Shown piece by piece: positions 1 to 64,000 of a stretch of DNA of 64,000 nucleotides. The DNA is taken from NCBI GenBank assembly GCA_964016885.1, contig OZ024745.1, forward strand, positions 92,566,001-92,630,000. Direction: 5' to 3'. Both the position numbers and the translations under genes were made by a program. The notes under the pieces are model-generated. The model saw nothing but the letters and a program-made list of their open reading frames with translations. It made no database searches and was not told the DNA's origin. Origin of the DNA: Eledone cirrhosa. Taxonomy: Eukaryota. Position 1 is the stretch's first letter. The number at the start of each line of letters is the position of its first letter.

Positions 1-208
1 CTGCTTCTGAACTGGATGCCAGTCTGTTGCAAGGGTTAACCTCCAGCTGCTGCTGCAGGCACTCATTTTTTATTTCAGCTGAGTGGACTGGAGCAATGTG
101 AAATGAAGTGTCTTGCTCAAGGACACAATGTGCTGCCTTGTCCAGGAATCAAACCGACAACCTTACGATTGTGATTCCAATGCCCTAATAACTAAGATGC
201 ATGGCTGA
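1..208 (-). mobile_element. tRNA-derived SINE (MetaSINE/V-SINE-like core)
   Basis: Minus strand carries GTGTCCTTGAGCAAGACACTT...CACATTGCTCCAGTCCACTCAGCTG. Related segments at about 2665-2740, 51800-51890, 53670-53790, 55985-56115 and 58520-58640. Confidence 0.6.
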
Positions 209-990
209 TGGATAGAAAGAACTACTAAATGAACAAAGGAGCGAGGATGGGTGGGTTCAAGGATTGGTAAAACGTAACTGGAAATGTAACAGACTCTAAC
301 AAGAGGAAAATTATTAAAACATTTCTACATTGAGTAAACAGGTAAGACAAATAGATTCATTAAAGAATTAGAGTTACAATGGAAGGTTAACCATATTTAT
401 CTAAGTTTAATGTGTTTCCCTATCCCTATAAACAAGCCCAGCTTTAAAACATTAGAATTTCTATTCCTCTTCCCCTATCGACACATTTATTCCTATTTGT
501 AAACCTTATATTGATTTTGGTCAATGAATACCATGAGGAATTTCCTTAGACTCTATTTTTTATTTATTGATTAAAAGAACCTCCCATGTTTTGTCATGTT
601 TCTTATTTAGTCATGAAATCATATGGTCTAAAATAATTAACTTAAATTTAGAAATATAATTTAGTAATAAACTTAAATAAAAGGTTAAAAAAACAATAAT
701 TTAGAAAAATTTAATTTCTGGAAAGGGGTCCAATGATATTAAAACCTTATTTGAGTTTATAATTAATAAATAAAAAAGGCTTCCTCTCCTTGTGCGTGTG
801 TATATATGTGCGTGCGTATGTATATATAAATATATTTACTCAAACGCATGTGTGTGTGAATGTTTTTTTTTGTGGGTATGTATATACATGCTTATGTGTG
901 GGTATGTATATGTGAATATACACATAACATACATGTGTGTGTGTGTATTATTCTTTAACTGGTTACAATCATTGAACTGTGGTCATGTAT

Positions 991-1034
<44 letters not shown>

Positions 1035-2025
1035 GTGAATGTGTTTGTAGATATGCTGCAACTATTAGCTGCTAAAGAAAGAAAAAAATATTGGTGTCTA
1101 CTTCATCTCACAATGAAAGGTGTTTTAGTGACACAATTGTTTTTTTTTTAACTGAATAAAAAAAAAAAAGTCAGTTTATGAAAAAACAAATGGAATGAAA
1201 AAATTTATTTAAAGCCTTTGAAAAAAAAGAAAACAAAAAGAAAAGAAAGGGTTTTCACAAGCAATGAAATTGATGTAATTTTCTCTTTGTTCATGCTTTA
1301 CATCAAAGCAGTTATTTATGTGAGTTCAAAGTTTTGGTTAGTCATGATGGTTTCTTTAAAACTTGAACATTTGTCGGGTAGGAAACATACTTCATGAAGT
1401 AATCAAAAATAAACCAAAATTATTTTTTATCATCATCATAGAAAACATACTTCATGAAGTAATCAAAAATAAACCAAAATTATTTTTTATTATCATCATC
1501 ATCAATTTTAATTTGAATGTGTTTTATAAGTAGTTTACTTATAGCTTTCATATTGTATGTTTCATTTATCATTCTAACAATGTTTTCCAACACATGATGC
1601 TGCAGTAAAGTGTCTAAGACAGTCATCAGGTTTACAACATTTGTTTATTTTAGAGAAAACAAACTGAGAGAACAACAAACATAAGATATGTGATTCAAGA
1701 GTTTCGGTAACACACTGCTTTGGTAAAATCTGAAAAATTTAAAGCAGTAATTCGCAATGTTTGGGAAATAACTCCAATATAATAATAATTTCAAATTTAG
1801 GCACATTGCCAGAAATCTACAGGAAGAGGAAAGTGGATTATATCAAAGCCATTACTAGTACTTATTTTATCAACCCCAGAAGGATGAGGGGACAAAGTTG
1901 ACCTCTGTGGGATTTGAATTCAGAATATAAATAACTATAACTAAATACTATAAAGTATTTTGTCTGATGCTCTACTAATTCTGCCAATCCACCATCCTTC
2001 TCCAATATAATAATAATAATAATAA

Positions 2026-2235
2026 TTGTTTCTACTTTAGGCACAAGGCCAGGGGGAGGGGAAAGTCGATTAAATCAACCCCAATGCGTGACTGGTACTT
2101 TATTTTTATCGACCCTGTAAGGATGAAAGGCAAAGTTAAACTCGGTGGGATTTGAACTCAGATCACAAAGGGCCGTAACTCTATGCTGCAAAGCATGATG
2201 TCCGACCCTCTACCGATACTGCCAATCCACCGCCC
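2026..2235 (-). mobile_element. tRNA-derived SINE with Deu/Nin-like core
   Basis: A-box TGGCAGTATCGG, B-box GAGTTCAAATCC, core GCCTTTCATCCTTACAGGGTCGATAAA. Older copies at about 1790-1997, 3995-4135, 9100-9310 and 37560-37820. Confidence 0.8.
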
Positions 2236-2840
2236 TCAATAATAATAATAAAGAAAAGAGAAACAACATAAAATCACAGCTTGTAAGTTTGTGTTACAGA
2301 CTCTAACAGAGTGTGGGCTGAGACAACAGTATGGCACAGTAGCTTCACACTTCACCACAAGCATTTGTCCATGACCAAAGCCACTTAAAACTTTAGCATT
2401 TAAACCGGCTGCCGTATCCAGCCAGAATTCCCTCACCTCTCTCTGTTCAAACCAGTTGTAAACAGCTGCTCAAACTGAACGTTAAGGTATTATTCTCAAA
2501 ATAAATATCAAAATCTCAAGATTCAATATTCATCATCATCATTTCATTTTACGTCCGCTTTTCCCTGCTTGCAAGGGTGAGACGGGAACTGATTCTGGCT
2601 TAATTTCTACAGCTGGATGCCCTTCCTAACACCAACCTCATTTACAGTGAGACCTCCACGACCACTGAGTAAACTGGAGCAATGTGAAATAAAGTGTCTT
2701 GCTCAAGGAAACAACACATCACCACTAAGCCATGTGCCTCCAATATTATGTGAGGTAAAGCCTTTACCATGAAAATATAATAGTGTGTGTGTGTGTATAT
2801 ATATATATTTTTTTCTTCCTCTATCTCTTTCTCCGTTTTC

Positions 2841-2953
<113 letters not shown>

Positions 2954-5166
2954 TAAATGCTAAAGAGTTAACTCTTATATGGTTAGGAGCATGTATTTTC
3001 GTGGTTTGTAGTCAATCATAGAAGCATTCACCACCACTTAATTTTAACTAACTCTATACTATCATATACTAACTATACTATTATATCAATTAGGATGTGA
3101 TGTTATGTATGCGCTCATAATAAATGTGTAAACTAGTAAAGTACTATATTTAAATTGACAACCCCATTTTGAGTAATGTTCTCTTAACCCTTTAACATTT
3201 AAACCGGCCATATCTGGCCAGAACTCTCTCACATCTTTCTGTTCAAACTGGCTGTAAACGGTTGCTCATACTTATGTTAAGGTATTGTTCTCAAAATATC
3301 ATAGATTTGATATTATGTGAGATAAAGTGTTTACCATGAAAATACAATAGTCAATATAGAGTAGTGTAGATGCTAAAGGGTGAAACCCTTACAGGATGTT
3401 AAGAGTTAACAGTAGTTTGATTTCTAGTTAACTATTAGAAAGAAGTGCAACATCCATGAATTTTGTAGGCTTTTACAGATTAGTGAGATTGTTGTTGTTG
3501 ATGTTCAGCTTGAACTTAATATATAGGCCAATGTTTGTAGGAGAAACATTAATAGAAAGATTTAAGGAATAAGTGTTTAGTATGTGTATGTTGGAGGGGT
3601 GACTGTGTGACAATAGAGGAGAGAAATGTGTATTGGATGACTAGTGGAAGCTAGTATTCAGCTTGTTAACTAGGTTATTGCAACAGTAGTAATAATAGTT
3701 AAACAGATAAAAAGAAAGAAAGAGCACATCTGTAAGATGGTGATTTATATTGCCATCAGGTCTGTCAAAGAATGACCACAAAGTCCTGGCAACTTAACAA
3801 GCAGATATGTGTTTATCAAGGAATTTTCATCAGAGATTACAAATGTGGTTAACTATTGCCCTCCTTCAGACAATATCTTGTTGGCTAGATACAAGCAAGT
3901 TCACCTTACCTTCTTGGGTTCATAGAACATAAATAACTGGAATAAATATTACAAAGAATTTTGTTCTAATGCTTTAAAAATTTTGTTAAACCATCACCCT
4001 GGATTGGCACTTTATTTTATTGACCCCAGAAAAGATGAAAAGCAAAGTTGACCTCAGCAAGATTTAAACTCAGAATGTAAAGAGCTGGAATATATATTAC
4101 AAGTCATTTTGTCTGACATTCTAATGATTCTGTTAAATTTACTGACTTGATTGTAGTATGTTAGGGAAGTCATTCTTTGTATCTCTTAGATGCAGTGTGT
4201 GATGTGTGTGGTGTGTCTACAATGCTAGGTATATGAGCAGTTACATGTAGGTTGAACAAAGTTGAAGTATTTTTCTTTGTATGAAGATGAAGCCTAATCA
4301 AATATGACAATATTATAAATAAAGTAGCCACATAAAAATGCTTTAAACAAATTTATCTTCTAATGAAGGACTAGTGTTCGAAACGTTAAGACTATCTTTC
4401 TGCTATTTCAAGTGTTAAACTAATATATTACTTCCATGTACTGTGCTGTTTGTTTTATTTCTGTTTGCCTTTTACTTACTTACACACACATACATACATA
4501 TATATATTCTGGTCCTCTTAAGGAGACTAAACAATTTTTTTTTAATAAGTGAGGTGGAGAGTCGTACAATTTATGCACTTTCGAATTACATTCCAAAATA
4601 TATATTTAAAGATACACTAATATATTCACAACTAAAAATAAATCAAAAGAATTTTAGAATATATTGAACCATTTTAGTTCCATTCATTCTTCCATGCTGG
4701 CATGGGTTAGATCAGGCATGTCAAACTGAGGGTCCCCCGAGGGCTACATGGGTCACACATATGTGTTGTCTGAGGGCCACACATGACAACTAATTGAACA
4801 CATTACAACTAATTTTTTTATTTTATATTATGAAGATAAAACATGTTCTCACTGTAAAAACCTTTGTGCAGGTCGCAGGTGTGCTTGTAAAGGGCTGCAT
4901 GCAGTCTCATATATCTCTAAGATAGTTATTCTTGTATTTCATATATCTCTAAGATATTCTAGTATTAATCATTGTTAACACAGATTAATTTTAATCAGAA
5001 GATTTTATATATATATCTATCTTCAATACTAGAGACAGACATTGATAGACTATATTACTATATTAAAGTATTTCATCTGATATCCTACCATTTCACTGCT
5101 CCAATTAAGAATGCTGATTAACAAACACAAAAGAAAGGTATATAGTTTTTCTCTATTTAGAAAACC

Positions 5167-5218
<52 letters not shown>

Positions 5219-8200
5219 GGAGGGAGGGAGGGAGGGAGAGAGAGGGAGGGAGGGAGGGAGGGAGGGAGAGGAGAGGGAGGGAGGGAGAGAGAGAGAGGGA
5301 ATATTATGATATATACTTTAGTAATATTTTTACCAAAGTAAACAAAGTTTTGATAAAGTAGAGTTGTGTAGATTTGTGGAATTTGGATTTCATAAGTTGG
5401 GATGTCAAGTTTTAGTACTAGAAGTATATCTAAAGCTTTGTTTACCAATTAAGGACCAAGTACTTATTCATGGCCACAAAACGGTAAATATACTAATTTT
5501 ATTATAGCCATTACATTGTGTATTAAATTAATTTCATTTGTTTCTTTTAAATGTAGATTAATTAAAACATAAATTACATTTATATAAAACAAGAAAACAA
5601 AGTCCAGAAAGGCCACTCTTTACTTCTATTATACAGGCCAATTAGCAGTCATTAAAAAATAACTACTTTTGTTTGTTAAAAGTAAATCAATAAGGGAAAA
5701 AAAAAAGTGAAGTCAGAAATTAAGAAATTTGGAGGTTCCTTTTAATAGCACAGATCAATGATTTTTCACACTATCTGGTTGTTCGAATGTTCATATAGGT
5801 TAGCGAAAAAGTGTAGCATGCCTTCCCAGACCAAAACTGCATTGACAGAAATTTGATGAAAGCATGAGTAAAATATAAAACAATTAAAAAAAAAAGTTTG
5901 AAAAGCCATTCAAAAAAGTTGAATCTGAAATAATGCATTAATATATCACACCGGTATAGATAGATCAATTTTTCAGGGAATGAAGAAATTTCATTGCTTG
6001 GAGAAAGACTCCAAAAACAGGAGAGGGAAGAAAAAAAAAAAAAGTCATACTCAGGAAAATGACCAGTCACTGGGATCGTAGTCAATTAGGTCAGTTGAAT
6101 TAAAAAAAAAAAATGTAGTAGATAAAAGCAATTGTCCAAAGAATGAAACAATTGCAAATAAATGTTAAAATGTTGGGACAGCTAAAACAAGAACATGGAG
6201 TGAACTTAGCACAACAACAAGAATGAGCGTTTCAGGAAATACTAGAGTCCATTTAAAAAAAAAAAAATTAGACAATGCACAAATAAAAGCAAATTAAATT
6301 TTAAAAGTTGAAATCCAATTAGAAAAAAGAAAACCCCAAAAATGTTTAAATAGTCAATTTACCACAATTATGGTTTGGACGTAATATAGATGTTGTTGGA
6401 TCAGCAGTGAGAGACAAAGAAAGACGTAAATACTGCTTACAGTTTACTACAGTCAAGAATTTCAGGTGATGCTGATCGCAATCTCATTAATGTCCTGCTT
6501 CCTTATTGACATCTAATGGACATATAACCCTTGTCAGCCATTTATAATTGTCCTTCTAAGCAAGTTGAATAATTACAAGTGGAAAAAAGAAAAAGAAAAA
6601 AAGGCAAAAAAAAAGTGGGGAATAAATAGATAACAAGGGTTTCTCAATCCTTTTTAGTAGATTGGTTGATTGGTTGGTTGTTTTGAATGCTTAAAATAAA
6701 TTAAATAAGAAATATCCAATAAAAAAGATATATATTACTAGCTTTTTTGTTATCAGTGTTGAAAATCTAGCATGAGTAAATAAAATAAATAAGACTACTC
6801 TGCCAGTTTTGAGAGCTGGGTAATATTTTTCAGTTTGGCATGATTGCTTTGTACGGTTGCTCCATTTACAAACTGAATATCAAGCAATGTCACTGAACAT
6901 GCACTACTGATCTACAGCAGTGCTGTTAGCAGAAGCATTTTTTTTTTCTTTTACCATTCTTACAGGAGCAAATAAAAATATAAAATAAAAAAAAAACTCA
7001 GAGTGAAACATTACAAAGCTGTGTCATTGTTAGAAATGACAACTAGACTATTTTATTCAAGAACCAAAGAATCAGTTCTTCAAAAGTAGCAAGATGTCAG
7101 CACCGGTTTCTTAGAGTTGAGACAACGCTTTATAAGGCGCAGGGAATTACTGAATTATATTGATAACAGAGTACTATGTCTCATTATAAGGACAGATATG
7201 ATTCCTTTAAAAAGGAAAATACAAAGTGTTTTCAGTTTGTAAGATGAAGTCAATATCTTTGTTTCGTTTTTTTTTTATTTTTTCCCATTAGCAGAAAATT
7301 TGAAAAAATAATTTTCATAACAAAAGAAAAAAATGACAATGAGAAAAATTAATTGAAGATAAGTGAAGAGTTAATTTGGTTGTTGCTAATGTATTAATCT
7401 TCAAAGATGAATTTATTTAAATATTTGAATTGGTAGACTTATTTGAAAAAGAAAAAAAAAAAGGTCAATTAGATGAATACAAAAGGTATATATTGTAGAT
7501 TTTGAGACCATGAAAAGAAATTCTTAGAAAACATTTTTTCAGAAGGAAATATGGACCTATTATTTGTGTTGATTGTTTGAAAGACTAAAACTAGTTAAAT
7601 AACATACCAAAGTGAAAATATAGAAATTACTTCTCATATTCTTCTGATGATTACATGAATAGTGACCATATTATCATCAGAGTTGTTGCTGTTGTTATTA
7701 GCACAGTATAAAGTTCGAGTCTTAAAAGAAATGAATTTTGGATTATCTACACTGCTTAGTTTTATCCCATAAACTTTAAATATTCACCTCATTTAATATA
7801 ACTGTCATATGAAGTACACAGAGCTAATATTTTTCTTTTAATATTTTCTTTCTCCACAAACACTTTTCTGTTGTGCATTTACTATTAATCATGCAGCCTT
7901 TTACTTTTCTATCTGTTTTTCACTGCTCTAATATGGTTGGGATGTCTCCCATTAAAGCAGTTATTTTTAACAGCTGAATTACTCTTTCTACATTCCATGA
8001 AGAAGGTTTGAAACCATAACCATATGGTCAGCAGTGTAGTACCATAACCACATAGCCATTGTGCCTCTAATTCAAAATTTCTTTCTTTTTTTTCATTAAT
8101 TTTACATTTTGCTGGTTCTATTTTTTTTTATAAAACAAAACCATTTGTGATATTGGGGTGGGAAATGGCAACATTCACATGGTCCACCCTGTACAGAATA

Positions 8201-11200
8201 AATCCCAACTAATGCCATTGCTTGATATATGCTTGATGAGAAATAGAATGAGACTCTTTTCTCTTGTAAAAAAATGTAACCCTTACATATATATCTTATA
8301 AACTTTAAAGGTTTTAGTTGTGGGGGTTCTGATTTGGTGTCCATGATTTTTAAATGTTTCACATCTTGATTTTAGTGGATGTTGGTGATTGTTTTGATAG
8401 AAGCTGATCTCAAGATGGAGTAAAGTAAAATAAAGAGACTTTTCTAGATATGAATCATGAACAAAGAAGCAGATAATCCAACTATCAAAGAGTGAATTAT
8501 CTAACATACTAAATTGTCCAGTACACTAAGGAACAATTTCAGTAAGGAAGATATGTTATACAATTCATATAAAAAATAACCACCCTTTGTAATAAAAATG
8601 AAATTTTATAACTCATTTTATTTTAAAACAGCTTACCAATAGGTTTATTTTCAATTTCATTGAAAACTATCTAATTTGGAAACCACTGTAAAATGATTAC
8701 AATGTCAGATCACCTAACACTGTAGCTTTATAATTATTGTGCCACATTACAGGCAAAAGATTAAGTCTTCCATCCCTAGAAACAGGAACAGCCACACCAA
8801 TGATCTGGATCTGATACATGGTTTCTATTTGCCAAATTTAATTCACAAGATATTGTTTAATCCAGGTCTATGATAGAATACACTTGCCCATGACACATTG
8901 GCATCAAATCTAAAACCATACAGTTATAAAACAAATTTAACATGTATGTAGCCCATGATATTTCAGGGCAATATATATTTCAAGGAAGGTATTATATGTA
9001 ATAAAAGATTTAATACCTTCTGAGTATATATTAAATGGTTAAAATTCTTAATAAATTTTGTGAAAGATGTATTTCTTTTTTTATAGTATCTTGAATATTT
9101 CTAATTTAGGCACAAGGCCAGCAATTTAGGGGAAGGGATAAGTTGATTAAATCAACCCCAGTAATTGATTGGTACTTTATTTTATTGACCCCTGAAGGAT
9201 GAAAGCTAAAGTTGACCGAAGAAGAATTGGAACTGAGAAGATAAAAAGCTGAAAGAAATACTTCAAAGTATTTCTCTTGATCTCTACCAATTCAATTAAT
9301 CCCTCACCCTCTATTGTATCTTAAATATTGTAGCTAAACTTCTAACATTCAACCATAGATGAAACATGTAATTATTTGACAAAAAGGGAAAGCTCAGAGT
9401 ATTTTCTATCAAGCTTAAATATTCTGTGAGTTAATGGTGCAGAACATAGGAAGCTTGTAATCATTTATTTTGTTTTATATTGTATTATTATTAAATGAAC
9501 ACCAAAATCAGATTGTAAATATTCAACTAAAACTGAAGACAAATCATCAGGAAGCTGATATGATTGTAAAGATGTGAAATATATTGAAGAAATTATGTTG
9601 TGAAATGAAGACAATCAGGAAGCTGATGTAATTGTAAAGATGTGAAGTATTTGAAGAAATTATGTTGTGAAATGTATTTTGAGAAGATAACGAAGAAAAA
9701 CAAACCAGCATTGTTTTCAAGCATCACATATAGTATTTAATCAGACGTAGATGTAGTGCAAGTGGTTCTTGCAGAGTCAAAAGCACCGGTTTATGTATGA
9801 ATTAAAAATTTTTTTTTTTTTTTATTATTTAGAATCAAAAATTGTATTCATGATTATAAATTTACATTTAAAATGAATTGTCCATTCTGAAGAAATAGTC
9901 ATGAATTTGATGACAACAGCCAAACATGGAGTATGAAGAAAGCCATTTGTGAGAGATATGCATTTTATAATTAGACTGCAGTTGAATGATAAAAAGAAAA
10001 TAGTATAATTTTGGAATCCATTGATAATTCAAGAAAATTAGTTGGGGGTGGGGGGAAGCATGATAAGTAAAGATTATCATCAAACCAACTTCATAATAGG
10101 AATTATAAGTAATTAATAATTAGTAGAAATTAATATAATTCACATAAAATTAAATTTGTTACTCCATAGATATGTACTATATAGTTTTTAACACTTTCAA
10201 AATACACACACTTATGTAGCAGATAAAATAGTTCATCACAGAACCAAAAGCACCGGTTTAAATGTGATTTTCTTAGAATCAAATTTACATTAAAAATAAA
10301 TAAAAGGTCAACAATATGTATCCATTCACAGGTTCTGCACTAGGTCCATGGCCAAGATAATTAAATTTTGTTGATCACCTAAATAGAAATAGGTATATAG
10401 CTCACTGCTGTAGATAGCATATGTACTACTTTGTGGTGCTAAATTTGAAGTCTTTTCTTTGGCCAGGCATAGCCAATGAGAAAACCAACCCAGTTTATTA
10501 TTCCTAATAGATTCTAATATAATCAGGATCATCAGAATTTGAATCCCCCATGGATATTGTCAACAAGAAAAGCTGTAGAAAGCAACAACAACATGAGTGA
10601 GACTTGCTGTAACAAAAGATAAAATATGAGTATGGAAGTTCAACAGATATCTAATCTACAGTTCACAGCTACCAAAAGGTTAAAAGAAATGTGGGGAGAG
10701 GTGCAACACCTGACAAAACAATCTTGGAATATTTGATATATGCTTAATTACAGAGAAAGAGGAAATCTATCAACAAAAAAGAGAAATAATATCAAAGTAA
10801 AAATTAGCAAATTACATGAAGATGAAGAAAGTGATAGAAGACTGAATGAAATTAATAAACAATGAAAAGGATGCTGATGAGGCAGGAAACTCAGAAAAGC
10901 AATGATAGAAAATAATATTACATTATCATTACTGTGAAAAGTAGATCACATATTAAGATGGATTCTAAATATCAGAATACAATATCAAGCCTTATTTAAA
11001 CAAACAAAATGAAAAAATCTGAACTTAGAAAATTGTTATTGTTTTTTTTAATGAATAACATCAAACAGATTAATAATTTCATCTAGTTGATAAGGAGCAG
11101 AACTGTTTAAATAATCAAAGATTAAGTATAATAATCAAAGAGATATTGATTTTTTACACCAACAGAAAAGCCTCAGTTATTTTCTTTCCTTTTTTTAGCT

Positions 11201-12669
11201 AAGTGGAAATGCAATTGTATGAAGTTCACACCTTTGACAAAGACAGTGTCAGAGAAATGGATACAACTTGAGATAAAGAAAAAGAAATCTCCAATAATAC
11301 CCACAAATTATATGAGAATAAATTTGAAAGAAATTACTGAAAATTATAGAAACCATCTTTCAATATGATATGCGAACTTTGCTTCTTCTTGCTTTAACAG
11401 ACATAGTTCTTTGTCAGAAAACATATGTTGATATGAAATATAAAAATCTTCCAATCTATACCATCCTTTAACTATTAAGGTCCTGTACCACATAAAACCG
11501 CATTCCAGGAAAGAGAAAAACGACACTCTGATTGCATCACACTCACTGCAAATTTTCAATGGTCTAGAAAAAATACTATTGGGTCGTCAAGTATAAAATT
11601 TGTGGAAAAAAAAAAACATTGATGACCCAATATAGACCTTTGAATTAACAATTCGGCTTTTAGATAGTTTCTGCTAAATCATTACAGGAGGTTGAGTTAA
11701 GAGAAGTTTAGAAAGTCCTGTGGAATGTTAGATGATTAGATAAATAAAACAGAACTGTAGTGGTATAGTCAGTTATTTATTGTATAGTAAGGGACACCAA
11801 CCTATAATATTAGGGTCACTAAGCCATCATGGCAGGTGTCTGTAAACAGCACCAAAGGGGAAGCCTAAACATAGAAAAAAAAACTTAATAGCTAAGTATA
11901 TGTTTAATAATGACACCATTTCTATTAGAAAAACAAGGTGGCAAGAGAGGAAAAAAAATCACCAGGAACAAAAGGCCAGTTTCAAAGAAACTATAATATA
12001 AATATATATATATATACATATATGTATATACATATATATATATATACTGTATATACATATATACATACATATATTGTATATACATATACATATATATATA
12101 CATATATACATATATATATTGTATATACATATACATATACATATATACATATATACATACATATATTGTATATACATATACATATATATTGTATATATAT
12201 ATACATATACATATATATATACATATATATACATATATACATACATATATATATACAGTCTTTTAAATTATTTAGAAGTGAAGCTTATCAATTGTCTCTG
12301 GATGTTTACTGAGGAGAGCAGTGGCAAGATATTCCTACACTTATACACTTATCCATCTCGAAACATGTTTGGATTTTGAGGTTTAAACTTATCTACTGAA
12401 CAGGTTTGACTTTGAAATTTAAATATGTATAAACATCATAGCCATTTGGCAGCACAGCTAGTTTTTGTCGATTTATTATTATTATTATTTTAAATCGATG
12501 TGGACGAACTGTGGTATAATAATTAATATTCTTCAGTCTGGCTAACTTTCTTTTGCAATATAAATACAGATGTGTTGGTATCTGTTTCATCATATATATT
12601 ACTTTTATACACGGCTCAGGAATATTTCCTTTCGAGCTAATTCCATTGTAAAAGAATTCCTTACACTTA

Positions 12670-15600
<2,931 letters not shown>

Positions 15601-16632
15601 AGCCATCATGGCAGGTGTCTGTAAAGAGCACCAAAGGGGAAGCCTAAACATATTATTTTCCCAATTTGTAGAAAACTTATAATGAAACAATTGTTTGGAA
15701 AGAGAGATGTATTTTAATTATGTCTCATATGAAATAATACAACTGGCTATCTGCAGAATACGTATAGTTAGCACCCCAAACGTATAACTGGGATTATACT
15801 AAGGTATATCCTAATGTTTGTTGAGTGAGACGGAAGCCGGTCGGAGTATTGCTTAAAGCTTTCTCTGTTAATGTATTAAATATACATACATATATATATA
15901 TATATACATATATACACATATATATATATATACATATATATATATACACACATATATATATACATTTATATATATACATATATATGTACATATATATATA
16001 CATATATATGTACATATATATACACACATATATATATACATATATATATACATATATATACACACATATATATACATATATATACACATATATATATACA
16101 TATATATATACATATATATGTACATATATATATACATATATATGTACATATATATATACATATATATGTACATATATATGTACATATATATGTACATATA
16201 TATGTACATATATATATACATATATATATACATATATATGTACATATATATATATACATATATATACACACATATATATATACATATATATATATATATA
16301 CATATATATATACATATATATACACACATATATATATACATATATATATATATACATATATATATACATATATATATATATACATATATATATATACATA
16401 TATATATACATATATATATGTATTAGCGTGGAAGAACGGACGTAAAACGGTGATCATGATGATACATATATATATGTATATACATATATATACATATATA
16501 TATACATATACATGTATATATATATGTGTATATATATATATATGTGTATATATATATATATATGTGTATATATATATATACATATGTATGTATATATATA
16601 TATACATATGTATATATATATATATACATATG

Positions 16633-16684
<52 letters not shown>

Positions 16685-16687
16685 CAC

Positions 16688-16718
<31 letters not shown>

Positions 16719-16737
16719 TATATATATATATATACAC

Positions 16738-16770
<33 letters not shown>

Positions 16771-16789
16771 TATATATATATATATACAC

Positions 16790-16820
<31 letters not shown>

Positions 16821-16840
16821 TATATATATATATACACATA

Positions 16841-16887
<47 letters not shown>

Positions 16888-17174
16888 TACTCTTTTACCT
16901 GTTCCAGCCATCTGGCTGAGGCCATGCTGGGGCACAGCCCTTGTTGCTACACATTTTATCTCCAGCCTGTATAGGTTGGCCACTGGTGCAAGAGGGAGTT
17001 TGTTGCGGCTGTCCTTAGGTTTCCCTCGTGTCTTGCTGTGGGCTCATCCGACAACTTGGATAGCAAGGTGTCGAGATGTTTCTTGAAGACATCCACCTCC
17101 ACACCATGCAAATCTCTCAGATCCCTCGGCAGCTTGTTGAAGAGTTGAGGGCTCTTGAACCCCAGGCTATTGCA
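16888..17174 (-). mobile_element. CR1-like LINE 3' fragment
   Basis: My translation [44 protein letters not shown]...AATNSLLHQ resembles the CR1-type ORF2 C-terminus. Short 3' UTR, flanked by (TA)n. Confidence 0.7.
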
Positions 17175-17205
<31 letters not shown>

Positions 17206-17268
17206 GGTCCCGGGTTGAGTCGGGGATAACCACAGTAAGTAAGGTACTCAATACATGGCAGAGTAAAA

Positions 17269-17406
17269 TTTTTTTATTTTATAGAAGGAGCTTCTACAGG
17301 ACTAGTACTGTTTCATTCAGATGAAATCTTCAGGAAGCTTCCTGAAGATTTCATCTGAATGAAACAGTACTAGTCCTGTAGAAGCTCCTTCTATAAAATA
17401 AAAAAA
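17269..17406. repeat. Perfect 138-bp palindrome within a short repeat element (about 17204-17408)
   Basis: Centre CAGGAAG|CTTCCTG. Diverged relatives at about 24500-24700 and 53975-54182. Confidence 0.93.
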
Positions 17407-17438
17407 AATATATATATATGTATATATATATATGTATG

Positions 17439-17496
<58 letters not shown>

Positions 17497-17528
17497 TATG
17501 TATATATATATATATATGTATATATATT

Positions 17529-17559
<31 letters not shown>

Positions 17560-17870
17560 CTGTATATGTATATATGTGTATATATATCTGTATATGTATA
17601 TATGTGTATATATATCTGTATATGTATATATGTGTATATATATCTGTATATGTATATATATATATAAATATATGTATATATGTGTATATATATATATATA
17701 TGTATATATGTGTATATGTATATATATATATATATGTAACGATATTCAATGATTATGTCAAAGAATGAGTTTTACAGTAGATTGGAAGCACTCTACGGTA
17801 AAATGATTTTCCGGAGTTATTAATATTAAAATATAAATATTAATAAAATAGATGTTCTTTTGATCAATTA

Positions 17871-17925
17871 CATTTTATTATACATATTTCGGATGTACAA
17901 CAGTATGTCCTCATCAGACAAAATA
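17871..17925 (-). ncRNA. Minimal hammerhead ribozyme
   Basis: UAUUUUGU-CUGAUGA-GGAcaUACuguuGUAcaUCC-GAAA-UAUGUA-UA-AUAAAAUG. Core is intact and stems I and II pair. Confidence 0.75.
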
Positions 17926-18514
17926 TAATGATACATGACATACCCTGAGATGTTAAATGGTTAAGATTTAATCAAAGTAGTGATTAACCCAGAAGAAAAT
18001 TTTACATATATAGCTTAATTATGAGAAAATGCGAAAACGTAATAAATTCATTAGAGAATGTGTGAGTAAGAAAAAACATTGCTTATTGTAACTGTTCTAA
18101 AGGTTTTAAAATGTATGACACTACGATATATCTAGGAAAACGTCTCATGAATCATAACAGCCAGTGATAGCCACTGCAAAAGGATTTATAAAGAGGGAAA
18201 GTTAAAGGGGGGGGGGGGTGATATATGTAGGAGATTTTTCCCGAAAGTTAAACGGTTAAAATTGGAAAATTTATACTATTAGGGTGAAGACGTACTGTTG
18301 TACATCCGAAATATGTATAATAAAATGTAATTGATCAAAAGAACATCTATTTTATTAATATTTATATTTTAATATATATATATCTGTATATGTAAATATA
18401 TATATAAATATATGTATGTATATATATATATAAATATATGTATGTATATATATATATAAATATATGTATGTATATATATAGATATATATGTATGTATATA
18501 TATATAAATATATG

Positions 18515-18565
<51 letters not shown>

Positions 18566-18592
18566 GTATATGTATATATATATATATATCTG

Positions 18593-18623
<31 letters not shown>

Positions 18624-18626
18624 CTG

Positions 18627-18669
<43 letters not shown>

Positions 18670-18917
18670 ATATATATCTATATATATATCTGTATATATA
18701 TATATATATATCTGTATATATATATATATATATATCATCATTATCATCATCATTTTACGTCCGCCTTTCCCTGCTTGCAAGGGTGGGACGGGTCTTATTC
18801 AGCACAGCATCTCTCCACTCGTCACACTCCCTCGTCATCTCCATCCACCGTGAGCTTCAATGATCTGAGGTCTGTTCTCACCACCTCCGCCCATATATAT
18901 ATATACATATATATATA

Positions 18918-21120
18918 GTAATAATAATAATAAATTTGAAGACTAAAATCCAAAGAGGGCTCGATAAGGATAAATATATATCAGATATATAAGAACCGTA
19001 GAGCAAATATTTATTAAAATAACAGATTAAAGTTTAAGCAAATCACTGCTTTCACCCTTAACGGGATCTTCTGAAACTAAAAGAGTCAATCTGTGAACGC
19101 AGAAGTAAATATTTCAAAAAATGTTGCACCTGAATGAAGACAGGAAGACGATACTTTGGTTTGTGGAAAAACAAAGATTATACGTCTTAATGTGGAGCAA
19201 TGAGAAAAATTACACGCAAAGACAAAAACACGTAAATGGTATAGCTGAATTCGTAGACTAAAATACTAACTAGGAAACTGAATGATTCTCGGCTTCAGAG
19301 TTAAGAATAAAGTAAATAAAATACAGAGGTAATTGAAATTAAATAAATACATACACGCATCCAAATACGTACATACACAACCATACGCGAAATACTCGCC
19401 ATAGGTATACAAATACAAACACGTACATACAGAAACCACGCAACGCATGTACCCGCACGCATACACCAAATACACATAAAAATATATATAAAACCATATA
19501 TACATATACATGTGTGTGTGTGTGTGCATGTATACATAATTAAATAAACGTATATAAATATACACACATAAATACGTATATAACACGTGTACACTCACAC
19601 CTTCATGTAAGTACACATATGTTCGCGGATGTACGTCAACCAAAACACAAATTACACACACCTTACATACGTACGAACCCGCATACTCACACAGGCACAA
19701 AACTACACATAACCAAATGTACCAGTATATATAATATAATATATACACCTATAACATATACAAGCAATTATACGTACGAGAAAGTATACGTACCTTCACA
19801 AAACATACAGATAATATATACTTACCTACACAAATAAGTAATGGTATAAACATAATATATACTTAGCTATCACATCAAGACATAAAATATCCGTGTATAG
19901 TTTGTACTATCCGTTAGGGTATAATGTGGGGCTGTAATACAGGAAAGTTTTGTGCAATTTATGTTTACAAGCCAAAATTGCCTCAGATTTTTTGTTTAAG
20001 ATGTGGTCTTTGGCGTAAAGTATTTCCAGGGCCTCAGTGGCGCAGAAGTCACATGGTCTTTTATTTCCGTTATACGATCGAGCCTTAGCTAGGATCTCCC
20101 AGTGTAACTTATATTGGGTGTGGTTGTCTTTTAGACTCCAGATATAAGCTGAAAGTGACGTCATATTGCTTCTTAAAGGGTTAAGAAAAGAATGGGTATG
20201 CATGTCAAGACGCTGCCTGAATCTATTGGCGGTTAACCCTATGTAGGCCCTACAGGACGTGGGTGTTTCAACCTTACATTTGTAGACAATGTTACTAGAG
20301 AGGCATTTCCCGGATAGAGGGCAGTCAACCCGATTCCTACACTTACAGTTAGTACTAGCTACAGGGTTGCACGTGTTCCTACGGCTAAGTAATTTAGCTA
20401 AATTTGAAGCTGTGATGTTATGTGCAAGGTTAGGAGTTGTAGAGTAAGAAATTTTAATGGTATTTCTATTAAAAATTTTACTATATTTATGTGCTGGGGG
20501 GAAATGCTTCTTAATAAGGGAGAGAAAGATCTTAGCTAATGGCGTGGCCACCTCCATATTATATGGTGGGTTATACCATATAATGCGTCGGGATCTATTT
20601 TTCCTAGGTCTATTCTCGTACTCTGTATAAGCTACCTTATCGACAAATCCACTCCGAGCAAGAGCTTCATTGTAATATGTGGAATGGTCGTTGAAAATAT
20701 GCTCGTTAATAGATAGACGGGAAAGCCTCAAAGAAATGTTTCTTACCAGGTTCGTGGTTATGCTGGCAGGAAGGTTAGAATGCTTACTTATGTAATTAAG
20801 CGTATCATCCGGCTTTCTATATGGGTAATACAAGCCATTTGATAAATCGAGGGTAATGTTGAGGTAATTAACGACCAAGAAGTTGGCCTCAACCTGTATG
20901 AAGAGGTTGAAGCCTTTAAAGAAGGCTGTGAGTTCTTTTCTGAACCTCGCAACGTTTCCACAAACCAAAGTATCATCTTCCTGTCTTCCTTCGACTGCAA
21001 CATTTTTTTGAAATATTTACTTCTGCGTTCGCAGATTGACTTTTTTAGTTTCAGAAGATCCCTTTAAGGGTGAAAGCAGCGATTATTTGCTTACACTTTA
21101 ATCTGTTATTTTAATAAATA
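18918..21120 (-). mobile_element. Penelope-like retroelement, 5'-truncated, with inverted pseudo-LTRs
   Basis: Contains an RT C-terminus/GIY-YIG ORF. About 160-bp inverted repeats at 19008-19169 and 20955-21120. Both ends abut (TA)n tracts. Confidence 0.88.
19907..20954 (-). CDS. PLE polyprotein C-terminal part (RT thumb, Cys linker, GIY-YIG endonuclease)
   Basis: Motifs VNYLNITLDL, PYRKP, IIWYNPPY, CKCRNRVDCPLSGKC, IVYKC...YIGLTANRFRQR..H, CDFCATE. The first codons of the tracked ORF (to 20968) come from the inverted repeat. Confidence 0.88.
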
Positions 21121-21363
21121 TATATATATAAATATATATATACACATATATATATATAAATATATATATACATATATAAATATATATATATACATATATA
21201 TATGTATATATATATATACATATATATGTATATATATATATATATATAAATATATGTATATACATATAAATATATGTATATACATATATATATACATATA
21301 TAAATATATGTATATATATAAATATATGTATATACATATATATATATAAATATATGTATATAC

Positions 21364-21396
<33 letters not shown>

Positions 21397-21919
21397 AATA
21401 TATGTATATATAAATATATGTATATACATATATATATATAAATATATGTATATAGATATATATATAAATATATATAAATACATATATATATATATATATA
21501 AATATATGTATATACATATATATATAAATATATATAAATATATGTATATACATATATATATAAATATATATAAATATATGTATATATATATATATAAATA
21601 TATATATAAATATATGTATATATATATATAAATATATATATAAATATATGTATATATGTATATATATATATACATATATATATACATATATATCATGATA
21701 AATTAACCGAGGCATAGGCCCTCGCTATTCCTTGTAAATAATGTGCTCAAAGGAGAAGAGATCCTGAGCTCTTTAAAATACAATATGTTGGAAAGGTAAC
21801 ACACCAGAGAGAGATATCTCTCTGGTGTGTTACCTTTTCAACATATTATATACATATATAGAAATATATATATATATAAATACATATAAATATATGTATA
21901 TATATATATACAAATATAT

Positions 21920-22720
21920 GTATCTCCACCTTTCACACCTACCCACCCTCTCCCCTGTCCACCGCACCTCAGCACACACAGACTTTCTCCACCTGCCATT
22001 CTCCTCTACTGCTGCTATGCCTTGACCCCCTGACCACTTCCGACCAACACAACCACGGATTATACACCATTGGCCATCGTTCCCACTAACTACTCCCTCA
22101 CATGGAAAATATCTGGCATCTCTTCACACTATCGACGGAATTACCTTAGGAACTTACCCACGGACATACACTAAAAAAATTTTTTTAGAACCCAGCCACC
22201 TACATCCACAAAACGTATAAGCACCACACACACATGTATACCCCCACATATATACACACTCAGCCTCCGGAATCTTCTCCCCCACTCCTCTGACCCTCCC
22301 CATCCACACACACCGACCTACACCCCACCCCACGCACACACCTTTTCCTGAACATGGAACCTCGTTCTTCCCCCAACTCTCACATTCACATACACCACCT
22401 TCAGCCCCCCCCCCCCCCCCCCCCCGCCTCCCTCTCCTCACCCCACTACGCCTACACCCTTCCACCACTTGTTTATCTTCATGTTTATTTTTATTTTTTA
22501 AATTTTTTATTTGTACCCCATCCACTGTACCCCCCCCCCACTCTTTTTCTAAATGTCTCTCCTCCACTACCGTACACACCCTCGGAACTCTCTTGCCACC
22601 CACTTTTCGCCTGAAGAAAGGCTTATGCCCGAAACGTCGTTCCCCACCCCACTCTCAGGAGTGTGAAACTAATAAACCTTTGTTCGTACTGCCTCTCTGT
22701 TTTGTTCCCGTTCCATTTTT
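21920..22720 (+). mobile_element. Probable Penelope-like element 3' remnant with hammerhead motif
   Basis: C-rich island between (TA)n tracts. Contains CTGAAGA-aaggcttatgccc-GAAA-CG-TC (22611-22638) followed by AATAAA, typical of PLE termini. No intact ORF. Confidence 0.55.
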
Positions 22721-22740
22721 CACTATATATATATATATAC

Positions 22741-22824
<84 letters not shown>

Positions 22825-22903
22825 GTATGTATGTATATATATATGTATGTATATATATATATGTGTGTATATATATATATGTGTATATATATATATATGT
22901 ATA

Positions 22904-22944
<41 letters not shown>

Positions 22945-22954
22945 ATATATATAT

Positions 22955-23022
<68 letters not shown>

Positions 23023-23162
23023 GTATGTATGTATATATACACATATATATATATATATGTATGTATGTATATATACACATATATATATATATATATGTAT
23101 GTATGTATATATATACATATATATATATATGTATGTATGTATATATATACATATATATATAC

Positions 23163-23195
<33 letters not shown>

Positions 23196-23590
23196 CATAC
23201 ATACATATATACATACATATATATATATACATACATATATATATATACATACATATATATATATATATACATACATACATACATATATACATACATATAT
23301 ATACATATACATATATATATATACATATATATACATACATATATATATATACATATATATATATACATATATATATACATATATATATACATATATATAT
23401 ACATATATATATATATACATACATATATACATATATATATACATATATATATATATACATACATATATATATATATATACATATATATACATACATATAT
23501 ATATACATACATATATATATATATACATATATATACATACATATATATATATATACATATATATACATACATATATATATATATACATAG

Positions 23591-23645
<55 letters not shown>

Positions 23646-23651
23646 CATACA

Positions 23652-23685
<34 letters not shown>

Positions 23686-23715
23686 CATACATATATATAT
23701 ACATATATACATACA

Positions 23716-23749
<34 letters not shown>

Positions 23750-23918
23750 CATACATATATATATACATACATATATATATATATACATACATATATATAT
23801 ATATACATACATATATATATACATACATATATATATATATACATACATATATATATATATACATATACATATATACATATATATACATACATATATATAT
23901 ATATACATATATATATAC

Positions 23919-23951
<33 letters not shown>

Positions 23952-23972
23952 CATACATATATATATACATAC

Positions 23973-24019
<47 letters not shown>

Positions 24020-24035
24020 CATATATACATATATA

Positions 24036-24066
<31 letters not shown>

Positions 24067-24193
24067 TATCATCACCGTTTAACATCCATTTTTCCACGCT
24101 ACCATGGGTTAGACGAACACACAACATTTGCTAATGTTAAAAGATGCCAAAGTCAATAAAAATTTGAAAAAGAGCGAGAACTTTCTACCCAAC

Positions 24194-24276
<83 letters not shown>

Positions 24277-24994
24277 TATGGGGTTAAGAGAACAAGGATG
24301 TGCAGATCACATTATGGCCTTTCAGTTGTGAAGCAGATAAAAAGAAGTGCTCAACAACCTGTATAAATGGTGCAAGACAGAGTGTTATATATTAATAAAA
24401 GATCGGAGGCTATATTCAGTTGATTCAGGTTTATTTAAAACTCCATTAAACCTGCATCAACTGAATATGGCCTCTGATCCTTTATTAATATATATATATA
24501 TTCATTTTATTATGGAAATTACTTCTACAAGACTAGAACTGTTTCACTTTTAAGAAATCATCGAAGATTTCTTACAAATGAAACAGCTCTAGTTCTGTAG
24601 AAGTCATTTCATTATAAAATGAACATACCATACTCTACTAACATATTGAGTACCTTCTTTGACAGTGGTCACCTCCCAATTTACATCGGGATCCAACATC
24701 TTATATTGAAGCAAGCCAGAAGAATTCTACAGGGCTGGAATCATATGCCATCTTTAACGATGGCAGATGGTAATTGTGGTATTGTGATTTCGTAAACCTA
24801 TTATATATATATAGATATTGATCTTGGGAATTTTACCCGCCCTAGATAGATAGATAGTTAGATAAATATATATATATTATATGCTAATAAGTTCATGAAA
24901 TCACAATACTATGAAGTGTTTCTCACATGCAATATATATCATATATAAATAAATATGTATCTATGTATATATATTTATCATTTATGTGTGTGTG

Positions 24995-25046
<52 letters not shown>

Positions 25047-25120
25047 TTTATTTATTTTTATATATATCATACATAAATATATGTATTTGTGTGTGTGTGT
25101 GTATGAATATATATATACAA

Positions 25121-25188
<68 letters not shown>

Positions 25189-26464
25189 GCACACTAAGCT
25201 TCATATGATATGGATAGACTATGGCATAACTGTGACATTGCTCCTCATTCTTGAGAAATGGAATGCATGGAATTTATGAGAATCAGCAGGAACAACACCG
25301 TTATCACAATTGAAGGATGGCTTGCTAGACAAGAAAATTATTTAACAATGAGAAGCAAGTGATATAAATATCTGGCAATGAGAGACAAAGAGAAGTCTAG
25401 TAAATTTTTCAGAATTTTTCAGCCTTTTCGTAAAAAGATGACCCTCAGTGTATTACAGATAATCAGAAATTATTTGAGTAAAAAAAAAAAAAAAAAAAAA
25501 AGAGTAAAATGTGTATATTTCTGAATTGATATAAACGTTAATGAGAAGCAGAAGATTAGATTATAACAACAACAAAGAGAAATTTGTGAAATATTCCAGA
25601 AATAAAAATAATAGTTATTTAAAAGGTAAAGAAATTATCAAGGAAGATCATCATGAAAAGAAAAAAAGATTTATCCCCACAAATCTATTCAATGTGACTG
25701 CTAGATCATATTAAACAATTAGAACAAATGAAGCAATACTCAGATATAGAGGAAACAGGACTTAAAATAAAGAACCTGACACAGTGCAATACCACTCCCA
25801 AATAACACTTAACCTTCCAAAGAATGAAATGTACTCTATTTCAATTAATTAATGAAAAATTTTGAGGAATTTACTGCCAGAAGATAAAATGTTCTGTTAA
25901 TAGAAGTTACACAAATTGATAGTAGCTACATATATATATAGAATATGGGTGATTATTGATGTCCTATTACTAGCCTTAATATTTTATCAAAGTAATACTT
26001 TGACAAAATATTGAGATTATTAAGAGGAATAGGGCAAGAAGGAATGGTTTAAATCAGGTTTAAAAGATACAAAGAAAGTTACATTTTGCTTTTCTTGAAA
26101 ACGATAGTTTTTTTTTAAACATAGGCATAAGGCTTCAGATATAGTAGTAGTGGTGGTTGTGATGGTGGTGGTTGGGAATACAATTTTATAACACTGATGG
26201 CTTTAGCAAATAGATTAGCAACATAATAAGGTGAAAAAATTACAACCAAGAAATAAACTTGGATCAGAGACATCTTACCCAGCAGAAGCTTGACACAATT
26301 TAACAGCCCATATCATTTCATAGATAAATATTGTTATTTAATATTATTTAAAGACAGATTCTTACATCCACATCTTGCCCTTATTGCACACATCTGGATC
26401 TATCCCCATCTATTATTCCATGTTGGACTGAGTTAGATGAGTTTGAAAATTTTGACATTTTGAC

Positions 26465-26690
26465 ATAGCTTTAGAACCATTACTAAAACTAACCAGTAAT
26501 ATATAGCTTTAGAACTGTTACTAAAATTAACCAGTAATATATAGCTTTAGAACTCTTACTAAAACTAACCAGTAATATATAGCTTTAGAACTATTACTAA
26601 AACTAACCAGTAATATATAGCTTTAAAACTATTACTAAAACCAGCCAGTAATATATAGCTTTAGAACTATTACTAGCCAGGAATATATAT
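26465..26690. repeat. 38-bp minisatellite, about 6 copies
   Basis: Unit ATAGCTTTAGAACTATTACTAAAACTAACCAGTAATAT. Confidence 0.92.
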
Positions 26691-27475
26691 CTTAGTAGCA
26701 TTGTCAGATTCCAAAAATCAGATTATAATTTAGCGATGGACATTTTCAAACAGTTTTAACTCCAGTTTTCATGGGTGAGCATCCTAACACTTATCCATTG
26801 ATTGTCTTTATAATGTTCAAATCTATATAACATTATTATTATATGTATTGGTAGCACGATTGCTTCATGAACCCCACACCACACCCCGCCTAAAAAAAAA
26901 AAAATGTATTGGGAATAGATTCAGATGCTTGTTGTAAAAGGATCAAGGAAAACCGATGTATTTATAACATAGAAAGTAATATCAATGAAATAAATCATGA
27001 TATAACAATCAGGGGGATGAAGGTTAAGTGAGAGAACAAACATTCTTACAAAGAATTACTTGGTTATCTTGGAACACAACACAGCTTTAAAACAAAATAT
27101 GAAAGATGAACCAATAATCACCGGCATATTAGTTCTTACAGGAATGACTGAACTGATTCTGAAGAAAATGTGTGAAAATACAATTAATCTAGGGATCTAT
27201 TTAACTAGGGACCTACCTTACTAGGGATCTACCTAACTGAAAATCAGAAGGGGACCACAATCACTTATAATATTGAGACTCATTATCAAGCACACAGAAA
27301 CATCAATATTTAAAAAAGCTTATACACAGTGCTAATACTACAACTAATAATAATAATAGTAGTAGTAGAACTTGTAGATGTAGTGTAGGTTATAGTAACA
27401 GTACCAAAAGGTGTCTTCAGTTGAAGAAAGGAAAAAAAAACCCATCTATTTGGAATGGGATCTGTTCAGCAGCAT

Positions 27476-27522
<47 letters not shown>

Positions 27523-27579
27523 TATACATATATATATATATACATATATATATATATTATACATATATATATATATATT

Positions 27580-27621
<42 letters not shown>

Positions 27622-27715
27622 CATTATATATATATATATATTATACATATATATATATATATATATATTATACATTATACATATATATATACATATATAT
27701 ATATATATATTATAC

Positions 27716-27746
<31 letters not shown>

Positions 27747-27785
27747 ATGTATAATATATATATATATATATTATATATATATATA

Positions 27786-27831
<46 letters not shown>

Positions 27832-27922
27832 ATATATACTTATATATATATGTATATATTATACATATATATATATATATGTATATATAATATATACTTA
27901 TATATATATGTATATATTATAC

Positions 27923-27962
<40 letters not shown>

Positions 27963-28592
27963 TATACATTATATACACATATATATTATACATTATATAT
28001 ACATATATATATATACACATTATATATATATATATTATACATTATATATACATATATATATATACACATATATATATATATTATACATTATATCTACATA
28101 TATATATACACATATATATATATATTATACATTATATCTACATATATATATACACATATATATATATATTATACATTATATCTACATATTATATATATAT
28201 TATACATATTATATATATATACATATATATATATACATTATACATTATATATACACATATATATTATACATTATATATGCATATTATATATATATATACA
28301 TATATATATTATACATTAATATATATACATATTATATATATATATATACATATATATATTATACATTAATATATATACATATTATATATATATACATATA
28401 TATATTATACATTAATATATATACATATTATATATATATATATACATATATATATTATACATTAATATATATACATATTATATATATATACATATATATA
28501 TTATACATTAATATATATATATATATATTATATATATATATATATAATACATTATATATATATATATATATTATACATTATATATATATATT

Positions 28593-28630
<38 letters not shown>

Positions 28631-29253
28631 TAGAAAAGTAATAAAAGTTTGTATTTTGTAAATCCATAATACCTTCAGATATGTTTTCAGGAATTCCTTA
28701 ACAATTTAAAATAAAACTTAAGAATAAACAGGATGTAAATAGAAGTGATGTGTGTGAAACAAAAAAAAAAAAAAAAAAAAATTACAACAATAAATTGAAA
28801 GGGTCACAGGGGACAAATATTCTGCATTCTTTAAAAAATAATTTGTCAAGATGGTAAAAAATGAAAGTGATTTTCTTTTTTTTTTTTTTCTTTTCTATTT
28901 TCATCTTATGAATCTGTTAAAATTACACTGAATGAGAATTGTTATTAAAGCAAACCATTATTATATTGAGTGTGGAGTGTTACTTCATTAAACATGGCGG
29001 CAGGATTCCTGCCAAGCAATGACAGACAGAAATACACAAATATATTGGGAAAGAAAATGAAAAAAAGTTTTTCATCCCCCCCCTAATTTCAGTAAGCTAT
29101 TATTATGAGTGCAGACAATTCCAAAATAAAGGCCCATCTTCTATTAAAAAATACATAAAATTAAAATAAATAACAAAAAAAAAAAAAATGGTTCTCACTT
29201 AATTCAACAATTACATTTTTTTTTAAAAATAAATTAAAATAAATAAAATAATG

Positions 29254-29707
29254 ATTTCTACTAATAGGCACAAGGCCAACAATTTTTTGGAGAGAGGGGA
29301 AAGTCGATTAAAGCAATCCCAGTGTATCACTGGTACTTTATTTTATCCACTCTGTAAGGGTGAAAGGCAAAGCTAACCTTGGCAAGATTTGAATTCAGAA
29401 CGTAAAGGGCCGAAACTATGCCGCAAAGCATAATGCCCGACGCTCTACCAATTACTGCCAATCCACCACCCTAAGAATAATAATGATAACTGTTTCTACT
29501 TTAGGCACAAGGCCAGCAATTTGAAGGGGAGGGGGAAAGTCGATTAAATCGACCCCAGTGCTTTACTGGTACTTATTTTATCGACCCCGTAAGGATGAAA
29601 GGTAAAGCTAACCGTGACAGGATTTGAATTCAGGACCTAAAGGGACGTAACTCTATGCCGCGAAGCATAGTGTCTGACGCTCTACCGATTCTGCCAATCC
29701 ACTGCCC
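29254..29707 (-). mobile_element. Two tandem copies of the same SINE (29254-29471, 29491-29707) downstream of the receptor stop
   Basis: Both carry the A/B boxes and the core seen at 2026-2235. Confidence 0.8.
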
Positions 29708-29713
29708 TCAATG

Positions 29714-29745
<32 letters not shown>

Positions 29746-30124
29746 AATAAAAATACTACTAATAAAAAAAAAACAAAAAAAAACATGCTCCAAGACAAGA
29801 TGAAAGAGATTCATCTCCATGATATTTGCATCAACAGCAAACCTAAACGCAACAGCCTGATGGCAGAGATGAACTTCATCAATGCCATTAATATGAACAA
29901 TGGTTTTAACTGTTTTACACATGGAGAGCTAAAGTTCAAATACAAACACAACCACACACATGGAAAAAAGTGTGCAAGAAGATGCATTAACAGCAACTTC
30001 TACCATTCTTTTGTCACTACGGAAACAATCTCAATTAGAGGGGGAGAGGGGGGTGAACGATAAAAAGTATCCAATACAGAGAGAGAGAGCCAAATGATCA
30101 ATTCTAAGAGATGAAAGAATGGAG

Positions 30125-30366
30125 TTAAGTTATCAGATCAAATGTTTCAGCATAAAGGTCATGCTGGAAGTGTATTTGTCCTTTCAGCGATTCCAACATT
30201 TTACGATGCTCAACACCAAGTTCCCGCAAACTGGAGATACTCATTAGCAATCGTGGAAAAAGTCCCACTTCATCAGGGTGAGCAGCATTAATTTCATGCT
30301 GCAAAGCCTGGATTAAAAGTTCTTGAAGCCGGTTAATTTTATCACTACGCTCAAGGCCATGACGAT
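30125..30366 (-). CDS. Nuclear receptor last coding exon: LBD helices 9-12
   Basis: (D)RHGLERSDKINRLQELLIQAL...LFPRLLMSISSLRELGVEHRKMLESLK...DLYAETFDLIT*. Acceptor ctttacag, TAA stop. AF-2-like LYAETF. Confidence 0.95.
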
Positions 30367-30519
30367 CTGTAAAGTAAAGACAATATTGTGTTTTAGTTAT
30401 GTAAATAAATATTTTTATTTCATTTAACATCAGAAACGTTAAGAAAAAAAAAAAGGTTCATAAACATAATCTTGATATTCAACATCAATGAATACAACAA
30501 AATAAAATGCTTCCCTTTA

Positions 30520-30914
30520 TACATATAACGTTGAAATGAAGCAGCCATGTTTTGTTGGATGTGCAATGTAAGTGTGAGAGAAAAGCAGAGCTTGGATGAA
30601 TTGAGAAAGAAACTTGGTTTTAAAGGAATTCAAGGTGGTGTACAGGAGAGTAGACTGTTTTGGTACAGTGGTACAGACATGTGATGCACATGGATGATGA
30701 CAAATGCATGAAGAAGTGCCAGGAAATGCCAGTGGAAGGAAACTGCAGTAGAAGTAGACCAAGAAAGATCTGGACAAAGGTTGTGAGAGCTGACCTCAAA
30801 TCCCTGAGACTCACAGAGGAGATGAGGAAGAAACATGACAAGTGGAGATATGCTGTGGTGAAAAGGACCCGTACAAGCAAGCGTGGAAAAATGGACATAA
30901 AAACGATGATGATG
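30520..30914 (+). mobile_element. Degenerate RTE LINE 3' fragment in the last intron
   Basis: WYRHVMHMDDDKCMKKC...EGNCSRSRPRKIWTKVVRADLK is homologous to the end of the 60-kb RTE. Ends in GATGATGATGA. Confidence 0.8.
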
Positions 30915-32894
30915 AAATTTATAATGGCTAACAGATAATCAGTCATAAATATTTCTATAATGAAACATTATTTTTTTGTCTGAGTACACTGCATTAAAAA
31001 ATTTACCAGGAAACTAGTGGTTTATAAAAGTAAGTACAATAAAGTTCATAAAACACAGAACTAAGTAATTTCCTCATAGTTCAATCATCTTAGTTCTTTG
31101 GGTGTAAGGGAGGTAATCCGAGTGTTCACACGATATTTTACTGATGTAATGATTCTCAATGAAATCAGATAATAGCAGACGTGAATACAGAAATCTACAA
31201 GATACAATTTTTAACACTTCCTATTTTTAATTAGTAGCAAACCTGTGCAACATCTCTAAAATTATATAGTTGAACACTTATTTTGAAAAGCATAATAGAA
31301 ATGTATGTAAGAAGTATATTTGTATGTACAAAAGTGAAAATCTTGGATGACAGTCAGAACTGGAGAAATTTGGTCTTATAGAAGAGATGAAGTTAGATTT
31401 AGTCAGGTGAGAGACTACTAAACCTGTTCAACTTATATGAGCATGAAAAAATGGGTATGCAACCGATTGTTGCTGGAATATTTTAGGGAAAAATTGAGTT
31501 AAATGCTGCAATTCCAATAACTGGCTACTGAAAATGAAGGAAGAGTTATCTGCCTTGCCAAGAAACGGCACAATAACTTAGAGAATATTGGATTTTTCTT
31601 CAGTTAAAAAACATTCTCAAATCAACTAAAAGTGTTCAGAAATTTAACTTCAGTTGAACATTTATGTTTATGAAAATGTCGAAACAGATTGGTGGGACTC
31701 TTCAATCTCAGATTTAACACGATTTTATCAAAGACTACTCTACTGAAAGATGTGATGAACATTAACCCTTTCATGACTGTATGTCTAATGAAATATGCTC
31801 TATTTTAATTAATTAATGAAGAATATTGAGGGATTTATTAAAAGTATTAATAATTTCGTTACTAAGACAGTAACTTAATGTAAGGTTCTTATGTAAAATT
31901 ATATTGGAATATTTTAATTTAACTAGGAAACCTTTAAAATGAGTGGTTTTATTTCATAGAACCAAAGTCGGTTTTCGCTGGGCTGGTAACTAAAGGTTAA
32001 CTAATGAAATTCACTCTGTTTCAATGAACAATTTTGAGGGATTTACTAAAATTATCAATAATTTTGCTAACAAAAGGGCTAACTAACTGAGCCAAAGTAA
32101 ATATATAAAAGTAAGAGTATTATTATTTTTTAATATGTTTTTATTACAATATTGTCTAAAGACAACAAACACTTCTGCAAAGAACTCAACAATATTGTAA
32201 GGAAAACATACTAAAAAATGAAGTTTTCCAAATTCAGACATATACTTCAATTGATACAATTCTAACACTTCAACCATGAAGAGTCATACTTTTATTCCAC
32301 TTTGGGAAACTGAAGCAAGTAGAATGGTTTATTCTTCATGTTTCTTACAAGACTTGATAACAGAACATTAACCTCTCAGCAATCATATTTCTCTTTACAA
32401 ATATGAAAAATACTAATGCTTCATAATCTATCTGTATTTGCAGAAGTGAAACATATTTTTCATCACTCACTTCAGAGTCACCCCCACAACACATCACTTG
32501 CTCTCCCACAGTATTGGTGCCACAACAGTTCACCCTGTATGACGTTGTGCTGGTGCCATGACCAAAAAACATCCAGTTCACCCTCTAAGGTTGTCACCCT
32601 GGGGCCCCAACAAAAAGCACCCAGTCCATGCCATGAAAAACGTTCCCAAAATCCACTCTGTAATGTAGTTAACATTAGTAAGACATCCAGCCATATAAAA
32701 CCAAACCCAAATCAGATAGTGTGGGTAAAATGTGGTTACTTAATTTGTCTGGCTTCATAACGTGACAACTCCCCTAACCCATGGAAACAAGGGAAACAGA
32801 TGTTATACAGTTTACTTTGATGGTGAATGTTATTCAAGTTACAGGCCATCAGTTTTGTTGAATTGGCAAATTGTAATCTTAATTAGCAAAAAAA

Positions 32895-33200
32895 AAAAGA
32901 TGAAACATATTGAAGAGTACTCACAGCTGATACAGAGATCACAGCACCGATTCTATGGGCATGTGGTTAAAATGTCTCAGGAAAGGATCACTGGACAGAT
33001 TTTATGGGCAAAACCAACTGGCAGGAGACCCAGGGGTAGACTCCAAGCAAGATGGTTGGATAACATCCATGAGCTTGGCTGGTCTTCTTTGGGGATCCAG
33101 CCAGATCAGTTGGAGACGGTTGCTTCTGACAGGACCAGCTGGAAGGAGTGTTTAAGGACTCTGCCCCCATGACCCTCTCAGGAATAAGTGGCGAAGAAGA
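32895..33200 (+). mobile_element. Degenerate RTE-type LINE 3' fragment (second family)
   Basis: IQRSQHRFYGHVVKMSQERITGQILWAKPTGRRPRGRLQARWLDNI; ends in GAAGAAGAA. Confidence 0.75.
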
Positions 33201-33246
33201 AAATATTGAAGAAGGAAAATATATAGATAAATATCAGTATGTTTAC

Positions 33247-33466
33247 CTGGAGATATTAGCACCAAAGAACTGAACAATGCTGTTTCTATGTCACGCAAAT
33301 GAAAGGCATTGAAGCGGGTACAGAAGTTAAAGAGAAAGTCAACAAAATGTTCTCCAAGAGGAAATCCAGCTTTCATGTCATCTCGGCTCATTAGCAACCC
33401 AGAGTCTGAGGCTATAATAGTATTGCTGTCCCCATCAACCAAATTGGAATGAACTACACAAGCAAT
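33247..33466 (-). CDS. Nuclear receptor exon: LBD helices 5-8
   Basis: IACVVHSNLVDGDSN...FNAFHLRDIETALFSSLVLISP. Acceptor ctttgtttag, donor GTAAAC. 220 nt, phase 0 to 1. Confidence 0.93.
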
Positions 33467-33896
33467 CTAAACAAAGAAATACAAAAGAAGAAGAAATATA
33501 TTATACTAGGATTTTTTCAACACGCTGATGCGTATGTGCATATACATTTATATAATTATAAACGCGCAAACACAGACACACTTACAAAAATACACACTCA
33601 GACATACATTCACACAAAACACACATACTCACACACAGCGTAGCAAATGGAACGGCATCCGTTGTTTTGCTATAGTTTTTTCACACATACATTCACACAA
33701 ACACACACACACTGTGTGGTGGACGGATGGATAGAAGTCGCTCAAATTTATATATAGATATATAAAAAATAGCATACCATTTAATCAGAAACATTAACCA
33801 TATATTTAATACTATGATAGAATACATGAACCATCATAGAAAAATGTGCTAGAGAAGGAACGCAAGCTAGATAGAGAATTTGAACCAGTAATAATG

Positions 33897-34112
33897 GTTT
33901 CTAATTGAGACACAAGACCAAACATTTTTGAGGAGAGTAAAGTCAATTAAATCGACCCCAGTACGTTTCTAGTGTTTTATTTTATCGACCGCGTAAGGAT
34001 GAAAGGTAAAGCTAACCGTGTAGGGATTTGAACTCAGACCGTAAAAGGCCATAACTCTATGCTGCAAAACATGTTGTCCGACGCTCTGCTGATTACTGCC
34101 AATCCACCGCCC
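33897..34112 (-). mobile_element. SINE copy
   Basis: Same family as 2026-2235. Confidence 0.8.
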
Positions 34113-34474
34113 TTATTTGGACAAGTAATACTGATCTTTAATTTAGGCACAAGGCCAATAATTTATAGCAAGACATTTTTTTTCCTATTACTTCAGTCCA
34201 TTCAGTTGACAAAAATGAGTTGTACCTGTAATTCATAAGGCCAGCCTTGTCACACAATGTGTCATACTGAATCTCCCTGAGAACTACATTCAGGATGCAT
34301 GTGTCAGTGGAATGCTTGGTCACTTGCACATTAATTTCATGGGCAGGCTGTATTATTGTTCCAGCAACGGAAATGATGAAGGTTCAACACACACAGACAC
34401 TATCTTTAAATGCAACCTGTTACAGTGGTTGGAAATATAGTGAGCCATTGCTTAGCCCATTAGAAACATCCAAA

Positions 34475-34663
34475 TTGTTTCTATTTTTTGGCACTAGGCC
34501 AGCAAATACCCAGTGCATTACTGGTACTTTATTTTATCGACCCTGTAAGGATGAAAGGCAAAGTTAACCTCGGCGGGATTTGAACTTAGAAAGGCAAGGG
34601 CCGTAACTCTATGCTAGAAAGCATAGTGTCCAACCCTCTACCGATACTGCCAATCCACCGCCC
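34475..34663 (-). mobile_element. SINE copy
   Basis: Same family as 2026-2235. Confidence 0.8.
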
Positions 34664-35026
34664 TTAATAACAACAATAATAATGATACTTATCTTAATAG
34701 AAAACTTCCGTAATCTACATATTATTTATTCCCATCCATCGATTGTATTTGACTTCTGTATAAGGTTAGGACATTTCTATAATTTTTTAATATATTAATT
34801 ATATATTGAATGTTTATTGATTGATTGAATATTGCAAATCAGCCCTCGCATATATGTGTGTGTGTGCGCGCGTATATATATATATATATATATGCAGAGG
34901 TTATATTTAATTTGTTGGGATTCAACAAGCTTAAAAATGTTTATAACTGATATAAAGCACTCAACAGTTACTGGAGTAAATATTCAATATATTAATAAAT
35001 GGAAACTATATTTATAAAACCATAAT

Positions 35027-35092
35027 TATTTTATTATATATATTTCAAGGGCAACCAAGGCAAATTTTGGTGCGCTTTCATCAGATAAAATA
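35027..35092 (-). ncRNA. Minimal hammerhead ribozyme in a short repeat element (about 34882-35160)
   Basis: UAUUUUAU-CUGAUGA-AAGcGCACCAA...UUGGuUGCcCUU-GAAA-UAUAUA-UA-AUAAAAUA. Perfect 8-bp stem I. Confidence 0.75.
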
Positions 35093-35224
35093 CAAAATTT
35101 GTTTTATAAATATTTTACATACCCGCATAAAGACAACCTTAATGGTTGAGGTTCGCTGGATATATATATATATATAATGTGCTCACCTGGGTGAACCTAG
35201 AGTAACTCATGTTACACTCCCTGG

Positions 35225-35256
<32 letters not shown>

Positions 35257-35786
35257 TCCCACCCCCCCCACCCCATCTACACCGCCCCTTTCAATGTAAA
35301 GTTATGTTGGTACCACAACATCCAGGCCGAAACAAATGAGAGCGTGTAGGTGTCACGACAAAAAAACACACAGTCCACGCTGTAATGTGGCCGTGTAGGC
35401 AACACGGTAAAAACCTCCCAGCCCCACACTGTAAATGTGGTTGGTGTTAGGAAGGGCATCCAGCTGTAGAAAACCCGCCAGACTATCCTATGCGAGCAAG
35501 ACAACCACTCTTGCCTCAAGTGGGAAAACCCCCATCCAAACCCATGCAAGCGTGGAACATGGACGTTAAACCTTGATGATGATGATGATGATGATGATAT
35601 ATGATTGATTAGGTTTGAAAATGAATAGTGGAGTTCTTTGTTGGTGGGAATCTTAGTTGTTTGAATTCTACCAACCAATCAATGTATTCTTTCTACAACT
35701 GTCTTCTTCAATTTTGGAGGTCACCTGACAGCATGGTGGTGAACTGCTAGAATCAGGAAGCTAGCAGAATTGCTAATCATCTACAT

Positions 35787-36300
35787 CATGGGTGTGCAAC
35801 CTATTCCATTGGCGGACCATTTTTGAACATTGGAACTATTAGGGCCATTAATATTTATTAAGAACGATGGATTGGCAGTATTGGTGGAGGGTCGGACACC
35901 ATGCTTTAATGCAAAGAGATACAGTCCTTTCCATTCTTAGTTCAAATCCCGCCAAGGTTAACTTTGCCTTTTATCCTTACAGGGTCGATAAAATAAAGTA
36001 CCAGTAATGCACTGGGTAATTGCTGGCCTTGTGTCAAAAGTAGAAACAATATTTATTACGAATTATTCCAAAGATTCACCACAACTTCTTCCCATAACAT
36101 AGAACTGGGAAATTATAACACACATAACCCTATCAGTGAAGCCCTTTAGTATAGGTCAACTAACAGAAAATTGTATTATGGTTACGAAAAAAATTCTAAA
36201 TAAATCTACAAGGTAAAAATTAAAGACGGTCATCGTGGACCACTCTGACTGGTCTGGCGGGTCGGATTGTGGCCCACGGGCTGCCTGTTGCACATCCCTA
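35787..36300. mobile_element. hAT (Charlie-like) MITE with nested SINE
   Basis: Imperfect TIRs CATGGGTGTGCAAC / GTTGCACATCCCTA. Exact 8-bp TSD ATCTACAT at 35779-35786 and 36301-36308. Confidence 0.8.
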
Positions 36301-36895
36301 ATCTACATCCTGCTCATGTGTTGTAATTAGCCCAGATTGTGTAACATTTGCTGATATTGCACAATCCTCTGCATATAATGCATTTAATAACTGTTATAGG
36401 TGGAAGATTACAAAGAAACGGTATTCCGTCCAGATCGAACCAATACCTGAACTCATTGACTAGACCAGTTGAGAGTTTTAAGTATGCTGTTGGTTAAGGA
36501 CCTGGTACACAACAAGTAATGAGATATGAACCCCAATAATTCTTCAATCAACAGACCGGCCCTATCAAACTAAACCAGCTGTGGTTCACAGGATTAACAG
36601 AGCTTTATTAAAAATGTCTAAGTATTTTCAAGGTTGGTTTAGCAGCAGGTCAGCCATGACCAAGCAGACCTATTATTGAAGGCTTTGTAGCCATGCCCAT
36701 TCAGTCTTTTTTTACATATCTAGAACTATATTGTCCTTCCTATTTTAAAACAGTAAAGTGTAATTTCAGTGAAAGTGACTGCTGTATCTAGCACATGGTA
36801 GAAGATTCATTTATAGAAATTTATAAAATTACATAAAGAACATCAACAATAAAATCTTGAAAAAAAAGGAAAAAAATTTTATAAACAATATTCAC

Positions 36896-37072
36896 CTCAA
36901 AACAACCCCCTTTTATCAATTTAATCTGACTGTCTTGTTCTAAAGATGTAAAGCCAGGGATTTTTTTCGCAAACACTATTACATCTTGTATGGTTTTATT
37001 TATACGGTGTTGAAAACTTTGCCAGCAAAGATCGCCTAACTTTTCAGTTCTAGAAGACAATGATGGGCCATC
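36896..37072 (-). CDS. Nuclear receptor exon: LBD helices 3-5
   Basis: DGPSL...WQSFQHRINKTIQDVIVFAKKIPGFTSLEQDSQIKLIKGGCFE contains the NR signature FAKxIPGFxxLxxxxQxxLIK. Acceptor ttcttccag, donor GTGAAT. 177 nt. Confidence 0.95.
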
Positions 37073-38594
37073 CTGGAAGAAAAAACAAGATTGAAAAGTA
37101 GATAAAAATGGAAATAAAATATTATAAACAACTTCAACACATACAAACAAAATATGTATATAGATGAAAATACATATACTATCTGGGATCTCCAAAATTT
37201 AAGAAATTTTTGTTAAGTAATGTTTCAAACAGCAGCTTACCAATGAAAAGGTCAGTTATTTTATAAAATTCTTCTAAAATTTTCCAAAAGAACAACAAAA
37301 AAAAAAAAAAAAAAAAAAAAAACCCCATCATTGTATAGGTGTGCCACATGAGAACTTAACTGAAGGGAATTCTAGAGAGATACATAAAATAAACAGCAAA
37401 CAGCATCAAATAAATTAGTGGCAATACAATATACATAGGCAAGGTTCTGGACCAGGAAAGTTCCTTTGCATGTTGCTGACCTGGGAAAGGCTTTTATGGA
37501 AGATTAACAGCCATCCATACAAGTAAGGTTCCCTTCTTCATGCCATCTTGGTTGTAAAAGGGAAAAGTTTAAAGTATTGATATAACCTGGTACCAGTAAC
37601 CTCTGAAGGTAAAGAACCCAAAGAGATATGTCAAGGCATCATGTCCAAAGTACTAACTAATTCCACCAATCTACTACTGTAGACTGGTCCTTTATTTATT
37701 GACGCTGAAAGGATGAAAGGTAAGGTAGACCTTGGCAGGATTTAACTCAAATTTAACTGGAACAGATATTGTGAAGTATTTAATTCAATGTTCTATCTAC
37801 TCTGCCAATTCACCACCATATACTAATACTTCTGAAAATACACAGGTACACACAACACAACACACACACAACAGAATACACAAACACACAACACAACACA
37901 CACAGCAATAAGAGAGTAAACACTGAAATTAATTCAACACAAACATATATAGAAACATAACAAATATATAAAAATATCTCTAACTAAAATAAATAAAACT
38001 ATACAACATTTATCCAGTTGCCCAACCTAATAGGGTCATTCCAGAAAAACTTATCAGGGGTGCGTCCCGGAGATCTTCAAATTTTCACCATTTATTGGTA
38101 TCCACTTACCAATCAGATTTTATGGCTATTCAAAGATTTGGGCAATTTCCAAAATTTTGAAAATCTCCCCAACCACTTTACAGCGTGTATTGGTTGCATT
38201 TAGGAGAATTAATTAAAGGGTTTAGTTTTAAATCTAGATGTTTTGTTGGCCAGTAGAAATCCTACATTTCAGCTTCTCTCACATATTTCTAGACATTTGG
38301 ATATATGTGAATACAAGAAGAGAGAAAATAATGGCAAGAATGGTCAAAAATCACATGTGGAATTTATAAATATTTTGTAAGGGTGTACAGAAGATTTCAG
38401 ACCATAGTAAATATAAAGGAGCATAACTAAATACACAAAGTATTTTCTTTCTGATGTCATCAATTCTACCATCAAGATATTCAATATAATGATTTCTAAT
38501 ATTAGCTCTAAGTAGCCACATATTTCAAACATGAATACAATTGATTAAATTCCCCTCAGTTTTTAAGTGAAACTTCTTTTATCAATGAAAGTGG

Positions 38595-39028
38595 GAAGAC
38601 ATATTGGTGAGGTTTGATGAGAAGATATTTTGGTGGGGTTTGGAGGGAAGACATCTTGGTCGGGTTTGGTGGGAAGACATCTTGGAAGGGATTGGTGGGA
38701 AGACATCTTGATGGAAAACATCTTGGTGGGGTTTGATGGGAAGACATCTTGGTGGGGTTAGATGGGAAGAACTCTTGGTGGGGTTTGGTGGGAAGAAATC
38801 TTGGTGGGGTTTGGTGGGAAGAAATCTTGGTGGGGTTTGGTGGGAAGACATCTTGGTGGGGTTTGGTGGGAAGACATCTTGGTGGGGTTTGGTGGGAAGA
38901 CATCTTGGTGGGGTTTGGTGGGAAGACATCTTGGTGGGGTTTGATGGAAAGACATCTTGGTGGGTTTGGTGGGAAGATATTTTGGTGGGGTTTGGTGGGA
39001 AGACATCTTGGTGGGGTTTGATGGGAAG
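38595..39028. repeat. 26-bp G-rich minisatellite, about 16 copies
   Basis: Unit TTGGTGGGGTTTGGTGGGAAGACATC. Confidence 0.95.
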
Positions 39029-40510
39029 AGTAAAAAGTGAAGTTGATCTTAACAGAATTTGAACTTAGAACGTAAAGGGACATAATGATTTCTGTATTAA
39101 AAACATGATATAATGTAAACAGAATCAGCATAAATAAATAAAATATAAAGTTTTGAACTAAGAATAATAATCCCAGCCCTTTAAATATACCTCCAATAGC
39201 TAAAGGACCATGTTTAACCTTCTTCATACTAACTCACCTCACACCATCCTTGGATTTAAGATACAAAACTGCTTGTTATAAAATGTTCATCTTCATCACT
39301 GTTTAACATCTATTTTCCATGTTTGCATTGTTAGACAAACTGTCACATTATGAGACTAGATAGGTCAGGTTACCACATCCAGTTCATATGTTCCATTTTG
39401 GCCTTGGTTTTCTACAGCTAGATGCTCTTCCTAATGTCAACCACATTACAACAAGTGCTGGGAACTTTTCTCATGGCATCAGCACTACTGCCTTACAGGA
39501 TGGCCTTAGTGCTTTTTGTAATATTTATATTAAAACCTTCAAACCTTATTTTATGTAATAATTCTTTGTTAAGTTATATTCTACATATCAGCTTACTAAC
39601 AAAAAGTTATTTTACTAAATTCCTCCAAATTTTCCATTATTATTATTTTGTTTTTCTAAATTAAATGAAACATATTCATAGAGTATTTCATTAGAAATAC
39701 TAGCAGAAAAACCACCGAAGGTGGTTTTCTGCTAGTATGTGTAGTGTGCATATTGATATTATATGCAAATAGATATGCATATAGATATGATACGTCCAAT
39801 AAAATCATAATTGACAATATGCACAGAAATTGAAGAGAGACTGTGTTACACTCTCTTCTGTAATCAGTAAAGTAATCCATGATACCTTTAAAAAAGACAA
39901 TATTATATATAAACTGCATTGCAGTGAAATGTTATGAAAACGAAAAAGGGGGAACTTAGCAACGGAAATATAAATCTTATATAATGATGCAAGTCTATCA
40001 ACGTTTATATAAGCGATGTGATATAGCGTCTATTATATCACAACTGGATATTGACATTTGAAAAGAAGTGAATCTTGAAATAAGTAATAAAACTATTTAT
40101 ATTTAATCAAGAGTTACAAAATTTAGTACATAAATTATGTAATATTCATTCATTATTTATTCAAAGTAATCTAACTTATTTTACTAACGGGATAAAAATA
40201 TATATTCAGGACACAGTCCCGCACTCTTCCCTTTATTATATTATGATGGTAATAAAAGGGTTAGCATGAAAGATGAAAAACAATATGCAGAGCAAGGAGA
40301 AAAAAGAAAAAAGTAAACACCATAACAAAGCCCAAAGAAGTTTTAAGAAGAAATTTCAGATTTCATATTTGAGGACAAAACCACAAATAAAAAAATGGGA
40401 TCAGTTTCATTAATTTTGTCATAGAAAGCCAGAATCAGTTCCCGTCCCATCCTTGCAAGCAGGAAAAAGTGGACGTAAAATGACGATGATGAATCTGTTT
40501 TGGTGTTTAA

Positions 40511-40968
40511 CTCTTTAGCATTTATATTACTCTATGTTAACTATTGTATTTTCATGGTAAAGACTCTCACATTAAACTATCTCACATTTTATCGACTCTA
40601 TGAGATTATGATATTATTTATTTTGAGAACAATACCTTAACATCAGTATGAGGGGCCAGTTATGAGCGCTTTGAACAGAAAGAGGTGAGAGAATTTTGGC
40701 CAGATATGGCTGGTTTAAATGCTAAAGTGTTAATCCTTTTGATATCAAACCACTTGAAACTGCCCTGGTTTTCGATACAAAATTCCTCATTTGAAAATAT
40801 TTATATTGAAACCTTCTATCAAAATATTTTAAAAGAAATTTTTGTTAACTAAACATTAGATTAATAATGAAGAGGTTAATTATTTAAATAAATTCCTCCA
40901 AATGTTTTGTGATTTTCAAAATTAATTGAAACAGAGTGTATTTCATGAGAAATATGGTAACAAAAGGG
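40511..40968. mobile_element. Two adjacent TTAA MITEs sharing a TTAA site (40730-40733)
   Basis: First is the same family as 43303-43523. Second runs TTAATCCTTTTGATATC...GGTAACAAAAGGGTTAA and has a relative at about 31763-32000. Confidence 0.65.
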
Positions 40969-41804
40969 TTAAGAATTTTTGGTGATGAATTGTGGATTGT
41001 ATCATGTATACACAGCTGCTAATATTTTATTCCATTTTCCATATACTCTGTTCCTATACGAGTTAGAAGTCATCTTGTTTCTACATTCCACTTTTAGCAT
41101 GGCTAATCTGGTTAGATGCTCTTTATAAAACCAATTACTTTACAGAATGTACAGGATGTGTTTTGCTGTGGAACTAACACTTGAACAGTTGTCATATCTT
41201 CAACAAGACTAAACAGTCCTTTCTACCTTACATTGTCACTATTCAATCATCAAAGAAGGAAAAAAAAACAAAAAAACAACAACAGAATTATTGATATAAG
41301 CAATGCATACCATTAATAAGAAACATACTTATAGACGTGACAAAAATCAGCCAGCGCATCCTGTAAGGTGGTAGTACTGGTACCACAACTAAAAAGCATC
41401 CAACCTACCTTGTAAGGTGGTAGTGCTGGTGCCACAACAAAAAAGTAGCCAGCTCATCTTGTAAGGTATAGTGCTGGTGCCACAACAAAAAAGCAGTCAG
41501 TTTACCCTGTAAGGTGTTGGTGCCATGAAAAAAATCTCCCAGTCCATGTTGAAATGCGGTTGGCATTAAATAGGGCATCCAGCCATAGAAAACCAAGCCA
41601 AAAATAGATCATATGAGCAAGACATGGCTAGCTGACCTGTCTATCCCCATAACGTGACAACATATCTAACCCATGCAAGCATGGAAAATAGATGTTAAAC
41701 AGTGATGATGTTTATGTTAAAGGAATATTTAATATAACACAAAAACATCCTATAGTAAACATTAAAAAAAGAGAAAAGATCCTTTTGTTACTGGGATCAC
41801 TTAC

Positions 41805-43177
41805 TTTAATATCCTCATTCAGACGTTTTCCTATCATACTGTCCAATAATTTGCCTGGCTTCAGCTCCTGATAACGCATTTGAATTGCTGCCATTCGACT
41901 TTCTTGGCAACCAAAGCTGTTGCTAAAAGCTTCTTCTATTATCATTGTCATGTTTGGAATGGTTTCATCCTCACTTCTATGCAAACTGTTCAAATGTTGT
42001 CCACTAATGCTTGCACCAGCAGCATTATCATGAGCCACAGATGGCAAAGTCATCATATGGTCAGCAGAAGACTGGTAACTGATCCGTTCTTGCTTGACTA
42101 CAGTTAGACTAGGGGACGTTGTGTCAGGTATCTGCTGCTCCATTCGATGCCAGGGAATGGATGTCATATTACATGATAGATTCACTGGTTCTGGAGACAA
42201 TGTCTCCTTAGGTGACTGATTATTGAAGCAGCTGTCACTGTCTTTCACCTCTTGCTTGATGTGTTTACTTGGTTGAATACTATTACAACTCTCCTCTTGT
42301 TCAGAAATCATATAGGGTCGCTTTTTAATTGGACTTCGATTCACCGGTTTGTCATGCTTGAAAGTCTTACGTAGATCTAATGAAGTGTTGGCTACAATTA
42401 CAGATGGCTGTGTAGTAGTAGTAATAGTATTGACAGTTGTGGACAGACTGCGGTCAGTGTGCTTGTTGACAGCAACTGAGTTGGTGCTCACCGGGTTCAT
42501 AAGCTGCACTGATGATGTTCGATTTATATAGGAGTTATGAAAGCGTTGTGTTGAAGGAGATACTGTAGTGATTGCATGGGAAGTTGGCCGAATATCGCTG
42601 CAGGGTTTCAATAGAAACGGGGATTGTTGCACACCAAATGAGACACTAGAAGGAATACTTAAGATAGAACTAACAATTGACTGTACAGCAGGTTTGTGCG
42701 CTGTTGAAGGAACAGATATAGGACTGCGTTCAACGGCAATGGGTTTAGGGTAAGAAGAACTGTCATCAACAGGCTCAGGTAATTTCGAGCCCTCATCAGA
42801 CTCAGCATCTGATATGTTAGTGAAAGGAGAATTTTCTCCATTAGCAAGTAGTTTATGCTCTTCAACTACCATCTTAGGGGGACAAGTGCTGACAGCTCTG
42901 TTCTTCAGAAGAAGGGAAAGCGCAGTGACAGAAGATCTGTTGACAGAGTTTGCCTCTGAGTCAATATGTATGGATGATGTGACAGCAGCTGTTGAAGAAA
43001 CTAGAGGTGACAGGTCTGAGTTGCTGGGGCTGGGAGCTTGGACAAATGCTGGCAGCATCTCAGGGGTCATCTCTGACTGTAAGCTTAATAAGCCATGTAA
43101 TGCTTGTTGAGTCTGAGTATCTTCAATTGTCTTTATCATCTCTCGCATCTTTCGAGAACGGCGGCCAAGTTTGGCAG
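41805..43177 (-). CDS. Nuclear receptor exon: DBD C-terminal extension, long S/T/P-rich hinge and start of LBD
   Basis: AAKLGRRSRKMREMIK...KRLNEDIK, contained largely in ORF 41712..43148. Acceptor tctgttgtag, donor GTAAGT. 1373 nt, phase 1 to 0. Confidence 0.9.
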
Positions 43178-43302
43178 CTACAACAGAAACAGAGAGGACA
43201 ATGTGAGTAACATAACAGAGAGGACCATGTGAGTAACATAAGCAAGTAATAACAAGATAAGTCTTGGGAAAATTTAGTCAGTGGCAGGATTATTTCATTT
43301 AA

Positions 43303-43523
43303 CCCTTTAGCATTTACATTACTCTATATTTACTATTATATTTTCACAGTAAAGGCTTTACCTCACATAATTATCTCACATAATATCAAATCTATGAGAT
43401 TTTGATAGTATTTATTTTGAAAAGAATACCTTAACATCAGTATGAGTGGCCGATTTCGGACGGTTTCGACAAAAAGAGGTGAGAGAATTCTGGCCGGATT
43501 TGGCCGGTTTAAATGCTAAAGGG
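43303..43523. mobile_element. piggyBac-like MITE
   Basis: 14-bp TIR CCCTTTAGCATTTA with TTAA on both sides. Other copies at 40511-40729, 3188-3380 and 2389-2967 (the last interrupted by nested repeats). Confidence 0.82.
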
Positions 43524-43569
43524 TTAAAGAATGAAATTGAACAGTTAATAAGAATAAACCATAACTAAC

Positions 43570-43720
43570 CTGTTCTTGACATGCCCAATGCCAAACATTT
43601 CTGCAGACGACAGTACTGACAACGGTTCCTTGTTTGCACTGTTATTTCACAGTTCTTGTTATAAAAACACTTCTTCCGAGTTGGGTCGCCAATATCTTGT
43701 AAAGCACGTCTAAAAAATCC
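43570..43720 (-). CDS. Nuclear receptor exon: DBD zinc finger 2
   Basis: My translation: [50 protein letters not shown]. Acceptor tattttttag, donor GTTAGT. 151 nt, in frame with both neighbours. Not in the ORF track. Confidence 0.95.
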
Positions 43721-44084
43721 CTAAAAAATACAAAAACAACAAGAGAAATAAATAACGAGAGGTAAATTATACATATCTGAGTAACTTATAATAATTTTCT
43801 TTCATATTCAACATTTTATCCAAGCTAATATTTCCTTAAAAGAAATATTTCTACATATTTGTAGTTTGGGAGTTAAGATAACTGGATGTAGATGAATGCT
43901 GAGAGCTGTAGAAGCCATGTACAGGGGTCTGTCAAAGGATAACTAAGTGTAGAGAAATAGCTTGTGAGAGATGTACAAGCTATATACAGGGGTAGTGTTG
44001 GTAAACTGAAAAGATAACTTAGTGTAGATGAATGTTATGTATCTTAGGGAAGACAGCATAATGCTTGTGGATGCTGTGTGATGT

Positions 44085-44745
44085 GAGACAGTGTGATGTG
44101 GGGGCCCATAAACTAGGTCATATAGTGATGTGAGCCTGTGTGATGTGGGTCATAAGCTAGGTCATATAGTGGTGTGAGAGTGTGATGTGGGTCATACAAT
44201 AGGTCATATAGTGGTGTGAGAGTGTGATGTGGGTCATACAATAGGTCATATAGTGGTGTGAGAGTGTGATGTGGGTCATACAATAGGTCATTGAGTGATG
44301 TGAGTCATACACTAGGTCATATAGTGATGTGGGTCATAGACTAGGTCATATTGTGATGTGAGAGTGTGATGTGGGTCATACACTAGGTCATATAGTGATG
44401 TGAGAGTGTGATGTGGGTCATAGACTAGGTCATATAGTGATGCGAGACAGTGTGATGTGGGTCATACACTAGGTCATATAGTGATGTGAGACAGTGTGAT
44501 GTGGGTCATACACTAGGTCATATAGTGATGTGAGAGTGTGATGTGGGTCATACACTAGGTCATATAGTGATGTGAGACAGTATGATGTGGGTCATACAGT
44601 GATGTGAGACAGTGTGATGTGGGTCATACAGTGATGTGAGACAGTGTGATGTGGGTCATACACTAGGTCATATAGTGATGTGAGACAGTGTGATGTGGGT
44701 CATACACTAGGTCATATAGTGATGTGAGACAGTATGATGTGGGGC
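44085..44745. repeat. 42-44-bp minisatellite rich in RGGTCA
   Basis: Unit GTGTGATGTGGGTCATACACTAGGTCATATAGTGATGTGAGA(CA), about 15 copies. Confidence 0.95.
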
Positions 44746-44909
44746 CAAGTCAACTACGAAACCCATACATGGTTGCCCCAGAATCAAATTTTCTACTTGG
44801 TGTTAAAACATCAGGTTTTGTCTCCAAAGAGGGTAGCTCCTTCTCCCTACTGTAAAACTCAGTTATTTATGCAACCCCTCTCTTAGCTAGTATTATTTCT
44901 CTTTATTAA

Positions 44910-45077
44910 GGGCAGTGGATTGGCAGTATTGGTAGAGGGTCAGATGCCGTGCTTTTCAGCATAGAGTTCAAATCCTGCCGAGGTTAACTTTGCCTTTCAT
45001 CCTTATGTGATCGATAAAATAATGTACCAGTAATATACTGGAATAATTGCTGGCCTTGTGCCAAAAGTAGAAACAAT
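44910..45077 (+). mobile_element. SINE copy (further + copies at 35866-36049 and about 50090-50400)
   Basis: GGGCAGTGGATTGGCAGTATTGGTAGAG...GAGTTCAAATCC...GGCCTTGTGCCAAAAGTAGAAAC. Confidence 0.8.
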
Positions 45078-45202
45078 TATTTCTCTTTATTCGTAAAATC
45101 CCAATACCAATTTGTTAAACTCACTCTTATATTTATAACGAACCATGTTTATATGAGTGGTCTTTATCAAAATTGTATTTTCTATAAATGGAGATTTACG
45201 GC

Positions 45203-45712
45203 TGAATCAACAAACCATGTCTTAGCTATTGTATGGTACTGGAATCAACAAACCATGTCTTAGCTATTGTATGGTACTGGAATCAACAAACCATGTCTTA
45301 GCTATTGTATGGTACTGGAATCAACAAACCATGTCTTAGTTATTGTATGGTACTGGAATCAACAAACCATGTCTTAGTTATTGTATGGTACTGGAATCAA
45401 CAAACCATGTCTTAGCTATTGTATGGTACTGGAATCAACAAACCATGTCTTAGTTATTGTCTAGTATTGGAATCAACAAACCATGTCTTAGCTATTGTAT
45501 GGTACTGGAATCAACAAACCATGTCTTAGTTATTGTATGGTACTGGAATCAACAAACCATGTCTTAGCTATTGTATGATACTGGAATCAACAAACCATGT
45601 CTTAGCTATTGTATGATACTGGAATCAACAAACCATGTCTTAGTTATTGTCTAGTATTGGAATCAACAAACCATGTCTTAGCTATTGTCTGGTATTGGAG
45701 TAAACAAACCAT
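45203..45712. repeat. 38-bp minisatellite, about 13 copies
   Basis: Unit GGAATCAACAAACCATGTCTTAGCTATTGTATGGTACT. Confidence 0.95.
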
Positions 45713-46189
45713 TGGAATCATCTTTGGTACCATCAGATTACCTAGAAGACTCTGTAACAATTGTGGGGTGTACATACAATAGAATAAGGTAGTTGGTACA
45801 ATAGTTTAAATAATTAGGGTATCATATGTTTGACCACTGGAATTACCAATACTTATGTTTATTCTATTAATGGCTATACAGTGTGTCTTGGAGAAAGATA
45901 CTTGCAGCTAATGTTTTTTTATATTACATCGGCAATCTTTTGTTTGATTTTGCACATAAAAAAAACAACAAGAACAACAAAAACAAACAAGAACTGTGCC
46001 ATAGAGTAGAGAATTATAATCTAATTTAATCGTGCGTGCGTGTGTACATATATATGTGCATATACATACATATATATAGTTTTGAATTGAATACTGCATA
46101 GCATTAGGACTTCTCCAATTCATGCGTAACTTGAAACTAAGTTACTATCTTGTTGCAGTTTTTTTGTTTGAAAATTCTTAAATTCTTAC

Positions 46190-46287
46190 CTTGCAGCCTT
46201 CACATGCCAACACGCCATAATGGATTCCAGATGATTTATCACCACACACCAGACATTTCAGATAAGATTGCTTGGAATTGTCTGATA
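46190..46287 (-). CDS. Nuclear receptor (NR1 subfamily), first visible coding exon: DBD zinc finger 1
   Basis: Encodes [32 protein letters not shown] (P-box CEGCKG). Acceptor ttctatttccag and donor GTAAGA. 98 nt, phase 1 to phase 0, so an upstream exon is needed but was not found. Confidence 0.95.
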
Positions 46288-47259
46288 CTGGAAATAGAAG
46301 AGAAAATGAAGAGAAATTTATATTTATATAAAAATATCTGATACATAGACACATATATGCTGGAAATAGCAAAGAAAATGGGGCAAATTTATATATATAT
46401 ATATATATATACATACATGATACAGAGACACAATAAAAGAAAAAAAACAACATTGGAGACATCTATTTATTAATATTGCAGCTATTTCATATAATGGTGT
46501 TAATTGTAATTAACCATGGCAGCTTATATAATCTACTGAAGAGAAAAATTAGAATTTGAAGAAAAATTCTGTATTGGCAAGAGGAGAGAGTTCAGTAAAA
46601 ACAAAGAATGAAATATGTTGAGAAAAAAATGTTCAATCTTTAGGACAATACTCTTTATCAGAGACTACTTAACACTTCTATAGAGGGCAGCGAGACTATT
46701 AAGCAATTATATATATATATCCATATGTGGTTGATGACTGAGTGAAAGGAGTACTGAATACCGAAGTAGAGTTTAAATATGATGACCCTGTGATAAACAG
46801 GTGAGACTCCAGAGTAATAAGACTCACTTTGTAGCCTTAATATAAATGAATATATATATATTTATTTCTGATAAAAGTAGGAATCGTCAGACTTATATAG
46901 GTTGTGAGACATATCTTCTGCTCTCCTGAACAAAATTCCAAACAAAAGATGTGCAAGAGAAATGAAAACGCTATGGGAATTATAAAACAGGATCTCATCC
47001 TTGCCCCCTCTCCTTTAAAATCAGAAGAAGGAGCAATATCTTTCTGTAGTGATACTGGTACACCCAATACCTAGCTTGAATGTAGAGAGAGAAAGAGAGA
47101 AGACTTGCTTTCAACAGAGTGAACTAAATCTAGTTGCTTGACCTGCTAGACATAACATCCAAATTTCCTTTATTAACATCTTAATAGATGATCACAACTA
47201 GAATACTTTTTTCACAGATCTGCTCAAAACTCTAAAAATATAGTAAGATAAAAAAAAAA

Positions 47260-47918
47260 AACTCTACTAAAAATATACTAGGACTAAAAACTTTCCTAAA
47301 AATATACTAGGATCAAAAACTCTACTATAAATATACTAGGATAAAGAATTCTACTAAAAATATACTAGGATCCAAACTCTACTAAAAATATACCAGGATC
47401 AAAGACTCTACTAAAAATATACCAGGATCTAAAACTCTACTAAAAATATACTAGGATCAAAACTCTACTAAAAATATACTAGGATCAAAACTCTACTAAA
47501 AATATACTAGGATCAAAAACTCTACTAAAAATATACCAGGATCTAAAACTCTACTAAAAATATACTAGGATCAAAACTCTACTAAAAATATACTAGGATC
47601 AAAAACTCTACTAAAAATATACCAGGATCTAAAACTCTACTAAAAATATACTAGGATCAAAACTCTACTAAAAAATATACCAGGATCAAAGACTCTACTA
47701 AAAATATACCAGGATCTAAAACTCTACTAAAAATATACTAGGATCAAAACTCTACTAAAAATATACTAGGATCAAAACTCTACTAAAAATATACTAGGAT
47801 CTAAAACTCTACTAAAAATATACTAGGATCAAAAACTCTACTAAAAATATACCAGGATCTAAAACTCTACTAAAAATATACTAGGATCAAAAACTCTACT
47901 AAAAATATACTCAGATCA
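47260..47918. repeat. 28-29-bp minisatellite, more than 20 copies
   Basis: Unit AAAACTCTACTAAAAATATAC(T/C)AGGATC. Confidence 0.95.
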
Positions 47919-50900
47919 AGCAGAAGAGTTGTTTTAAATTCAATGAAATATCTCAATAAAGATGGAAATTATAAGTCTAGAAATTAACCACAGAGAATTA
48001 GACCAAGTGTGGCAGCTACTTTGATGTAAATGAACTTGACTATTGAGAGCTGTTTTGGCCAAAGTCCCAACACAGCATTGGTAGTAGAATACAAACTGAG
48101 ACCCCACTCTATAGACTGAAGTTAGTTCTTCCTCTTGCAGTTCTCATACCATCTAAGTCGTATATCTTAATCTGTGGCAATTCTTAGTTAATTTTCTTCT
48201 AGACAGTTGACCTCCTCCATAAAATATTGAATAAATAGCAGCCTGTCTGAGGAAGGAGCCCCACAGGGTGGGGTGGCTGTTGCACCATGTGTCGCTGGCC
48301 ATTGTCCACAGAATGCCTTTGCCATTTTGTCCACAGGGTGCAGCCAAAACATAGCTCTTACCTAGATGTAGAGCCAGTCATCCTCTCCCCTTCCCCCTTT
48401 CTTTCTTCCTTTGTCTAGTAGTTCTTGCACTTCCCCTCCTTTTCCTCTTATTTATAGTGCTTTCTGATGATGCTTTCCTTTTCTGTATATTTTAAGTAGT
48501 TAGTTTCATGTTATAAATGTTTTAAGGTTATTATGTGTCAATCAAACTTTCATGCTAAGATTATATATGTATAAAAAACAAACATTATTATATTCCCATT
48601 GAGATTAGAAATTATATACATTTTCTTAAATTTTTTAAAATATGTTTACCTTAACCCTTTAACCCTTGATAACAAGACACCTCATGACATTGCTACACCC
48701 AGATAATGAGATGACTAGTGCAAGAAAATTGCTTGTTGACAGTCAATCAAGATCTTCTTCATAAATTTGTATCTTATATGTAGGAAATCTTATATACTAA
48801 CTAACTGTAAACAGTTTACAATCAATTCTTAGTAGCTCTTGGTGTACAATTTCAATAAAACATAACTGTCATGAGGTGACAACCACTTTGTCTGGGGACC
48901 GGTAATTTGATATCTTTGCCTCTACCCCTTATTTCTTTTACAGTGTTGACAAGATGGTCAGTTATAAAGTAGCAGTTATCTATGTATATACCTATGTAAC
49001 TATCTACTGTCAGACATTAAAAACAACATCTATCTACTTACCTACCTGTCTTTATATTTTCCTATCTAACTATCTATCTGTCTGACTGTCTACCTGTATA
49101 TCTGACTGTCAATGTATAGTTATTTACCAAGATATCTATTTTCAGATAAGAACAACAACAATAACAAAGCACAAAGCCCAATAGCAGTCCAAGGATAGAT
49201 ATGTTTCTTTTATTTGCCACCAGGGCATCAAAAGTGGGACAAGTACAAAGGGGAGAGTTTACAAAACAAGGCGTCCTCAATAGGGAGGAGGCAATAACAA
49301 TATATAAAAATAAAATAAAATATAACAAAAAATAAAATTATAACAAAATCCTCAATAGAGAGGAGGCGCCTTGGGGAGTCGCACAAACCCCGAAAAAAGT
49401 GTGCAACCCTTCTCCTCAGGAGCACAGAGAGGGGGTGCTCCCTCGTTCCTTCCTCTTTTCCACCTACAGGCTTATAGATAGATAAACAGCAAGATGGACA
49501 AACAGAGACAGACAGATAGAACAAGTCATTATAATTTAGTATAGATATATTTGATAATGACTAAAGAAAATATGGAAGAAAATTATTGTAATTGATTTAA
49601 ATGAATGTAAAATGAAATATGGTGATGGTCAGAGTGATGAGAGGAGGTCAAGGATATTTGAGGATCCAAGCATTTTTACATAGATTGGTGTAATCAAGGA
49701 ATTATTAGATTAAATAATTTTTTTTTACTTTAAACCCTGTCATTTTTTATGGGTACCATGTTAGTTAATAAATAATAATAATTGAGGAATTTATATCCAC
49801 TATGCATATTTCTTCCCAAAACAATGCAAGTACACAACTGACACCAGTTAGTACCAAAGGCAAATCTGAAATTTTTCTCTATTAGAATATTGAAAATATT
49901 GAACCGAGAGAAAATCTTTTCAATTTACAATAGCTGACGCAGATATCAATACTTCTGTTGTCAAAAGTAATATAAATGAGATTGAGGAGAAAGAACTTTA
50001 TGTAAACAAATTGAAAAGAAAGATAACAACAAAAAGGACTCTTCAGCAATGACAAGGACGTAAGAACCTCACTTGTTGTTGTTTGTAATGAAGGGCAGTG
50101 AATTGATAGAGTTGTTAGAGCCTCAAATAGAATGCTTTACCTTTCATCTTTCCAGGGTTGATAAAATAAAGCACCAGTTAAGTACTGGGGATCAACATAA
50201 TAGGCTTTTTCCTCCCCCAAAATTGTTGGCCTTAAACCTATGTTACATACCTATTATATACCTATTATATATATCTTGTTTGTAAGTCTGAGTTCAAATC
50301 CCACTGAGGTTATCTTTGCTTTACATCCTTACGGGGTCGATAAAATAAAGCACCAGTAATGTACTGGGATAATTGCTGGCCTTGTGCCAAAAGTAGAAAT
50401 AATTATATTTTACTTTAAACTTCATATGGCACTCAAAAATAATATTTCATATTCACAAATGAACAATTTTTAAAATTTTGAGTATTTAAAACAGTTTATT
50501 TTGTAACAATTTCTGAAAAGATTTTTTTTATTTGTGAATGACTTAAAAATCTGCATTGAACACAAAGGAGTGGAGAGCCTACTTTATTATTGAGCTTAAT
50601 GAGTTTGAAAGGGAAAATATGTCATAGATATGTTAAAAGAGTTACATGCAACAGCTTGATCTATAAATCAAATTGAGGAACCTGATTCTTAAAGCAATTA
50701 TTATTATGTAAACCATACAGTGTGATTTAAAATGTTAATTCACTTTCAGACTGTTACTACCTGCAAGAGAAGTTAATGTCACATTCATATTTTATATATT
50801 GTTCTCTCTCTACACACAGACTTATATAAGATCTCCAATCATCAGATGTTAATAAATTGCCAGTAAGGAAACAGCTGCGTTATCCTCCTTGGCTTTGACT

Positions 50901-51969
50901 TTGTAGTCAGCAAATCTTGCTTCCTTCTGTAATCTTTTTCTTCTCTCTTGCTGCTGTTAAAATCTTTTTCATTTGAAATAATTAACTCTCTTGTCACTCT
51001 TTTTTCAGTATTTAATGAGCCACACATAAATGTGTGTAGATATCTATGTTAACATCAATCTAATGATCAATTAACCTGATTCTTTAAGACAATCCAACAG
51101 CAAGTATGTGATATCCATCTATATTGTTTATTATACTGAAACTGTGAAAACACATCCATGCCAAAAATATAAGAATGTGATTAAATATTTCTGTGAATTT
51201 TCAACTTTTTAGGGACCACATATTACACACACACACATCTTATATACTACAGACACATCACACACACACACATCTTATATACAACTACACACACACACAA
51301 ACCTCTTATATACAAATATAGGGAAAAAGATCAGTCTGACACCAGTTGCATGAAAAGCTACTACTGTATGCCTGCATAAGAAGTTAGCAGTAAATATGAA
51401 AAGAAGCGATCTAAGAATCTTGGTCCTGACATAAGATGACACAGGATTTACTGAAATGTTAAATGATAAACTACATAACTGTCCAAACCACAGAAGTATA
51501 TCAATATAGACATGAATGATGAAGACAATAATGATGAAACACATACATACAAACATATGTTCAAACCAACCAGGGAATCTTTAGGAGCATATACAATCTA
51601 GAAGTATCATTTTATGTCCGCTTATCCCTGCTTGCAAGGGTGGGACGGGAACTGATTCTGGCTTGATTTCTACAGCTGGATGCCCTTTCTAACACCAACC
51701 TCATTTACAGTGAGTGCTGGGTGCTTTTTTGCCGTGGCACCTCCACGACCACTTTGCAGTGGAATGATAGGGACCCCAGTCCTATCATCTCATTTCTACA
51801 GCTGAGTAAACTGGAGCAATGTGAAATAAAGTGTCTTGCTCAAGGAAACAACACATGACCCGGTCTGAGAATTGAATTCACAACCTTTCGAAATAGCAGT
51901 TAAATCTCCATTAAATCATACGCTAACATCTTAAAGGAGGAATGCTTCACTATACCTAGGGAGGGATCA

Positions 51970-52292
51970 ACCTGATCAGGGCTGTGACCCAGAGTTAGGT
52001 TACACAGCTTGATCAAGGTTGTGACCCAGATTTAGGTCACAGCTTGATTAGGTTTGTAACTCAGATCTCAACTTGATCAGGGTCGTGATCCAGAGTTAAA
52101 TCACTTCATCAGGGTTGTGACCCAGAGTTAGGTCACACAACTTTTTCAGGGTTGTGACCCTGAGTTAGGTCACACAGCTTGATCAGAATTGTGACCCAGA
52201 GTTAAATCACACAGTTTGATCAGGATTGTTACCCAGAGTTAGGTCACAACATAATCAAGGTTGTGACTCATAAGATTAGATATTGTGACCTA
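51970..52292. repeat. Diverged minisatellite of about 37 bp with TGACCC-N6-AGGTCA
   Basis: Unit approximately TTGATCAGGGTTGTGACCCAGAGTTAGGTCACACAGC, about 9 copies. Confidence 0.88.
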
Positions 52293-53296
52293 ATTCTATC
52301 AACACTTTTCGTAGGTCCAATAAACATTGGTGGATTTTTAGTCATCTCAGCAAACAACAATAATTGATACAATTGCAATATGGACATTAAATTGTAGAAT
52401 TATTAACTTAGAAACACCAACAGGATTTCTTTCTTATTAACCTATTATCATAACCTTTTTTTGGCAGTGTGTCTATCACTATGCTATCAGTGTCTTTCCT
52501 TTTATTAAAATATGATTTAAGCCTTTTGTTACCATTCTTCTAATAAAAGATACTACATATGATTTCAAAAAATCTTGAAAATATTTAAAATGTTGGAACA
52601 TTTGGCAATATAACTTTCTCATTATTTAGTTAATGTTTAAAATATAACTTAAAAAAAGTTTTTTACATAAAATTATGATGGAAGGTTAGATAAATATAAA
52701 CACTTTAAAATAAACAGCTTTGTATCATAGAACCAGGGGTGGTTTCGGGTGGTTTGGAAAATAACTTAAAGGTTCTTTCATAAAATTATGATGGAAAGTT
52801 TTTAGATAGATATAAACACTTTAAAATAAAGTTTTGTACCATAAAACCAATACCAGTTTCAGGTGGTTTGGTATAGAAAGTGTTAATGGAAATTTGGCTG
52901 TTATCTCTAGTAAAATGACTACATAAAGGCTCCTTCTTTGACCTGCCAGTAGGAAGGAGTGTAATGGTATGTCTAGAGTGGAGTAGTTAGGTAAATGGGT
53001 GTATAATGATATATATATATTTCCACACTGTAAACATGGTTGGTGTTAGGAAGGGCATCCAGCCAAATTACAGTTCCATCTGAGCAAGGTACAGCACAGC
53101 CAGCTGGCCAGTCTTGTCTTATAACGGTGCCACCCAGTTCCACACTGTAAACGTGGTTGGTGTTATGAAGGGCATCCAGCTGTAAAAATCCCAGCCAAAT
53201 TACAGTTCTGTCTAAATAAGGTATGGCGCGGCCAGCTGGGCAGACTTGTCTCATGATGTGGGAGACCAGTCTAACCAATGCATGCATGACATTAAA

Positions 53297-53652
53297 GAGT
53301 GAGTGAGTGAGTGAGTGAGTGAGTGAGTGAGTGAGTGAGTGGGTGGGTGGGTGAGTGAGTGAGTGGGTGAGTGAGTGGGTGGGTGGGTGGGTGAGTGAGT
53401 GAGTGAGTGAGTGAGTGAGTGAGTGAGTGAGTGAGTGAGTGAGTGAGTGAGTGAGTGGGTGAGTGGGTGGGTGAGTGAGTGAGTGAGTGAGTGAGTGAGT
53501 GAGTGAGTGAGTGAGTGAGTGAGTGAGTGAGTGAGTGAGTGAGTGAGTGAGTGAGTGAGTGAGTGAGTGAGTGAGTGAGTGAGTGAGTGAGTGAGTGAGT
53601 GAGTGAGTGAGTGAGTGAGTGAGTGAGTGAGTGAGTGAGTGAGTGAGTGAGT
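53297..53652. repeat. (GAGT)n microsatellite
   Basis: Direct inspection. Confidence 0.97.
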
Positions 53653-54180
53653 GCGCGCGTGATTTCCAGTGCCATGCTGTGTCTTTGAGCAAGACTCTTT
53701 ATTTCACATTGCTTCAGTTCACTCAGCTGGCAAAAATGAGTTGTATCTGCAATTCAAAGAGCCAGCTTTGTCACACCAAATCTCACTGAGAAGGCTCTTT
53801 CTTTAAAAGAATCAACTAGGACACTGGTCATTGGAACCAATAGAGGGCCAAACACACATACGTGTGTGTGTGTTGAGAGAGAGAGAGAGACTATAATGGT
53901 GATGGGGAAAGGAGAGGATATGTATGTATAGTGGTGGATAAAAAGGTAAAAGTATATATATTTATATATAAAGTTTAATATAGAAATGGCTTCTACAGGA
54001 CTAGAACTGTTTCATTAAAAAAAAAAAAAAAAATCATCACAAAAGCTTTCTTGATGATTTCTTTTGAATGAAACATTTCTAGTACTGTAGAAGCCATTTC
54101 TATATTTAACTTCATATTTACACTCTACTAATGTTCTGAGTACCTTACTAACTGTGGTTACCCCCCCAATTGAACCCAGG

Positions 54181-54214
<34 letters not shown>

Positions 54215-54678
54215 TATCATCATCGTTTAACGTCCATCTTCCACGCTAGCATGGGTTAGACGGTTTTGTTCCTTTTGATGTGGGAATGGTCGGGAGATCA
54301 TGTCTCGCTCGCACGGAAGCGTCTCTGGCAGGTTTTCTTTTTACAGCTGGATGCCCTTCTTAACACCAACCATATTTACAGTGTGGACATATACATAAAG
54401 TCTGGTAATAAAATATATGACTATATATATATATATATATATAAAAAGTCTGGTAATAAAATATATGACTATATATATATCCACACTGTAAATGTGGTTG
54501 GTGTTAGGAAGGGCATCCAGCTGTAGAAAACCCGCCAGATAGTCCTATGCGAGCAAGATAACCACTCTTGCCTCAAGTGGGAAAACCCTCCGTCCAAACC
54601 CATGCAAGCGTGGAACACAGACGTTAAACGATGATGATGATGATATATATATATATAAAGTCTGGTAATAAAATATAT

Positions 54679-54736
<58 letters not shown>

Positions 54737-54775
54737 CTATATATATAGATATATAAAGTCTGGTAATAAAATATA

Positions 54776-54822
<47 letters not shown>

Positions 54823-54861
54823 CTATATATATAGATATATAAAGTCTGGTAATAAAATATA

Positions 54862-54906
<45 letters not shown>

Positions 54907-54924
54907 CCTGGTAATAAAATATAT

Positions 54925-54962
<38 letters not shown>

Positions 54963-55787
54963 TATTGGAAAAAACTGGTGATTCACTTCATCTTTACTCA
55001 GAGTTTTTTTAACTTGCCTTGATTGTATTAAACAACAAAAAGATATATCTGCCAGTTGAGGAAATGATTGAATGTAGTTAGAAAGTGAGTTGCGATGGAG
55101 TGAATCATCAGCTTCTTCTGAATAAATAAACTACTATATGTACTGAATACTCTCTCACTTATACCTCCAAACACACACACACAAAGTATTACTGTAAAAT
55201 GAATGTGAGAAAGTGCATAAGAGTGGACTGGAGTGTGGTAAAGGAGTGGGTGAAGGTACCAATGGAAACCTGTCTCAAAAGAGCGAATGAGAGTATAAAT
55301 AAAAAGAAACGGTGTGTTCTAGAACTGTCATTACTAATTTGGTGTGGGTAAAAGGGCTTTATACTATGCCGACTACAGGTGGTGATGACGATGGCAATGA
55401 TGATGGTTAGACAATGAGTTAAAGTAGACCAATTAAGTAAACACTATGTACATAGAAAAATATAAATAATAAAGGGTAAAGAATATAGTGCTGGTAGAAA
55501 AAAAAAAAGAGCAGATGCAAAGCAGAATGAGAATGTTGAGTGCAGCAGGGAGAGTATAAAATGTGGCCCACAAGGGAATGAGTGTAGAGTAGGAATTGAA
55601 GAAACAGGCAAATAATGAGATAACAGACATTGACAGTGCACAAGAATGAAGGTGTGTGTATGGTGGAGAAGGTGAAGAGGAAATAAATAATTCAGTTGAG
55701 TAAAAATTGCTAGAACAGTATAATGAACAAGGTATATAAATGAATATAATAGTATTCCTATATGTGTGTATGCGCATACTTATATAT

Positions 55788-56116
55788 ATCATCATTTTAC
55801 GTCTGCTTTTCCCTGCTTGCAAGGGTGGGACGGGAACTGATTCTGGCTTGATTTCTACAGCTGGATGCCCTTCCTAACACCAACCTCATTTACAGTGAGT
55901 GCTGGGTGCTTTTTTTCCGTGGCACCTACAAGTCCACTTTACAGTGGAATGATAGGGACCCCAATCCCTATCATCTCATTTCTACAGCTGAGTAAACTGG
56001 AGCAATGTGAAATAAAGTGTCTTGCTCAAAGAAACAACACATCACCCGGTCTGAGAATTGAACTCACACCCTTTCGCTTGCAAGGCCAAATCTCTAACCA
56101 CTAAGCCATGTGCCTC
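55788..56116 (-). mobile_element. Composite SINE with RTE-type 3' tail
   Basis: tRNA-like head plus CAGCTGGATGCCCTTCCTAACACCAACC and a GACGTAAAATGATGAT tail shared with the 60-kb RTE 3' UTR. Relatives at about 2530-2740, 35280-35597, 41335-41710 and 51606-51890. Confidence 0.7.
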
Positions 56117-56191
56117 CATATATATATATATATACACATTTATATACACACACAGACAAACCTATATTCTGTATGTATGCATGCACACACA

Positions 56192-56227
<36 letters not shown>

Positions 56228-56356
56228 AAAGTTATATTTAATTTGTTGGGATTCAACAAGCTTAAAAGTTTTATAACTGATATAAAGCACTCAACAGTTA
56301 CTGGAGTAAATATTCAATATATTAATAAATGGAAACTATATTTATAAAACCATAAT

Positions 56357-56422
56357 TATTTTATTATATATATTTCAAGGGCAACCAAGGCAAATTTTGG
56401 TGCGCTTTCATCAGATAAAATA
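56357..56422 (-). ncRNA. Minimal hammerhead ribozyme, second copy (element about 56223-56490)
   Basis: Identical core to 35027-35092, inside a near-identical element of about 270 bp. Confidence 0.75.
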
Positions 56423-56824
56423 CAAAATTTGTTTTCTAAATGTTGACATACCCGCAGAAAACCAACCTTGGCGGTTGAAGGTTCTCTAGATATATATATA
56501 TATTTATTATATACAGGGAGACCCCCCCAAAATGTATACACACTTCATCAGCATTCTAACCTATATGTGTATACATTTTCTGGGGAACACTATATATATA
56601 TATATTTACATACACACAAAGAGAGAAAGCAGATATCCATGAAATTGCAAATAAAGAAAGAAAAAGAAAGGAAGAAGAAGGGAAAGGAAATGATAGAAAA
56701 CGAAAGGAAAAGGAAAGAAAGATTGGAAGAAAAGTATAGGAAAAGAAAAGAAAAGGTAAGAAAGAAAGTTAAAAATGAAAGGAAAAGTTTCCAAAAGAGA
56801 AATTAGAAGCAGACAAGCCAGCAG

Positions 56825-56838
56825 AGGTCATTGGGTCA
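56825..56838 (+). promoter_or_regulatory. Candidate DR2 nuclear-receptor response element
   Basis: AGGTCA-TT-GGGTCA in non-repetitive sequence upstream of the receptor coding exons. Confidence 0.3.
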
Positions 56839-57319
56839 TGACAGATAAAAATTGTTAAGCAACATAAGGTAAGCAATAACTATCACAAGACTAGTTTATT
56901 GAATTTTTCTTGAAATGACAACATTATATAAGTGTAAAATACATCGATGATGGCGTGATAGTGGTTTAGGAGGGAGTGGGAGGGGGGATGAGATATGGTG
57001 GTGGGGTGGAAATAGCCAGACTACTGCTGTTATGTCATGTCTGTTGTGAGGAAGGAAAAACTGTTTAAATAGCTATGGCTGTTTTATGGCAGACGACAGT
57101 GTCTGGGTGGTTGTGGTAGGTAGTGGTGGTGGCTGGGAGAGGAGATGGTGGTGGGGAAGTGTCTGGGAAGAGATATAGTGAAACATTTGGGGGCAAGAGA
57201 TAGAAATAAGAGAGAGTAAGAGAGACAAGAAATAGAAAAGAAAATGAAAGAAATAGCAACAGACAAAGAGAGAAAGAAGAGCGGGAGAGAGAGAGAGAGA
57301 GAGAGAGAAAGAAGAGCGG

Positions 57320-57354
<35 letters not shown>

Positions 57355-57370
57355 GCAAGGCAAGTGGAAG

Positions 57371-57440
<70 letters not shown>

Positions 57441-57572
57441 AGTAAAAAGAGAGAGAGAGATGTAGAAAAAGAGAGAGGGAGAGAGACAAGTAGAAAGAGA
57501 AATAAGAAGAAAAAACAAAGGGAAAATGACAGAAAGACAAAGAAAAAGAAAGAACCTAATACACTCAGACAA

Positions 57573-58179
57573 TGTATACACACATCTATAAAATGTATAC
57601 ACATCTATAAACTATATACACACATCTATAAAATATATACACACATCTATAAAATATATACACACATCTATAAAATGTATACACACATCTATAAAATGTA
57701 TACACACATCTATAAAATATATACACACATCTATAAAATGTATACACACATCTATAAAATATATACACACATCTATAAAATGTATACACACATCTATAAA
57801 ATGTATACACACATCTATAAAATGTATACACACATCTATAAAATGTATACACACATCTATAAAATATATACACACATCTATAAAATATATACACACATCT
57901 ATAAAATGTATATACACATCTATAAAATATATACACACATCTATAAAATGTATATACACATCTATAAAATATATACACACATCTATAAAATATATACACA
58001 CATCTATAAAATATATACACACATCTATAAAATATATACACACATCTATAAAATATATACACACATCTATAAAATATATACACACATCTATAAAATATAT
58101 ACACACATCTATAAAATATATACACACATCTATAAAATGTATACACACATCTATAAAATATATACACACATCTATAAAA
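57573..58179. repeat. 21-bp minisatellite, about 29 copies
   Basis: Unit TATACACACATCTATAAAAT(A/G). Confidence 0.95.
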
Positions 58180-59316
58180 GTATGCAGAATGATGCACAAT
58201 AAAAAAAAAAGTGTGTAAGAGGAATTTTAAGTTATGCATGCTTGCACATATGAGTGCATTGCCCTATTTAGCCCCATGTCAGCCCCTGAGCAGACATAGG
58301 TTGAAAGACATTCCAGCCTGACTTCTTTTAAGGAGGTGGTGTGTGAGTTGAGGGGGTTTGGGTTGCTATTTCTAACAGGTTGAGCGATTGTCTAGAGGCT
58401 CCCTTATTGGTTTAGAAATGTGTCATAACAGACATTTACATGAGTTATCACACACACACACACACAAATGCATGTATACATTTATGTAATAACAGGTATC
58501 ATATATGTGTGTGTGTGTGAAGGTGCATGGCTGAGTGGTAAGAGAATTGGATGCGTAATCTTAAGGTTGTAAGTTAGATTCCTGGACCAGGCGTTATGTC
58601 CTTGAGCAAGAAACTTTATTTCACGTTGCTCCTCCCTGGAATTGCAACCAATAGATGGTATTAGCAATTGAAAAAAAATCAACGGAAACATTGTTACCTT
58701 AGGCCGATTTGACGAAAGTCAATTGACTCTCTCTCTCTATATATATATATCTATATCTCTCTCTCTCTATATAAATTTATATCTCTATATATATATATAT
58801 CTATCTATATAAATTTATATATATATATCTATATATATATATATCTATATCTATATATCTACATATATATCTATATATATATCTATATGTATCTATATAT
58901 ATATCTATATAGATATCTATATATATATCTACATATCTCTATATATATATATCTATATATATATATCTATATATATATCTATATCTATATCTCTCTCTCT
59001 ATATATATATATATCTCTATATCTCTATATATATATCTATATATATATATATATCTATATATATATCTATATATCTATATATATATCTATATATCTATAT
59101 ATATAGAGAGAGAATTAGTATATCTACCAACATATGTATACAGATGTATACTCATGCTAGCAAATATATATGTTATGTCTTAGTACCTTTGTGGTTCTAT
59201 GCAGGGGGATGCAGAACAATTATATGAAAGACGTAAAATAAGAAAATTTTTAAAATTAAAAATTAACTTACTAAAATTTTAGTAAGTTAATTTTTAAAAT
59301 TTTCTTACTTTACGTC

Positions 59317-59357
<41 letters not shown>

Positions 59358-59656
59358 TACAACGAAGGAAATGTGGTAAGGAACCAGGTGGACCATAACG
59401 CACCAAAATACTCAATACTTAGGGTAGTAGAGTGGGTAATAGGAACGAGTGGGATCCTACTCGTTCCTATATCTCTATATATATCTATATATATAACTAT
59501 ATATATATATCTCTCTCTATATCTATATCTATCTACATATATATCTATATCTATCTATATATATAAATATATAACTATATCTATATATATAAATATATAA
59601 TTATATCTATATATATAAATATATAATTATATCTAAATATATAAATATATATCTAT

Positions 59657-61561
59657 ATCATCATCACCGTTTTACGTCCGTTCTTCCACGCTAGCATGGG
59701 TTAGACGGGTTGTCCTGTTGTGGGCAGTGTCTGGTCGGCTGACCATGCCTTGCTCATACAGGAACTGATCTGGCTTGATTTCTACAGCTGGATGCCCTTC
59801 CTAACACCAACCTCATTTACAGTGAGTGCTGGGTGCTTTTTCGTGGCGCCTACACGTCCACTTTACAGTGTGGGCTGGGTGCTTTTTTGCCGTGGCACCT
59901 CCACGACCACCTTGCGGTGGGGGGGGGGGGGGGCATGTTGTTTATATGCTTCAGCATGTACCCATGGGAGGTCGGGTACCCTGTATTACTGCGTGACGCC
60001 AGAAGTCACGGTCGTGTGTCATTGACTTTGAGAGGTGTAGTTGGGTAAGGTCGGCTTTTATACCTCATCCCAAGTCATCTTGGGTCTCCCCACTCCGCGG
60101 TTTCCATCAACTTCTAGTGCTCTGCACCTTTTTATGCAGCTGTCATCCTTCATACGCATCACATGTCCATACCAGCGTAACCGCCTCTCCTGCACGCAGC
60201 ATTTGATTCCTCTTATGCTCAGTCTCTCTCTCAATTCATTTATGCTTTGTCGTTCACGTATATTACTGTTACACATCCATCGGAGCATGCAGGCTTCGTT
60301 TCTCTCTAATCTACGTAAGTCTTCCACCTTCAGCGCCCAGGTCTCACTACCATGCAACATCGCTGTTCGGATACACGCATCATACAGTCTGCCTTTCATT
60401 CTGAGGGAGAAGCCTTTTGCAGCTAGCAGTGGTAGTAGTTCCCTAAACTTCTTCCATCCCGTTCTTACCCTAGTTATTGTACTTTCTGAGCACCCACCTC
60501 CGTTGCTAATTCGGTCACCTAGGTAGCAGAAGCTGTCTACTGTTTCTACAGGGCCCTCCCAGAGATTGGTGGTACTTGTTTCCTGTGGCTGTTTGCTTGC
60601 TGTTTCAGCACAGCTGCTGCATGTGAATCCTACATTCTTAATTAAGCTTCCTGAGATCCCGCTACATCTCTTGTGTACCCATTGTTTGCATTTGGGGCAA
60701 AGAATGGAGTTCCTACCTACACCTTTCCTACATACTGAGCAAGGCCATTTCCCTGAGGGGATCTGGGTTCTGTTTTCTCGTCTACTTATAAGGACCTTAG
60801 TCTTTGTCATGTTGACTTTGAGGCCCTTTCTCTCTAGTCCCTGCTTCCAGGTTTGGAATTTATTCTCTAGTTCTACCATAGATTCAGCTATGAGTGCGAG
60901 GTCATCAGCATACAGGAGTTCCCATGGGCATCCGGTCTTAAACTCCTCCGTTATTGCCTGCAGGACTATGATGAACAGGAGAGGGCTAAGAACAGAGCCC
61001 TGGTGGACCCCAACCTGTACGCTAAATTCCTCGCTATACTCATTGCCAATCCTAACTTTGCTGACTGCTCCCCTATACATGGCTTGTACCGCTTTCACAA
61101 GCCATTCATCTACTCCTAGTTTTCTAAGAGCCCACCAGATTACTGCACGTGGAACTCTGTCAAAGGCTTTCTCAAGGTCGACAAATGCCAAGTAGAGTGG
61201 CTTACTTTTAGCTAGGTACTTTTCCTGTAATTGCCTCACAAGGAAGAGCGCATCAGTGGTGCCTTTCCCTGGAACAAACCCAAATTGCATCTCGTCTATA
61301 TTCACCCGGTCCCTAATCAGCTGTGCTATAACTCTTTCTGTTACTTTCATGACCTGGTCCATCAACTTTATACCTCTATAGTTTCCTCTATCTAGTGCAT
61401 CGCCTTTACCTTTGTAGCAGTTGACAATGATGCTACTGCACCAATCTTTTGGTATGGCCCCCTCTAGTATTACCTGGTTAACGATACGTGTGGTTATAGT
61501 GTGACCTACAGACCCAGATGCCTTCAGCATCTCGGCAGCTATACCCGATGGACCGGTTGCC
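59657..61561 (-). mobile_element. RTE-clade non-LTR retrotransposon, 5'-truncated
   Basis: Contains an RT ORF, a 3' UTR and a (GAT)n tail at about 59657. Starts abruptly at ATGPSGIAAEML next to (TA)n. Confidence 0.92.
60058..61530 (-). CDS. RTE reverse transcriptase (partial) with internal C4HC3 finger
   Basis: Motifs NYRGIKL, QFGF, FVDLEKAFDRV, GVHQGSVLSPLLF, LYADD, YLG, RRLRWYGHVMRM. The stop after WDEV appears to be a 1-bp frameshift, because KADLTQLHLSKSMTHDRDFWRHAV continues in another frame. Confidence 0.92.
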   Translation of the reverse strand: MLKASGSVGHTITTRIVNQVILEGAIPKDWCSSIIVNCYKGKGDALDRGNYRGIKLMDQVMKVTERVIAQLIRDRVNIDEMQFGFVPGKGTTDALFLVRQLQEKYLAKSKPLYLAFVDLEKAFDRVPRAVIWWALRKLGVDEWLVKAVQAMYRGAVSKVRIGNEYSEEFSVQVGVHQGSVLSPLLFIIVLQAITEEFKTGCPWELLYADDLALIAESMVELENKFQTWKQGLERKGLKVNMTKTKVLISRRENRTQIPSGKWPCSVCRKGVGRNSILCPKCKQWVHKRCSGISGSLIKNVGFTCSSCAETASKQPQETSTTNLWEGPVETVDSFCYLGDRISNGGGCSESTITRVRTGWKKFRELLPLLAAKGFSLRMKGRLYDACIRTAMLHGSETWALKVEDLRRLERNEACMLRWMCNSNIRERQSINELRERLSIRGIKCCVQERRLRWYGHVMRMKDDSCIKRCRALEVDGNRGVGRPKMTWDEV

Positions 61562-61798
61562 TATATATATAAATATATAATTATATCTATATATATAAAT
61601 ATATAATTATATCTATATATATAAATATATATCTATATCTATATATATAAATATATATCTATATCTATATATATAAATATATATCTATATCTATATATAT
61701 AAATATATATCTATATATATATATATAAATATATATCTATATATATATATCTATATCTATATATCTATATATATATCTATATATCTATATATATATCT

Positions 61799-61837
<39 letters not shown>

Positions 61838-62034
61838 AATATATATATATATATATATACATATAAATATATATATATATATCTATCTATATATATATAT
61901 ATATAACTATATATATCTATATATATATATATATAACTATATATATATCTATATATATATATATATAACTATATATATATCTATATATATATATATATAA
62001 CTATATATATATATATAACTATATATATATCTAT

Positions 62035-62327
62035 AATATTAAATAAATGGAAAACTATATTTATAAAACCATATTTATTTCATTATATATATTTCGGGGA
62101 TATCATATTAACAATATGCTATGCCTTCATCAGACAAAATACAATATAAACAGTTTTATAGATAAATATATTCGACATACCGTATGTCGAATATATTTAT
62201 CTATAAAACTGTTTATATTGTATTTTGTCTGATGAAGGCATAGCATATTGTTAATATGATATCCCCGAAATATATATAATGAAATAAATATGGTTTTATA
62301 AATATAGTTTTCCATTTATTTAATATT
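62035..62327. repeat. Perfect 146-bp-arm palindrome
   Basis: Centre at 62181. Identical ORFs are reported on both strands (62047..62232 + and 62130..62315 -). Confidence 0.95.
62221..62286 (+). ncRNA. Minimal hammerhead ribozyme (mirror copy 62076-62141 on -, further copy 63349-63416 on -)
   Basis: UAUUUUGU-CUGAUGA-aggcauagCAUAUUguuAAUAUGauaucccc-GAAA-UAUAUA-UA-AUGAAAUA. Confidence 0.65.
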
Positions 62328-63226
62328 GTAAATATACTCCAAGTATTTGTCGAGTGCTTTTATATCAGTTATAAATATTTACTAGTTGTAACCCAACAAT
62401 TTTAAATATAACTTTACATATATATAACTATATATATATATAAATATATATATAACTATATATATATATATATAACTATAACTATATATATATATATATA
62501 TATATAACTATATATATATATATAACTATATATATATCTATATATATATATATAACTATATATATATCTATATATAAATATATATATATAACTATATATA
62601 TATATAAATATAACTATATATATATATAAATATAACTATATATATATATATAAATATAACTATATATATATATATAAATATATATCTATACTATATATAT
62701 ATAAATATATATCTATACTATATATATAAATATCTATCTATACTATATATATAAATATCTATCTATATATATTTATATATATATATAAATATATATCTAT
62801 ACTATATATATCTATATATATATATATCTATATATCTATATATATCTCTATCTATCTATCTATATATATATCTATATATATATCTCTATCTATATATATA
62901 TCTATATATCTATCTATCTATCTATCTATATATCTCTCTCTCTCCCTCTCTCTCTATCTATATATATCTCTCCCTCTATCTATCTATATATATCTCTCCC
63001 TCTATCTATATATATATATATCTCTCTCTATATATATATATATCGCTCTCTCTAAATATATATATCTCTCTCTCTCTCTCTAAATATATATATATATATA
63101 TATATCTATATATATCTCTCTCTCTCTCTATATATATATATATCTCTCTATATCTCTATCTCTCTCTCTCTCTCTCTATATCTCTATCTCTCTCTCTCTC
63201 TCTATATATATCTCTCTATATCTCTA

Positions 63227-63310
<84 letters not shown>

Positions 63311-63844
63311 ATTAAATAAATGGAAAACTATATTTATAAAACCATATTTATTTCATTATATATATATTTCGGGGATATCATATTAACAATATGCTATGCC
63401 TTCATCAGACAAAATACAATATAAACAGTTTTATAGATAAATAGATTCGACATACCGTAATAAACACCGACTTCATTTGAAGAGGTTTACGCTAGCAGTT
63501 TTATAAATATAGTTTTATAAATATAGTTTTCCATTTGTTTAATATTGTAAATATACTCCAAATATTTGTCGAGTGCTTTTATATCAGTTATAAATATTTA
63601 CTAGTTGTAACCCAACAATTTTAAATATAACTTTACATATATATATATATATATATATAATCACATTAAAAACTATATGTGCAGACAATGCAGTCAAAGA
63701 CAGTCAAGTATGGTATACATACATATAAATTAACACACACATCTATATATATTTGTATAGAATTTGTGTAGATACAATATAGAGAAGTATGCATATGCAA
63801 ATTGAAAAATCAACATTTATTAAGGTCTGGTTATCATCATCATC

Positions 63845-63887
<43 letters not shown>

Positions 63888-63896
63888 CATATATAT

Positions 63897-63965
<69 letters not shown>

Positions 63966-64000
63966 CATATATATACACACATATATATATATATATATAT

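Follow-up and report, generated by a model that had tools for sequence, protein, structure and literature searches.

An octopod nuclear receptor gene, identified by its sequence as the orthologue of oyster NR1CDEF-beta, holds a locus-specific minisatellite with 28 nuclear-receptor half-sites in the intron that splits its DNA-binding domain (DBD). We consider, with a probability of roughly 0.6, that these half-sites are passengers of the repeat expansion rather than a selected control element, since equally dense arrays occur elsewhere in the genome. The window analysed here is a stretch of 64,000 nucleotides (C5:92566001-92630000) of a 2,996-Mb genome, and positions are those of the window unless a contig is named.

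The minisatellite and its host gene

The host is a nuclear receptor gene on the minus strand, of which the window carries the 3′ part with six coding exons between 46287 and 30125; the next upstream coding exon lies at C5:92709437, and therefore the gene extends over more than 113 kb. The features concerned are the following:

46190..46287, minus strand: exon with zinc finger 1 and the P-box, ending in CEGCK (PF00105 match)
43721..46189, minus strand: DBD-splitting intron of 2,469 bp, GT-AG, after CEGCK
44078..44743, plus strand: minisatellite of 666 bp with a 42-44-bp unit and 28 RGGTCA hexamers (TRF and motif counts)
44110..44120, plus strand: sole RORE-type site with the full consensus, within the first, degenerate unit; absent from the aligned contig of a close relative
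43570..43720, minus strand: exon of 151 nt with the recognition helix and zinc finger 2, starting with GFFRR (PF00105 match)
41805..43177, minus strand: long exon for the hinge and the C-terminal extension (AAKLGRRSRK); ~92.5% identity to Octopus proteins
36896..37072, minus strand: ligand-binding domain exon (profile and protein alignment)
33247..33466, minus strand: ligand-binding domain exon (protein alignment)
30125..30366, minus strand: final coding exon, stop included, with an AF-2-like C-terminus (LYAETF; protein alignment)
51973..52267, unstranded: second, unrelated minisatellite with a 37-bp unit, in the 97-kb upstream intron of the host gene (TRF and motif counts)

Within the DBD intron, 357 bp separate the array from the 3′ splice site and 1,446 bp from the 5′ one. 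The head-to-tail units of the array, for which TRF gave a period of 42 and 15.6 copies, fall within the 10-100-bp range of minisatellites. The earlier note had placed this 42-44-bp repeat between the two zinc-finger exons and had counted about 28 RGGTCA hexamers in about 600 bp, in DR6 geometry, on one strand and preceded by T; the motif scan agrees in all these respects, with exactly 28 hexamers at 44115-44714, all on the plus strand and each with T before it, while the entire window holds 76 (shuffle mean 38.5). Each unit is made of a 29-bp subunit with two half-sites and a 13- or 15-bp subunit without any. The 29-bp subunit is present in 13 copies, 12 of them with an intact DR6 pair, and is accompanied by two truncated subunits of 17 bp with one half-site apiece, while GGGTCA has been lost from both edge units. 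The gaps between hexamers measure only 6 bp (12 times), 26 bp (7), 24 bp (6), 23 bp (1) and 11 bp (1), and the array therefore contains 12 DR6 pairs and not a single DR2. The RORE consensus is WAWNTRGGTCA. It is matched in full by one array site out of 28, which the earlier note had picked out, and the remaining 27 lack the full AT-rich extension, again as that note had read most units; 14 more sites, of the GATGT-GGGTCA type, match at positions -4 to -1 and fail at -5, bringing to 15/28 those that fit the RORE rule at -4 to -1.

The array is confined to a single locus, as all 12 genome matches of the DR6 subunit pattern fall inside it. We rejected a dispersed repeat family on the same count, together with the other DNA matches to the array, which reached 66-81% over part of the query and had no RGGTCA array at the five loci inspected. 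A coding or exonised role was likewise unsupported: the longest stop-free sense frames span 49-63 codons, and none of the six Octopus proteins tested proved to be an isoform aligning to the array.

The P-box of the host is CEGCKG, split CEGCK/G by the intron, as in NR1 receptors that read RGGTCA, and from this P-box and family knowledge we predict that the host receptor likely reads RGGTCA half-sites. Both the P-box and the GRIP-like C-terminal extension are near-invariant from octopods to brachiopods and bryozoans. Relatives sharing 79-90% identity over the DBD and extension were found in molluscs, a brachiopod, nemerteans, an annelid and a bryozoan, whereas HR3/ROR forms the next group at 54-63%; the hinge exon shows ~92.5% identity to each of O. 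bimaculoides, O. vulgaris and O. sinensis and 82% to Argonauta, which makes the animal an octopod distinct from these. In a 24-row receptor tree, which contains no true E75, Rev-erb, E78 or PPAR row, the host group stands apart from HR3/ROR with support of 99/99. The host was thus rejected as an HR3/ROR (NR1F) orthologue, given this separate clade and the genome's own HR3 gene on contig C27, and the database names that bear on Rev-erb/E75 orthology are automatic best hits. The host extension reads KLGR where HR3/ROR read KFGR, and 2-3 additional residues lie between its zinc fingers. Rev-erb is not known to have an AF-2 helix. This lack is not shared by the host, whose C-terminus LYAETFDLIT aligns in position with LHKELF/LYKELF of HR3/ROR.

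The earlier note had called the host a receptor of the ROR/Rev-erb class; the tree and the primer peptides lead instead to oyster NR1CDEF-beta. The two published primers of this oyster gene each give 6/6 residue matches in the C. virginica orthologue P0078, a member of the host clade, and the two peptides are 221 residues apart, consistent with the 680-bp amplicon. In the parts of the source available (PMC4070562), NR1CDEF is placed as an unstable outgroup to NR1C-F, and the likeness to the Crassostrea gigas NR1CDEF-beta / Mytilus NR1DEF group described there rests on the oyster orthologue of the host carrying both peptides at the published distance. No account of the DNA specificity or targets of this group came up in those parts, and PMC4388693 had nothing to add on it. 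By its sequence, then, the host gene is orthologous to oyster NR1CDEF-beta and belongs to an orphan group that lies near NR1C-F but apart from it. Cestode proteins labelled NR1D (P0124, P0132) join the same clade and share a KLGRRSRK-type extension and the C-terminal motif, and this suggests that the NR1CDEF-beta group may extend to flatworms.

The second minisatellite, farther upstream in the gene, has 10 half-sites at 51985-52291 on both strands, including three everted pairs spaced by 6 bp (ER6), so that a 6-bp spacing is common to it and to the DR6 array. The chance of a second half-site array in the host gene ranges from 1 to 21% by two rates, and its presence counts against a passenger origin of the sites. 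Note that more minisatellites without receptor half-sites lie in or near the gene, at 45204-45712, 47257-47919, 38591-39029, 26465-26675 and 57571-58179 (units of 38, 29, 26, 38 and 21 bp, respectively), as do several kilobase TA-rich microsatellites. The upstream intron also contains a 500-codon open frame at 60061-61560 on the minus strand, which by its motifs resembles a non-LTR retrotransposon reverse transcriptase, and shorter decayed fragments lie near 30650-30970 and 32740-33170.

Variation of the array within and between organisms

Tandem repeats are prone to misassembly, and no listed short-read contig spans the array; even so, we find it scarcely credible that the array is an artefact or was over-expanded in the assembly. 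A 681-bp contig of short-read run X4 corresponds to 43507-44187, across the left edge, with zero differences, and the short array contigs of X4 and X5, two runs that may come from the assembly's own sample, sum to ~14x single-copy depth, a depth that is not a copy number. The repeat is also present in a related species. Summed contig depth, again not to be read as copy number, would suggest ~14 units in organism D and ~6 in organism A. Of nine runs listed, X1-X4 were compared at the left edge and X1, X2, X4 and X5 at the right edge; X2 and X3 match only the exon and common repeats, X2 has nothing at the right edge, and the right flank (44730-44895) was without cover in all four runs, those of the same species included.

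Organism A (run X1) differs from the window at 4 of 165 bases over the exon and at 2 listed positions in ~117 bases of flank. At its entry into the array, the single-copy contig of this organism shows a GGGTCA in place of the degenerate window site; it lacks the consensus RORE, contains a long subunit and then continues into different sequence with a further GGGTCA. Two short X1 contigs fall on the array at 2.3x and 3.5x single-copy depth, and we infer that such contigs come from the orthologous locus; one contig of 73 bp retains the DR6 core and shows a change of the spacer from GAGAC to GACCC, which creates a new half-site on the other strand. The array is thus older than a recent split, and it is turning over. 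Absence from close relatives had been named in the earlier note as evidence against a function, and this absence was not found, since organism A carries a version of the array. Nevertheless, survival of the array in the relative needs no selection because the flank divergence is only ~2%, and the consensus RORE was not kept. That the relative keeps the DR6 core and adds a half-site counts against the sites being passengers, and the gain is a small point for function.

Within the array, the sparing of hexamers by unit variation, which the earlier note had put forward as a check, was not significant. One of six mutation events (1/8 alleles) fell in the 12 hexamer columns of 29, with p 0.21 (0.09 for alleles) and low power for 13 long subunits, and the whole-unit test gave p 0.14-0.49, also with low power. 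Note that the sparing test favours invariance outside the hexamers because the subunits were delimited by their first seven columns.

Half-site arrays across the genome and at receptor loci

Minisatellites are abundant in this genome (~1.5 per 10 kb in the sampled stretches), and 45 of 210 sampled arrays raise some non-trivial hexamer to at least 20 per 600 bp. The earlier note had held that finding the same repeat commonly at unrelated loci would argue against a function; the exact unit is unique to the DBD intron, whereas the class recurs, with two-DR6 arrays at 13 loci. Three of these are telomere-variant arrays, and the two-DR6 search returned 83 matches against 47 for its control. As an example, three unrelated loci among the six two-DR6 loci fetched reach 28, 35 and 21 hexamers per 600 bp, one of the six has 10 perfect ROREs in 10 kb, and another unrelated locus reaches 27 per 600 bp. 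The two-DR7 pattern was found at 10 loci (25 matches, control 88), the DR9 pattern in 1,188 matches (control 5,793), those listed being dominated by a single 15-bp GTGTGGGTCATAGAA-type satellite that extends over at least 8 kb, and T-preceded RGGTCA triplets numbered 16,819 genome-wide against 22,859 in the reversed control. The triple perfect RORE gave 605 matches (control 14,213), including a satellite of at least 22 kb; none of the 100 such matches listed is in the array, where a single RORE precludes any. Although the reversed control exceeded the motif in four of the five pattern searches (two-DR6 being the exception), we make no claim of a genome-wide depletion of half-site arrays because single satellites dominate the pattern counts.

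Several of these loci deserve mention in their own right. Dense half-site minisatellites lie at C22:15.94 Mb (L078, the locus with 10 perfect ROREs), C20:8.66 Mb (L079), C22:17.155 Mb (L081), C1:18.28 Mb (L242) and C3:341.56 Mb, with 21-35 hexamers per 600 bp where counted, and mixes of telomeric TTAGGG with TCAGGG variants at C4:1889698-1890321, C496:21336-21557 and C7:29132965. The satellite at C2:391630926-391653630 (at least 22 kb) has a 44-bp unit with a perfect RORE-type site and could in principle sequester far more ROR-type receptor than the DBD-intron array.

How rare a dense array is depends on the rate used. In the first 210 Mb of C1, 22 loci were listed, of which 20 were fetched, one had already been counted (8 hexamers) and one single-row locus was left out; 9 of the 20 reach 10 hexamers per 600 bp, 1 reaches 20 and none reaches 28. 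Dense arrays are thus rare, and this counts against a passenger origin of the 28 sites. The direct rate is 0.005-0.01 dense T-preceded arrays per Mb, while 589 frequency-matched motifs gave a mean of 0.25 per Mb in 1.44 Mb of samples. Accordingly, an array of this density would turn up by chance in the DBD intron of any receptor with a probability of 0.07-0.35% by the direct rate (T-preceded) versus 3-8% by matched motifs, and in any receptor gene with one of 0.7-3% versus 30-51%, on the assumption that genes are 50-100 kb long. The coincidence is real, and not extreme for a scan that flags any factor gene carrying its own motif.

The PF00105 search returned 58 matches, which we grouped into at least 29 genes. 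Around the 28 other receptor genes (60 stretches of 10 kb, 600 kb in all), the densest 600 bp held 2-8 hexamers and no cluster of at least 10 was found; the controls were 84 stretches located ~0.3-1.5 Mb away from the receptor loci. Arrays with at least three hexamers amounted to 6/89 at receptor loci versus 1/121 in controls (Fisher p 0.043; 0.085 without the prompting C1 locus), which is no excess when compared to the matched-motif mean of 4.0 (589 motifs). Clusters of 5-8 hexamers occurred in 5/60 receptor stretches versus 0/84 controls (Fisher p 0.011; 0.027 without the prompting locus), and this counts against passenger sites; when the same contrast was set against matched motifs, it gave 0.024-0.10 at thresholds 5-6 and was gone at 8. 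Receptor loci were in fact near expectation (5 vs 2.6-4.4) and controls low (0 vs 3.5-5.5). We regard the contrast as a weak hint, its thresholds having been chosen after seeing the data. The five small clusters (6-8 hexamers per 600 bp, within 10 kb of other receptor DBDs) are L135:4476-4785 (C1:37.45 Mb), L100, L116, L146 and L147, and one of the five genes is presumably EcR-like.

In addition, a gene at C6:25133360-25150459 (plus strand) encodes 13 tandem nuclear-receptor-type C4 DNA-binding domains, nine in one 2,931-codon open frame and four in downstream exons. Twelve of its P-boxes are divergent, and CEGCKG is found in the last domain only. The same number of domains is found in its orthologues from O. 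vulgaris (CAI9724068.1) and O. sinensis (XP_029638073.2), which are 62-89% identical by exon; no ligand-binding domain was detected in these proteins by Pfam, and the predicted proteins also include a fused selenocysteine-lyase-like domain, possibly the product of a gene-model join. Unnamed proteins with 3-6 such DBDs are present among the cluster representatives, and in the literature searched, including the available parts of PMC10497141, PMC8363021 and PMC11589774, we found no receptor with more than two DBDs. The C6 gene is possibly an undescribed ‘polydactyl’ receptor-finger protein; it is more striking than the array and merits its own follow-up more than the array does.

Origin, rival readings and known systems

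The two subunits of the array are homologous at 11/15 positions and the half-site-free seed recurs in other arrays, and for these reasons we favour an origin from a short TG-rich repeat. The process would have started from a ~15-bp repeat of the GTGATGTGAGACAGT type, whose seed also sits in unrelated arrays of the genome, and a handful of substitutions in it would have produced GGGTCA. The second half-site, at a distance of 6 bp, would stem from partial duplication within the repeat, and the resulting 42-44-bp unit would have been multiplied ~15 times by slippage or unequal exchange, leaving a homogenised centre and degenerate edges. That the half-sites are passengers of such an expansion is also supported by the DR6 geometry not being special (13 loci versus 10 for two DR7 pairs). 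Site quality in the array is not tuned to ROR/Rev-erb rules, with 1/28 full RORE and no DR2. Receptors reading RGGTCA would likely bind the array wherever chromatin is open.

Such binding could matter in more than one way. Other RGGTCA receptors might read the array as an enhancer or silencer and so cross-regulate the host gene, a reading that we hold to be unlikely, though it deserves some weight. Receptors that we take to be HR3/ROR, E78, COUP-TF, TR2/4-like and RXR, names assigned from their DBD sequences, are encoded in the genome, more than half of the array sites satisfy the RORE rule at -4 to -1, and the second array of the gene and the small-cluster contrast point in the same direction, as does the recruitment of COUP-TF and TR4 by tandem variant telomere repeats in human cells, as described in the available parts of PMC3518223. 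That contrast, however, is mainly a deficit in the controls rather than an excess at receptor loci and vanishes at thresholds of at least 8, and denser and better arrays occur at loci without any of the at least 29 receptor genes. Less probable still is autoregulation, in which the host receptor itself would occupy the array and control the gene that encodes it, the number of units determining how strong the feedback is. Rev-erb-alpha, which autoregulates, offers a precedent; the near-invariant P-box and GRIP-like extension, the placement of the array within the DBD intron of the receptor gene itself (rare by the direct rate) and two independent arrays with a 6-bp spacing would all be consistent with such autoregulation. 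On the other hand, that the host would read ROREs is a premise drawn from its P-box, while KLGR replaces KFGR and 2-3 extra residues separate the fingers; the host groups with NR1CDEF-beta and is no ROR orthologue; the sole full RORE is not kept in the relative; and the receptor is ancient whereas the array differs between species ~2% apart. In addition, Rev-erb uses A/T-flanked monomers and DR2 elements according to the available parts of PMC10712084, of which the array has one and none. The sequence evidence thus leans against the autoregulatory reading.

A bolder version, which we find equally improbable, would have an ancient orphan receptor that twice recruited minisatellites of its own half-sites (DR6 in the DBD intron and ER6 upstream), so that repeat length would become an evolvable dial on self-feedback and receptor genes would be places where half-site arrays, scarce in the sampled genome, are tolerated or favoured. 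Very improbable, finally, is an action of the array in the pre-mRNA. Nova prefers YCAY words, and on the sense strand the 666 nt of the array contain 63 of them, a dense Nova-type cluster located 357 nt upstream of the 3′ splice site that could promote skipping of the 151-nt second zinc-finger exon; but any TG-rich repeat yields YCAY, which illustrates that more than one motif story can be drawn from this array. No RNA run containing the stretch turned up in the DNA-type search of runs. If the passenger origin that we prefer holds, the array is one of thousands of octopod minisatellites, and caution is due, as at ~1.5 arrays per 10 kb almost any motif will be amplified somewhere. A functional array would be one of few cases in which the length of a tandem repeat determines how strongly a transcription factor feeds back on itself; it would also offer a convenient probe of the DNA specificity of the NR1CDEF orphan receptors, a group conserved in molluscs, annelids, nemerteans, brachiopods and bryozoans.

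VNTRs with regulatory effects are a familiar phenomenon, e.g., the VNTR in intron 1 of CFAP410 (PMC9484465) and a tandem-repeat enhancer repressed by MORC3 (PMC13373173). As far as the available parts of these sources go, the array resembles them as a locus-specific array of 10-100-bp units that multiplies a factor motif in a non-coding part of a gene, and differs in that the motif is that of the host gene's own protein family. No precedent for a half-site minisatellite in a receptor's own gene was found in the literature searched, whose coverage mostly excludes subscription papers. The variant telomere repeats (TCAGGG)n, which recruit COUP-TF/TR2/TR4 in ALT cells (PMC3518223, in the parts available), are likewise tandem GGGTCA half-sites on one strand with spacings in multiples of 6 bp, arisen by repeat mutation and bindable by orphan receptors; in contrast, the array is intronic, has a 42-44-bp unit and T-preceded sites, and is not telomere-derived. 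Rev-erb binds A/T-flanked monomer sites and RevDR2 (PMC10712084), and ROR-gamma reads classic ROREs via its extension (10.1101/2021.05.25.445650), according to the parts available of both; the array shares with the RORE/RevDR2 elements of the former the T-preceded RGGTCA core, extended by 15/28 sites at -4 to -1. It departs from them in having one full A/T-rich extension, no DR2 and a DR6 geometry. Natural RORE/RevDR2 elements usually consist of one or two sites, as compared to the 28 of the array.
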